Shown: positions 1 through 64,000 of the stretch, piece after piece
Layout of the letters: each line of letters begins with the position of its first letter
Position numbering within the stretch: the first letter of the stretch is position 1
From: Centroscyllium fabricii
Lineage: Eukaryota
Direction: 5' to 3'
Assembly: GCA_051313645.2 (NCBI GenBank)
Contig: JBNRSN020000005.1
Coordinates: forward strand, 243,660,001 to 243,724,000
DNA: 64,000 nucleotides
Made by a program: the position numbers and the translations under genes
The notes under the pieces: generated by a model
Databases searched by the model: none
Seen by the model: only the letters and a program-made list of their open reading frames with translations
Told to the model about the DNA's origin: nothing

Positions 1-1110
1 TTCCTGTGGCCTGATTGCTGCGGGTGCGTGCAGATTTGCACCCGTCCGAGATTTTTTATTTTTTTATCTGCTGGACTTCCTGTGTGAAATGTCGATTTTT
101 TTTCGTGGGCAGGGGTCTGTTTTTTTTTGGTGCGTAGTGCTTTGTGCGTTGGTCGGGTGCAGGACACGCCCCCTGAGGTCGGCTTTTTGAGACCACGCCC
201 CCACAGAACGCACAGATCAAAGAAAATCAAGTGTTCAACTAAAGAAAAGAACAGGTAAGGAAGAAGTTTTTCTTTGGTTTTTTTCCAGTTTGTAGGAAGC
301 TGGTCTTACAGCTTGTAAAGCTGATGGTTTTTATATTTTTTTGTGATAGGTCAAAAATCGGCGATTTCAACCCCTCGCAGCTCTCAGCTGAAACAGCTCA
401 GCTGTCAGCTGGAATCGCGTAGAAATCGGCGATTTTTTAACTATCACCAAAAAATATATAAAGCTTCATGTTTGTGGTCTTACAGCTTGTAAATCTGCTG
501 GTTTATATATTTTTTTGTGACAGTTTAAAAAATCGGGAATTTGAACAGCTCAAATTCCCGATTTTTTAAACTTTCACAAAAAAAAATATAAACCATCAGA
601 TTTACAAGCTGTAAGACCACAAACATGAAGCTTTATATATTTTTTGGTGATAGTTAAAAAATCGCCGATTTCTACGCGATTCCAGCTGACAGCTGAGCTG
701 TTTCAGCTGAGAGCTGCGAGGGGTTGAAATCGCCGATTTTTGACCTATCACAAAAAATATAAAAACCATCAGATTTACAAGCTGTAAGACCACAAACAAA
801 TATCTCCAAAGGAATAATTTTTTTTTAAACTTTAAACCTGTTTTTTTCACTTCTCAAACCTGCCTGCACTCTCTTAAGACTGGTATTTACGTGGGCAGAA
901 AAATGGAGGCTTCCCCACGTTGTACACCTGAATTTTGAGCATCAGAGTACAGGAAGTCTGCAGCTCAAAGTGCTTCGTGGGGAGGAAGCTGAAGCCCCTT
1001 GCCCATCAGCACAGGAAGTTCACGTTTCTGGTAAGCACCTGAGCTGCCTCCCCACAAAGCATTTTCGTGGGGGGGCAGCTCTTCTGGAGCACAGGAAGAC
1101 AGGGCCCAAT
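1..1110. mobile_element. Non-autonomous DNA transposon (PIF/Harbinger-like end) with a large internal palindrome; left end cut by the window edge
   Basis: Right end cacaggaagacagggccc (~1090-1107) is the reverse complement of gggccctgtc-ttcctgtg, and the window begins ttcctgtg. No transposase ORF. Confidence 0.5.
301..792. repeat. Near-perfect ~245-bp-arm palindrome with a 5-nt loop
   Basis: tggtcttacagcttgtaaa...gggaatttga-acagc-tcaaattccc...tttacaagctgtaagacca; only a few mismatches or indels between arms. Confidence 0.95.
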
Positions 1111-1227
1111 AAAAAATAAATATGAATTGCAGATTGGCTTTTATGGAAACTGCATGTTTGTAGTTTTATTGTTGAATGTTTTTGTCTAATTTAGTTTTAT
1201 TTTGCTAGGAGGTTGTAAAGGGAAATA

Positions 1228-1541
1228 TAGGTCCACAATCCCTTATCTAAAACCCTTGGGGCCAAATGTGTTTCGGAATTTTTCGGATTTCGGATTTTTG
1301 ATATTTTCAGTGAAATTAAACTCAAAATCACAAAATCACAAAAAATATCAGAGAGCAGCAGAAGCACGTGTGACTGGTAGCAGCACGGAGACATAACTGA
1401 CACCTCACACCTGCGTGGGTCAAACATCGGCTGTGTCAGGTCGTGTTTAGCGCAACGCGGGTCATGTCGTGCACACGAGTGACGCTCCATGAAAAAACTT
1501 TCGGTTTTCAGAGCTTTTCCAATTTAGGAATTGCAGACCTG
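1228..1541. mobile_element. Tc1/mariner (Tigger/pogo-like) MITE
   Basis: TA-flanked, ends (c/t)aggtccacaatccc...ggaattgcagacctg; same family as 10694-11039 and 23382-23695. Confidence 0.75.
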
Positions 1542-1839
1542 TAGGACATTAGCGAAGGAGCGATGCATTAATAAAAGACTCGCTACATGCAGCACTTTCA
1601 AATTGAGTATTATATAGTGTTATAATTTAGATTTGGGGGGGGGGGGGTCCTGCAACCAAAAAAGCTTGAGAACCACTGTATTTTATAGCAGCCCATTGGT
1701 TAGTGATTTAAGGGTTAATTCCTCAATATTATTCGAAGCTTCTACTCCAGAGGGAAACTGTCCCGCATGGAGATAGTTGATCCACAATCCATTCGAGTGG
1801 CGGAGAAAGGCAGCCAAGTTGCGATCTCAGGAAATAGGA

Positions 1840-2470
1840 CTTAGCAGCTCACACTTACATAGCATCGCCACGTTAAAAAAATATCTGCCAGCAGAGTGAG
1901 GCAAATACAAAACCAGACTAGAGGGAAGAACCGGGAGCGGAATTATTCAATGGGGTTAAAGGAGCTGTTGGAGATTAACGTTTCGAGAAGCTGTGGCAGC
2001 AGGGCGGAGGAGTTAAGGCAGGAGGATTTTTGGAAGGAGATCCAAAAGGCAGGAACTTGTGGCCGAATCAACAGGGGACCCGAAGAGCCTGAAGGCTTCA
2101 CATGGGCAAGCCGAGTTTTGTGATGGCGCGGGGGGAGGGGGGGGGGGCGTGTAGGAAAATGATGGAATGTGGTCCGGATAATTTGGAAGCGGGAAGGAAC
2201 AAGAGGCTGAAGTCAGGGGATACAGGAAGAGGTGCACATGACTGGACATGAATTCCATAAACTTCTCGCATATAGAATGGGAGGCCAGCATGGAAGGAAC
2301 GGGGGAGAGGGGTTAGGATAGAGGACACCGTTTGTAGTAGAGGTTAGGAGTTGGTAATTGCTTCTATGAGCCAAGATAAATTAAAAGTAGGAGGCAGATT
2401 TAGCCAAGGGGAAAGGGTGATGGTAAATCTTCACACATTCAGGCCAGGTTTGGTGATGAACTGACAGGTA
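1840..2470 (-). mobile_element. Degenerate L2-like LINE 3' fragment
   Basis: Resembles the better-preserved L2 3' ends at 9450-9930 and 43955-44210; heavily decayed. Confidence 0.4.
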
Positions 2471-2488
2471 ATGAAGGCTTAGTTAGTT

Positions 2489-3490
2489 TGACTTTACATC
2501 CCAGATTTACAGAACAAATGGGAAACTGTTCAACCTCTGTCATCTCAAGTCCAGATCCAAGGTCGTCCCATCCTCTGTCGTCGAGTTACAGTATGCAGGC
2601 GACGCTTGTGTCTGCACTCACTCAGAGGTCGAACTCCAAACCATCGTCAGCACCATCACCGAAGTATACGAGAGCATGGGCCTTGCACTAAATATCCGTA
2701 AGACAAAGGTCCTCTACCAACCTGCCCCCGCCACACAGTACTGCCCCCCGATTATCAAAATCCATGACAAGGCCTTGGATAACGTGGACCACTTTCCATA
2801 ACTCTGGAGCCTAATGTCAACAAGGGCAGACGTCAACAACGAAGTCCAACACCGCCTTCAGTGTGCCAGCGCAGCCTTCGGTCGCCTGAGGAAGAGAGTG
2901 TTTGAAGACAAGGACCTCAAACCTGGCACCAAGCTCATGGTCTACAGAGCAGCAGTGATACCCGCCCTGCTTTATGCCTCAGAGACATGGACCATGTACA
3001 CCAGGCACCTCAAAGCACTGGAGAGGGACCACCAACGCTGCCTCAGCAAGATCCTGCAAATCAATTGGCAAGATAGGTGCACCAACGTCGGTGTTCTTGC
3101 TCAGGCCAACATCCACAGCATCGAATCTTTGACCACGTTCGATCAGCTCCGATGGACGGGTCACACTGTCCGCATGCCCGATACGAGACTGCCAAAACAA
3201 GCGTTCTACTCGGAGCTCCTGCACAGCAAGAGAGCCCCAGGTGGGCAGGGGAAATGCTTCAAGGACACCCTCAAAGCCTCCTTGAAAAAGTGTAACATCC
3301 CCACCGACAGCTGGGAATCCCTGGCCCATGACCGCACAAAGTGGAGGAGAAGCATCCGGGAAGGCTCCGAACACATCGAGTCTCTTCGCCGGGAGCAAGC
3401 GGTAGCCAAGTGCAAACAGCGGAAGGAGCGCACGTCAACCCATGCACCTCACCCACCCGCCCCTTCAACCACCGTCTGCCCCACCTGTGA
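2489..3490 (+). pseudogene. RTE (BovB-like) LINE 3' fragment: RT C-terminal part, frameshifted
   Basis: Translates LQYAGDACVCTH (decayed YADD), ASAAFGRLRKRVF, LLYASETWT, QLRWTGH..RMPDTRLPKQ..YSEL and a terminal CPTC motif, all typical of RTE ORFs. Confidence 0.9.
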
Positions 3491-3494
3491 GAGC

Positions 3495-3832
3495 AGCGGG
3501 GGAGGCCGAGGGGGACGGTGCTGGCGGTCAGCCAGCAATAAAAATGGCCAACCGTCACACCCTTTAAGCAGCACTCGAGCTGGTTCGGCCGGGGAAAGCT
3601 GGCGCGGGCAGCGCCCAGGGGCAAAATGGCAGGCGCTGCCCAGTTCCGGCCGCAGGCGCCTCCCAGGCGATGCGCGGCATGATGATGTCATTCTCGACAT
3701 CCAGCTGGGTGCTAAATTCGTTGGGGCGCTGCCATTAAGCCCCCAACTTAGCGCCCAGCTGAATTTAGCGCTGGGCGCTATCTGTGGCGCCTGATTTTGG
3801 GCGCTAACGGGCCGGCGCCAATTTAGCCCCCT
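3495..3832. mobile_element. GC-rich MITE fragment (Harbinger-like end)
   Basis: Repeated gcgcc/ggcgc motifs ending aatttagcccccta. Confidence 0.4.
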
Positions 3833-4380
3833 AAGACTGCATTGATACTACGGTTGTAGCATTGATGCAAAGTGATTTTGGTTCACATCAATGTTGCATT
3901 AATAGCGTTTAAATACAATGTGAATCCAGAGTCAGGGCCTGAGCCAATGCTGGAGAACAGCAGAGTGACACTCCCTGGAAGAGATCATCTCACTCTGCTT
4001 TGCATCAGATTCAGAGTCAGTTCAAGCCTTCACACCCGGTTCACACTCCGTAAGTTTAGCACGGAAACCATTCTGCAGTGACACTAAACTTGTAGCATGA
4101 ATTCATCATTAAGAGTTGCAGGTGATCTTCAGTATCGCTGTAGCTGAATTTGGAGCTATAATTTAACTAGGATGAGATGTGGGTTATTCAGGATTCCTCA
4201 TGTTAGCACTTGGCTTCTGTAGAGTGTTTCTTTGTCATTCCTCTCTGAAAACTACCGAAACTATACCAACAGATGTCGGTAGATTGAAGGGCCGTGGGAC
4301 TTCCATCCACCATCTTAATGTCGGGAAGCACTACTATACCAATTATGTTAACAGGCAGTTGTGAACTCTATAGTTTAGTA

Positions 4381-4724
4381 CAGCTCCGACACCGTTAATC
4401 CGGCACTGGCGGGACTAGGCCGGTGCCGGATTAGTAAAAATCCAAACGATTGAAGCTTCGGCGAGCGCATGCGCAGACCATTCAAAATGGTGAAGGCCGG
4501 TGGCCATTTTGAATGGTCTGCGCATGCACTCGCCGAAGCATCAATCGTTCGGGGAGACGCCCAGGCATGCGCAGCCAAGAGCGGTGGCCATTTTGCACAT
4601 GCGTAGACCAGTTGGGCAGTCAGGGAGCAGCCATTTTGTGCATGCGCAGACCAGTCGGTCAGATTCGTTCCCGACGACTGAAGTTTCCGGATTAACAGTG
4701 CCCGGATTAACGGTGTCGGACCTG
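4381..4724. mobile_element. Tigger-like MITE
   Basis: TA TSD; 23-bp TIR cag(c/g)tccgacaccgttaatccgg. Confidence 0.85.
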
Positions 4725-4929
4725 TATTAACTAAAATAAAAATAGCGCCTTCAAAATAAACTTCCAATAAGAACACAAAGTCTTAAGCCCTGATTTTAAC
4801 AACCCCCAAGGGGTACAAGTACTAACCTCCCCGCTCAGGCTGCCCTCCTGCTGGGAGCACCTCGTAAAGATTCAAAAGCCGGCATCCAATTTTAATCGCG
4901 TCGCCGACAGGGCAGGAACTGGATCCAGG

Positions 4930-5620
4930 GCTACAAGGGGCTCCACTCCCATTCAGGCCTCACCGTCTGTGACCTCTTGCATTGTTCTACGGAAGCTCAG
5001 TGTAAGCTTGAGGAACAACACCTCATCTTTCGCTTAGGCACTCTACAACGCTCTGGACTAAACATAGAGTTCAACAATTTCAGATCATAACCTCGGCCCC
5101 TACCACATATTTTATATATAATGCGGAGGTGCCGGTGTTGGACTGGGGTGGACAAATGCAAAAAGTCACACAACACCAGGTTTAAAGTCCAACGTTTTAT
5201 TTTAAATCACAAGCTTTACCTGTACCTGTATATATTTTCTCTTCTTTTTAAATCCACACTTTCATCTGGGCTTTTTTCTATTTTCTTCTCTCTGCCAGAG
5301 GCGTTCACACATCATCCAGAGCCATCCTGTGTTCCTTGAATATCTCAATGTCTCTCGGTGTGTCTCTTAACGTCTCTTTAATCTCCCTGCCTTCTATCCT
5401 GTCACTGACCTTCCCTTTTGTTCTTTCACCCCCTCCCCCTTTCCCCAGCTCCTACTTGCTTTAAAATCTAACCCCTCTTCTGGTTTTTTCCCGTTCTGAC
5501 GAAAGGTCTTCGACCTGAAATGTTAACTCTGTTTCTCTCTCCACCGATGCTGCCTGGTCTGCTGAGTTTCTCCAGCGTTTTCTGTCGTTATTTCGGATTT
5601 CCAGCATCCGCAGTATTTTG
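4930..5620 (+). mobile_element. Penelope-like element 3' fragment (end of GIY-YIG endonuclease plus pseudo-LTR)
   Basis: Encodes EAQCKLEEQHLIFRLGTLQRSGLNIEFNNFRS*, matching the end of ORF 22558-23268, followed by the HHR-bearing tail. Confidence 0.85.
5493..5527 (+). ncRNA. Minimal type I hammerhead ribozyme motif (Penelope-associated)
   Basis: gtt-CTGACGA-aAGGTC-ttc-GACCT-GAAA-tg-TT-aac: core boxes, stem II and 3-bp stem I present; CG of the stem III loop decayed to TG. Confidence 0.7.
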
Positions 5621-7307
5621 CTATCCTACAAGAGGCCCAGCAAGGTCAGATATCTGACCGCTCTAACGGTTTCATTGTGGGCCTGGAGGGACAGGACTAT
5701 TCCTCAGCGCCCTGCAAAAATATATTGGGCCTCCTCTGGTCGTGTCGCCCCAATTCCTACGCCTGCCTGCTCGTCAGCCCCGTTGGGAGTCCACTTGTGT
5801 ATGGAGATGAGGCCCAGGGTTAAAATGGCCAGCCTCCGGACTGCTCAAACCGGTCACTCCCCCTCGCCCTCCCCCCAACGCCGCATTCATTCCCCGAGTT
5901 AAAATCGGGGCTTTCGTCTTGGAACAGCGACCAATGCATTGTGGAGCTGTAAAGCGGGGAAGGATGGCCAGTTCAAACACCTCACACTTCATTAAAGCCG
6001 GTTTATATGAAATACCAAAAGCACAAACAGCTTCTGCAGACTGATTACTGTTTTTATTTATTAAGTACAGCTGTTTGCACAGTTTGAAAAAGGGTAACAG
6101 CTGCAGGAAAATACCTTTGCCTGTAATCCATCTCTCACTCACACACAGATTCGAGACCATCAGAAAGGGACTGCTGCCTGGTACAGCAATCAGACTGTAG
6201 CGAAGAAATAGTAAGAAATTAGGGGGCATTTTTAGCTTGCAAATGATCTCTCTCTGTGGAAAGGGCAGGGCAGGGTGTAACCAATAACATTGTCTCGCCT
6301 TATCACCCAAGTTCAGTGTCAGCTGTGTGGTGTATGTACCTTTAAGGTTTGTACTGGGCACTACTTTGTGTAGTGCCAGGATATTGTAGTACCGCGGTCT
6401 ACCACAGTTGTATATAAGTTCGTACGTGGAACAATATGCTCAGTTCCAGACTCTCTAATGTAGAATAAACATCTCTTGGTTTCATACCTTGAAGTCTACT
6501 CCGCTGTTATTATAACTCGATAGCGCGGACTTAACAATGGCGATGAGGTCGGTCGAATCCACAGCTGTGTAATTGGCTGATAAGAAGAATGAAAATTTTT
6601 CAGTTCTTGCAATCAACCATCGACCTCTACGACACACCCTGCACTCCAAAAGAGGGAGCAGCAGCGATTTTCCAGTAACGCAGAGGGAACACAGACAGCC
6701 AGCACTCCAACATCGGGAGTGGCGTTGGCACCTTCAGTACAGCCAGCTTTCCAACATCGCAGGGAAGATCGTTGACAGGAGCGTCGGCGGTAGGAATCGG
6801 GTACCCAGCTCAGCAACGGCAGAAAGGCCGCAGAAGGCAGGACCCAGCCCAGCAAAGGCAGTCGGACATCGGCCGTCAACTCGAGGCGGGGCCAGGACAA
6901 TGGCAGATGCAGTCGGACATCGGACGTCGGCGGAGAGACACAGGCAGCGGCAGTCGCACATCAGGGTCAACTGAGGAGATTCAGAGCGGCAGAGCCAGTC
7001 ACATACGGTGGTTGTCGAGGATCAAGGTTGGTCCTCCAACCGCAGGACTACGACAGAGTGCAGGTAGAGCGCAATCCTTCCCAAAGACCGCGGGGGAAAT
7101 CGGAAACTCAGCGGGGAAGGACAGAGAAAGGCGGGGGACGCCATCTTGGAGGCAGGAAAAGCACCGGAAGAGAAGCGGAAAGGCGGGAAAAGCGCCGGAA
7201 GAGAAGCGGAAAGGCGGGAAAATGTCATCTTTAGGACAGAAAGCGCCGGAAGAGAAGCGAAAAGGCGGGAAAAGATGCCATTTTGAACGCTTCAGAATAT
7301 AGTAACC

Positions 7308-7995
7308 ATGGCTAGATTAAACCATTTCGGGGCCTTCCAACCAGAGAAGGAAGACTGGAAGGCATACCTAGAACGCTTTGACATCTATTGTAAAGTACAG
7401 ACAGTAACAGATGCCAACAAAGTAAACACCCTGTTGAATGCAATGGGACCTGAAACTTACGAGTTGTTAAGAACCCTGGTGTCCCCAGACAAGCCAGCGG
7501 ACAAAACGCTGCAAGAGATTATAAACGTTTTAAGCGAGAATTTAAACCCCAAACCCCCATTTATAGCAGAATGCTTCAAGTTGTTTAAAAGGGAACAACA
7601 AAAAGGAGAGTCACAGTCAGAGTACATAACGGAACTCAGAAGACTGTCTAAGAACTGTGCATTTGGGGATGAACTGCCTAACTACTTAAGGGACTGTGTG
7701 TGGAATTTTGGATGAATCTACACAAAAGAAACTTTTAGCCAAAAAAACGCTCACACTAGAGCAGGCGATAGAAACTGCAGCAGCACACAAGGCAGCTGCT
7801 GCAGGGGCAGCCGAGATTAGGAACAATGGGATCTACCACGAGACCCATGAAATTACAACACGCGCTAAAAAGTGCTACCGCTGTGGCAAGACCACACATG
7901 ACCAGAGTAGGTGTTGGGCTAAAGACAAGGACTGTAGACAGTGTGGCAAGATAGGCCACATAGGGCTTGCAGATCTGGGAAGCTATCTAAAATGA
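7308..7995 (+). pseudogene. gag: Element A gag, frameshifted, with zinc knuckles
   Basis: EDWKAYLERF, TYELLRTLVSPDKP, YITELRRLSKNCAFG; CYRCGKTTHDQSRC and CRQCGKIGH. Confidence 0.9.
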
Positions 7996-8031
7996 CACAG
8001 ACAGTCCAGGCCTAAGAAACTAAACAAACTA

Positions 8032-8670
8032 GTGGAAGATGGTTCAGATAATGAATCGGAAAACTCTAATAGAGACGAATGGGGTCTTGGAAGTCTCAAG
8101 GTCCACAACATGGGCAATTCCACAGATCGTAGTGTTATATGGGTTCCCCTCAAGCTTGCGGGAGTGGAGATATCTATGGAATTAGACACGGGGTCAGCAC
8201 TCTCGGTGATCAATGAAAAATTTTACAGGAAGGCATTCAGAGGGGCGCCTCTAGAAAAATCCCCAGTCATCCTAAAAACATATACAAGGCAAAAAAATTT
8301 GGACAATGGGGAGGCTGCCCGTTGCAGTCCAATAATTGGGGAAACAAATAAAGGGACTGTACTTATATGTCCTAAAGGATGGTGGAGCACCACTCCTGGG
8401 GCGGGAATGGATCAGAAGGATCAACCTCGACTGGAGTACAATAAACAAGCTTCAGATTTTGAGCAAGACCAATGATAAACAATCGGTTGCTGGGAGACTA
8501 ACCACAATATTGGAGAAAAACCCAGAGGTTTTCCAACCTGGCCTGGGGGAGTTAAAAAATATTAATGCGAGAGTGATGATTACACAAGGGGCAACCCCAA
8601 TATTTACTAAAGCACGGCCAGTACCTTACGCCATAAGACCGGCTGTGGAGGCAGAGCTAGAGACCTTGAC
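8032..8670 (+). pseudogene. pol: Element A aspartic protease and start of RT, truncated
   Basis: MELDTGSALS, APLLGREWI, ARPVPYAIRPAVEAELE. Confidence 0.9.
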
Positions 8671-8713
8671 GACTAGTCCGCTGTTATTATAACTCGATAG
8701 CGCGGACTTAACA

Positions 8714-9100
8714 AGCTGTGGCTCAGTGAGTCAGAAGGTCGTGGGTTCAAGTCGCACTCCAGAGACTTGACCACAAAAGTCTAGGCCGACACTCCAATGC
8801 AGTGCTGAGGGAGTGCTGCACTGGCGCAGGTGCCATCTTTCAGATGAGATGTTAAAGCGAGGCCCCGTCTGCCCTCTCAGGTTGACATAAAAGATCCCAT
8901 GGCACTATTTCGAAGAGGAGCTGGCGAGTTCTCCCCGCTGTCCTGGCCAATAATTATCCATCAACCAACATCACTAAAACAGTGCTGTTTGTGGGAGCTT
9001 GCTGTGCGCAAATTGCTGCTACGTTTCCTACATTACAACCGTGACTACACTTGAAAGTTGGCTGTAAAGTGCTTTGGAATGTCCCGAGGTTATAAGTGCA
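8714..9100 (+). mobile_element. tRNA-derived Deu-domain SINE (SacSINE1-like), interrupted at its 5' end by element A
   Basis: A box tggctcagtg, B box ggttcaagtc; body shared with 17103-17560, 49206-49640 and 54912-55376. Confidence 0.8.
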
Positions 9101-9934
9101 ATCAGCAAAACCTGTTCGGTAATTACTCTTAGGTACCACACGATCTTAAGCCTCCATAAGGCCCCACCATGGCCTTTAAAAGCAATACAGCATCGCAGCT
9201 GACTGCGCTTAAAGTTTAAAATAGGAGTCAAATTTATTGCAAGCAATGAACAAACACAATCTAACAGTGATAAAACCCAGATATATATTTGCAGTAAAAT
9301 GCCTTTTGTTTAACTCAAATAGATAAAACAATAAAAGATCGTAACTTACTAAAGAAAGCTTTTTGGAGATAACTTTTAAATACACATACTATTCTGCTTT
9401 TCTTTCTGGGATAGCAACCCGTCTTTTGGCTCCTCATGGAATTTGAAACAACAACAGCTCGCTTTTATATAGTATCTTTAATGTTGTAAATCTTCCCAAG
9501 GCACTTCACTGGAGCGTAAGCAGACAAAGTTTGACACCAAGCCACATACGGAGATAGTAAGGCAGGTGGCCAAAAGCTTGGTCAAAGAGGCAGGTTTTAA
9601 GGAGGAGAGAGAAGTGGAGAGGTTTAGGGAGGGAATTCCAGAGTTTAGGACCGAGGCAGCTGAAGGCACGGCCACCAATGGTGGGGTAAAGGAAATCAGG
9701 GATGCACAAGAGGCCAGAATTGAAGGAACACAGAGTTCCCAGAGAGTTGTAGGGCTGGAAAAGGTTACAGAGATAGGATGGGGTGAGGCCATGGAGGGAT
9801 TTGAATTTTAAATTCAAGGCATTGCTGGACCAGGAGCTAAGGTAGGTCAGTGAGACCAGGGGTGAACGGGACTTGGCCAGAGTTAGAATAGAGGCGGCAG
9901 AGTTTTGGATGAGCTGAAGTTTACGGAGGATGGA

Positions 9935-10326
9935 AGAAACATAGAAGATAGGAGCAGGAGTAGGCCATTCGGCCCTTCGAGCCTGCTCCGCCATTCAATG
10001 AGATCATGGCTGATCATCCAAACCCAGTACCCTGTCCTCTCCCCATATCCCTCGATCCCTATCCAGTCTGCACCGACACATATCCCACCCTATCCCCGTA
10101 ACCCCACATATTTAATCGCCCTAACACTAAGGGCCAATTTATCCTGGCCAATCAACCTAACCTGCACATCTTTGGACTGTGGGAGGAAACCGGAGCACCC
10201 GGAGGAAACCCACGCAGACACGGGGAGAATGTGCAAACTCCACACAGATAGTACCCGAGGCTGGATTTGAACCCGGGCCCCTAGCGCTGAGACAACAGTG
10301 CTAACCACTATGCCACTGTGCCGCCC
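9935..10326 (-). mobile_element. HE1-like V-SINE with a CR1/HER1 3' tail
   Basis: tRNA head (gtggttagcact...ggttcaaatcc), V-domain tgtgtggagtttgcacattctccccgtgtctgcgtgggtttcctccggg, tail shared with CR1 3' ends. Confidence 0.85.
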
Positions 10327-10693
10327 TGAAGATGGGAGGCAGGCCAGGAGAGCGCTGGAATAGTTAAATCTAGAGGTAACAAAGGCATGGATGAGGGTTG
10401 ATAAATTGTCTGATATATTTATAGTGGGAAGTGCTGAGGCAAGGGTGGAGACGGGGGATGTTGTGACAAGGCGGTGGATGGAAGCGGTTTTGGTGGCAGA
10501 GCGTACATGTGGTCGGAAGTTCACCTCCGGGCCAAGTAGGACACCGAGGTTGTGAACGGTCTGGTTCAGCCTCAGACAATGGCCAGGGAAGGGGATGGAT
10601 CGGTGACTCGGGACGGAGTTTGTGGCAGGGGCCAAAGACAATGGCTTTTGTCTTCCCAATATTTAATTGGAGCAAATTTCTGCTGATCCAATA

Positions 10694-11039
10694 CAGGTAC
10701 ACAATTAACCGCACATCCGAAAACTGAAAAGCTCCGAAAACTGAGAACCAGAGTTGCGCCAAAATAACTTTTTTTTTCTTAAATAAATTGAAGGAAGTGA
10801 CCACCAGCTGCAGCATTTATCAGTGAGAAAAAAGATATTTTTACCTTAAGGCAAGCTTAAAGGTTGCTGTTGATGCCGTGCTGAGGAAATAAACCGTCGA
10901 TATGCCGTTCCCCGACTGCGAACTGGGCCGCAAACACGGAAATGCGCATGCGCAACTGGTCACCATCCAAAAACCGAGAAATCCCGACAACCGAGACCCG
11001 TCCAGTCCCACAGGTCTCGGATAAGGGATTGTGTACCTG
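10694..11039. mobile_element. Tigger-like MITE
   Basis: TA TSD; TIR caggtacacaat. Confidence 0.8.
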
Positions 11040-11309
11040 TACCAGTTGTCGGATAAGCAGCGTGACACAAGCTACCTGCTCCCTTGACCACCTCCTAAAC
11101 ATTCAACTGTCTATCGTCTGACAAATGCTTACTGGCGTAATCAGCCTTTCCTTCTTCAGATATTCTTCCCTCCATTTCAAAATCACCAAGACCTTTCTTA
11201 AAAAAGCCCATCCTCAGTTCTCCCAGCTGCTCAGTCAGGAGGTTGTGGGTTCAAACCCCACTCCAGGGATTTGAGCACATAAATCTAGGTTGCCACTCCA
11301 GTGCAGTGC

Positions 11310-11545
11310 TTAATGTCTCTTAATCTCTCCTGCCTTCCACCCCTATCACAGACCTTCCCTTTTGTTCTTTCCCCAACCCCCCTTTCCCGGCCCCTACACT
11401 TGCTGAAAAATCTGTTACATCTCCAACTTTTTCCAGCTCTGACAAAAGGGTCATCGACCTGAAACGTTAACTCTGTTTCTCTCTCCACAGTTGCTGCCTG
11501 ACCTGCTGAGTATTTCCAGCACTTTCTGTTATTATTTCAGAGTTC
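11310..11545 (+). mobile_element. Penelope pseudo-LTR with a mutated hammerhead (11435-11472)
   Basis: Similar to 5370-5620; ctgacaaaagggtcatcgacctgaaacgttaact. Confidence 0.75.
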
Positions 11546-11944
11546 TAATGAGTTTCTTTTACAAATAAACCACCTCGATAATCATCGTCCCACAACAAAA
11601 TCCCCCATTAATGTTCTGTGGCTCTGCTTGACGACTCACTTTCCCGAGGCTTAGTTGATTCCCACGAATGATGTGAAAAAACGATTTATCTTCACACAAG
11701 TTTTCTTTTTGTTCTTAAGAAAGTAAGTCATAGAATAATCAGAAAAAGCCAAGCTGCAAGAGAATTATGAGAATAAATGGCCATTTACCTCATGTGTAAG
11801 GAGAGGCTCAAGTTACTGAGCAAATTACAGACTATCTTGTTTTGTAAAATGTTGTGAAAAGAATATTTAGAAAACTTCAAGACAAAAGCCCCCCTTCAAA
11901 CCTGGCTGTAATGTGATAGCAGGTGAAGGGGCAATCAAACACTA

Positions 11945-12535
11945 AGGGGAGGGGGGGGGGGGGGATTTCCCCAAAGGTGCGGGAACCTGGCGGAGATTGG
12001 TCGGGTCGGGTTTCTGGCCCGCCCGCCCAAGGGCCTGGAAAGCCGACACAATTTTCCTCAAATGGATCAATTAAATCCCCGCGTGCGGGGAGCCCCTTGT
12101 AATTGCCTGACTCGAGTCGGCAATCAAGGCGCTGTAGCGGGGAGCGAACTGTCTATTGACAGTTCCCATGGAAACACTTCATTGTGACATCACAATGGAG
12201 TGCAACCAATCGCAGTGGCCAAGTGCTTTGAGTGACAGGTGGACGGGCGGGCTGCAAATCTTTAGGGACCATCTCTCAACGGATCTGTCAAGGTAAGGTT
12301 TTTAAGTTTTTTCTCCACAGCTGGTCTTCACCCAAGGGAGTCACTTACACCTCCAGGGTGTTGAAGGCATGGAAAGCATTCTGCTCTAGGTACTTCAATG
12401 CCTTGAAGGTGAAAGTAACCAAGGCCACTGTGCTCCCGCTGGGTTTCACCAGTGGGGTTTTAGGATGGCGTGATTTTAGGCCCCGTCCCGCCGGAAAGCC
12501 ACCCTCACGAACCGAGGAAAATCCCCCCCCCCAAT
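11945..12535 (+). mobile_element. Non-autonomous DNA element (Harbinger-like), copy 1
   Basis: Colinear in reverse complement with ~16030-16562; G-rich and C-rich ends; preceded by TAA. Confidence 0.65.
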
Positions 12536-12617
12536 ATGTCAAGTAATTGGACAAGAGAAGCCATGGAGATTCTTACATCCCAAATTTCCCATCCTCTCCT
12601 TCTCCCAGTTGAGGATA

Positions 12618-12960
12618 AAAACATAGAAGACAGGAGCAGGAGTAGGCCATGCGGCCCCTCGAGCCTGCTCCGCCATTCAATGAGATCATGGCTGATCATC
12701 CAAATTCAGTACCCTGTCCCTGCCTTCTCCCCATATCCCTTGATCCCTTTAGCCGTAAGAAATATATCCAACTCCTTCTTGAATATATGTAATGAATTGG
12801 CCTCAACTCCCTTCTGTGGTAGAGAATTCCACAGGTTCACCACTCTCTGGATGAAGAAGTTCCTCCTTATCTCAGTCCTAATTGGCTTACCCCTTATCCT
12901 TAGACTGTGACCCCTGGTTCTGGACTCCCCCGCCATCGGGAACATCTTTCCTGCATCTAG
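12618..12960 (-). mobile_element. CR1/HER1 LINE 3' end
   Basis: MFPMAGESRTRGHSLRIRG...NFFIQRVVNLWNSLP. Confidence 0.9.
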
Positions 12961-13829
12961 GATACGAAACTTCAGTTTGATTTATACTTTAATTGCACAG
13001 AACATTCTCAGCACATCACAAGACGGAATTCCTGTTTCAGTTTTCAACTAGCTAACACCACCCATTAATCTGACACTGCATTCACTATACAAAGAAGGCA
13101 TTAGACTGGTGTGTAAATTTGGGCAAATCTGATGCATGACTAACAATGCCAAACTCAAATCTCCCTGGATTAAAATGTAACTGTCCCTCACCCTCTGTGG
13201 TGTTATTCTTCCTTAATTCTATCCAGCTTTTTTTTAAACTCTCTACGTTTCCCTACACCCTTCTTCATTCTTATCTGGGACTTTTGCCAGTGAACTTAAG
13301 AAAAAAAACGGCTGTGTAGGGGGCCAGATGGCGGCCATTTTTATTTCCAATCTGACACGACCTGGAAGTGCTCCATAAATATGACAGATTCCTGTCGAGA
13401 TTCAATCAAATCTGACATCAGTTCTGCTCAGTTCGTGAGATAATAGGCTAACTCCATGACAAGACAGGCAAATGAGTGATCTTCAACCTCACACAGCTTT
13501 ATTTGCTTCACCGAGCTGTATCTCATTCTTAACAAAGGCTTGGAAGCTATAGCCCTGGTAAATCAGTCTGCTACAGCTGTGGCTGAAAGGCCACCAAATA
13601 ACTTGACTGTTGAGCAAAGCTGAGCCTGGAAAACTCATCCAGCCCTGGAATTCATGTTTTTTTTTTACAGCAATATTGTGGTGTTTGTTATTGTGACCAG
13701 AGTTAAAACACAGAAGTGAAAAATTAGAACAAAATCTGAAGTTCAAGCACCAGGTGTCGAGGTTGACCACGTCGTATTGCAGGAAGAGAGTCTGAACTTG
13801 GAGGATGACAGGACCAGGAGAGCATGGGA

Positions 13830-14182
13830 GTCAGAGAGAAAAATAGAAAGTACGACAGAGAGAAACAAAGACCCGGAAAGAGAGAGGGAGAGCGAGAGAA
13901 GGAAAGACAGAGGGGGAAAAACAGAGAGAGAGAAGGAAAGACAGAGGGGGGAGACAGAGAGAGAGACAAAGACAGAGAGACACAAAGACACACACACACA
14001 CAAAAAGACAGAGAGAAAGATTGAAAGAGCAACAGAGAGAAACAAAGACCGGGAGAGAGAGAGCAAAAGAGAGAAAGAGACAGAGACAAAGACCGAGAAA
14101 GAATGCGAGAGAGAGAGAAGGAAAGACGAGAGAAAAAGAAAGATAGAAAGACAGAGACAAAGACAGATAGAGAGACACAGGC

Positions 14183-14220
<38 letters not shown>

Positions 14221-14250
14221 AGACAGGAAGAGAAATAACAATGAAGAAAT
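13830..14250. repeat. GA-rich low-complexity/microsatellite tract
   Basis: Degenerate (GA)n and (GACA)n; accounts for the R/E-rich and S/L-rich ORFs here. Confidence 0.9.
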
Positions 14251-14353
14251 AAAAAAGCAAAGTACAACACAGAAGTTTGAACGGAGAAAGTGTGAAACAG
14301 ATTCCAGGACTAGCAGAGAGTAACCACGGCACGGACTCCTCGCACAGCCTATC

Positions 14354-15472
14354 CATCATCAAGGATGTAATCTCGGAGCATTTGACAAGTAGGGATGAGA
14401 TCGGACAGAGTCAACATGGGTTTACAAAAGGTATATCATGTTTAACTAATCTATTGGAATTCTCTGTCCTGGGACCTCAGCTGTTTACAATATATATTAA
14501 TGATCTGGATCAGGGAATTGAATGTAATATCTCCAAATTCGCGGACGACACCAAACTAGGAGGGGGGCAGGCTCTGAAGAGGGTGTCAGGAAGTTACAGG
14601 GCGATTTGGATAAGTTGGGGGACTGGGCAGATAGATGGCAGATGCACTATAATGTGGATAAATGTGAGGTTATCCACTTTGGGGGCAAAAACAGGAGGGC
14701 AGATTACTACTTAAATGGCAATAGTTTGGGAGATGGGGAGGTGCAGAGAGACCTGGGTGTTCTTGTGCACCAGTCGCTGAAGGCGAGCACGCAGGTGCAG
14801 CAGGCGGTTAGGAAGGCAAATGGTATGTTGGCCTTCATATCAAAAGGGTTCGAGTATCGGAATAAGGATACCTTACTGCAGCTGTACAAGGCACTGGTGA
14901 GACCACACCTCGAGTATTGTGTACAGTTCTGGTCGCCTCGCCTGAGGAAGGATGTTCTTGCCATGGAAGGAGTGCAGCGGCGTTTCACCAGGCTGATTCC
15001 TGGAATGGCAGGAATGACCTACGAGGAGAGATTGTGTAGTCTGGGCTTGTACTCGTTGGAGTTTAGAAGATTGAGAGGCGATCTCATTGAGACGTATAAA
15101 ATTCTGAAAGGTCTGGACAGGTTAGATTCAGAGAGAATGTTTCCAATGGCGGGGGAGTCCAGAACCAGGGGCCACAGTCTAAGGATAAGGGGTAAACCAT
15201 TTAGGACAGACATGAGGAAGAATTTCTTCACTCAGAGAGTGGTGGGCCTGTGGAATTCCCTGCCACAGAGGGCGGTGGAGGCCAGTTCATTAAACATATT
15301 CAAGAGGGAATTGGATATATTTCTTCAAGCTAAAGGGATTAAAGGTTATGGAGAAAAGGCGGGGATGGGGTACTAGCTTGCTAAAGATCAGCCATGATCT
15401 CATTGAATGGCGGAGCAGGCTCGAAGGGCTGAATGGCCTACTCCTGCTCCTATCTGCTATGATTCTATGATT
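14354..15472 (+). pseudogene. CR1/HER1 LINE ORF2 fragment (RT with internal deletion, plus 3' end)
   Basis: SQHGFTKGISCLTNLLEF joined to SVLGPQLFTIYINDL..SKFADDTK; LYKALVRPHLEYCVQFWSP; tail gattctatgatt. Confidence 0.93.
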
Positions 15473-15769
15473 GCACAACATAACAACTCGGGGCCTGGGT
15501 CTCAACTTTCAGCAGATTAATGCTGTGGAATCCAATTCAATAAAGAACTCAATTAGCTGCTGAGGCCCGTGGGTCATAGTTGAGACAGGGGAGAGATACT
15601 GTAAAGACGCCGGTTCTGAAATCCCACTGTGGGATAGTGGTATACAAAACTCTCTGCTATTTCAGCAGAGGCACAAACTCACTTAAAATAAATGGGTTAG
15701 TGCCAGGGAGAAGTTCCAAAAAGGTTCAGCATTCCTATACTGGTATTTCACAGCCTCATTTCAGAGCCA

Positions 15770-16562
15770 TAGGGGTGAATTTTCATGTCACCGTGAGGCG
15801 GGGTTTCGGGCGGGTCGGACGGCAAAACTGCCGAATCGGTGGGTCCTGACCCCCCCACCACCGCCGGATCCCCGCCGCTTTTCCATTTTCCGCCGCCCTG
15901 TCTCCCCGCCCCGAATCCTTCCCGCCGGCAGCTGGCGGGGATGGTCATGAAGCTCATTAAGGGCCCTTAATTGGCATCTGTAATGCCATTTTAAGGGCCC
16001 TTAGCAATTTTCAACCCCTTCCCACCCAGACCCCACCATCCTAAAACCCCGCTGGTGAAACCCAGCGGGAGCACAGTGGTCTTGGTAACTTTCTCCTTCA
16101 AGGTGTTGACGGTCCTAGAGCAAAATGTTTTCCAGGCCTTCAACACCCTGGAGGTGTAAGTGACTTCCTTGGGTGAAGACCAGCTGTGGGAAAAACTTAA
16201 AAACCTGACCTGATAGCTCCATTGACAGCCGGTCCCTAGCTGTCAAAGATTTGCAGCCCGCCCACCTGTCACTCAGAGCACTTGGCCTTTCCCATTGATT
16301 GCACTCCACTGTGATGTCACAGTGGAGTGTTTCCATGGGAACTGTAAACACACAGTCCCTGCAGCTGTCTGACAACCTCCTAGAATCCCGCTTGAGCTCC
16401 GTAATTGCCGACTCGACTGAAGCAATTACCAGGGGTTCCCCGCACGCGGGGATTTAGTTGAGCAATTAAAGGAAAATAGCATCGACTTTCCAGACCCTTG
16501 GGCGGGCGGGACAGGAACCCGTCACGACCAATCCCTGCCAGGTTCCCGCACTGCCCCCCCTT
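15770..16562 (-). mobile_element. Non-autonomous DNA element (Harbinger-like), copy 2, inverted
   Basis: Reverse complement of 11945-12480 over ~500 bp. Confidence 0.65.
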
Positions 16563-17102
16563 AGTGTGTAAATGGCAACAATTTTATGGCTGTTAATAAA
16601 AACAATTTGTAAATCACACCTTTATAGTTAGGGGGTCACCTAAAACTGATGAGAAGATGCAGCTTTCTACACCTTTGAAAGGCAAATCACATTTACCCAA
16701 ACTCGGGCGCACATTTGGGACACAGTCTAACTCCTTTTTGAAGATGTTGCATCTCCTTAGAGTGTGGTTCACAGCTGATGCAGAACAATGAGAACCATCC
16801 TTTCCTGCTTCGTCTCTTATTTCTCAGAGTCTTGCTGTTGCATCACAGGTCAAGCATTCAAATCTGAGCAATAGATCGAGTGGCTCTACACAGGGGGCAA
16901 AATTCCCTAATCTTTGCTTACTTGCGCACACACCCGTTAGGTGCACATCTCCGCAGAACACACACACACGCGCCAACTCAGGAAATCTGGCAAATTGACT
17001 GACAGCTTCAAAAGCTGAAAAAATAACCCATCAATAAAGGGCGCGGGGACAGTGATAATTTCACACCTCAGCTGCAGGTACATCCAACATTACAAATCAC
17101 CA

Positions 17103-17560
17103 TCAGCCGTGGCTCCGTGGTGACACTCTCGCCTCGGAGTCAGAAAGCGGTGGGCTTAAGTCCCGCTCCAGAGACTTGTGGACATAATCCAGCCTGACAC
17201 TCCAGTGCGGTGCTGAGGGAGTGCTGCACGGTCAGAGGTGCCGGCTTTCGGATGAGACATTAAACAGACGCACAGTCTGCCCTCTCAGGTGGGCGTGAAA
17301 GATCCCCGGCACTATTTCAAAGAAGAGCATGGGGAGTTCTCCCCGGTGTCCTGGCCAATATTTATCCCTCAATCAACATCACTAAAGCAGATTGTCTGGT
17401 CACTATCACATTGCTGTTTGTGGGAGCTTGCTGTGCACACATTGGCTGCCACGTTTCCTACATTACAACAGTGGCCACACTTCAATAGTACTTCATTGGC
17501 TGTGAAGCATTTTGGGACGTCCCGAGGTCGTGATCGGCAACATATAAATGCAAGTTCTTA
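17103..17560 (+). mobile_element. SacSINE1-like Deu SINE, near full length
   Basis: tRNA head, Deu body, tail atataaatgcaagt. Confidence 0.85.
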
Positions 17561-19103
17561 ATCTTTCTTTTAATTATAAATCACTTGCACCAGAATGAAA
17601 AGGTCAGTGAAATACTGTAATAGAATTATCGTGCACAGGAGGCCATTCAGCCCAGCGTGCCTGTGCCAGCTCTTTGAAAGAGTTATTCAATTATTCCCAT
17701 TCCCCTGCTCTTTCCCCATAGCTCTGCAAATGTCTCCTTTTCAAGCATTTATCCAGCTCCCTTTTGAAAGTGACTATTGAATCTGCTTCCATCACCCTTT
17801 CAGGCAGTGAATTCTAGATCACAACAAATTTTCCAAATTACAACAGTGACTCCACTTCAAAAAAGTACTTCATTGGCTGTAAAGCGCTTGGAGACGTCCA
17901 GTGGGCGTGAACGGCGCTATAGAAATACAAGTCATTCTTTTTTCCCCCCCCTCAGGTGTGGTTTGAAACAGAATTGGAATCAGAAATCTCTGACAGGGTA
18001 ATGAGAGCGCCAAAACTCGTTTTCTGGAGGTATCTGGATCAAGCCGTCGTTCTAGCCTCAGAATATTTACAGTTTTGACACAGTGCATGTTCCAGGCTTT
18101 TCCGGAGGTGAAGCTCCATCGTTTGTCCCAGACTGCTGGACGTCCCACTGTGTCTCACTTTGTTCAGCATGCAAACCACAACAGGTTTTTGAGCGATCCT
18201 CGTGCATTTTATGCATGGGAAGAACACACAACTAACTGCACCGAGTCCTCATATACGAGAGGCCCTTTCTGACCCAGAGTCGAACCTTCACCCTCACTCT
18301 GAACGGCACAGTGTTTACAGGCTGCTCCATGACCAGCAACAGTTCTTCTGCAATGAGTGAGAGAGATCACTCTTCTCAAGGAAGTTCAGTTTACAGAAAC
18401 AGATCACAGTAGATTAAAGCAACAACAATCACAACGCTTTTCAAACAGTTGTAATTGACCCATAAAATGAACATACACCAGCGCAAAAAATAATGGCGAC
18501 GCATTTGATGAACTCACCTACACCATTCACAAATATAGGTCTGATGTAATAATGGAGTCTGATACATCAATAATTTAAAGCAAAGCTTTAATCCACTACA
18601 TTATCACTGTACAAAGACGGGTTTTACCATGCTTCCAGGTGAAGCGTTCACCCCATACTGAGCAGTTCCAGTATTTATACTAACAGAAAACAGGAAGTGA
18701 CATTTACGGAGTTCACCCTTTAGCCTTCCCCCGGAAGTCTGTTCAATATTACCACAAGGTCTAAATAAAGCGTGATGCTACATATATATGCGTGGTGTTA
18801 TTTCCCTCCCTCGCCATCTGTACAGTGTCAGATTATCACCAGTTGCTCTTTAAGGACCTTCCCCTCTTTCTCACTTTAGTCACTAATTGCAAAGAATTCA
18901 GGCTTCATTCTACCCAAGACCTAGGCCAGCCACAGAGCTAGCTCGCCTTCTCTAACCGCCCCTCCCCACCCTCCACCTTTATCTCGACTTAGTCCCCGCC
19001 CCTACTCCGCAGTTTCTCCCTAGTCTCTGCCTCTCCTCAGCTCCACATCTGTAAAACCTGTCACTTTGTTAAGCACGCAAACCACAGCAGGTTTTTGAGC
19101 AAT

Positions 19104-19857
19104 TATCTGAATGGCAATAGATTGGGAGAAGGGGAAGTGCAACGAGACCTGGGTGTTCTTGTGCACCAGTCGCTGAAGATAAGCATGCAGGTGCAGCAGG
19201 TGGTTAAGAAGGCAAATGATATGCCTTGTAGCGAGAGGGTTCGAGTACAGGAACAAGGATGTCTTGCTGCAGTTGTACAGGGCCTTGGTGAGACCGCACC
19301 TTGAGTATTGTGTGCAGTTTTGGTCGCTTTATCTGAGGAAGAACGTTCTTGCCATGGAAGTTCAGCGAAGATTTACCAGGCTGATACCTGGGATGGCAGG
19401 AAAGACATATGAGGAGAGATTGGGTCGATTGGGCTTATACTCACTGGAGTTTAGAAGATTGAGAGGGCATCTCATCAAAACTTACAAAATTCTGTCAGGC
19501 CTGGACAGACTAGGTGCAGGAAGGATGTTCCCGATGGCCAGGGAGTCCAGAACCAGGGGTCATTGTTTAAGGATAAGGGGTAAGCCATTTAGGACTGAGA
19601 TGAGGAGGAATTTCTTCACCCAGAGAGTGGTGAACCTGTGGAATTCTCTGCCACAGAGGGCGGTGGAGGCCAGTTCATTAAATATATTCAAGAAGGAGTT
19701 GGATATATTCCTTAAGGCTAAAGGGATCAAGGGATATGGGGAGAAGGCAGGAACAGGGTACTGAATTTGGATGATCAGCCATGATCTCATTGAATGGCAG
19801 AGCAGGCTCGAGGGGCCGAATGGCCTACTCCTGCTCCTATCTTCTATGTTTCTATGT
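19104..19857 (+). mobile_element. 5'-truncated CR1/HER1 LINE
   Basis: ORF 19216-19764 is the CR1 C-terminus; tail ttctatgtttctatg; splits a local duplication (short TSD aat). Confidence 0.93.
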
Positions 19858-20919
19858 TAATCCTCGTACATTTTATGGATAGGAAGAACACACAACTAAC
19901 TGCACCGTGTCCATGTACACGAAGGGGCCTTTCTGATCAGAGTCAAACCTTCACCCTCCCTCTGAATGGCCCAGTGTTTACAGGCTGATTCGTGACCAGC
20001 AACAGTTCTTGCTCCCTCAAACCCCTCCTGTTCCAGTTCCTCACCACCCAACATCCCCCTCGATAGCTCTATGCTAGCCAACGTCAATCTGTCTTCTATC
20101 CTCCAGCACTGTCCTTCCCTCCATCACCCCTTCCTCAAACAAAATCTGCACACTGTCCATTATCTACACCTTCTCCCTACTGCCCAGCATCAGATCAGCT
20201 TTCAAATTCAAAACCTATAGCAACCTTGTTTGTGGTGCCTGTTGGATAAAGTCCTACTGCCTGCCAGGTTGATGGGAATTCTTTCAGGAAGGAGAAATAA
20301 AGGTGTCCAGATATATTCTTCAATAAGGAAATGTTTGCAGGGCTATGGGGAAAGAGTAGAGGAGTGAGCCTAATTGGACAGCGCTTTTAAAAGAGCTGGT
20401 ACAGACACGATGGGCCGAATACATAGGCAGCATCCAGAAAGAGAAAAGACTTGATGTTCTGGGTACTGACCCTTTATCAGAACTGAAAATGGAAACATAA
20501 ACAGGCATTTCAATGAGCGGGGGCACAAATGGGATGAATGACCTGCTCAATGGGAAATGTTTCGATGATGTGAAAGCTCATCTCAATGGAGAGACGTGAA
20601 AACATACACAAAAACAATGAGACAGGTAAAGGCCCTCTGGTCCATCCACCCTGTCCTACACAATTGCGATACCTTGTGTATCACAATGTATACACTCTCC
20701 ACCTCACCCGAAACCATGTGATCTCCCAGGAGAAGCAAAATTAAGATAAAACCCCATGGCCAATTTGAGGGGGATAAATCTTGGAAATTCCTTTCCAGCC
20801 CAACTAGGCGATTGAAACTAGTCCAGAACATCACTGTGGCCCTGAATTCCCTGCAGTACCTACCTTCACTAAGAGGTGATCTCCAACCCAACCAGAAACA
20901 GGCCCAGCTCTCACTTGTA

Positions 20920-21625
20920 ATGTGGCTAAAATGGTTAAATTACGAGGGCAGGTTGCACAGACTAGGCTTGATTTCCCTTGAGTACAGAAGATTAAGGGGT
21001 GATCTGATCGAGGTGTTTAAGACGATTAAAAGATTGGATAGGGTAGAAAGTTAGAAACTATTTCCTCCGGTGGGGGGAGTCCAGAACAAGGGGCAAAACC
21101 TTAAAATTAGAGCCAGGCCGTTCATGGGGTGATGTCAGGAAGCACTTCCTCACACAAAGGTTAGTGGAAAGCAGGAACATCATCCCACTCCCCCAAAAAA
21201 ACTGTTTATGCTGGGTGGTCAACTGAAAATTTTAAAACTGAGATTGATAGATTTTTTTGCATATATGAAGGAGAATGTTGTTTAATGTAAAGTATATACA
21301 AGTAACTTACAGCTTTAACATGAGGCTTACACAGAGCTTTACAGTCTCCATCTTCGAGATCCAACTCAAACTGAAAACAAAACTAACTTACACAGCACTA
21401 GCTTCTTATCACATGACCTCTTCTGGCCAGGCATGGATAATCAAACAGGCAACTATAATCCTTCTGTTAGTAAGGCATAGATAGTCAAAGAAGCAAACAT
21501 GATCACATATCATTGCATAAGGAACCAAGGTGGGTAGATGGAGTTAAGACACAGATCAGCCATGATCTCATTGAATGGCAGAACAGGCTCAAGGGGCTGA
21601 ATGGCCTCCTCCTGTTCCTATATTC
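20920..21625 (+). mobile_element. Older CR1 3' end interrupted by a probable solo LTR
   Basis: YEGRLHRLGLISLEYRRLRGDLIEVFK; CR1 tail resumes after 21518. Confidence 0.75.
21262..21512. mobile_element. Probable solo LTR
   Basis: 5-bp TSD ttgca (21257-21261, 21513-21517); ends ...CA; interrupts a CR1. Confidence 0.5.
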
Positions 21626-22179
21626 CAGTGAAAAGGCAGAAAGTACAAATGGTTACGAAGGCAATAGGACATGGTAGAATCACATGCGAATAAAGACGAG
21701 GTTAAGGGCAAATAGAAGAAACAATCCTGAAAATATTGGAGGCCCGAAACAAAGTTCTAAAAAGAATTCCGGCAAAACGAAGCGCCAATCCGGAAAGGAG
21801 AATTACAGGATAGCACCATGTCCGGTCCCATCACGGTTTTCATTTCCGATTGCCAGCATTTGCAGTGTTTTATTTAACTTTTAAATGGATGGTGCCATTA
21901 TTAAACAGGAACAATAAGTTATGAGCGGAAGGCTTATACAAGTCTTGCCAATGCATTCCAGGCTTGTGGTTTTGCTGTGAAGTTTTACTGAATCATGCCG
22001 CAGTCTGACAGAGACAGCTCGGATTGTTTTCTAATCGTGCCCTGGTAAAGAATTCACTCTAGGAGATTTAAAAACCTCCTGGGTTGTGCAACCAGGTCTG
22101 CTTCTTTGGCCAAAGGGGCAGTGTGTAAATCTGAGGTTATTGAGAAATATTCTGCTGTATCACAGAGAATAAGAGATTC

Positions 22180-23268
22180 AACAGCAAAATACTGCGGACG
22201 CCGGAAATCTGAAACAACAACAGAAAATGCTGGAGAAACTCAGCAGGCCAGGCAGTATCGGTGGAGAGAGAAGCAGAGTTGACGTTTCAGGTCGATGACC
22301 TTTTTCAAAACTAGAGAAGCCGGGAGGGGAGATAGATTTTAAAGCATGTGGGGGATGGGGAGAGTGGGGGCTGAAAGAACAGCAACAGGCTAGAAGGCAG
22401 GGGAGATAAGAGATATGCGGAGAAATTGAAGAAACACAGGATGGCTCAGAATAGGTGTGAACAGCTTCAGCTGAGTAAAGAAAAAAGCCCAGATGAAAGT
22501 GTGGATTGAAAAAGAGAGAAAATGTATATCTGTAAAAAAGTGTAGTGGGGGCTGAGGTTATGATCTAAAATTGTTGAACTCTATGTTTAGTCCAGAGGGC
22601 TGTAGAGAGCCTAAACGAAAGAGGAGTTGCTGTTCCTCGAGTTTACGCTGGGCTTCCGTGGAACAATGCAACAGGCCACTGACAGTGAGGTCTGAATGGG
22701 AGTGGAATGGAGACTGAAAGTAACAGGCCACCGAGAGCTCGGTGTCCCCCTTACGGACTGAACGGAGGTGTTCCACGAAACGGTCACTCAATCTGCGTTT
22801 GGTCTCCCCGATGTAGAGGAGACCACATCGTGAGCAGCGAATACAGTATACTAAATTACAGGAAGTACACGTAAATCGCTGTTTCACCTGGAAGGGGTGT
22901 TTGGGGCCCTGGACAGTGGGAAGGAGGGAGGTAGAAGGGCATATGTTGCATCTCCTGCGCTTGCACGGAAAGGTGCCGGGCGAAGGGGTGCTGGGGGTGG
23001 TAAAGGAGTGGACTAGGGTGTCGCGGAGGGAGCGGTCCCTACGGAATGCGGAAAGGGGAGGTGATGGGAAGATGCGTTTGGTGGTGGGATCACGCTGGAG
23101 GTGGCGGAAATGGCGGAGGATGATCCGCTGAATGTGGAGGCTGGTGGGGTGATAGGTGAGGACAAGGGGAACCCTATCGTGGTTCCGGGAGGGAGGGGCA
23201 GGGGTGAGGGCAGAGGGCAGAAGTGCAGGAGATAGAACGGACACGGTCGAGGGCCGTGTCAACCACAC
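22180..23268 (-). mobile_element. Penelope-like element, 5'-truncated, with pseudo-LTR
   Basis: Contains the GIY-YIG ORF and a decayed hammerhead at 22277-22313. Confidence 0.9.
22558..23268 (-). pseudogene. Penelope ORF C-terminus: linker plus GIY-YIG endonuclease
   Basis: RVPLVLTYHP, CKRRRCNIC, NLVYCIRCSRCGLLYIGETKRRLSDRFVEH, GLNIEF; no RT domain and no true start. Confidence 0.92.
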
Positions 23269-23381
23269 GAAGGAGCAGCGCTCCGAAAGCTTGTGATTTC
23301 AAATAAAGCTGTTGGACTATAACCTGGTGTTGTGTGACTTCTTACAATTGTCCATCAGTTAAGCTACATATCCACTTAGAA

Positions 23382-23695
23382 CAGGTACACAACCCTTTAT
23401 CCGAAACCCTTGGGACCAGATGAGTTTCGGTTTTCGGGATGGTGCCCAGTGCGCATTGCCGTGTTGGCGGCCCAGTGCGCAGGCACGGAACGCAGACGCT
23501 GTCTGAAATGGGAGATTGTGGGCTCGGGGAGGAATTGGACCCGTGGGTGGGCTGGAAAGCTTCAGAAACACCCGGTGTAGGCCTCAGGTCCTGAATTAGC
23601 TTTCAAAACGGGTCATGTTTGGCGCAACTCAGATCATGTGACGCTCCGAAAAAGCTTTCGGTTTTCGGAGTTGCGGATAAGGGATTGTGTACCTG
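23382..23695. mobile_element. Tigger-like MITE
   Basis: TIR caggtacacaa(c/t)cc(t/c)ttatccg; right TA TSD. Confidence 0.8.
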
Positions 23696-23739
23696 TACTG
23701 TATCAAACAATTCATCTATTCCAGCAATATAATCAGGAA

Positions 23740-24260
23740 GGCCCATTACTGAGTTTGTCCGTAAACTTGGGCTCATCCAAACCCCTGCTGCCCGTATCCT
23801 AACGCGCACAGAGTTCCGTTTACCCAAGGCCCCTGTTCTCGCTCACCTACATTGGCTCCAGGTTTGGCAATGCCGCGATTTTAATAACTCACATCCTCAT
23901 TTTAAAATCCCTCCCTGGCCACGCCCCCTCCCTATCTCTGTAACCTCCTCCAGCCTTACAACCCGCCGCGATCTCTGCGCTCCTCCAATTCTGGCCTCTT
24001 GCGCATCCCCGATTTTAATCACTCCACCATTGGCGGGCGTGCCTTCAGCTGCCTTGGCCCCAAGCTCTGAAAATCCCTCCCTAAATCTCACTGCCACTCC
24101 GCCTCAATCCTCCCTTAAGACGCTCCTTAAAACCTACCTCTTTGACCAAGCTTTTGCTCACCTGTGAATATCTCCTTATATGGCTCAGTGTGAAATTTTA
24201 CCTGTACAGTGCCTTGGGAAGTTTCACTATGTTAATGGCCTCTGTACATTATGCAAGTTG
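23740..24260 (+). mobile_element. L2 LINE 3' end
   Basis: Reverse-orientation homologue of 9450-9930. Confidence 0.8.
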
Positions 24261-24544
24261 GTCTTGAATACCAACTGAAGGTATGGCAATTACAAGTGAA
24301 ATGGGTTTCTAAACATATTCAGAAACATTAAAGGTGCTATATAAATGCAAGTTGTTGTTAATATTCATTAATGAATAAAATATCACAACTATAGCATGTC
24401 ACTGCCATTATATTACTCACGACAAAGACCACCACTGCACACAGGCACCAGTGGACATATGGGTGAGTGGGTAAATCACCGCATAATTTGCTGCTGGTCC
24501 ACAGCGCAAAAACGTTGCAGTCTCATTCAGTGAAAATGTCCATC

Positions 24545-25440
24545 ATAAGAACATAAGTATTAGGAGCAGGTGTCGGCCATTCTCCCCTCGAGCCTGCTCT
24601 GCCATTCAATGAGATCATGGCTGATCTTCTACCTCAACTCCACTTTCCTGCACTATCCCCATATCCCTTGATTCCCTTAACACCCAAAAAGCTATCGATC
24701 TCTGTCTTGAAAATACCCAACCACTGAGCCGCCACAGCCCTCTGGGGTAGAGAATTTCAAAAGATTCACCGCCCTCTGAGTGAAGAAATTTCTCCTCATC
24801 TCAGTCTCAGAATAAGGGGTCGGCCATTTAGGACTATCATAGAAACATAGAAGCAGGAGTAGGCCATTCAGCCCCTCGAGCCTGCTATGCCATTCAGTGA
24901 GATCATGGCTGATCATCCAAATTCAGTACCCTGTCCCTGCCTTCTCCCCACATCCCTTGATCCCTTTAGCCTTAAGAAATATATCCAACTCCTTCTTGAA
25001 TATATTTAATGAACTGGCCTCCATGGCCCTCTATGGCAGAGAATTCCACAGGTTCACCACTCTCTGGGTGAAGAAATTCCTCCTCTCAGTCCTAAATGGC
25101 TTTCCACTTATCATAGAATCATAGAATCTCTACAGTGCAGATAGGGGCCATTTCGGCCCATCGAGCCTGCATCGACACACATCCCACCCTATCCCCGTAA
25201 CCCCACACATTCAATCCCCCTAACACTAAGGGTCAATTTATCCTGGCCGATCAACCTAACCCGCACATCTTTGGACTGTGGGAGGAAACCGGAGCACCCA
25301 GAGGAAACCCACGCAGACACGGGGAGAATGTGCAAACTCCACACAGATAGTACCCGAGGCTGGATTTGAACCCGGGTCCATAGTGCTGTGCAGCAACAGT
25401 GCTACCCACTATGCCACCATGCCACCCTTAGACTATGACC
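24545..25440 (-). mobile_element. Nested CR1 3' ends with an HE1 SINE (25113-25426)
   Basis: CR1 tail motifs; HE1 head and V-domain with a gattctatgattctatg tail. Confidence 0.85.
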
Positions 25441-26389
25441 CCTGTCAAGTGAGCACAGAACTGAACTCCGCTTTGATGCCCTTCCCACTGACCCCACCGC
25501 ACCCCAGAGTTGAATAACCTACAAGCACTGCCTGCGCGCACCAAGAATGGCCACTTTGGCGAGGTGCTGTGGGCTGCAGGTGGCAGTGAAATTGTAACCG
25601 AGAGAGGGCACACCAAGCGTTTAGTACAGACTAAATTTGAAATGGAATTTCCCCTTTAAGGCTTTCCAGTACCGGATAAGTACATGTGTAGTTGTGAAAG
25701 CCTTTTCGACATGATGGTAAACGTATCCCGGTTAATTTATTTTCATTAGATGCACACCGATCCCTTATAACCAACTTTGAGAGCTGCCCGTTCTCCACGA
25801 ATGCTCATCGACTGACGGGATGTTGTGAAAAACCGTAAGTGGGAGGAGGAGCTGGGGATAGGGTGGAAAGAGAAGCAGCGGAGGATCATTCTTGCTCAGG
25901 GTGAGGCTGCCTCAGACAGCTGGGGGGGGGGGGGGGGGGGGGCATGAAGTCAGAGGAACATGACGGGTCGAGCAGAAGGCCACAGTAGAAGGTAATCCGG
26001 GTTATTCTTCCTTCACGCAAAAGCAGTTGGTGACTGGTGATGCAGCCGAGAAAGAAAAATGCCAAGAAGGATCAGGCTCAAGAACTGAACAAATTTCAAA
26101 CAGAATCCCTGGGCTTTGTTGACCACTTGCTGGAATTATTCAGTATTAAAATTAAATAGCTCTTCAGCATAGCTTGTCCTTGGAATCTAAATCCTGAAGT
26201 GCAGCACAGGGGGGGGAAAAAGCTCGGCAGTGATATAGCGTCATTTTGTTTATCATCTTTTGATCAGATTTGGGGGGGTTTGGGAGAAGAGGAGAGCGCG
26301 CTGGGGAGCATTCTGGGTACCGAGTGTCAGCACGGAGCCTTCTTGGGCCAGATGCAGTTTTTTTTCTTGCATTCGTTCTCAGGATATCT

Positions 26390-27500
26390 CCGAATCACAG
26401 AAACTTACAGCACAGGAGGAGGCCATTCGGCCCGTCGTGCCTGTGCTGGCTCTTTGAAAGAGCGGCCGTGCTTAGTCCTACATCCCCGCTTCTTGTCCAT
26501 AGCCCTGTGAGTTCCTCCTCAAGAACCCGTCCAACTCCCTTTTAAAATTATTGATGGAATCAGCTTCGTCCACCGCTTCAGGTAGAATGTTCCAGATCCC
26601 AACTACTGAGTGGAAACATCTCTCCTCATCTCTCCTCTAGATCTTTTCACAATGATTTTGAATCTATGACCTCCACTTATTGACCCACTTGCTAGAGGGA
26701 ATCATTTTTCCCTATTTACCCTTGAAAAAGCTCTCATCTTGAACATCTCTATTAGGTCACATAGAAACATAGAAGATAGGAGCAGGAGTAGGCCATTCGG
26801 CCCTTCGTGCCTGCTCCGCCATTCAACGAGATCATGGCTGATCATCCAAACCCAGTAACCCGCCCCTGCCCTCTTCCCATATCCCTCAATCCCTATCGAG
26901 CCTGCACCGACACATCCCACCCTATCCCCGTAACCCCACACATTCAATCCCCCTAACACGAAGGGTCAATTTATCATGGCCAATCAACTTAACCCGCACA
27001 TCTTTGGACTGTGGGAGGAAACCGGAGCACCCGGAGAAAACCCACGCAGACACGGGGGGAAATGTGCAAACTCCACACAGATAGTGGATTTGAACCCGGG
27101 CCCCTTGCGGTGTGAGGCAACAGTGCTAACCACTATGCCACCGTGCCGTCACCTCTTAACCTTCTCTGTTCCAAGGAGAACAATCACAACTTTTCCAACA
27201 TTTCCTCATAACTGAAGTCTCTCATCCCTGGTAAACCTCCTCTGTACCCTTTCTGAGGCCTTAACATCTTTCCTGAAGTGTGGGGCCCTGAATTGTCCAC
27301 AATACTCCAGCTGAGGCCTAACCAAGTTCTAGCATGATCTCTTTGCTTTTATATTTTATTCCTCTTTTTATAAACCCAAGTAACCTTGCTTTTTAATGGT
27401 TTTTTTAACCACCTTATCAACGTGACATGACTCCTTTAAGGATTTGTGTACATGGACACCAAAGTCTCTCTGCTCATCTACACTTTTCAAAATTGTGCCA
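26390..27500 (-). mobile_element. Old CR1 fragment with an inserted HE1 SINE (26760-27150)
   Basis: CR1 C-terminal motifs on both sides of the SINE. Confidence 0.75.
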
Positions 27501-27509
27501 TTTACAGTA

Positions 27510-27849
27510 CAGATTGAGCACCGGTAATCCGGCACCCGATGATCTGGCAGCTTCAGTGGTCCGGCACGATTGGAAACTGGTGCTCTTCATTTTGCGGAGC
27601 AGCTGCACAGCGGCGCCACCGTTTCCCGCAAAGGGTGAGCGAGCGCCGAAGGCATCGGGCATTTGGGTTTCTGTTTTTCTAGGGCTTGTAAGTGTTCTAT
27701 CCCCGGGCTCCCTCCCGGGGAGTGTTCTACCCGCGCGCTCCGGGCCCCGGGAGTGTTCAACCACGCGCTGCCCCCGAACCTTCAGTGGTTCGGAATTTTC
27801 AGTGATCCGGCACCGGCCTGGTCCCGAGGGTGCCGGATTGCTCAACCTG
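27510..27849. mobile_element. Tigger-like MITE
   Basis: TA TSD; ends cag(a/g)ttgagca...tgctcaacctg. Confidence 0.8.
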
Positions 27850-29125
27850 TAATGATGTTCCCTACACCCGAGTCTAGGTCGTTTATAAAAATTGCAAACA
27901 GTAATGGACCCAAAACTGACCCTTGGGGAAGACCATTGCAAACCACCTCTCAGTCTGAAAAACATCCCCTCCCCCATTTCCCAGACCCCACACTGCCTTT
28001 TGTTTCATTTGCTGCCCTCTCAGCTCTGTAGCCAGGTTTCGACCCGAAACGGTTGACTCTATTTCACTCCCCACGGATGTTGCCTGGCTTGCTGAGTTTT
28101 TCCAGCGTTTTCTGTTTTTATTTCTCCTTTCTTGACTAGTGATGTAACATTAGCAACCCTCCAGTCCTCCGGCACTACTCCTGTATCCAATGAAGATTGA
28201 AAGATTGTGACCAATGCCTCTGCTATTTCTACCTTGATATTTAAGAAAGGACATACTTGCTCTCGCGGCAGTGCAAAGAAGGTTCACTAGGTTAATTCCG
28301 GGGATAATCTTAAAATAAGGGGCTGCCATTTCAAAACTGAGATGAGGAGAAACTTCTTCACTCAGAGGGTGGTGGGGCTGTGGAATTTGTTGCCCCAGAG
28401 AACTGCGGATGCTACTACATTGAATACATTTAAAACAGAGATAGACAGTTTCCTGGAAGTAAAGGGAACTAGGGGTTACATAGAAACGTAGAAGATAGGA
28501 GCAGGAGTAGGCCATTTGGCCCTTCGAGCCTGCTCCGCCATTCAATGAGATCATGGCTGATCATCCAAACCCAGCACCCCATCCCTGCCCCTTCCCCATA
28601 TCCCTCGATCCCTATCGAACCTGCACCGACACATATCCCACCCTATTACGGTGAGCGGGCAGGTAAGTGGACGTGAGGCTAGGTTCAGATCGGCCATGTG
28701 ATCTCCTGGACCAGTTTTCGATCGCCTAGATGGGTTGGAGAGGAATTTCCCAGATTCTTTCTCCCAAATTGGCCACTGGGTTTTTTATCTGGTTTTTCGC
28801 CTCTCCCGGGAGATGGAGAGTAAAAGTAAAATTGAGGTTGGATCAGATCAGCCATGATCTTGTTGAATGGCTGAGCAGGCTCGAGGGGCCGATTGGCCGA
28901 CTCCTGCTCCTATTTCTTATGTTATGTTCTTTGCTTCTTTCTGCAGCCTAGGATACATTCCACCTGGACCAGGTGACTTTCAGTAATGCTTATCTTGTCG
29001 GTATGTCTTCTCCATCTATTATTATCCTGTCCATAACTTCGCTCTCTTTTAGTGTAATTCCATGTGTTAAGTAGGTATGTCTCGCCTACTTTCTCTTTTT
29101 ATTTCTCTTCCATTGCTTTAAGATT

Positions 29126-29347
29126 CAATTCAATTCAATTCAAGTTTTATTGTCATTGCAGAGTACTAGTACAATACAACGAGACGAAGACTCGACTCTC
29201 CCGAGAGTAGTGCAAATAAATAAATTACATGCAAATTGCATACAGTAAAGTACATTATCAGGCGTGCAGGTACCGGGGTTTCTTTTTAGAGTTCAGGAGG
29301 CTGACAGCCCTGGGGAAGAAGCTGTTCTGAAATCTAGTCGTGCGGGT
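29126..29347 (-). mobile_element. Rex1/Babar-like LINE 3' end
   Basis: RTTRFQNSFFPRAVSLLN; (ttgaa)n tail; TSD gatt. Confidence 0.7.
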
Positions 29348-30627
29348 GATTGAAGTGGAATAGAGCGATCGGTGGTCCCACAGGGATTGTTTATAACTGG
29401 CCACCACAGCAATGTGGTTGACTCTTAATGCCCTCTGAAATGGCCTAGCAAGCCACTCAGTTGTAAACAACCGCTACGCAACATTGTGTGGGTGTACCTA
29501 CACCATATGGACTGCAGCGGTTCAAAAAGGCGGCTCACCACCATCTTCTCAAGGGCAATTAGGGATGGGCACCAAATGCAGGCCTAGCCAGCCAGCGACA
29601 CCCACATCCTGTCAACGAATAAAAAAAAAATCACATCATCCGCTTCCTTGGGCTGGCTGGCAGCAGAAAAATAGCCACATTGGCGTAAAAGCTCAACTGG
29701 TTCACTCGTATCCTTCAAGGAAGGGAATCTGGTGTGGCCTACATGTGACTCCTGTTGACCCTCGACGCCCACTGAGGTGGCCAGTTATAAACAATCCCTG
29801 TGGGACCACCGATCGCTCTATTCCACTTCAATCTTAAAGCAATGGAAGAAAAATAAAGAGAAAGTAGGCGAGACATACCTACTTAACACATGGAATCAAA
29901 CGAGCTAAGGGAGAGGATGGGAGTGGTAGCAAACGTAACACTGACCAATTCCAGTCATTACAAAGCAAAGCTGGGTTACAATTGCCAGATCACGAGAGTA
30001 GAATTCGGAGGCCGTTAAGGGAAAAAGAAAAACAGGGGTTGAGTTGAACAAAATATGGAAAAGGACAGAAAACAAAGCGAACATTTACAACTAAAATCAT
30101 TTCGTTTCGGTAGCTTGTCTCTCTCCCCCACAGTGCATAGCTCATGTCTCTTGACTCGCCACATAGACTTTCCTTCAAACATCACACTGTTAAGCCATAT
30201 CCACTGCCTGTTGCTTAACCCCTGCTCCTCTATAATTTGCCTCTTGATTTGACAAACAAATTAAAAAAGCGGAATCAAGGACAACTGCAAATCACCTCCT
30301 GTGATTGATTGTCTGCCAGACACGCATCTTCACAAATAGCTGGGTAACTGCCGTGAGTGCAGACATTACAGAACTACTTACACAGAGCACAGCCGGTACT
30401 CAGCACAAATAAATTAAGATGAATTTCTTTTGCCGCCAGGGCCATTTTTTCTTTTTACGGCCGGAAGATGAGGTCAACTGGAGGTCTTGCAATTCGAGGC
30501 GCAAATCATCGAGGGGGGGGGGGATGTTCTTGCACCCAAGGAGCAGCTTAAATCTGCACTGCGCAGGACTCCCAGTTCCGGGCACAATGGCAGAGCCTCA
30601 CGAAGATCAGCAGGAAACAAACTTAAA

Positions 30628-30936
30628 CGGTGGCATAGTGGTTAGCACTGTTGCCTCACAGCGCCAGGGGTCCAGGTTCAAATCCGGCCTCGGGTACTAT
30701 CTGTGTGGAGTTTGCACATTCTCCCCGTGTCTGCGTGGGTTTCCTCCGGGTGCTCCGGTTTCCTCCCACAGTCCAAAGATGTGCGGGTTAGGTTGATTGG
30801 CCAGGATAAATTGACCCTTAGACCCTTAGTGTTAGGGGGATTGAATATGTGGGGTTACGGGGATAGGGTGGGATATGTGTCGGTGCAGGCTCGATGGGCC
30901 GAAATGGCCTCTATCTGCACTGTAGGGATTCTATGA
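30628..30936 (+). mobile_element. HE1-like V-SINE
   Basis: A and B boxes, V-domain, tail gggattctatga. Confidence 0.85.
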
Positions 30937-31223
30937 ATTACAAAAAAAAATTAATTAATAGGGACAAATTGACAGTTGTGGTTCGCAAAATAGAAACTCA
31001 CACCAGGCAAGTTGGCCTACTATGGATAGGGAGAAGAGTGTAAATCAATCGGCTGGCTTTTTAACAATGCTACATTTTAAACATTTTCAATCCTTACTGC
31101 CGCAGGGATCAGGAATGGAGATCCAGCATGTGCAGCAAATATTTGGTCTCATTTTATTACTTGGTTTCAAAATGATGCTGGCTCAGCCTCTGCATTGAGT
31201 GACAGAGGCCGAGAACTGTGATA

Positions 31224-31805
31224 CAGGTTGAAGTTCGTTAATCCGGCACCCGAAAAACCGGCAACTTCGAACGTCCGGCAATAATTTCCCTGACTGCCCT
31301 GCGCAAAATGGCCACCGCGATCGATGCTTCGTCGAATGATCTGCGCATGCGCCACCGAACGACGAGCGCATGCGCAGATCATTCACAATGGCCGAGCCGA
31401 TCCCGAGCAGAGCCTGGCCGCTGCGAGCCTCCCCGAGCCTGGCCGCTGGGAGCCTCCCCGAGCCTGGCCGCTGGGAGCCTCCCCGAGCCTGGCCGCTGCG
31501 AGCCTCCCCGAGCCTGGCCGCTGCGAGCCTCCCCGAGCCTGGCCGCTGCGAGCCTCCCAGAGCCTGGCCGCTGCGAGCCTCCCCGCTGCGAGCCTCCCCG
31601 AGCCTGGCCGCTGCGAGCCTCCCCAAGCCGGGTCTCCCCGAACGATCAGCGCATGCACAGACCACTCAAAATGGCCGCCGGCCTTTCGCAGCGGCCATTT
31701 TGAATGGTCTGCGCATGCGCTTGCCGAAACTTCAATCATTCGGGATTTTCACTTGTTCGGTACGGGCCTGGTCCCACCCGTGCCGGATTAACGAACTTCA
31801 ACCTG
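31224..31805. mobile_element. Tigger-like MITE with an internal minisatellite
   Basis: Perfect 26-bp TIR caggttgaagttcgttaatccggcac; TA TSD. Confidence 0.9.
31405..31625. repeat. 25-bp GC-rich minisatellite (~8-9 copies)
   Basis: Unit gagcctggccgctgcgagcctcccc. Confidence 0.9.
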
Positions 31806-32125
31806 TATAAGTGTGGTAACCATGTTATATACTGAATTTACCACTGTATTATTGTGCCAATAATGGGCTGTGCTTATGTAAGGCACTGCCCTGTAACCCG
31901 TGTAATACTGTTGGGAGCCAGGTCAGCCACACCTCTAACTCCTCCCCCAGGTGAGGCCCCTTATAGGTGGAGACTGACCGAGGCTCCTCATTCCTGTGCA
32001 GATGTTCGTTCGGAGGGTAGCTCCAAGCTTAGCGATTAAATGCCTTTAGTTACAGTAACTACTCATCGTCTCTTTTAATCAGAGGTATTGACGATACGTC
32101 AATTTTAATCGCTAAGAGTTTTAAA

Positions 32126-33490
32126 ATGGACAGCGGTGTCACCGTCCCCGCAATGGAGAGCGGTGCAGTTAAACCAGAGAAGCTGGACATCAGTCCCCAG
32201 GACCCTGCCGCCGCCACCACGTTCGAACACTGGTTCGGCCTCCTGGAGGCCTACATGGACGCCGCCAAGGCTACAACAGACGGGAACAAGTTACAGGTCC
32301 TCCGGTCGAGGATCTCCAGCAGGGTATTCTCCCTCATCAGAAATGCCTCAACCTACGCAGCGGCTGTGGAGAAGCTAAGGAAATGCTACGAGCGCCCGGT
32401 CCATTCGGTCTACGCCAGACATGTGCTTGCAACCAGATCGCAGCTACCGGGTGAGACTAACGAGCAGTTCGAGCAAGCGCTCCAGGCCCTGGTACGGGTC
32501 TGTGGCTGCCAAGCAAGAACGGCTGAAGAGGAGGCGAATCTCCTCGTTCGCGACGCATATGTAACTGGACTAAGGTGTGTGGAAGCCCGCCAGCGGCTGC
32601 TGGAGAAAGACACTTTGTCCCTCGAGGATGCGATGGCTATATCTAATTCAGTAGAGGGGGCCCGAAACAAATTGCAGGCGTACAGCGGCACTAACCCGCA
32701 TGCCTACGACATATGGGCCGCGCCACAACGGGCCCAGGTCTGGGCAGCACCACAACGGGTCGAGACCCCCACGATGGCTGCGACAGCCACCAAAGATAAG
32801 CGCTGTTACTTCTGCAACCAGGGACTGCACCCAAGAGCGAGATGCCCAGCCAGGACAGTGACCTGCGAGAGGTGCGCCAAGAAAGGACATTATGCTAAGG
32901 CCTGCAGATCAGCTCCAGCAGCGCCTAGCTCAAGGTACAACAGTGCAGCCTGTGAGAGCGCCGACAGACACCAGGTAAGCTGCAATAGCAGCGCGACCCA
33001 GCAACGGTCCGGGGGTAGAAGACAAGCGCCCCCATCTCCCACCCCGATGCGGCAAAGGCCGGCCAAGCGCAACCCCCCCAACGCGGCCGGCTGCGTGCGA
33101 ATCACGGGCACCGCCAACCCGACCACCGCGGCTCGCTGCGTGCGAATCACGGGCACCGCCAACCCAGTCACCGCGGTCCGCTGCGTGCGAATCACGGGCG
33201 CCGCCAGCGCGCTCACAGCGGCCCATCATGTGCGACCCCTCGGCGCCGCCATTTTGTATCCAGGGCCCCACCATGTGCGAGCCAGGGGCGCCGCCATTTT
33301 GTATCCAGGGCCCCACCATGTGCGAGCCAGGGGCGCCGCCATTTTGTCTCCAGGGCCCCACCATGTGCAAACCAGGGGCGCCGCCATTTTGTGTACAGCA
33401 CCGACCAGCAGGGGGCAAACACACACGGAAGCACACGGCTGCTTCAGCCAGACCCAGAGTGAACCAGGACAGGCCACATACCCTGTCTAA
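32126..33490 (+). CDS. gag: Element B gag (C-terminal part probably out of frame)
   Basis: KPEKLDISP, YARHVLATRSQ, LVRDAYVTG; knuckles CYFCNQGLHPRARC and CERCAKKGHYAKAC. Confidence 0.85.
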   Translation: MDSGVTVPAMESGAVKPEKLDISPQDPAAATTFEHWFGLLEAYMDAAKATTDGNKLQVLRSRISSRVFSLIRNASTYAAAVEKLRKCYERPVHSVYARHVLATRSQLPGETNEQFEQALQALVRVCGCQARTAEEEANLLVRDAYVTGLRCVEARQRLLEKDTLSLEDAMAISNSVEGARNKLQAYSGTNPHAYDIWAAPQRAQVWAAPQRVETPTMAATATKDKRCYFCNQGLHPRARCPARTVTCERCAKKGHYAKACRSAPAAPSSRYNSAACESADRHQVSCNSSATQQRSGGRRQAPPSPTPMRQRPAKRNPPNAAGCVRITGTANPTTAARCVRITGTANPVTAVRCVRITGAASALTAAHHVRPLGAAILYPGPHHVRARGAAILYPGPHHVRARGAAILSPGPHHVQTRGAAILCTAPTSRGQTHTEAHGCFSQTQSEPGQATYPV

Positions 33491-36396
33491 CTCCATTATG
33501 CCCATTAAGATAAACGGCTATACTGTTAACTGTCTGTTTGACACTGGAAGCACGGAGAGCTTTGTACATCCTGATACAGTGCAGCGCTGCGGACTGCAGG
33601 TCCTGCCCACAAACTACCAAGTCTCCCAAGCTTCACAGTCCCACACCGCGGACGTCACCGGCTACTGCTCCGTCACGCTTACAGTCAACGGGTGTGTGTA
33701 CCATAATTTTAAATTGTATACCCTCCAGCAGTTGTGTGCCCCAGCCTTACTAGGTTTGGATTTCCAGTGCCACCTCAAGAGCGTGACAATGGAGTTCGGC
33801 GGGACCTTGCCCCCCCTCACCGTCAGTAGCCGGGTCAATCCCTTCACAAAGCGGAGCCCGGCCTGCGGCCTCTCTACCCTGAAAATCGACCCCCCCCCTC
33901 GCTGTTCGCCAACCTCGACCCCAAGTGCAAACCTATTGCCACAAAGAGTCGGCGGTACAGTGTGGGGGATCGCACGTTTATCAGGTCGGAGGTCAGGCGG
34001 ATGCTGAAGGAGGGGATAATTGAAGCCAGCACCAGCCCCTGGCGTGCCCAAGTTGTAGTGGTGAAGTCTGGCGAGAAACAACAGCTGGTGATCGATTACA
34101 GCCAGACTATCAACCGCTGCACCGGGCTCGACGCCTCCCCCCTCCCCCGCATCTCAGACATGGTCAACCAGATCGCCCAGTATAAGGTGTTCTCCACGAT
34201 CGACCTTAAATCGGCGTATCATCAGCTCCCGATCCGGAAAGCCGACCGCCCCTACACTGCCTTCGAGGCGAACGGTCGGCTCTACCACTTCCTCCGGGTC
34301 CCCTTTGGCGTGACCAACGGAGTGTCAGTGTTCCAGCGGGAGATGGACCGTATGGTTGACCAAAATGAGTTGCAAGCCACCTTCCCCTACCTGGACAACG
34401 TGACCATCTGCGGCCACGACCAGCAGGACCACGATGCCAATCTGGCCAGATTTCTCGACACGGCGGATAAGCTGGACCTCACGTATAACAAAGACAAATG
34501 TGTCTTTAATACAGACCGGCTCGCCATCCTCGGATACGTGGTGGAGAACGGGGTCCTCGGCCCCGACCCACAGCGTATGCGACCCCTTCAGGAACTGCCC
34601 CTACCTCACAACCCCAAAGCCTTGAGGAGATGCCTAGGATTTTTCTCCTATTATGCACAATGGGTCCCACAGTTCGCAGACAAGGCTAGACCACTCCTCA
34701 AGGCTGCCGTTTTCCCCCTCGGATAAAGGAAGACATCATCAAGGCGACCATGCTCGCTGTTGATGAATCCATCCCTTTCCAGGTGGAGAGTGACGCTTCG
34801 GACTTTGCCCTTGCTGCCACCCTGAATCAGGCAGGCAGGCCCGTAGCGTTTTTCTCCCACACCCTACAGGGACCCGAAACTCGCCACTCAGCAGTGGAAA
34901 AGGAGGCCCAGGCCATTGTGGAGGCCGTGCGCTACTGGCGTCATTACCTGGCCGGTAAGCGTTTTACCCTGCTCACCGACCAACGGTTGGTGGCGTTTAT
35001 GTTTAATAATAAACAACGGGGTAAAATCAAGAATGATAAGATCCTGCGGTGGCGGATCGAACTCTCGACTTACGAGTATGACATTCTTTACCGACCAGGT
35101 AAACTCAATGAACCCCCGGACGCACTGTCCAGGGGAACGTGCGCCAGTGCCCAGCTAGACCGGCTGAAGGACCTCCACGACTGCCTTTGCCACCCGGGTG
35201 TCACCAGACTCGCCCACTTCGTCAGATCCCGTAGCCTCCCCTACTCCATCACGGAGATCAAGGCTATGACCTGAGAGTGCCCTGTCTGTGCCGAGTGCAA
35301 ACCCCACTTTTTCCGGCCAGACACGGCGCACCTCATCAAGGCCACCCGCCCTTTTGAACGTCTCAGCGTGGACTTCAAAGGCCCCCTCCCCACCACTGAC
35401 CGCAACTCATACTTCCTCACGGTAGTAGATGAGTTCTCCCGCTTCCCCTTCCCCTTCCCCAGCGCAGATATGACGAGCGCAACGGTGATAAAACACTTCA
35501 CCACGCTGTTCGCCATTTTCGGTCTCCCCAGCTACATCCATAGCGACCGGGGGTCATCGTTCATGAGCGATGAACTGCGTCAGTTTCTGCTCCAGAAAGG
35601 GGTTGCCACGAGCAGGACGACCAGTTATAACCCCCGGGGGAACGGCCAGGTAGAAAGGGAGAATGGGATCATTTGGAAGGCGGTCACCCTGGCTCTGAAG
35701 TCCAGAGGCCTTCCAGTGTCCCATTGGCAGGCAGTCCTCCCAGACGCGCTGCACTCTATACGCTCTCTCTTATGTACAGCTACTAACACCACCCCGCACG
35801 ATCTGATTTTTGCCTTCCCCAGGAAATCGACTTCGGGGACAGCTCTCCCTCCATGGCTGACGACACCGAGGCCGGTCTTCCTTAGGAGACATGTCCGTAG
35901 CCACAAGACCGACCCCCTGGTGGACAAGGTGCAGCTCCTACACGCAAACCCACATTATGCATTTGTGCAGTTCCCGGACGGGCGGGAGGACACCGTGTCC
36001 ATCAGGGACCTGGCGCCCGCAGGAAGCACCACCGCAGAGCCCCTGGTCGGCCAGCAGGCCACTCAGCCACTGTATCCAGAGCACCCACCAGGCATACGAT
36101 GGCCCCCGAGTTTTCCAGAGCCCCAGCAGTGGCCAGTGCAGGACCACCACCCGGACGGCTTGGACCAGCTGGACCCATCGCCACCAGAAGCCACGGCACC
36201 TGAGCAACGGTCACCACTGGCGGACTCGAGTGGCACGGACCAGGAGGCAACACCACCACCACCACCGGAACGCCGGCGGTCCTCCAGGCAGACACGACCG
36301 CCGGACAGACTGATTGTTAATTGTTCGGTCCATTCACCCCCCCCGGACTTAAAATTTTCAAGAAGGGGTGAATGTGGTAACCATGTTATGTACTGA
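33090..36396 (+). pseudogene. pol: Element B pol (protease, RT, RNase H, integrase) with frameshifts, a deletion at ~34720 and a stop at 35272
   Basis: LFDTGS; IDLKSAYHQ, PFGVTN, YLDN; SDAS..EKE..TDQ; HHCC motif; DFKGP..VDEFSRF..HSDRG..GNGQVER. Confidence 0.95.
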
Positions 36397-36662
36397 ATTT
36401 ACCACTGTATTATTGTGCCAATAATGGGCTGTGCTTATGTAAGGCACCGCCCTGTAACCCGTGTAATACTGTTGGGAGCCAGGTCAGCCACACCTCTAAC
36501 TCCTCCCCCAGGTGAGGCCCCTTATAGGTGGAGACTGACCGAGGCTCCTCATTCCTGTGCAGATGTTCGTTCGGAGGGTAGCTCCAAGCTTAGCGATTAA
36601 AAGCCTTTAGTTACGGTAACTACTCGTCGTCTCTTTTAATCAGAGGTATTGACAATACGTCA

Positions 36663-36970
36663 ATAAGAACACAAGAATTAGGAGCAGGAGTCAGCCATAC
36701 GGCCCCTCGAGTCTGCTCCGTCATTCAATAAGATCACGGCTGATCGTCAATCTCAACTCCACTTTCCCACCTGATCCCCATACCTGTTGATTCCCCTCGA
36801 GTCCAAAAATGTAATCAATCTCAGCTTTGAATATAGTCAACGACTGAGCCTCCACAGCCCTCTGGGGTAGAGAATTCCAAAGATTCACCACCCTCTGTGT
36901 GAAGAAATTTCTCCTCATCTCAATCCAAAATGGTCGACCCCTTATCCGGAGAGCATGGCCCATGGTTCTA
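36663..36970 (-). mobile_element. CR1 3' end
   Basis: EMRRNFFTQRVVNLWNSLPQRAVEA. Confidence 0.85.
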
Positions 36971-37049
36971 GCCCAATACCTTCACCGCAGCAATGGTTAA
37001 CTAACGGCTGAAATAAACACTAGGGCCACACCACAAAAGTATTTGCTAT

Positions 37050-37460
37050 ATAACAGAAAACGCTGGAAATACTCAGCAGGCCAGGCAGTGGAGGTGGAGA
37101 GAGAAACAGGGTTAATGTTTCAGGTCGAAGACCTTTCATCAGAACTGGAAAAAACAGGAGAGGGGATAGATTTTAAAGCAGGTAGGGGCTGGGGAAAGGC
37201 GGAGAGGGGGGTGAAAGAACCAAAGGGAAGATCAGTGACAGGATAGAAAGCGGGAGAGATTAAGAGACATTGAGAGACTGTAAGAGATATTCAAGGAACA
37301 CAGGATGGCTCTGGATGAAGTGTGAATGGCTCTGGCAGAGAGAAGAAAATAGAAAAAAGCCCAGACGAAAGTGTGGATTAAACCAATGCTGCCTGGCCTG
37401 CTGAGTTTCTCCAGCGTTTTCTGTTATTTTGGATTTCCAGCATCTGCAGGATTTTGCTAT
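37050..37460 (-). mobile_element. Penelope pseudo-LTR with an inverted fragment
   Basis: Homologous to 22190-22510. Confidence 0.75.
37111..37145 (-). ncRNA. Minimal hammerhead ribozyme motif
   Basis: Reverse complement reads gtt-CTGATGA-aAGGTC-ttc-GACCT-GAAA-ca-TT-aac. Confidence 0.7.
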
Positions 37461-37689
37461 CGTAAAAGTCTTTGCTAGGTTAGAGCCAACGGGCACCAGG
37501 ATACAAACTGACCAGCAGTGTCTAAACAGAGAGAGCAGGCCGTTTCTGCCCGAGCCTGCCCTGCACTCTCAACACAATGACACCTCCCCAGACTTTTTGC
37601 AGGAATTTATCGCTTCTGTCAGATATAGAGTTCAAGGACAGGAAACAACAGTAGGTCTGCATCTGGGTGGCAGGAAATGCCCATAAGAA

Positions 37690-38006
37690 AGAACTTGCAT
37701 TTACACAGGGCTTTTCACAAACTCAGGACATTCCAAAGTGCATTACAACCAATGAAGTATTTTTTGATGTGTAGTAACTGTTGTAACGTGGGAACGCAGC
37801 AACCAATCTGCGCACAGCAAGGTTCCACATGGGAACGCAGCAACCAATCTGCGCACAGCAAGGTCCCACAAACAGCTATGCAATAACGACCAGATAATTA
37901 TTTTTTTTAGTGATGTTGGTTCAGGGAGAAATATTGGCCAGGACGCTGAGGAAAACAACGCTCTCTTCTCTGATTAGTGCCACGGGATCTTTTACATCCA
38001 GCTCAG
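37690..38006 (-). mobile_element. Deu SINE 3' half; its 5' half resumes at 43061-43220 after element C
   Basis: The SINE body is continuous once 38007-43060 and one TSD copy are removed. Confidence 0.8.
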
Positions 38007-38298
38007 TGATGCGCAAATCAATCACGCCAGTCGTTGGTGAAAAGTAATTGAAGGCTTTTATTCACAAAGAACTGAAACTGGTCTGCGATGAGTCCGCCCA
38101 GAATGAGAGCCAGGTGGGCGGAGCATTCTCCTTTATACCCATACTCAGAGGCGGGGTCAGCCGGTCCAGGTCCAGGTCCTTACAGAAAGGTACAGATTTA
38201 TTAACACAAACTATATACAATAATAGCACAGTGTGAACCACACCAAATGGTTCATCACATTCACCCCTTACTCAAAAACAAGTCCCGCGGGGCGAATA

Positions 38299-41200
38299 TC
38301 AGCACTGTGTTATCAGTCTTTGAGGAGGTCGAACAGTCCGAACAGACCTGCGAGGCAGTGGCGGCTCTCGCGAATAGGCGGGAGCAGTCTCAATCGGAAA
38401 AGGCGCCGACGGAGTTTCCGACGTTAACAGGGACTCCACCGGTGGAAGAGGTACCTCAGGCGCAGGAAGATCTGGTGGTGGTGTAGCAGCCGCCGGAAGG
38501 GTATGCTGAGCAACGTGATGAGCTCCGTCGTGCATTGTGGGTGACGAGGGCCCCGATGTAGTGTGCGCAGGTGAACAAGAAGACGGCCCCTGTTGCGAAA
38601 ATGTGACCTGGGAGGGCAAGGGCTCCGCCAATGACTGTAAGTGAACGTCTCCAGCGGGCGCAAGGTCTCTAATCGAGACGGTGTCCTCACGCCCATCTGG
38701 GTACTCCACGTAAGCATACTGAGGGTTGGCATGCAGCAGGCGCACACGTTCAACAAGAGGGTCCGTCTTGTGTCCACGGACGTGCCTCCTAAGCAGAACC
38801 GGCCCCGGGTTGGTAAGCCACGTCGGCAGAGACGTCCCCGAAGTCGATTTCCTGGGGAAAGAGAAGAGTTTCTCGTGAGGCGTGCAACCGGTGGCTGTAC
38901 ACAAGAGGGAACGGGTAGCATGGAACGCATCCTGGAGCACCTCCTGCCAGTGGGAGGTTGAAAGGCCTCTGGATCGAAGGGCCAGGGTGATGGCCTTCCA
39001 GATGGTCCCATTATAACGTTCTACCTGACCGTTCCCCCGGGGGTTGTAACTGGTCATTCTGCTCGAGGCAACCCCCCTCACAAGCAGAAAATGACGCCGT
39101 TCGTCACTCATAAATGAGGACCCCCGGTCGCTGTGTATGAAGCCGGGAAGGTCGAAAATGGCAAATAGCGTGATAAGATGCTTTATCACTGTTGCACTCG
39201 TCATATCTGGGCATGGGAATGCAAAAGGGAAACGGGAGAACTCGTCAACCACAGTGAGAATGTATGAGTTACGGTTGGTAGAGGGGAGGGGACCTTTGAA
39301 GTCCACACTCAGGCGCTCGAATGGGCGGGTGGCCTTGATGAGGTGCGCCCTGTCAGGCCTGTAAAACTGGGGCTTGCACTCAGCACAGACAGGGCACTCC
39401 TGCGTCATCGCCTTGATCTCCGCAATGGAATAAGGGAGATTGCGTGATTTGACGAAGTGAGCGAGCCTGGTGACCCCCGGGTGGCAGAGATTAGCGTGGA
39501 GGGTGTTCAGACTACCCGACTGGGTGCTGGCACACGATCCTCGGGACAGGGCGTCCGGGGGACCGTTAAGCTTCCCTGGCCGGTACAGAATGTCGTACTC
39601 AAAAGCGGAGAGTTCGATCAGCCACCTGAGGATCTTGTCATTCTTGATCTTACCCCTCTGTTTATGGTGGAACATAAATGCTACTGACCGCTGGTCAGTA
39701 AGAAGGGTAAAACATTTACCGGCCAAATAGTGGCACCAATGGCGCACTGCTTCCACGATTGCTTGGGCCTCCTTTTCCACTGAAGAGTGGCGGACTTCAG
39801 GGCCATGTAGGGTACGGGAGAAGAAAGTGACGGGCCTGCCTGGTTAAGGGTGGCGGCCAGGGCGAAGTCTGAGGCATCGCTTTCGACCTGGAAGGGAAGA
39901 GACTCATCAATGGCGTGTATGGTTGCCTTGATGATGTCTTGCTTGATATGCGAAAATGCAATTTGGGCCTCTAACGGGAGCGGGAAGGAGGTAGCTCTGA
40001 GGAGAGGCCGGGCCTTATCAGCATAATGGGGAACCCATTGTGCATAATACGAGAAAAACCCCAGGCATCTCCTCAAAGATTTGGGGGAGTGCGGCAGGGG
40101 CAGCTCCTGAAGGGGGCGCATACGTTCGGGATCAGGGCCGAGGACCCCGTTCTCAATTACGTAGCCGAGGATAGCCAACCGGTTAGTGTTGAAAATGCAC
40201 TTATCCTCATTGTAAGTGAGGTTCAGACGCTGGGCCGTACGGAGAAACCTGTCCAAATTGGCATCATGATCTTGCTGGTCATGGCCGCAGATCGTGACAT
40301 TGTCCAAATACGGGAATGTGGCCTGCAAATGCGACTGGTCAACCATTCGGTCCATCTCCCGTTGGAAGACCGAAACTCCGTTGGTAACCCCAAAGGGGAC
40401 CCGGAGGAAGTGAAAAAGGCGCCCATTTGCCTCGAAGGCAGTGTATTTACGGTCCTCAGCTCTGATGGGGAGCTGGTGATAGGCTGACTTAAGGTCGATG
40501 GTGGAGAAGACCTTATACTGAGCAATCTGATTGACCATGTCATTGATCCTAGGAAGCGGGTAAGCGTCGAGCCCAGTGTAGCCGGTTAATGGTCTGACTA
40601 TAGTCAATGACCATGCGCTGTTTGTCACCCAACTTAACCACTACCACCTGGGCCCGCCACGGGCTGTTACTGGCCTCGATGATGCCCTCCCGCAACAACT
40701 GAGCAACCTCTGCCTTAATAAAGGTGCGGTCCCCCGCGCTGTATCGCCGACTCTTGGTTGCAATGGGCTTGCAGTCAGGGTCAAGGTTGGCGAACAGCGA
40801 GGGGGGTCTATCTTCAAGGTAGACAGACCGCAAGAGGAGTGTGGTTGTGAGGCAGGGCAGTCACGGCTGCTGACCGTGAGAGGAGGCAGGGGACCGCCGT
40901 ACACCATCGTCAAGCTCTGCAGGTGGCACTGGAAATCCAGGCCAAGCAACACAGGGGCGCAGAGCTGTGGGTGGACGTACAGTGGAAAGTTGCGGTATGT
41001 CGTCCCCTTCACAGTAATGGTGACTGTACAGCAGCCGATGACGTCCACAGTCTGGGACTCGGAGGCGAGGGAGATTTTACGATGTGTGGGCCTAACCCTG
41101 AGGGAATAACGGCTCACTGTATCAGGGTGTATGAAGCTCTCCGTACTCCCAGTGTCGAACAGACAGCGGGTGAGGTGCCCCTCCACCCGGACAGGCATCA

Positions 41201-41342
41201 TTGACAAAATAAGAGACGGGTTCGGGGCCATAGAGGCAAGTGTGGTGTGCGCGCTGGGGCCCTTGTGCAAAGCTGGGTCCGCGGGTGATGGCGGCGCCCG
41301 TGATTCGCACATGGCGGGGTTTCGGACCGTCGGGTGAGTCAT
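38299..41342 (-). pseudogene. pol: Element C pol (PR, RT, RNase H, IN) with three frameshifts
   Basis: LFDTGS, IDLKSAYHQ, YLDN, SDAS, HHCC and DDE integrase motifs; highly similar to element B pol. Confidence 0.95.
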
Positions 41343-42802
41343 GCGCCCGAATGCTGAATTGGTCTGGAGTGGTCTGTTGCTGCTGCCAGAATCGTAGTGG
41401 TTGCTGTGAAGTTGCCTGTTACTGCATGAGCCTGTTCTTTTAAATTGTTCCTACACCAAGATGGCGGTGTCACGTGATGGGGTGGGCCCGCTGCAGTCGG
41501 AATGCGGGCTGTCCTATACAAAGATGGCGGCGTCACGTGATGGGGCGGGGCCGCAGCAGCCGTGACGCAGGAAGATGGCGTCATCATGTGATGGGGCGGG
41601 GCCTCTGTTGCTGGGATGCAGGCCGTCCTGCACGAAGATGGCGGCGTCACGTGATGGGGCGGGGCCGCTACTGCCGTCCTGCACGAAGATGGCAGCGTCA
41701 CGTGATGGGGCGGGGCCTCTGCTGCCCGGAGGCCCGACGGCACCCGCGTTTCGCGCCGCTCCAACGAAGAAGGCGGCCGCACCCTCAAAGATGGCGATAC
41801 AGCGCGGGATCCGACGGAGGGAAAAGACGCCCGCGCCCCCAACGATGGCGGAGCGCAGGAAACGACGCTGGCAGGCCGCACCCGAGGCAAGGTAAGTAGG
41901 AATTGTTCTGGGGGCCGCTGTTGGGGGGCGCCAATTACCCGAGGCCACTCTGTGGCGTGGACATCGCAGGCTGCTGCCGTTTTGCTTGCAGATTCCGGGG
42001 CCGATCGGCAGACCTTCGCAAAGTGGCCCTTCTTGCCACATTTGGAGCAGGATGACGACTTTGCTGGGCAGGAGCTTCGTGGATGGCGTTTCTGGCCACA
42101 AAAATAGCATTTCAGAGGCACTGGCTGTCCAGATGGCGCCGTGGCCGCCGTCGAGGGCGCCGAACGCGAGTCCCAAGGCCCAGGGGAAACCGTGTGGGAG
42201 CCGTGCCCAGTGTATGAATCCAGTCTTCGGAGGGCCCCATCCACCGCATTGGAGAGCTTCACCGCCTGATTCAGGGACAAATTATCCTGCTCGAGCAGGC
42301 GGGTGCGAGCTGGGGCCGATCTGATTCCTGCCACGTAGGCATCGCAGACGAGGAGGTCCATGTGCTCCTGGGCATTAACAGGGGCACATCCGCAGCGCAG
42401 AGCGAGAGCTTGAAGAGCCTCCAGAAACGCTTCATTCGACTCACCATGCTGTTGACTCCGCGTGGCGAGTAGATGGCGAGCGTAGACGGCGTTGACTGGC
42501 TGGAGGTATCGAGCCCTCAGCAGCTCCAACGCTGCATCGTAGTCAGTGGCATTCTTAATAATAGAATATACCCTGCCACTCACGCAGGAGACCAGGACTT
42601 GTCTCCTGTGCGCATCGCTGACTTCGGCCACTACCAGGAACGATTCTAAACAGCTCTGCCAGTGCTCAAAATCGTCCGACGCGTTCGGTGCCTGGGGGTT
42701 GAGGTCGAGAGTTTTCGGTTTAAGGGTAGTTTTCCAGCTTTCTGAAGGTGTTGGCTGGTGTGCTGCTGGCTGGTGGCTCTGTTGTTGATCATCATTCTGC
42801 AT
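41339..42802 (-). CDS. gag: Element C gag plus repeat linker (start coordinate approximate)
   Basis: KPKTLDLNP, YARHLLATRSQ; knuckles CYFCGQKRHPRSSC and CSKCGKKGHFAKVC. Confidence 0.85.
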   Translation of the reverse strand: MQNDDQQQSHQPAAHQPTPSESWKTTLKPKTLDLNPQAPNASDDFEHWQSCLESFLVVAEVSDAHRRQVLVSCVSGRVYSIIKNATDYDAALELLRARYLQPVNAVYARHLLATRSQQHGESNEAFLEALQALALRCGCAPVNAQEHMDLLVCDAYVAGIRSAPARTRLLEQDNLSLNQAVKLSNAVDGALRRLDSYTGHGSHTVSPGPWDSRSAPSTAATAPSGQPVPLKCYFCGQKRHPRSSCPAKSSSCSKCGKKGHFAKVCRSAPESASKTAAACDVHATEWPRVIGAPQQRPPEQFLLTLPRVRPASVVSCAPPSLGARASFPSVGSRAVSPSLRVRPPSSLERRETRVPSGLRAAEAPPHHVTLPSSCRTAVAAPPHHVTPPSSCRTACIPATEAPPHHMMTPSSCVTAAAAPPHHVTPPSLYRTARIPTAAGPPHHVTPPSWCRNNLKEQAHAVTGNFTATTTILAAATDHSRPIQHSGA

Positions 42803-43369
42803 TCTTGTAACTTTGTGAATAAAATTGATGCGCAAATCAATCACACCAGTTGTTGGTGAAAAGTAATTGAAGGCTTTTGTTCACAAAGAACTGAACCTGG
42901 TCTGCGATGAGTCCGCCCGGAATGAGAGCCAGGTGGGCGGAGCATTCTCCTTTATACCCATACTCAGAGGCGGGGTCAGCCGGTCCAGGTCCTTACAGAA
43001 AGGTACAGATTTATTAACACAAACTATATACAATAATAGCACACCAAATGGTTCATCACACTCAGAGGGCAGACGGGGCCTCGCTTTAACGGCTCATGTG
43101 AAAGACAGCACCTCGGACAGTACAGCACTCCCTCAGTGCTGCACTGGGAGTGTCAGCCTGGATTGTGTGCTCAAATCCTTGGAGTGGGACTTGAACCCAC
43201 AACCTTCGGACTCAAGAGGCGACAACTGCCTATAAGTAACTTCCTGAGTTCAAAGCCAGGGTGCAGCAAGCCTAGTTAGCAGAGACAGTGAGGTATAAAC
43301 AAATTGTGGTGGATAAAAACAAACAAGGAAAATACCTGGTTCTGTCCTATTTCATAAAATTACATAGAA

Positions 43370-43910
43370 CGTACAGCACAGAAACAGGCCATTCGGCCCA
43401 ACTAGTCTGTGCTGGTGTTTATACTCCACACGAGTCTCCTCCCATTCCATCGACCTCATCTCAGCCTGTCAGCAGGTCTTTCTATTCCCTTTACTCTCAT
43501 GTACTCATCAAAGTTTCCTTTTGTAAACATCTAAGCTATTTGCCTCAACCACTTCCTGTGGTAGGGAGTTCCACATTCTCACCACTCTCCGGGTAAAGAC
43601 ATTTCTCCTGGTTTCCCTGTTGGATTTATTAGTAACTATCTTGTATTTATGGCCGCTAGGTTTGGATTTTCCCCACAGGTGCCAACATTCTCTCCACATC
43701 TACCCTGTCCAACCCCTCGACAGATCTCCTCTAAATCTTACCTTTTTTAAACCTGTTCAATCTTTCCAGATGGCTGTAATCACTCAGTTCCGGTACCAGC
43801 CTTGTAAATCTTTTTTTCCAGTGCTTTTATGGCCTTTTTACAGTATGGAGACCAGAACTGTGCACAGTACTCCGTGTGGCCTGACCAGGGTCCTATACAC
43901 GTTTAACAAT
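43370..43910 (-). mobile_element. Old CR1 3' fragment
   Basis: RRNVFTRRVVRMWNSLPQEVVEA. Confidence 0.7.
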
Positions 43911-45038
43911 AACTTCACAACTTTTGAATTAGTCCAAAGACTTCTTTTCTCAGCAACAACTTGCATTTATACAGCGCCTTTGACGGAGTAAAATGTCCCA
44001 AGGTGCTTCACAGGAGCGTCATCAAACAGAACGTGACACCGAGCCACATGAGGTATTAGGGCAGGTGACCAAAACCTTGGTCAAAGAGGTAGGTTTTAAA
44101 GAGTGTCTTAAAGCAGGAAAGAGAGGTAGCGAGGCGGAGAGGTTGAAGGAGGGAATTCCAGAGTTTCGGGCCTAGGCAGCTGAAAGCATGCCTGCTAATG
44201 GTGGAGCAAATAAAATTCTCCACACATATTTACAAAAAGTTGTCAAAACCCTTGTACTATCCAGTTAAGCAGTTACTCATTTAGTTAGCCATCTTTTCCT
44301 CGTCTTGATATGAATACCTTCCATTTATACCACGAGGAAAAAGTTCTATTAATGATTCCTCTATCGGTGCCAAATAAACAGTCACACTGTACATGCAGCT
44401 CCAAAGAGGGGGCCTCCAACATTCCCAAAATGAGCTTGGCTCCTTTACAGGCCGCAGCTCTCCTCTCCAATGCTGTTACTGCTGACTTTAAAACATTGAA
44501 GAGCTTTGGCATTATTCTACAACTGTCTCATCTGGGGACGATCTGTCCAAGTTACAGCACTGGCATGTTCGTGCTGAAGAGCATTGCTGCTCTGTCCAGC
44601 CTGTTAACACTCCCCTGCCTCCCCCCCTCCCTCAGGACACCTACGCTCTTCCACTTCTGCCACAGACACATCTCCCGGCTCTTCCCTTAGCCACAGTCTT
44701 AGAAGGGAAAACAACAAAATGTGGAGTTACAGCAAGTCGAAATTTAAGACGAAAAACAATTACATTTTGGGAGCGCTCTGCTGTAGAGCCCTTAAGGCAA
44801 GTAGCCAGAGAACAACGTCCAGCTTCGGTCAAGAACTCTTCCACAAAAGCAGTTTAAAAAAAATGTAAAGCCCTTCCCATCTTGCACAAACTTAAAAACC
44901 TCATGAATAGCTGACAGTGTGTCTGGTGTTAAAAGCCTTCGCGAACTTGTAAGCTGCACAGACATTCTTAACGTCAGCTGCTCCAACTTTTTTCTTGTAA
45001 CACAAGGGCAAGACTTCCTCAGTCACGCTCATCTAACA

Positions 45039-45350
45039 CAGCGGTCCCCAACCACCAGGCCGCGGACCGGTACCGGGCCATGGATCATTTGGTACCGGGC
45101 CGCACAGAAAGAACATAAACGTTTTAATTTTTATTTTATTTCCATTTTATTGACTATCGCAGTCTGCAGGGTGTTTTATTTTGAAAAATGACCACTTCCG
45201 TCTGTGCCTCTTTTCCGCACTTGTCTCAGTCGCAGTTTTTTTCCATGCACCGATAAATTAAGCCCACAAGCTAATTCTTCCCCCCCGGTCCGTGGAAAAA
45301 TTGTCCTGCATGAAACTGGTCCGTGGTGCAAAAAAGGTTGGGGACCGCTG
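45039..45350. mobile_element. hAT (Charlie-like) MITE
   Basis: TIR cagcggtccccaacc; perfect 8-bp TSD atctaaca. Confidence 0.92.
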
Positions 45351-47415
45351 ATCTAACAGGCTCCTCGTGCTAGGTGGAGCACTTGCGGGGGGGGGGGGGG
45401 GGGGGTGGCGAGGGGGGTGAGTAGAGGGGTTGGAGTTGGAGTGGGAGGGCTGAGGAGGGTTAGTATGGGCTTAGCAATCAGTTTACCAAATTCAGATTTC
45501 CAAAAACATCGTTCTCAAACTTGTAGGGGACGGCAGACCACCTACTCACGTTTCAAAAGTAAAAAGACGCGGGGTGCGGGAGCACAGGTACAACACGTCT
45601 TTATTACATCTGCTCAGGTACAAAACTGTTCGAAAAGCCTGCGAATCTGCAAGGTATTCTGGGGCACATGAATACACGAGTGGCAGTCCCTTTCGCCACT
45701 GAGGGACCGAGGCTGGCAAATCGGTTGTCCAATCGGACAGTGAGGGGCGGGCCCGACTGTAGCATGGGGATTATGTCTGAGAGGGGAATCCCTGGTGGCT
45801 TCCCTGGGTAGCGCCGCTGCAAACTCATCGCTGGGCCAGAATCCTGGAACTCCCTCCCTAACAGCACTGCGGGAGTACCTTCACCACACGGACTGCAGCG
45901 GTTCAAGGCGGCGGCTCACCACCTCCTTCTCGAGGGCAGCTAGAGATGGGCAATAAATGCCGGCTTCGCCAGCGACACCCGCAGTGCATTGTGGGAAGCC
46001 GGTGAGGGAGAGTCCCTCGAAAGTTAAGAAGATTACAAAGAAAGAGTGGGGAGCACATCTTCTCCAGACAGACCAGCATAGCTGGCAGATAATGACCATT
46101 AAAGACGGTTTCTATTAATATTTAAAAACCAGTTTTTTTTGCAGTGTTTATTTAGTGTAAACAAAGAAGAAAATCAGTGAGGAAGGGGGAATTGGAGCCC
46201 TATTTACATAAACGCTGGCCCCCCCTCTCTTTTTTATTCGTTCATGGGATGTGGGCGTCGCTGGCAAAGCCAACATTTATTGCCCACCCCTAATTGCCCT
46301 GGAGAAGGTGGTGGTGAGCCGTCTGCTTGAACCACTGCAGTCCGTGTGGTGAAAGTATTCCCACAGTGCTGTTAGGGAGGGAGTTCCAGGATTTTGACCC
46401 AGCGACGATGAAGGAACACAAGAACATAAGAAGTAGGAGCAGGAGTAGGCCATACAGCCCTTCGTGCCTGCTCCGCCATTTAATAGGATCATGGCTGATC
46501 CGAACATTTATATTTCCAGAGGATGCTGATTTAATGCAATTGGCACAAGAACCAGGGGGGAGAAGACGACTTTATTTTTACACAGCAAGTGGTTGTGATC
46601 TGGAATGCACTGCCTGAAAGGGCGATGAAAACGGATTCAATAATAACTTTCAAAAGGGGAATGGATAAACACTTGAAAAATTTTCAGAGCTACGGGGAAA
46701 GAGCTGGGGAGTGGGACTAATTGGATCGCTCTTTCAAAGAGCCGGCACAGGCACGATGGGCTGAATGGCCTCCTTCTGTACTATGTCAATCGCTGATAAA
46801 ACTTGGAAAACCAGTTCGGTTGGTGCTGTCTCATCCCTGTGAAGTCAGACGTTGAGCAGCATCCTGATTGTTATTGGTCCAGGGAGCCTGAAATAAATGG
46901 TCCAGGGAGCCTGAAATAAATGATTAGATTAGATTTGGTTTTATCGTTACTGTTGGAATTTATGTCGATAATGCGGACTACTCTGGTTTGGATTCACTGC
47001 AGTTTCATTACCGGACACTCATCAGCTGACACCTCCTCAGCTTGGGCTGCAAAATGAAAGGAGTTTCCCAGTGTCCATTCACGTCAGCAGTTTGGCTGCC
47101 GCTCCGGACCCGAACCCTTAACCTCGATTTCCTTTCCTCTTCACCCCTCTTAGGCTCGTCTCTCCTTCTGTGGCTGGGTGTCAGTTTTTGTCTGAAGCAC
47201 CCTGGGACCTTTTTCCTACATTAAAGGCACTTTATAAATGTAAGTTGCTGTTGAATTATTTCTGAACTGATGCAAATGGCCAGAGGTACGTTTACCCTCA
47301 CTCCTGGGCAGACGTTAAGGATCCCGCGGCACTATTTCAAAGAAGAGCAGGAGTTGTCCCCAGAGTCCCGGCCAATATTTATCCCTCAATCAACAAAACT
47401 AAAACAGATTATCGG

Positions 47416-47792
47416 TGTTGTAACTTAATAGGTTACATTGTTACTGTTTATATTTACTGCATTGAATGTATCTGAATGTTGTTTGCAGTGATTTACAGGC
47501 AAGAAATACATTTCCTTTGTATTATATGTGACGTTAAGATGCAGGGTCCCTTTAAGAGCGTCGGGAGCGCGATGACATCATGAGCGTGATGACATCATGT
47601 TCTGGCGGGCATTTTAGATTTGATTTTACTTTGGACTGTGTGGAGCTCCCCAGCGTGGCTCCTGCCTGCAAAATCGAGCTACGATTTTTATTGAATGCTG
47701 TAACGCAACGATACCAGGTTAAAGATAAAGATTCTTTTTATTCTTACATCCAATGTCTCGCGTCCTTATTTGAAGGTAGTTTAACTATAATA
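47416..47792. mobile_element. Solo LTR inserted in a Deu SINE (47310-47960)
   Basis: Starts tgttgta, ends tataata; 5-bp TSD atcgg; SINE continuous across the insertion. Confidence 0.8.
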
Positions 47793-48629
47793 ATCGGGTC
47801 ATCATCACATTGCTGTTTGTGGGAGCTTGCTGTGCGCAAATTGGCTGCCACCTTTCCTACATTACAACAGTGACCACACTCCAAAAGTACTTCATTGGCT
47901 GCAAAGCGCTTTGGGATGTCCAGTGGTCATGAAAGGTGCTAGCGAAATGCAATACTTTCTTTTTCTTTCTTTCATGCAAAGACACAGATGGAAAATTAAA
48001 CTTGATTCTGTGGATTCTTAACCGAAGAAACGTGGTCCACACGCAGCAACAATTGAACAAAGGTCTTTACTCCAAACATTCGTTGAACAAACTGATGGTA
48101 CAATCTCCCGCCCCACAGGATGATCTCATCACCTGTGATCACGTGGGTCCACTCTTCCCGCTCTCTTAAAGGGGGAACGCCCCGTACAGTGAAAAGATAC
48201 AACAGTCACATTTGTGCCTAACACCCTGGTAGAATGTCCGAAGGGTGTTCGGAGTCTGTTAAAGAGAATTATACACATAAATGTTACATACAGCTATAAA
48301 CAACGGATGGTGGACCTGCCACAATCAGATATTTAGACACAAAGAAAGGCAGACGGCTTAATTCATACACTCAAAGGTAATTTTAAGTACTTTCATGTTC
48401 TAGTGCAGCGAAGGTCGAGCAGTACAACTTAATCCCAACTTTCATCCCCCTGACCCTCCCCAACTGCACCAGTGTGGCATGCTCATTACTGAGTCGTTGC
48501 TGCTTGAGGGAAGACTAGCCAGTGTCCAACCCAAGGGTATCTTTAGAATGTTGACTCATCCCTTCAGAGAAGTGGGCTGAGATTTTCCAACCTTATTTGA
48601 ACACGGACCTTCAACACCAACCGAGAGAA

Positions 48630-49041
48630 AGGAGTTTAGAAGATTGAGAGGGGATCTCATCGAAACGTATAAAATTCTAACTGGGCTGGACAAACTTGAT
48701 GCAGGAAGAATGTTCCCGATGATCGGAGAGTCCAGAACCAGGGGCCATAGTCTAAGGATAAGGGGTAACTCATTTAGGACAGAGATGAGGAGGAATTTCT
48801 TCACCCAGAGAGTGGTGAACCTGTGGAATTCTCTGCCATAGAGGGCGGTGGAGGCTAGTTCATTGAATATATTCAAGAAGGAGCTGGATGTATTTCTTAA
48901 GGCTAGAGGGATCAAGGGATATGGGGAGAAGGCAGGGACAGGGTACTGAGTTTGGATGATCAGCCATGATCTCAATGAATGGTGGACCAGGCTCGAGGGG
49001 CCAAATGGCCTACTCCAGCTCCTATCTTCTATGTTTCTATG
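48630..49041 (+). mobile_element. CR1/HER1 3' end
   Basis: RGDLIETYKILTGLDKLDAGRMFP. Confidence 0.9.
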
Positions 49042-49205
49042 TAAAGGATCCTACGGTCTCTGCTGACAACTGGACTGGAGTCGACGGGAACTCCAGTGGG
49101 ATCTCGTGGGTCAACACACTGGTTTATTTTTATAATAACGTACGAAAGCCAATAATACCGAAATCAAACCAGGTTTTTTTTTACAAAATAGATAGTTGAT
49201 ACGAC

Positions 49206-49640
49206 GTCAGCTGTAGCTCAGTGGGTAGCACCCTCGCCTCTGAATCAGAAGGTTGTGGGTTCAAGTCCCACTCCAGAGATCTAATCCAGCATGACACTCC
49301 AGTGCAGTACTGAGGGAGTGCTGCACTGTCAGAAGTACCATCTTTCGGATGAGACATTAAACCGAAGTCCTGTCTTCCCTCTCAGGTGGACGCAAAAGAT
49401 CCCTTGGTGCTATTCGAAGAACAGCGGGACTTCGCCTCTGTGTCCTTGAAAATATTTATCCCGCAACCAATATTACCAAAAAAGACCCAGATGATCTTGT
49501 CGTTTATCTCACTGCTGTTTGTGGGACAGTTCTGTATGCAAAGTGGCTACATTACAACAGTGACCACACTTCAAAATTGGCTGTAAAGCACTTTGGGATG
49601 TCCGGAGGTCATGAAAGGCACTTTATAGATTTAAGTTTGT
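49206..49640 (+). mobile_element. Deu SINE
   Basis: gtcagctgtagctcagtgg...ggttcaagtccc head plus body. Confidence 0.85.
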
Positions 49641-50491
49641 TCTACACTGGAGTCAATCAGGAGAGAATAAATAAAGACTAGATTCTCTGGAGCAGATGGT
49701 GCCACGTACTCAGAGCCACAGCTGGGCACAATTGATGCTGCTAATTGAGAGAAAAAACACACCAAGAGACACGAGTCAGCTCACCGAGCATGTTCCAACT
49801 TTACGTCCTGGGCAGTTACCCCTATAGTATGGTAACACACCAGCCACACCGCATTGCAAGGCTTCATTATGAATGCAATACCTGTACGGCCAAAATATCC
49901 CACTGTTGGCACTTCCCAAACACAGCGAGAGGCAACATCTTTCACGCCCTTAACTGGACTCGAGTTACAGCCGACACTCTCAGATAAGCTGGCTGGAAAG
50001 TTTCATTTGACCCAATTTAAACAAAAGGGAGAAGTTTACAGAAATAACAGAAGCCTCATCCAAGAGGTCGTCATCTTCCGTGTCTAAAGTGCGATGTGGG
50101 CGGGGTCAGGTGATTATGCACCCGTTTCAGCTGTGGCTCAGTGGGTAGCACTCTCGCCTCTGGGTCAGCAGGTTGTGAGTTCAAGTCCTTCTTCTTCTTC
50201 AGAGACTTGAGCACAATAATCAAGGCCGACAGCCCCAGCGCAGTGCTGAGGGAGTGCTGCACTGTCGGTGGTGTCAACTTTCGGATGAGCTGTTTAAGCG
50301 AGGCCGCATCTGCTCTCTCGGATCCCGTGGCACGATTGAAAAACTCCTCTTGAAATCTACTTCGAACTAAAGCTTTCGGCGACCGCTCCTAATGTCTCCT
50401 CCTTGGCTCGGTGTCAAATTCTGTCCAATTCTCTCCTGTGAAGTGCCGTGGGACGTTTACCTACGTTAAAGGAGCTACATAAATGTAAGTA

Positions 50492-50850
50492 GTTGGTGGT
50501 TAGCACTGCTGCTTCGCGATAAGGAGCTCCTGGGTTCGAATCCTGCTTGGCCCGGGACCTCTCTGTGTGGAGTTTGCATGTTCTCCCTGTGTTCGTGTGG
50601 GTTTCCTCCGGGTACTCCGGTTTCCTCCCACCACCCAAAGACATGCAGGTTAAGTGAATTGGAGATACTACAAATTGCCCGTGAGTATGTGCGTGAGATA
50701 TAGTTCTTAGAGTTGGGGGTGTCGGGGATATGGGGAGAGGGTAGGAGGGGGGTGCTGGGTTTGGATGATCAGCCATGATCTCATCAAAATGGCGGAGCAG
50801 GCTCGAAGGGCCGAATGGCCTACTCCTGCTCCTATCTTCTGTGTTTCTGT
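50492..50850 (+). mobile_element. Second V-SINE subfamily with a CR1 tail (inverted copy at 59486-59850)
   Basis: V-domain, a distinct central region, tail ggatgatcagccatgatctc. Confidence 0.75.
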
Positions 50851-51655
50851 GGTGGTGTTGTTGTTGCTCGACTTCATACAGAGCTGGGTTAGCGGCCCTG
50901 TGAGTGAAGAGTTTCTGTTCTTGCTGCCTTGCATACGTTCGCTAGTATTTTTGAGACGGCGATTGAGGTCCATTAAAGTGGTGTTCCACAGGCTGCGCAT
51001 AGAATTGCGGATCATTTCGCTTAACTGTGCCTATTTTAAGCGCTTTGCTACTTTTCTTGACTTCTAGCAACGTGGAAAGAAAAACACATTTTTGCTGCTT
51101 TTGTTGAAATTTACCTGGGTATTTTGGAGTCCAATTTAACTCCCTCCTCCCCCACCCTGATTTTCTTCAGGTTCCAATTCTAACGTCAAAAGCCAGAACA
51201 CCCAACAAAATCCCGGATTTTTGAATCAGCAATAAAAACCGGCTCGAATGAGCCTTCGAGGTGGCTGACGGGAAGAAAACAAAGAGTCATAACGGCACAG
51301 AAGGAGGCCATTCGGCCTACTGAATCCATGCTGGCTCTCTCTAGAGTAATCCAGTCAGTCCCATTTCCCTACGTTCTATCCCCATAGCCCTGCAAGTTTA
51401 TTCCCCTCAAATGCCTATCCAGTCTCGCCTTGAAAACATTAAGTGCCTCCGCTTCCACCACATCTGTCGGCAGCAAGTTCCAGGTCCTCACCATTCGCTG
51501 TGCAAAAAGGTTTTTCCTCACGTCCCTCCTGTATTTCTTGCCCAAAAACTTAAATCTGTGTCCCTGAGTCCTTGTACCATCAACTAGTGGGAACAGCCTT
51601 TCCCTGTCTAGCCTATTCAAACCCATCATAATCTTGTACACCTCTATCAAATCAG

Positions 51656-52026
51656 GGCGGCATGGTGGCACAGTGGTTAGCACTGTTGTCTCACAGCACT
51701 GGAGACCCGGGCTCAAATCCAGCCTCGGGTTCTATCTGTGTGGAGTTTGCACATTCTTCCCGTGTCTGCGTGGGTTTCCTCCCACAGTCCAAAGATGTGC
51801 GGGTTAGGTTGATTGGCCAGGATAAATTGACCCTTAGTGTTCGGGCGATTGAATATGTGGGGTTACGGGGATAGGGTGGGATATGTGTCGATGGAGGCTC
51901 GAGAGGGATATGGGGAGAGGACAGGGACAGGGTACTGGGTTTGGATGATCAGCCATGATCTCATTGAATGGCGGAGCAGGTTCGAAGGGCCGAATGGCCT
52001 ACTCCTGCTCCTAGTTTCTATGTTTT
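51656..52026 (+). mobile_element. HE1-like SINE inside an old CR1
   Basis: Head gggcggcatggtggcacagtggttagcac. Confidence 0.85.
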
Positions 52027-52262
52027 TGATGCGCTAATCAATCACGCCAGTCTTTCGTGGATCGTAATCAAAAGCTTTTATTCGCTAAGAACAAGACCTG
52101 GTCCGCGATGAGTCCTGCCCGGAATGAGAGTCAGGTGGGTGGAGCATCCTCCTTTATACTCATACCCGGAGGCGGGGTCAGCTGGTCCAGGTCCTTACAG
52201 AAAGGAACAACTTTATTAGCACAAACTATAACAGTGTGAACTACACTAAATGGTTCACCACA
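52027..52262 (-). mobile_element. Solo LTR related to the element C LTR
   Basis: Colinear with 38007-38259; TSD gtttt/gtttc. Confidence 0.9.
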
Positions 52263-54461
52263 GTTTCTATGTTTCACCCCTCAACCTCCTTTGCTCCAAT
52301 GAAAACAAATCCAGCTTCTCCAACTTGTCCTTGTAGCTAAGATCCCCCATCTCCGGAACCATTCTGGTAAATCTCCTCTGCACCCTCTCAAGGGCCTTCA
52401 CATCCTCCCTAAAGTGTGGTGACCAGAATTGATGCAGATTAAGCGTAAAACTAAGTGTCTCAGACTGAAAAGATGTGATGAGAGGTGTCACACATGGGCG
52501 TGCGTTGGGGCTGCTCTTATTTACTTGCATGCTTATTAATATTCTGGAATTAGGAAGGCAGAGCGAGGAGAATTCTCATGTATCCCTGTGCCCTCTCATT
52601 GATAGACTATCAAGGGGCTGCATAGTTCATAAGAGCTGTGGGAGCCCTGAATATATTGTTTGGATACTTCTTGAACATTACTGAAATATTTTATGGAAAA
52701 TGGGGGCCGGAAAATTATTCACTAACCAGTTTCCTTTTTAATAGATGTCTAATTATTAACAGTGTGTCAATAGAATTCTGAGCTTATCGTTCTAGTTATC
52801 AAAACACTGAAGGGCATCTAAAAACATTAAAGTGACAGGAGGTAATAAATATGCTTGTCCTTCATTACCTCATGAAAAAAGTGCTTTGTAGTTTTTAGCA
52901 AAAGTTGCTGCTTGTAGAAGTTCATTAAGATGATTCTTCAGGACTTGGATGGATCTCACTCTTCAAGGTACAGTCCGAGGAGATCCATTTGGTTGGTTTT
53001 ATCTTCTTGGGCCCAATTCCAGCAAAATATATTGTTTATCAAAAATGTAAATGTTTAACAACGCTATCTTACAGGCCAGGCTACTCTGCCAAACATTAAA
53101 ATGAAGATTAAAAGTGATTGGAAATCGTGAGGCAAGTTGAAGAGTTAAACTATAGACCTCTGCAGGGGGAAACTATCATTTGTAACTTGGTGGCCTTCAG
53201 AACAGTCACTGAATGGAACGGTTGAACGCCCTTGGATGTTAACACTGCATCTCCAGGTCAGCTGAATGACTGCAGGACACAGCCTGTTCTCATAGGCTCC
53301 ATGTCTCACAATGCATCTCCACTTTTGGCTTGCATTAAAACGAGAGAGTGAGAGAGAGAGAGAAAGTGAGAGAGAGAGATTCTACAACTGTGTGCTGCAC
53401 TCAAACCAATCTGGAGTGAACAAAATAAAAACTTGACATACACTTTGTTCTATTAATGAAAACCAGCCCATAAATTAAGGATTTTCCATGTGGCATATTC
53501 TGATGGTTAGACAAGTATGAGCAAATTTAAAAGAGGTAACTCTAATGTTGGCTTTACTGAGGGTTAAAACATGTATGGAGAGCATTTTAATTGTCTCGAT
53601 TGTATCAATTGAGAATTCGACCCCTCTTCACTCTCTCTGGGCGATACATTGACCATCCAAAGGATAACCTCACACCTGTCTGATCTAATGCCAACAACAA
53701 ACAGCACAACGGGTACTGAAAGCAACATAATTCAGTCTTTTATGGGACCAATGGCATCGCCCATGTTTCTCCTTTACGTATTTACACATCAAGAACCGTG
53801 GCACTGTACAGTGAATGAACGGTCCAGCTTCATCAGTCTTGTAGCAGTCAATCTTCGCAGTCTTGGTTTGTTGAGACAACTGGTTTTGCCACTATTTTCC
53901 ACCTTATCATTAACACATGACCAACACAACACTGCATTAACAAAAAAAAATTTTTACAACATTATGAACACTCGCATGTTTTTTTTTAAGAAGATAAATG
54001 AACTGAAAATTTAGAAACTGTTTGATCCTTGCCCTCCCTACCGTAACCAGACTTTGTTAAAAAATATCTTTGGACTGAAGTGGTTTTAAAACTGCAGAAC
54101 TTCTGCTGGACATAAAAAAGTCACTTTTGTTATTCAAATTCCACCTTGAATCAATTATTCTCTCCCTACATATTAATGAGCGGTCGGAATGTGGCGTTAC
54201 CTTTCCAAATATTTTGAGGTGGAAATTAAATTCTCAACACATGCTGGTTTAATGGAACTTGTGTCGTTTTCACAAGATTCGAGAGAATAAGTTACAAAGA
54301 CTGCAACTCAATCGAGGAGGCTCTCAGATCAGCTCATAAACTGCAGGAAAGTTTCAAGAATGTACTATGAACCCCTGGGGTAAGTTTGCACACTTAAATC
54401 ACTGCTCAGGGTAGGGTTTACTTTTACTATTTGTAATTTCCCTTTCTTTTTCTCCTGAGAG

Positions 54462-54829
54462 CAAGGCCGGCCACAGCAATTGCGGGGCCCAATTTGGACC
54501 AGGGTGGAACCTCAGCAATATGATATTACACATCACTCAGGGCTGGCTAAACTCAAGTCAACGCCCAGTATGATACCTGAGCATCAACGTGAAAGTAAAG
54601 TGATCCAGATCTCCTTCAAGGTTGCTATAATTAGTCATGTTGTGCATGACTGCTCCATGCCTGCATTTCTAGCCCGAGACTAATTATTGATTGGTGCCTT
54701 TTTTGCAGCTCAAAAGAATACGACACAGGATTGGTTTGAAGGTGTTAGGGTTTTGAGTATGGACTTTCAAGTAATGGGTGCGGGGCCCCCTTGGGTCAAA
54801 TAGGTTCAATTGGCCTAAGGCCGGCCCTG
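54462..54829. mobile_element. hAT MITE
   Basis: TIR ca(a/g)ggccggcc; 8-bp TSD cctgagag. Confidence 0.85.
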
Positions 54830-54911
54830 CCTGAGAGTGTTGTCTAGGGAGAGAAAGAAAAATGAAGGCAGAAAGAACTTGGCTTCAAGCACATCCCAAA
54901 CTGCTTAACAG

Positions 54912-55376
54912 CCAGCCGTGGCTCAGTGGTAGCACTCTCGCCTGAGTTGGAAGGTTGTGAGTTCACGTCCCACACCAGAGACTTGAGCACATAAATCTAG
55001 GCCGACACTCCCAGTACAGTACTGAGGGAGTGCTGCACTGTCGGAGGTGCCGTCTTTCGGACGAGAGGTTTAATCCAGAGGCCCCTTCTGCTCTCCAAGG
55101 TGGATGTAAAAGATCCCATGGCACTACTTCGAAGAGCAGCAAGGTAGTTATCCCCACTGTCCTTCCCAATATTTATCCCTCAACCAACATCAACAAACAG
55201 ATTATCTGGTCATTATCACATTGCTGTTTGTGGGAGCTTGCTGTGCGCAAATTGGCTGCCGCATTTCCAACATTACAACAGCGACCACACTTCAAAATTA
55301 AATTTATTGGCTATAATGCACTTTGGGGTGTCAGAGCTTTACAGCCAATAAAGGCGCTATATAAATGCAAGTCCTG
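54912..55376 (+). mobile_element. Deu SINE, near full length
   Basis: Head, Deu body and tail intact. Confidence 0.85.
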
Positions 55377-55410
55377 CTTTCCTTCAATCAAGCACTTGAA
55401 TTGTAGTCAC

Positions 55411-55560
55411 TGGACAGAATGAGCAGTGAGAAAATCGGACGGACACACATGGCTGGACAGTACAAGCAGTGAGAAAATCGGACGGACACACACGGCTGGA
55501 CAGAATGAGCAGTGAGAAGATCAGATGGACAGACACACGGCTGGACAGAATGAGCAGTGA
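55411..55560. repeat. 43-bp tandem repeat, ~3.4 copies
   Basis: Unit tggacagaatgagcagtgagaaaatcggacggacacacacggc. Confidence 0.85.
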
Positions 55561-57409
55561 ACAATAGAAATCGCAGACTAGCTACGGGTGCGACTGTGGT
55601 GATACGGTTTTAACCACATGCATGAATTTTAGAAAATGCCGTATGTACACTCTCACAATAGTACACCACACGTATATATTTACTTAACAACCATCTGCCA
55701 CCAGTCAGTGACAAAGGAAGTAAAGCACTCAATCAAAACACACACGCACACTCTGATTTTGTCTTATCATTTTACCAACAAATAACACAAAAAGGTTAAA
55801 GTTCACTTGCATGCACCGTGTGAATACGAGTATTGATGGTGTCTATTAATTATTTATTTACTAATGTAATGTAATTAGCCACATCTGGGATCTGCAATTA
55901 GCCACATGTGGCTAGTGGACTAAACAATACTGCCATAATAGAGCTCTCAAACTCCACAATTCAGCTAAGAACTGAATGCTTCTCCTAACACTGGTTTGCT
56001 CAGGTTTACTGTTAATTTTTGCAGCCATGAAGATAGTGGGAACAGGGAACTCAAATTCAAATGAGACTCCCATATCTCCTACATCACTAAAGCAGTCTTG
56101 TAGAAGCTCGGTTTCCTCTTGAATTCCTCTGGTCATCTCCCTCATCTCTAGACCCCCCCCCCCCCACAATACAACCTCTGATTCAATCGATCACCGTCTG
56201 AAAATCCTTCTCCTATTCCTTCTAAGATCCAAATGCATGCTCTGATTCCTGCCTCCCCCAGGACTGGCCTGCTGAGTTTTTCCACCATGTTCTGTTGTTA
56301 CCTCACGACTGTGTTGAACTCGAGACTGATCACGTAGCATCCTAACTCATCCTTTCTCAAGCTTGATGGTACCTCATCACTATATCTTGATTTGCCTCAT
56401 CTCCTCAGTTACTCTTTTCAACCTTGGTGTTGCCCTGCACTATGGCCCTTGAACTGTGACCTTGCTTGCTCAATTGGAAACAGCCAGTAGTAGAAGCTTC
56501 TTTTAAGTTTAATTCGCAAAAGGTGATGGAAATGCAAGAATTAAAATAGCAGCACATAGATATTCCAGGATGACCCTGCAGTGCATCCCCCACCCCACCG
56601 CCTCCTCCAAGGAGAGGTGACTGTTGAATGACCTTTGCTGCTATTAATAAGCTGCCCACTCTGCAAAAACAAGGCCCTGTAAATTTTCACCTCTGATTTG
56701 GACCAGGTGTGTGGTCCTTACAGCAGTGTTTTGCTTAGTTCTAAGTGGCTAATAGCTGACACGTGCTGCTGTCGGGAGTGACACTGGAATACTTGCATAC
56801 ACTGCTGCCTCAGCCCTTGCCCGAAAAACCGCCCCTGCCACCACCTAGTTTACTGCACAACTTCCCTGCTCACCGTCTTTGCCGAAGTGGAGCAAGAAGG
56901 AACCGCATGCAGCAGTTAAGGAGGCCATTCAGCCAGTCAGGTCTGTGCCGGCTCTTTGCTGGAGCAATCCAAAACTATTCCCACTTGTCTGCTCTCCCCG
57001 TAGCCCTGGATCTTCCCCTGCTTCAAATATTTAGCCTTCGCTCCTTTAAAATGTGCAATGGTCTCCGTCTCAACCACTCCCTGGGCAAAGCATTCCATTC
57101 ACCAACAACCCTCTGTGTAAAGACAACCTCTGATTCAATCGATCACCGTCCTCACTACTCACCTCACTACTCACTCTCCGTGACAATTTTACATTGATGA
57201 TCCCCTTGACACAAACTCCTCAACCACAGAGAATATAGTCTTTCCCTATTCATTTACCAAAACCTTTCATCACTTTAAAAACCTCCACTTAGCCTTCTCT
57301 GCTCCAGTGCAAATGGTCCCAATTTGTAGTGTTCTGAGGAAAAACACATGCTTTCCATCCTTGGTATCAGCCTGGAAAATCTACTTGTACGGCTTTAATA
57401 TACCAACTA

Positions 57410-57763
57410 CAGGTTGAGCACCGGTAATCCGGACACCGGTTATCCGGAAACTTCAGTTGTCCGGAACGAATCCGGCCGACTGGTCTCTGCATGCGCGAAA
57501 TGGCCGCCGCACTTGGCGACGCATGCCCGGGCCTCCCCGAACGATTGATGCTTCGGCGAGCGCATGCGCAGGCTATTCAAAATGGCCACCGGCCTTTGCA
57601 GCGGCCATTTTGAATGGTCTGCGCATGCGCTCACCGCCGGCCTTCGCGGCAGCCGTTTTGAATGGTCTGCGCATGCGCTCACCGAAGCTTCAATCGTTCG
57701 GTGTTTTCACTTGTCTGGCACCGGCTTGGTCCCGCCCGTTCCGGATTAACGGTGTCGGACCTG
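57410..57763. mobile_element. Tigger-like MITE with non-matching ends
   Basis: Left end as at 27510; right end and body as 4381-4724. Confidence 0.75.
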
Positions 57764-58139
57764 AATGAGAGGATGGCCAAAACTGCACGCAGAACTCGTA
57801 CTGCCTCATCCAACTTTATCAGTACCTCTTCATCCTTGTACACTATGCCCCTGCTTCCAAGACCCTACAACCTTCTGACTCAGATGCAAGAGTGCTACCC
57901 ATTGAGCCACAGCTGACACTGAATGTGGAAGGGAAAGCTTGTCCAGAAACATACAAAGAGACAAGTGCTCACTAAATTGCAAGTTTCAGACCCTTTTATT
58001 TTTATTAACACTGGGCCATCAGCAGCAACAACAGTAATCATGTCACCGTCACCTGATATAAAGGAGGCCAAGTCCAACCACATCAAGTGGAGCACGTTTC
58101 ATGAGGGGAGCAGTTGGGAAATAGTGATCATAACATCAA

Positions 58140-59100
58140 GTTTCAAGTTTACTTTATTTGTCACATACATTATTATACATGTACAAAGTGCAGTGAAATG
58201 CTTAGTTGTAAGCTCCATGTCTGTGCTCTCCGGATAACAATAAATACAAATAATAAATTAACAATTATAAGAAGAAAAGGCATTCAATCGTCAGTATGCC
58301 GACCCTTGGCAGCGCCTTCATTTAAGATCCGGATGGCTTGGGGGGGTAAAAGCTCCTCCTAAGCCTCTCTGTGTTGACCTTAATGCTGCGGTAGCGTTTT
58401 CCTGACCGCAGCAGTGAGAAGAGGCCGTTGTTCGGGTGACTAAGATCCTTAATGACCTTCTTGGCCTTAGTCATGCACCGCCTGGTGTAGATATCCTGCA
58501 GGTTAGGGAGTGCACCCCCGGTGGTACGTTCTGCCGGCCGTACTAACCTCTGCAGGGCCCGACGGTCTTGTTTAGTGCTGTTGCCATACCAGGTGGTGAT
58601 GCTCCCTGACAGGATACTCTCAATAGAAACATAGAAGATAGGAGCAGGAGTAGGCCATTTGGCCCTTCGAGCCTGCTCCGCCATTCAATGAGATCATGGC
58701 TGATCATCCAAACCCAGTACCCTGCCTTCTCCCCATATCCCTCGATCCCTATCGAGCCTGCACCGACACATATCCCACCCTAGCCCCGTAACCCCACATA
58801 TTCATTCCCCCTAACACAAAGGGTCAATTTATCATGGCCAATCAACCTAACCCGCACATTTGGATAAAAGTTGTTTAGTATTTGGGGGGACATTCTAAAT
58901 TTCCTCAGGCTTCTGAGATGGTAAAGACGCTGCCGCGCCTTCGTCACCAAGGTGTCTATATTTAGGGACCATGTCGGCTCATCAGGAAGATGGACCCCGA
59001 GGTATCTGAAATTACTCACCCTCTCTACTGGGGTCAATCTTGAGAGAGTTATAGTACCTCTCCTGCTTCCTCCCAAAGTCTACTATCAGCCCCTTAGTCT
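58140..59100 (-). mobile_element. Rex1/Babar-like LINE 3' part, split by an HE1 tail (58624-58858)
   Basis: KARQRLYHLRSLRKF..ILNNFY, IESILSGSITTWYGN, HPNNGLFSLLRSGKRYRSI..TERLRRSFYP. Confidence 0.85.
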
Positions 59101-60339
59101 TAATTAGGTTATTAGGTTTAGTGTAGTTACGGAAATGGACGAGGCACAATCAAATGGAAAAGCACTCAACTCGAGGAGGGCTAATTTCAGTGAGCTGAAA
59201 ATGGATCTGACCCTGGTGGATTGAAATCAAATATTGGCAGGTGAAACAGCAAATGAGCAATGGGACGTCTTCAAAGAGGAGATAGTTTGGGTACAGAGTA
59301 GACACATTCCCATAAAGGGAAAATGAAGGTCAGCCAAAGCTAGATCTCCCTGGATGACTAAAGGTAGAGATTAAAATGAAACAGAAAAAATGATAAATAC
59401 TGTATTAGGTTCATAATACAGTAAAGAAAGTACATAGGAGAACTGAAAAAGGAAATAAGAGGAGCAAAGAGTGCATGTGATTACACAGAAACACAGAAGA
59501 TAGGAGTAGGCCATTCAGCCCTTCGGGCCTGCTCCACCATTTTGATGAGATCATGGCTGATCATCCAAACCCAACAACCCCCTCCTACCCTCCCCCCATA
59601 TCCCCTGACACTCCCAACTCTAAGAACTATATCTCACACACATGCTCATGGGTAATTTTTAAGATCTCCAATTCACCTAACCTGCATGTCTTTGGGTGGT
59701 GGGAGGAAACCGGAGTAACCAGAGGAAGCCCACACGAACACGGGGAGAACATGCAAACTCCACGCAGAGAGGTCCCGGGTCAAGCAGGATTCGAAACCAG
59801 AGCTCCTTATTGCGAGGCAGCAGTGCTAACCACTGCACCACCGTGTCATCCTTTAGATTAGAGGGTAACATAAAAGGGAACATAAAGCCTTTTATAAACC
59901 TATATATAGTAAAAAGGTAGTCAAAGGGTGAGGCTAATTAGGGGCCAAAAAGGAGATCTTGCAGAGACAGAGGGCATGACTGAGATACTAAATAAATGAC
60001 ATTGCATCTGTCTGCACAAAAAGAAGATACTGCCAAGAGGAGGGGGTAGTAGAGAAATTAGACAGGACATAAATAGACAGAGAAGGCACTTAAAAGGTTG
60101 GCAACGCTCAAAGTAGAAAATTGATCTGGTCCGGATGGGATGCATCCTATATTGCTGAGGGAAGCAAAGGTGGAAGTTGTGGCGGCTCCGGGCACAATCT
60201 TCCAATCCCCCTTAGATATGGGAGTGGTGCCAGAGGACTGGAGGGTTAAGGGGAGAGGGTTTAACGTCGGTGGTAGGGAAACTTTGACACACAATAATCT
60301 GAGACAAAATTAATTGTCACTTGGATAAACACGGGTTTA

Positions 60340-60612
60340 TCTACTGGAATCTTTTGAGGATGTAACTGGTAAAATAGATAAGGGAGAACCAGTGGATGTG
60401 GTGTATTTGGACTTTCAGAAAGCTTTCGATAAGGTCCAGCAAAAGAGATTAGCGTGTAAAGTTAAGGCAAATGGGATTGGGGGCAAGGTACTGACTTGGA
60501 TGGAGAACTGGTTGGCAGACAGGAAGCAAAGAGTTGGAATAAATGGGTCTTTTTCCGAGTGGCAGGTAGTGACTAATGGGGTACCACACGGATTGGACCC
60601 CAGCTATTCACT

Positions 60613-60647
<35 letters not shown>

Positions 60648-61604
60648 GATCTGCACAAGGGAACTAGATGTAATACCTCCAAATTTGCAGATGACACAAA
60701 GCGTGTGTGCTGTGAGGAGGATGTCGAGAAACTCCAGGATGATTTGGACATGTTGGGTGATTGGGCAGAAACATGGCAGATGCAGTATAACGTGGATAAA
60801 TGTGAGGTTATCCACTTTAGTAGCAAAACAGGAAGGCAGATTATTATCTAAATGGCAATAGATTGGGAGAAGGGGAAGTGCAACGAGACCTGGGTGTTCT
60901 TGTGCACCAGTTGCTGAAGGTAAGCATGCAGGTGCAGCAGGCGGTTAAGAAGGCAAATGGTTTGTTGGCCTTCGTAGCGAGAGGGTTTGAGTACAGGAAC
61001 AAGGATGTTTTGCTGCAGTTGTACAGGGCTTTGGTGAGACCACATCTTGAGTATTGTGTATAATTTTGGTCGCCTTATCTGAGGAAGGATGTTCTTGCCA
61101 TGGAGGGGGTTCAGCGAAGATTCACCAGACTGATACCTGGGATGGCAGGAATGACATATGAGGAGAGATTGGGTCGATTGGACTTGTACTCGCTGGAGTT
61201 TAGAAGAATGAGAGGTGATCTTATTGAAACTTATAACATTTTGACAGGACTGGACAAACTCAATGCAGGAAGGATGTTTCCGATGGTCGGGGAGTCCAGA
61301 ACCACGGGTCACAGTCTAAGGATAAGGGGTAAGCCATTTAGGACTGAGATGAGGAGGAATTTCTTCACCCAGAGAGTGGTGAACCTGTGGAACTCTCTAC
61401 CACAGAAGGCGGTGGAGGCTAGTTCGTTCAATATATTCAAGACGGAGTTAGATATATTTCTTAAGGCTAAAGGATCAAGGGATAGGGAGAGAAAGCAGTG
61501 GCAGGGTACTGAATTTGGATGATCAGCCATGATCTCATTGAATGGTGGAGCAGGCTCGAGGGGCTGAATGGCCTACTCCTGCTCCTATCTTCTATGTTTC
61601 TATA
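60340..61604 (+). pseudogene. CR1/HER1 ORF2 RT plus 3' end, inserted in an older CR1 (59100-62826)
   Basis: DVVYLDFQKAFDKV, KFADDT, LVRPHLEYCV; CR1 tail. Confidence 0.92.
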
Positions 61605-61609
61605 TTAAT

Positions 61610-62826
61610 AAAGGACCACAAGCAGATTTGCTGAAGGAAAATCATGTTTGACCAACTCAATTGAGTTCTTTGATGAAGTAACGGAGAGGGTTGACGAGGG
61701 TAATATGGCTGATGTTGTGTATATGGACTTTGAAATGGCATTTTATAAAGTACCACATAATAGACATGTTAGCAAAACTGAAGCCCTTGGGATTAAGGGG
61801 CAGTGGCAGCGTGAATATGGAATTGGCTATGGGACAGAAAGCAGAGAGTAGTGGTGAATGGTTGTTTCTCAGCCTGGAGGGAAGTGTGCAGTGGTATCCC
61901 CAGGGGTCAGTATTAGGTCCACTGCTCTATTGGATATATATTAAATAACCTGGACTTGGGTATACAGGGCATAATTTCATAGTTTGCAGATGACATGAAA
62001 CTCGGAAATGTAGTAAGCAGTGAGGAAGATAGTAAGAGACTTCAGGAGGACATAGACGGGCTCATGAAATGGGCAGACATATGACAGATGAAATGTAACG
62101 TAGCGAAGTGTGAAGCGATACATTTTGGTAGCAAGAATGAGACGACACTATAACCTAAATAGTCCAATTTTTAAGGGGGTGCAGGAACAGAGACCTGGGG
62201 TGTACGCACACAAATATCTGAAGGTTAAGATTGTTGAAAAATATATGGAATCCTTGGCTTTATAAACAGAGGGATAGAGGACAAATGCAAGGAAGTTATG
62301 CTGAACCTTTCTAAAACACTGGTTAGGCCTCAGCTGGAGTATTGTGGGCTTGTCTGTGCCCCACACTTTAGGAAGGATGTCGAGGCCTTAGAGGGTGCAG
62401 AGGAGATTTACGAGAATGGTACCAGGGATGAGGAACTTCAGTTATGTGGAGAGACGGGAGAAGATGAAATTGTTCTCCTGAGAACAGAGAAGGTTAAGGA
62501 GAAATTTAATAGAGGCGTTCAAAGTAATGAAGCATTTTGACAGAGTAAATAAGGAGAAATCGTTACCAGTCGCAGAAGGGTCAGTAACCAGAGAACACAT
62601 TGAAGATAATTGGCAAAATAGTCAGGAGATGAAATGAGGAGAATTTAATTTAACGCAAAAAGTTTTGATGATCTGGAATGCACTGACTGAAAGGGTGGTG
62701 GAAGCAGATTCAATAGAAAATTTCAAAAAGGAATTGGATATTTACATGAATGGGAGAAAATTGCAAGGCTACGGTGAAAGAGCAGGGCCAACAGGACTAA
62801 TTGGAGAGTTGTTACAAAGAGCCGGC
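61610..62826 (+). mobile_element. Older decayed CR1 ORF2
   Basis: [37 protein letters not shown]. Confidence 0.85.
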
Positions 62827-64000
62827 AGTTTGTGTTGCTCTCTCTCTCCCCACAGGCCCCCCCCCCCCAGTTTGTGTTGCTCTCTCTCTCCCCCCCCCCC
62901 CCCAGTTTGTGTTGCTCTCTCTCCCCCCCAGTTTGTGTTGCTCTCTCTCCCCCCCCCCCCCAGTTTGTGTTGCTCTCTCTCCCCCCAGTTTGTGTTGCTC
63001 TCTCTCTCCCCCCCCAGTTTGTGTTGCTCTCTCTCCCACCCCCCCAGTTTGTGTTGCTCTCTCTCCCCCCCCAGTTTGTGTTGCTCTCTCTCCCCCCCGT
63101 TTGTGTTGCTCTCTCTCTCCCCACAGTTTGTGTTGCTCTCTCCCCCCCCAGTTTGTGTTGCTCTCTCTCCCCCCCCCCAGTTTGTGTTGCTCTCTCTCCC
63201 CCCCCCAGTTTGTGTTGCTCTCTCTCTCTCCCCCCAGTTTGTGTTGCTCTCTCTCTCTCCCCCCAGTTTGTGTTGCTCTCTCTCTCCCCACAGCCCCCCC
63301 CCCCGAGTTTGTGTTGCTCTCTCTCCCCCCCCCAGTTTGTGTTGCTCTCTCCCCCCCCAGTTTGTGTTGCTCTCTCTCTCCCCCCCAGTTTGTGTTGCTC
63401 TCTCTCCCCCCCCCCAGTTTGTGTTGCTCTCTCTCTCCCCCCCCACAGTTTGTGTTGCTCTCTCTCCCCCCCCCCCCCAGTTTGTGTTGCTCTCTCCCCC
63501 CCCCCCAGTTTGTGTTGCTCTCTCCCCCCCCCCAGTTTGTGTTGCTCTCTCTCTCTCCCCCCAGTTTGTGTTGCTCTCTCTCCCCCCCCCAGTTTGTGTT
63601 GCTCTCTCTCTCCCCCCAGTTTGTGTTGCTCTCTCTCCCCCCCCAGTTTGTGTTGCTCTCTCTCCCCCCCCCAGTTTGTGTTGCTCTCTCTCTCCCCCCA
63701 GTTTGTGTTGCTCTCTCTCTCTCCCCCCCCCAGTTTGTGTTGCTCTCTCTCCCCCCTCCCCCAGTTTGTGTTGCTCTCTCCCCCCCCAGTTTGTGTTGCT
63801 CTCTCTCCCCCCCCAGTTTGTGTTGCTCTCTCTCCCCCCAGTTTGTGTTGCTCTCTCTCCCCCCAGTTTGTGTTGCTCTCTCTCTCCCCCCAGTTTGTGT
63901 TGCTCTCTCTCCCCCCCACAGTTTGTGTTGCTCTCTCCCCCCCCGTTTGTGTTGCTCTCTTCCCCCCCCCAGTTTGTGTTGCTCTCTCTCCCCCCCGTTT
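62827..64000. repeat. ~30-bp minisatellite running off the window end
   Basis: Unit cagtttgtgttg(ct)n(c)n, roughly 35-40 copies with variable CT and C runs. Confidence 0.97.

Follow-up and report, generated by a model that had tools for sequence, protein, structure and literature searches.

Two LTR retrotransposons in Centroscyllium fabricii, here called B and C, carry YLDN instead of YxDD at motif C of their reverse transcriptase (RT), and within the clade to which they belong this motif is, judged from the sequences compared, a clade-wide trait under selection and not a product of decay. Both lie in the window, the whole stretch of 64,000 nucleotides that was analysed. Very probably they are broken copies of two families of a widespread animal Ty3/Gypsy clade in which YxDD mostly ends in Asn and whose enzyme would be a normal polymerase working on two active-site aspartates.

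The role of the last Asp of YxDD has so far been argued from engineered mutants, which are dead (HIV-1, MLV) or 200-fold slower (Ty1). The clade offers natural, selected enzymes ending in Asn (DN) together with close sisters ending in Asp (DD), and the residue has switched independently at least nine times. The role of the third acid and its compensation thereby become testable in unaltered proteins. In the literature searched, YxDN appears to be new for a Gypsy clade, with a precedent for natural YxDN in BEL/Pao. Annotation rules that require YxDD would miscall a large animal Gypsy clade as inactive. Moreover, the conserved pairing of the PBS with a poly(A)-signal segment of the LTR may represent a distinct form of self-priming.

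Motif C and the anatomy of elements B and C

Read directly from the sequence, motif C is encoded by TAC CTG GAC AAC in B and by TAT TTG GAC AAT in C (Table 1). The statement of the initial annotation that both elements depart from YxDD is confirmed, and the YLDN of B aligns column for column to the YLDD of Ty3 RT (PDB 4OL8). Both motifs are situated within Pfam RVT_1 open reading frames that are flanked by an aspartic protease and by RNase H plus integrase. An AlphaFold model of the RT stretch of B reached a pLDDT of 93, with Ty3 RT as best match among the solved structures compared. Instead of the canonical three catalytic aspartates, an RT of the B/C type possesses two Asp and an Asn.

Both elements combine TG..CA LTRs, a TSD and a PPT with the PR-RT-RH-IN order of pol that defines Ty3/Gypsy, and each gag encodes two CX2CX4HX4C zinc knuckles. 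Because their LTRs differ and their pol DNA is about 78% identical, B and C represent two families. The B family is very high-copy: comparison of the contigs of four runs with B gave 278,842 matching records from X3; of 693 differences to B, the 40 listed are uninformative on the Asn codon. Aligned to an intact relative, B falls into four pieces separated by three frame changes and C into three pieces with two frame changes, and the pol of each contains an in-frame stop; therefore neither is active. The recent transposition first proposed for them thus needs qualification, as the copies, although fairly young, are inactive. The TSDs are intact, as had been noted, and the LTRs are near-identical in a rough sense only, with 6 substitutions over 290 nt in B and 5 substitutions plus 18 gap columns in C.

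Table 1. Coordinates of elements B and C in the window
Feature	Position	Strand	Remarks
Element B, full span	31812-36662	+	
B 5' LTR, TG..CA, 290 nt	31812..32101	+	TSD ATAAG at 31807-31811
B LTR segment complementary to PBS, ATTAAA hexamer at end	32028..32041	+	13 bp match
B PBS position, self-complementary, without TGG start	32103..32116	+	
B internal region: gag (two CCHC knuckles), protease, RT, RNase H, integrase	32126..36372	+	Ty3/Gypsy order; interrupted by frame changes and a stop; PPT immediately before 36373
B RT motif A catalytic Asp (IDLKSAY), intact	34202..34204	+	
B RT motif C, YLDN	34388..34399; Asn codon 34397-34399	+	sequence, alignment to Ty3 RT, homologs
B 3' LTR	36373..36662	+	TSD ATAAG at 36663-36667
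3' LTR copy of the PBS-complementary segment of B	36589-36602	+	14 bp match
Element C, full span	43060-38007	-	
C 5' LTR, 235 nt	42826..43060	-	TSD CTGAG at 43065-43061
C PBS position, self-complementary, without TGG start	42811..42824	-	14 bp to 3' LTR segment copy (38069-38056); one mismatch to 5' copy
C internal region: gag (two CCHC), protease, RT, RNase H, integrase, broken	38260..42810	-	PPT just 5' of 3' LTR
C RT motif C, YLDN	40299..40310	-	sequence, homologs
C 3' LTR, 253 nt	38007..38259	-	TSD CTGAG at 38006-38002

Short GC-rich tandem repeats lie between the Gag zinc knuckles and the protease of both elements (B ~32950-33400, plus strand; C ~41900-41440, minus strand), and GAGCCT-rich units of 25 nt form a tandem array at 31360-31674, just upstream of B. 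Elsewhere, the window holds an inverted repeat at 337-757 (208 nt, 99% perfect, 5-nt spacer) and a pyrimidine-rich minisatellite with units of ~27-30 nt, which fills its end (62858-64000). Open reading frame fragments at 2802-3794, 14253-15376, 19183-19764, 22558-23298 and 61064-61522, several of them in repeated copies, resemble non-LTR and Penelope-type retrotransposons by their motifs.

Asparagine as a trait of the clade

Since all homolog searches were seeded with DN proteins, the share of N is biased upward and the following shares are not a census: the fourth motif residue was N in 91, D in 26 and another residue in 3 of the best 120 homologs, and in the clade column (201 rows including B and C, after addition of a representative search and removal, from 268 proteins, of 21 in which the match failed to cover both motifs) N occurred 127 times, D 72 times and other residues twice. 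At the same column, the outgroup rows had D in 48/48 and N in 0/48. The 120 matches of a further search included 76 single open reading frames of at least 1100 amino acids (N 67, D 9), all of which retained the motif A Asp, the first motif C Asp and canonical RNase H catalytic residues. In 74 of these 76 polyproteins all ten other catalytic residues of PR, RT, RH and IN were present, 65 with N and 9 with D, and over 210 rows the two other Asp were kept in 206 and 208. A natural clade tolerating DN, as initially suggested, is thereby borne out. The eight nearest rows, B and C among them, form a 99% group in which all carry YLDN. Between B and C, the RT has a dN of 0.093 against a dS of 1.63 (dN/dS ~0.06, 198 codons), so that it was under strong purifying selection while carrying N.

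In a FastTree tree built without the motif column, the clade received a support of 100 and its basal grade is almost all D. A large subclade (support 82-90, unstarred) consists mainly of N rows, among which D rows are scattered. The D/N switches on this tree amount to 25 changes, of which starred branches enforce at least 9. D looks ancestral and N derived, the direction from D to N resting on the unstarred node of support 82-90 in this FastTree tree. An AU test rejected a single N clade (p 3e-5), but it used 34 rows chosen after the tree had been seen and is only supporting.

Named DN hosts belong to Chordata, Cnidaria, Mollusca, Platyhelminthes and Nematoda, hence to at least five phyla, and the nearest named homologs come from catsharks and rays. 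DN was found in 22 of 24 non-arthropod named rows (cartilaginous fish, cnidarians, molluscs, flatworms, Trichinella). The readable arthropod rows had DD in 7/7; the sample is small, with 34 named rows of which 3 were unreadable, and its members are not phylogenetically independent. The clade is also present in Spirometra and Sparganum and bears signatures such as DYSQTIN and PFGVTNGV. A metagenome scan with a single query gave 4 loci, and the viral contigs scanned contained no clade loci. Twelve loci (L005-L016) are eukaryote-type LTR retrotransposons inside bacterial MAG records, probably mis-binned; three of them (L005, L006, L008) are ~4-kb contigs with terminal overlap, resembling collapsed multi-copy elements. 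L001 carries no LTR, L003 and L004 resemble the outgroup, and the motif is absent from L012-L016. The matching Atlas clusters carried only the generic RVT_1 label, and the Rfam and ARAGORN searches gave no match.

That the Asn codons arose after insertion, by CpG decay of GAC-GAY in dead copies, is a reading to which we give practically no credence. GAC precedes AAY in B and C alike, both copies are broken, and CpG sites account for 4/6 of the LTR-LTR substitutions in B and 3/5 in C (7/11 together); the different synonymous codons of B and C, from which a conserved Asn was originally argued, fail as an argument on their own, since such decay yields the same codons. The conclusion drawn from them nevertheless stands on other grounds. 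Plus-strand G-to-A loss affected about 4 of 40 CpG site-copies in the LTRs, yet YLDN is found in 8/8 nearest rows. Five of the six DN loci (L002, L006, L007, L010, L011) use the codon pair GAT-AAY, which needs a non-CpG step, so that CpG loss alone is insufficient, and at the level of the clade the intact DN open reading frames and the outgroup without any N refute decay. It is also very unlikely, if not to the same degree, that the DN polymerase is crippled and that DN families depend on DD relatives for copying in trans or regain Asp through deamidation of Asn. DD members are indeed interspersed in the clade, and the accessible text of PMC2148107 describes Ty1 D211N as transposition-dead. 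Conversely, the invariant polymerase-site Asp of full-length DN proteins and an RT dN/dS of ~0.06 are unlike what non-autonomous elements display. Deamidation would moreover be slow here, Asn before Val or Ile being among the slowest contexts for it. We therefore retain a DN enzyme that is likely functional, as the pattern of selection suggests.

A self-complementary primer binding site

After the 5' LTR, B and C lack a TGG and instead carry 14 nt exactly complementary to a segment of their own LTR. Such PBS-LTR pairing, of 10-15 bp, occurred in 7/7 families tested (B, C, L002, L005, L006, L007, to which family L010 and L011 also belong, and L008). Pairing as long was reached in at most 2 of 2000 shuffles, the own PBS-LTR pair was the longest in all seven families, and four leaders that were folded had z-scores of -2.7 to -5.2. 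The operational description of self-priming in the part of PMC6317226 available (an LTR complement of at least 10 bp, 0-5 nt after the 5' LTR, no TGG) applies to all seven. The tRNA-less, self-complementary PBS already recognized in the initial annotation is thus real. In each family an AATAAA, ATTAAA or AGTAAA hexamer closes the paired segment, and GCC or GCT usually comes next. The paired arm of B and C is preceded, at a distance of ~40 nt, by a TATA box and an initiator-like CTCATTC and is therefore probably not the 5' end of the RNA, as it is in Tf1, whose primer consists of the first bases of its transcript. The stems at 32028-32116 (B) and 42888-42811 (C), and those of L002, L005-L008, L010 and L011, could have two roles, masking the 5' poly(A) signal and providing a self-primer different from that of Tf1.

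A PBS is visible in 8 DN elements (B, C, L002, L005, L006, L007, L010 and L011, six families), and it is of the self-complementary type in every one. L008, the one DD element scorable for its PBS, has YLDD and a 15-bp self-complementary PBS and belongs to an all-D group of 4 rows that falls outside the N-rich subclade. The self-complementary PBS consequently does not require N and, on the evidence of this one basal DD element, appears older than N. A permissive link, with this PBS as a precondition for N, may nevertheless exist, given its presence in all 8 DN elements and the single DD element scored. A TGG-type PBS was seen at 1795-1815 of another YLDD locus, L009, upstream of the clade RT but apparently derived from another element, and was left unscored; no paired LTR was found in L009, and its own 5' LTR seems absent.

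The link between DN and tRNA-less priming that had been suggested is unsupported by these data, and Asn as an adaptation to self-priming, or as a change that only self-priming allows, strikes us as unlikely. The uniform PBS of the 8 DN elements would fit it, as would the rise of N within a clade apparently already bearing that PBS. RNase H is, moreover, the domain that makes the Tf1 self-primer, which its cleavage releases. Suppressors of Ty1 D211N map to this same domain, according to the accessible part of PMC2148107. However, L008 combines YLDD with the same PBS outside the N-rich subclade, D recurs inside that subclade with at least nine D/N switches overall, the RNase H catalytic residues remain canonical in 76/76 proteins, and YVDN arose in another superfamily, in BEL/Pao Cer7-12 (PMC554778, seen in part). 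A stronger contender, though still one we doubt, holds that the PBS-LTR stem merely hides the 5' poly(A) signal while some other host RNA is the primer. The poly(A) hairpin of HIV-1 hides its 5' poly(A) signal in this manner, and both the hexamer at the end of the paired segment in 7/7 families and the promoter-like motifs that precede it by ~40 nt in B and C agree with such a role. Against it, the 3' arm begins within ~2 nt of the CA end of the LTR in every case, no TGG start is present, the sequences vary between families so that no shared tRNA fits, and the self-primer description in PMC6317226, as far as that source was accessible, covers these elements. We thus prefer a scheme in which minus-strand synthesis is likely primed without tRNA, from the element's own poly(A)-hexamer LTR segment paired to the PBS.

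A proposed two-aspartate enzyme and known systems

In the mechanism we propose, metal binding would fall to the two invariant Asp, in line with Ty1, whose third acid alone can be dispensed with in vitro, and the Asn amide likely keeps the hydrogen-bonding role of the third residue at the primer end or pyrophosphate. The cost that the change has in Ty1 is likely removed by a permissive background throughout the clade, and the site could then drift between N and D. Candidate permissive residues are small or hydroxyl-bearing ones, Thr for example, at motif A -2 relative to the Asp and at motif C +2 relative to the Asn. At motif A -2, K/R occurs in 26/75 D rows and 0/132 N rows, and at motif C +2, Thr is found in 113/133 N rows and 42/75 D rows. 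This raw covariation was rejected as evidence of compensation, as it did not survive independent-pair tests (9 independent pairs, median p 0.25-0.5, not significant). Among the 120 matches of the further search, 14 of 15 D rows also carry Thr at both sites, so that Thr is at most permissive. A wider picture is possible, although we would sooner expect some part of it to fail: a pan-animal and so far sparsely described Gypsy lineage with a fully efficient RT of two Asp plus Asn, many N/D switches, and non-Tf1 self-priming in which the poly(A)-signal arm would pair with the PBS, hide the 5' poly(A) signal and be cut after the A-run.

The clade may already be named in Repbase or GyDB. 'Selgy' was discarded as a candidate self-priming clade because the name denotes a Selaginella clade, and the motif was not found in the accessible portions of the supplements of PMC6238403 and PMC8556966, which likewise contained no reference sequences for the MolGy/PolGy/LGF or Mag clades. 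With Saci-2/lennie of flatworms the elements share a Gypsy affiliation, a single Gag-Pol open reading frame and a length of ~4.7-5.2 kb (PMC12471100, PMC4558846, PMC2582038, each available in part). Saci-2 is described there with a CCCH Gag (PMC2582038) and with a tRNA PBS and a 4-bp TSD (PMC12471100), whereas B and C have CCHC knuckles, a self-complementary PBS and a 5-bp TSD; going by these published descriptions of Gag, PBS and TSD, membership was rejected. Three Spirometra accessions of the clade are not among the Saci-2 accessions in Table S1 of PMC12471100, as far as that table was accessible. The self-priming elements Tf1/sushi, Tcn1 and TAR likewise have a PBS complementary to their own LTR and no tRNA match (PMC6317226, in part), and plant or fungal groups also appear in the self-priming literature searched; but in B and C it is the poly(A)-hexamer segment that pairs, at a predicted position ~40 nt inside R instead of at the first bases of the RNA, and the integrase open reading frames of B and C gave no chromodomain match, in contrast to the chromodomain that marks Tf1/sushi. 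The LTRs, TSD, PPT, PR-RT-RH-IN order, RT fold and motif alignment with Ty3 RT (PDB 4OL8) are those of Ty3/Gypsy (Metaviridae), from which the clade differs by YxDN in most sampled members and by a PBS without tRNA match.

For the active site itself, Ty1 is the closest experimental parallel. The available text of PMC2148107 reports that the motif A Asp and the first motif C Asp of Ty1 are essential and that D211N keeps polymerase activity in vitro, with a 223-fold lower kpol and a preference for Mn2+, while transposition is lost and partially rescued by second-site RNase H suppressors; it also mentions flexibility of Ty3. What the initial annotation stated of this mutant (some activity, transposition blocked) agrees with that text. 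The clade shares with D211N the same substitution at the same position, for which Ty1 shows in vitro polymerase activity, but the Ty1 mutant does not transpose and the DN clade evidently spread with Asn. Engineered mutants of the last Asp of YxDD are dead in HIV-1 and MLV, according to the part of PMC554778 available. In the literature searched, which mostly excludes subscription papers, no report of natural YxDN in Gypsy was found. A natural Asn at the end of YxDD is known from C. elegans BEL/Pao, as YVDN in Cer7-Cer12 (Bowen and McDonald, cited in the accessible part of PMC554778, which gives their activity as undetermined). There it concerns a handful of elements of another superfamily in one species, whereas here it characterizes a Gypsy clade of at least five phyla, with evidence of selection and repeated switches.

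Follow-up and report, generated by a model that had tools for sequence, protein, structure and literature searches.

Element C of Centroscyllium fabricii is a damaged Ty3/Gypsy retrotransposon that lacks a chromodomain, and the 14 bases that follow its 5′ LTR are probably a self-primer binding site, whose primer would come from the element's own 5′ leader. Throughout a clade of animal relatives this site is complementary to an arm within the LTR, keeps a fixed register with it and covaries with it; a tRNA-type site is absent, and a stem directly after the arm is enriched. The best reading of this arrangement is tRNA-free self-priming resembling that of Tf1, in an animal clade outside the chromoviruses, with a predicted transcription start, cut and priming step.

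Results

We analysed a window of 64,000 nucleotides (the whole stretch of DNA), in which element C and a second element of the same clade, B, lie on opposite strands (Table 1). As the earlier note had described, the 5′ LTR of C ends in GCATCA and is followed by a single A and then by the 14-mer TTTTATTCACAAAG. The exact complement of this 14-mer, CTTTGTGAATAAAA, is found in the 3′ LTR, and the 5′ LTR carries a version that is one base off, CTTTGTGAACAAAA; calculated from base composition, the chance of a 14-nt match anywhere in the LTR is ~1e-6. The corresponding site of element B, TTTTAATCGCTAAG, matches the 3′ LTR at 14/14 positions (36589-36602) and the 5′ LTR at 13/14. Three helix positions differ between B and C, each changed on both strands, and the reported junction hairpin of C is also present. 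A clade-wide occurrence of this hairpin was rejected, as among 19 families only B and C have one of such form (6-7 bp, short loop).

Table 1 Coordinates of the annotated parts of elements B and C
Feature	Position	Strand	Remark
Element B, same clade as C	31812..36662	+	LTRs 31812-32101 and 36373-36662; target duplication ATAAG
Element B arm (32028-32041), GCCTTT/AGAGGT stem, junction hairpin (32087-32103) and primer site (32103-32116)	32028..32116	+	
Element C target-site duplication CTGAG	43061..43065	-	second copy 38002-38006
Element C 5′ LTR	42826..43060	-	235 nt, TG...CA
Element C TATAAA (42956-42951) and TCATTCC (42925-42919)	42919..42956	-	second candidate start; same spacing in element B
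Element C initiator-like TCAGTT	42889..42894	-	immediately 5′ of the arm; candidate transcription start
Element C LTR arm, predicted self-primer	42875..42888	-	private T-to-C change at 42879
Predicted cut directly 3′ of the element C arm	42875/42874	-	AAA|GCC; inferred
Element C junction hairpin ATTGAT-ttgcgc-ATCAAT	42824..42841	-	spans LTR end, spacer and first primer-site base
Element C one-base spacer (A) between LTR end and primer site	42825	-	A in 15/19 families
Element C primer-binding-site position	42811..42824	-	complements the LTR arm; start not TGG
Element C gag (two CCHC knuckles)-protease-RT-RNase H-integrase	38299..42802	-	four reading frames (broken), RT motif YLDN, no chromodomain
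Element C polypurine tract	38260..38273	-	adjoins the 3′ LTR
Element C 3′ LTR	38007..38259	-	253 nt
Element C 3′ LTR copy of the arm	38056..38069	-	with AATAAA; 14/14 complementary to the primer site

Both elements have the features of a Ty3/Gypsy LTR retrotransposon: TG...CA LTRs, 5-nt target duplications, a polypurine tract and the coding order gag (with CCHC knuckles), protease, RT, RNase H, integrase, distributed over several frames and with no env. The best match among solved structures was Ty3 Gag-Pol. We found no chromodomain match in B or C, none in seven long relatives at an E value of 0.1, and none in the precomputed domains of the 120 relatives listed. The integrase does not precede RT in B or C, and the feature by which Gmr1-like Gypsy elements are described in the accessible portion of PMC3601003, integrase before RT, is thus absent. 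Among the matches listed, the nearest named proteins belong to sharks and rays, with RT identity reaching 82%, followed by those of corals, a prawn, a mussel and a nematode; many relatives consist of one frame of about 1,100-1,450 amino acids. Scans of viral contigs turned up no relatives, and sequence motifs gave no matches in the searched portions of the supplements of a mollusc survey (PMC6238403).

Several side observations concern these coding regions. Elements B and C (31812-43060) are arranged tail to tail with 1.3 kb between them, and are ~78% identical in pol. Both shift frame from gag to protease across a repetitive linker, where close relatives are single frames. At the catalytic motif of RT, YxDN replaces YxDD in B (33830-34723, plus strand) and in C (39684-40640, minus strand), and YLDN, YMDN or YIDN is found in 102 of the 120 relatives listed; YxDN across a whole clade is unusual. 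In the accessible part of PMC2148107, Ty1 RT with the change D211N at the equivalent position retained polymerase activity in vitro. Twelve of the related loci (L001-L010, L012 and L013) are in records titled as bacterial genome assemblies that contain Gypsy retrotransposons, which is likely eukaryotic contamination.

We collected 93 related loci, 13 from one scan and the best 80 of 273 from another, giving 95 with B and C. A match to the gag N-terminus was present in 41 of the 95, of which 31 were scored; the other ten either lay too near a contig end (L023, L044, L063) or had no LTR junction at the gag match (L037, L045, L056, L059, L062, L085, L086). Among the 31, the registers of four loci were corrected by hand and two degenerate loci were placed by hand. 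L023, L059 and L024 were added from a blind scan, redundant copies were cut to one per family, and the degenerate L081 was left out of the count of 22 families.

The 22 well-preserved families share one layout: an LTR arm ending AAA|RCC, the LTR end CA, one spacer base, and TTT. The A-run of the arm is mostly followed by GCC or ACC, and the LTR-end CA lies 24-68 nt beyond the arm. The helix formed by arm and site is 12-18 nt long, mostly 13-14, in a register that is fixed over the 22 families. In all 31 loci, and in the three found blind, the 3′ end of the arm pairs with the base one spacer past the CA. Both polarity and register fit a primer, because the 3′ end of the arm sits where the 3′ end of a primer must, pointing into U5. 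The blind scan, for which the allowed contexts were picked after seeing the data, detected a perfect match of at least 11 nt in the context of the layout at 29/95 loci (that of L042 is a contig-end artefact) versus 4/285 shuffles.

None of the 34 loci with the layout has a primer site starting with TGG, the start found by the same scan in all three distant Gypsy control loci with an LTR pair (L009, L010, L013). The metazoan Gypsy clades Mag A/B/C, CsRN1, Cigr-1 and MolGy are primed by tRNA; the tRNA-complementary site with a TGG start that distinguishes them is absent in the B/C clade. ARAGORN found no tRNA genes in the 64-kb window. The site sequences track the LTR of their own element, with a mean of 8.9 out of 9 variable pairs matched within a family and 5.1 across families. 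No single host RNA fits all of the sites, because they vary with their own LTR.

At helix positions 1-13 in the 22 families, 281 of 286 pairs were Watson-Crick, none was G-U and five were mismatched. The counts were 247, 3 and 10 of 260 in a set of 20 families that includes the degenerate L081, and 380, 4 and 19 of 403 in all 31 loci. Pairing is 15/20 at position 14 and declines to 3-5/20 beyond position 17. For positions 4-13 we mapped the changes on a 28-row gag tree (a quick IQ-TREE of gag N-termini, leaving out 3 of the 31 loci and with the L080 row partly out of frame), and counted 42 compensatory, pair-to-pair changes versus 5 uncoupled ones. A MAFFT alignment of 23 segments placed the arms in register and gap-free, with the A-run, CA and TTT columns invariant, and RNAalifold predicted from it exactly the 14-bp helix. 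Of the 14 pairs, 11 changed on both sides, with 68 cells changed on both sides and none on one, and the covariation score was 0.626, compared with 0.143 for shuffles and no more than 0.081 for shifted registers, although the segments of this alignment (A4) had been trimmed around the helix already found and the counts lean towards it. The helix thus covaries in a larger alignment, far beyond B and C, and withstands the refutation that the earlier note had proposed for it.

The earlier note had gone further and taken the changes between B and C as compensatory evidence for a selected helix. This was overstated as regards selection: covariation by itself is no proof that an RNA helix is selected, because copying of the primer would couple the arms mechanically. 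What the covariation demonstrates is coupling; selection is evident from the conserved layout, not from the individual pairs. The lack of G-U in the main helix suggests that the site is re-copied from the primer in each cycle; perfect pairing could alternatively reflect strong selection in young copies. In L021, the single change that sets it apart from four sister copies (97.8-98.9% identity) occurs in both LTR arms and also in the site, as template copying would predict. In L019 the two LTRs share an arm change that is missing from the site, so the coupling is not immediate. These are one case each, and they do not discriminate between a 5′ and a 3′ primer. As a separate observation, complementarity in L019 (4917-5001) reaches 19 positions where its sister copies break at 14, which may record longer primer copying.

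The zero G-U pairs also resemble DNA copying, as would be expected if the match were a by-product at the DNA level, a recurrent short inverted copy made in strand transfer, with no RNA helix involved. We give this explanation very little credence, since helix length and register are fixed over 22 families, the stem adjoining the helix does use G-U (see below) and there is no other primer site.

In both B and C the single mismatch to the site is in the 5′ LTR, as the earlier note had pointed out, but this coincidence is unremarkable. With 5 substitutions between the LTRs of C and 6 between those of B, each element has a probability of ~0.26 of a hit in the 14-mer, and the two changes are of different kinds, that of B keeping ATTAAA and that of C destroying AATAAA. 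The two LTRs of one insertion are identical at the start, and a mismatch in the 5′ arm is therefore a later mutation. Contigs of public runs carry the AATAAA allele at 42879 at 737,484 of 737,495 depth units (X1), at all 40,791 (X5) and at all 9.26 (X10); contigs of X15 are without coverage of this position, and 5′, 3′ and solo LTRs are pooled in the contigs. A change systematically present in 5′ LTRs would show despite this pooling, so the change at 42879 is a private mutation. A suggested over-representation of 5′-LTR mismatches in the 14-mer was rejected as well: in 17 elements with both LTRs, two of which are 127-nt contig-end overlaps, four arm mismatches were unique to the 5′ LTR and two to the 3′ LTR (p=0.69), and the family contigs restore T at ~100% depth. 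In a minor LTR variant, three linked changes fall within the arm (42882-42885); it was seen at ~2.5-3% of depth in X1 and X5 and at 30% in X10, and points to a subfamily with a different primer. A loose end in X12, which comes from another run, carries a primer-site variant with two of these changes.

The arm contains AATAAA or ATTAAA in 14/23 families (twelve 5′ arms, C through its 3′ LTR, and L023), which by eye exceeds what a shared TAAA would explain, and it may have a role in polyadenylation. The helix might accordingly have been selected to hide the 5′ poly(A) signal, with some other primer starting synthesis: the complement follows in cis only the 5′ copy, which would tell the LTRs apart, and in C the hexamer arm is followed downstream by GT-rich sequence. 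As the main function, which the earlier note had proposed, this is improbable. The hexamer is not invariant; 7/23 families (L014, L015, L016, L017, L018, L024, L059) have an intact arm with GTTAAA, TTTAAA or GTGAAAA in its place, although four of them form one branch and these are not seven independent losses, and two of the 23 are degenerate at the hexamer. L015 and L016 have a canonical hexamer outside the helix, in the loop, and L005 has one in arm and loop alike. Moreover, a helix with a purely structural role would not have to hold a one-base register to the LTR end or shun G-U, the helix occupies the sole place for a primer and varies with the LTR, and the 5′ mismatch bias is missing.

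Hiding of the 5′ poly(A) signal is thus likely at most a side benefit, one that may help most families without being the feature conserved in all. HIV-1 and similar 5′ LTRs, which are primed by tRNA, have a poly(A)-signal occlusion hairpin within R. It likewise covers the hexamer, whereas in the B/C clade the helix partner is the primer site itself, and the seven families above can dispense with the hexamer. We found no poly(A)-ended contigs among the 95 loci. A second AATAAA is present in U3 of element C (43010-43015, minus strand, and the matching place of the 3′ LTR), upstream of the TATA-like box, and is absent from B; if used, it would terminate transcripts ahead of R.

A stem of at least 4 bp beginning right after the arm was found in 16/19 families, compared with 7.2 in shuffles (0/2000 shuffles as high). 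In a search that allowed G-U, 13/72 of its pairs were G-U, and its first pair can be G-C, G-U or A-U, as expected for a structural RNA stem. The partner ends at least 28 nt downstream (28-46 nt, in U5) in 7/16 families, an arrangement that would be easier to accommodate in the 5′ leader than at a 3′ end carrying poly(A). In element C this stem has only 3 bp, and the predicted fold gave z -0.61 with a longer leader, no better than shuffles, and z -2.35 with a short leader. A motif A-N-T-Y, initiator-like and chosen post hoc, places its A 16-18 nt ahead of the cut in 16/22 families, versus at most 6 in non-overlapping windows further upstream. The pair of TATA-like and TCATTCC motifs common to B and C would place the start 35-38 nt upstream of the arm, unlike in Tf1.

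These features bear on whether the primer is, instead, the arm copy of the 3′ LTR, on the same or a second packaged RNA and cut after the A-run. Such a primer would explain all of the complementarity counts equally well; the change in both arms and the site of L021 would need one generation and not two; and the argument from the 5′ end would fall away if transcription of B and C began far upstream of the arm. We nevertheless think a 3′ LTR source unlikely, as B favours the local 5′ fold (z -4.11), the stem after the arm in many cases requires U5 downstream of it, and the initiator-like motif stands at the helix boundary in most families.

In the preferred reading, with a primer from the 5′ end, the 5′ leader RNA would fold back so that the arm pairs with the site after the LTR. 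By analogy with Tf1, the RNase H of the element would then cut the RNA directly behind the A-run (AAA|RCC), releasing a 3′ end from which minus-strand DNA would be primed across the spacer and U5. During plus-strand synthesis the primer would be copied back into the site, so that the arms would stay matched as a matter of course; going by the title of a 2006 paper by Atwood-Moore, the Tf1 primer is reportedly not removed. In the families with AATAAA or ATTAAA in the arm, the helix could secondarily hide the 5′ poly(A) signal.

Discussion

To our knowledge, self-priming has been proven only for Tf1 of fission yeast, and it is regarded as a hallmark of the Tf1/sushi chromoviruses. In the open-licence PMC and bioRxiv literature we found no published account of it in a chromodomain-less animal clade. 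'Self-primed Gypsy' families of a sea anemone were reportedly described in Repbase Reports by Kapitonov and Jurka in about 2007 and, if so, may be the B/C clade.

The accessible portions of several papers describe self-priming for Tf1/sushi chromoviruses and predict it for the plant Tcn1 and TAR lineages (PMC6317226, PMC4600332, PMC10085805, PMC2864245). Tf1/Tf2 of Schizosaccharomyces pombe, Tj1, Tosmo1-3, Tcry1 and the other Tf1/sushi elements also lack a tRNA site, and their site after the 5′ LTR complements a segment of the LTR (PMC7175516, PMC10085805, PMC4600332, PMC5341516, as far as accessible). In Tf1 itself, according to the accessible text of PMC7175516 and PMC5341516, pairing with the site involves the first 11 bases, and RNase H cleaves behind base 11. 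The B/C clade shares with Tf1/sushi the Ty3/Gypsy domain order and extra stems beside the central duplex (described for Tf1/sushi in the same partly accessible sources). It differs in having no chromodomain, a helix of 13-14 nt and not 11, one unpaired spacer base, an arm ending in an A-run, often as AATAAA/ATTAAA, and the RT motif YxDN; its LTRs are ~120-300 nt long, compared with a mean of 572 for a Sushi set in the available part of PMC3601003. Of the Tf1 'pretzel', as presented in the accessible portion of PMC10085805, the central duplex is present, whereas the third duplex, from leader to LTR, was not found above chance, leader-to-loop stems averaging 4.3 bp versus 4.4 in shuffles. We therefore do not file the B/C clade under Tf1/sushi, as it lacks the chromodomain and pretzel features, although it would be Tf1-like in its working.

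For plant Tcn1, a chromovirus, and for TAR/Houba/Osr-1, of the Ty1/copia group, self-priming was likewise predicted, in the accessible text of PMC6317226, from complementarity between LTR and site alone. These cases suggest that self-priming is not confined to one lineage; they belong to other lineages and other hosts than the B/C clade. If our reading is true, a chromodomain-less clade of cartilaginous fish, corals, prawn, mussel and nematode uses a different primer geometry, and tRNA-free priming is commoner than thought. It would then bear on a question posed in the accessible part of PMC3601003, whether self-priming is an ancestral trait or was gained more than once. The elements would also escape control by tRNA fragments, and would be missed by tools that seek tRNA sites. 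For covariation analysis there is a caution, in that copying of a primer can give perfect compensatory change without pair-by-pair selection.

A more far-reaching version of the argument is tentative, and we hold it doubtful in its entirety. Here, a widespread chromodomain-less Gypsy clade of animals would have evolved tRNA-free priming independently of Tf1/sushi, with a segment bearing the poly(A) signal as the primer; the helix would hide the 5′ signal in the nucleus and be cut after the A-run later, the RT would be naturally YxDN, and the primer in fish would be an internal or 3′ segment and not the start of the RNA.

Other features of the window were noted in passing. A near-perfect 208-nt inverted repeat with a 5-nt spacer (337-757, 99% complementary) is MITE-like or an assembly fold-back. 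An ORF on the minus strand (22561-23298) matches a GIY-YIG domain (E 1.3e-4) and is possibly a Penelope-like fragment. A 25-nt tandem repeat (31360-31649) lies just upstream of element B, and a minisatellite of 27-30-nt units (62858-64000) occupies the end of the window.
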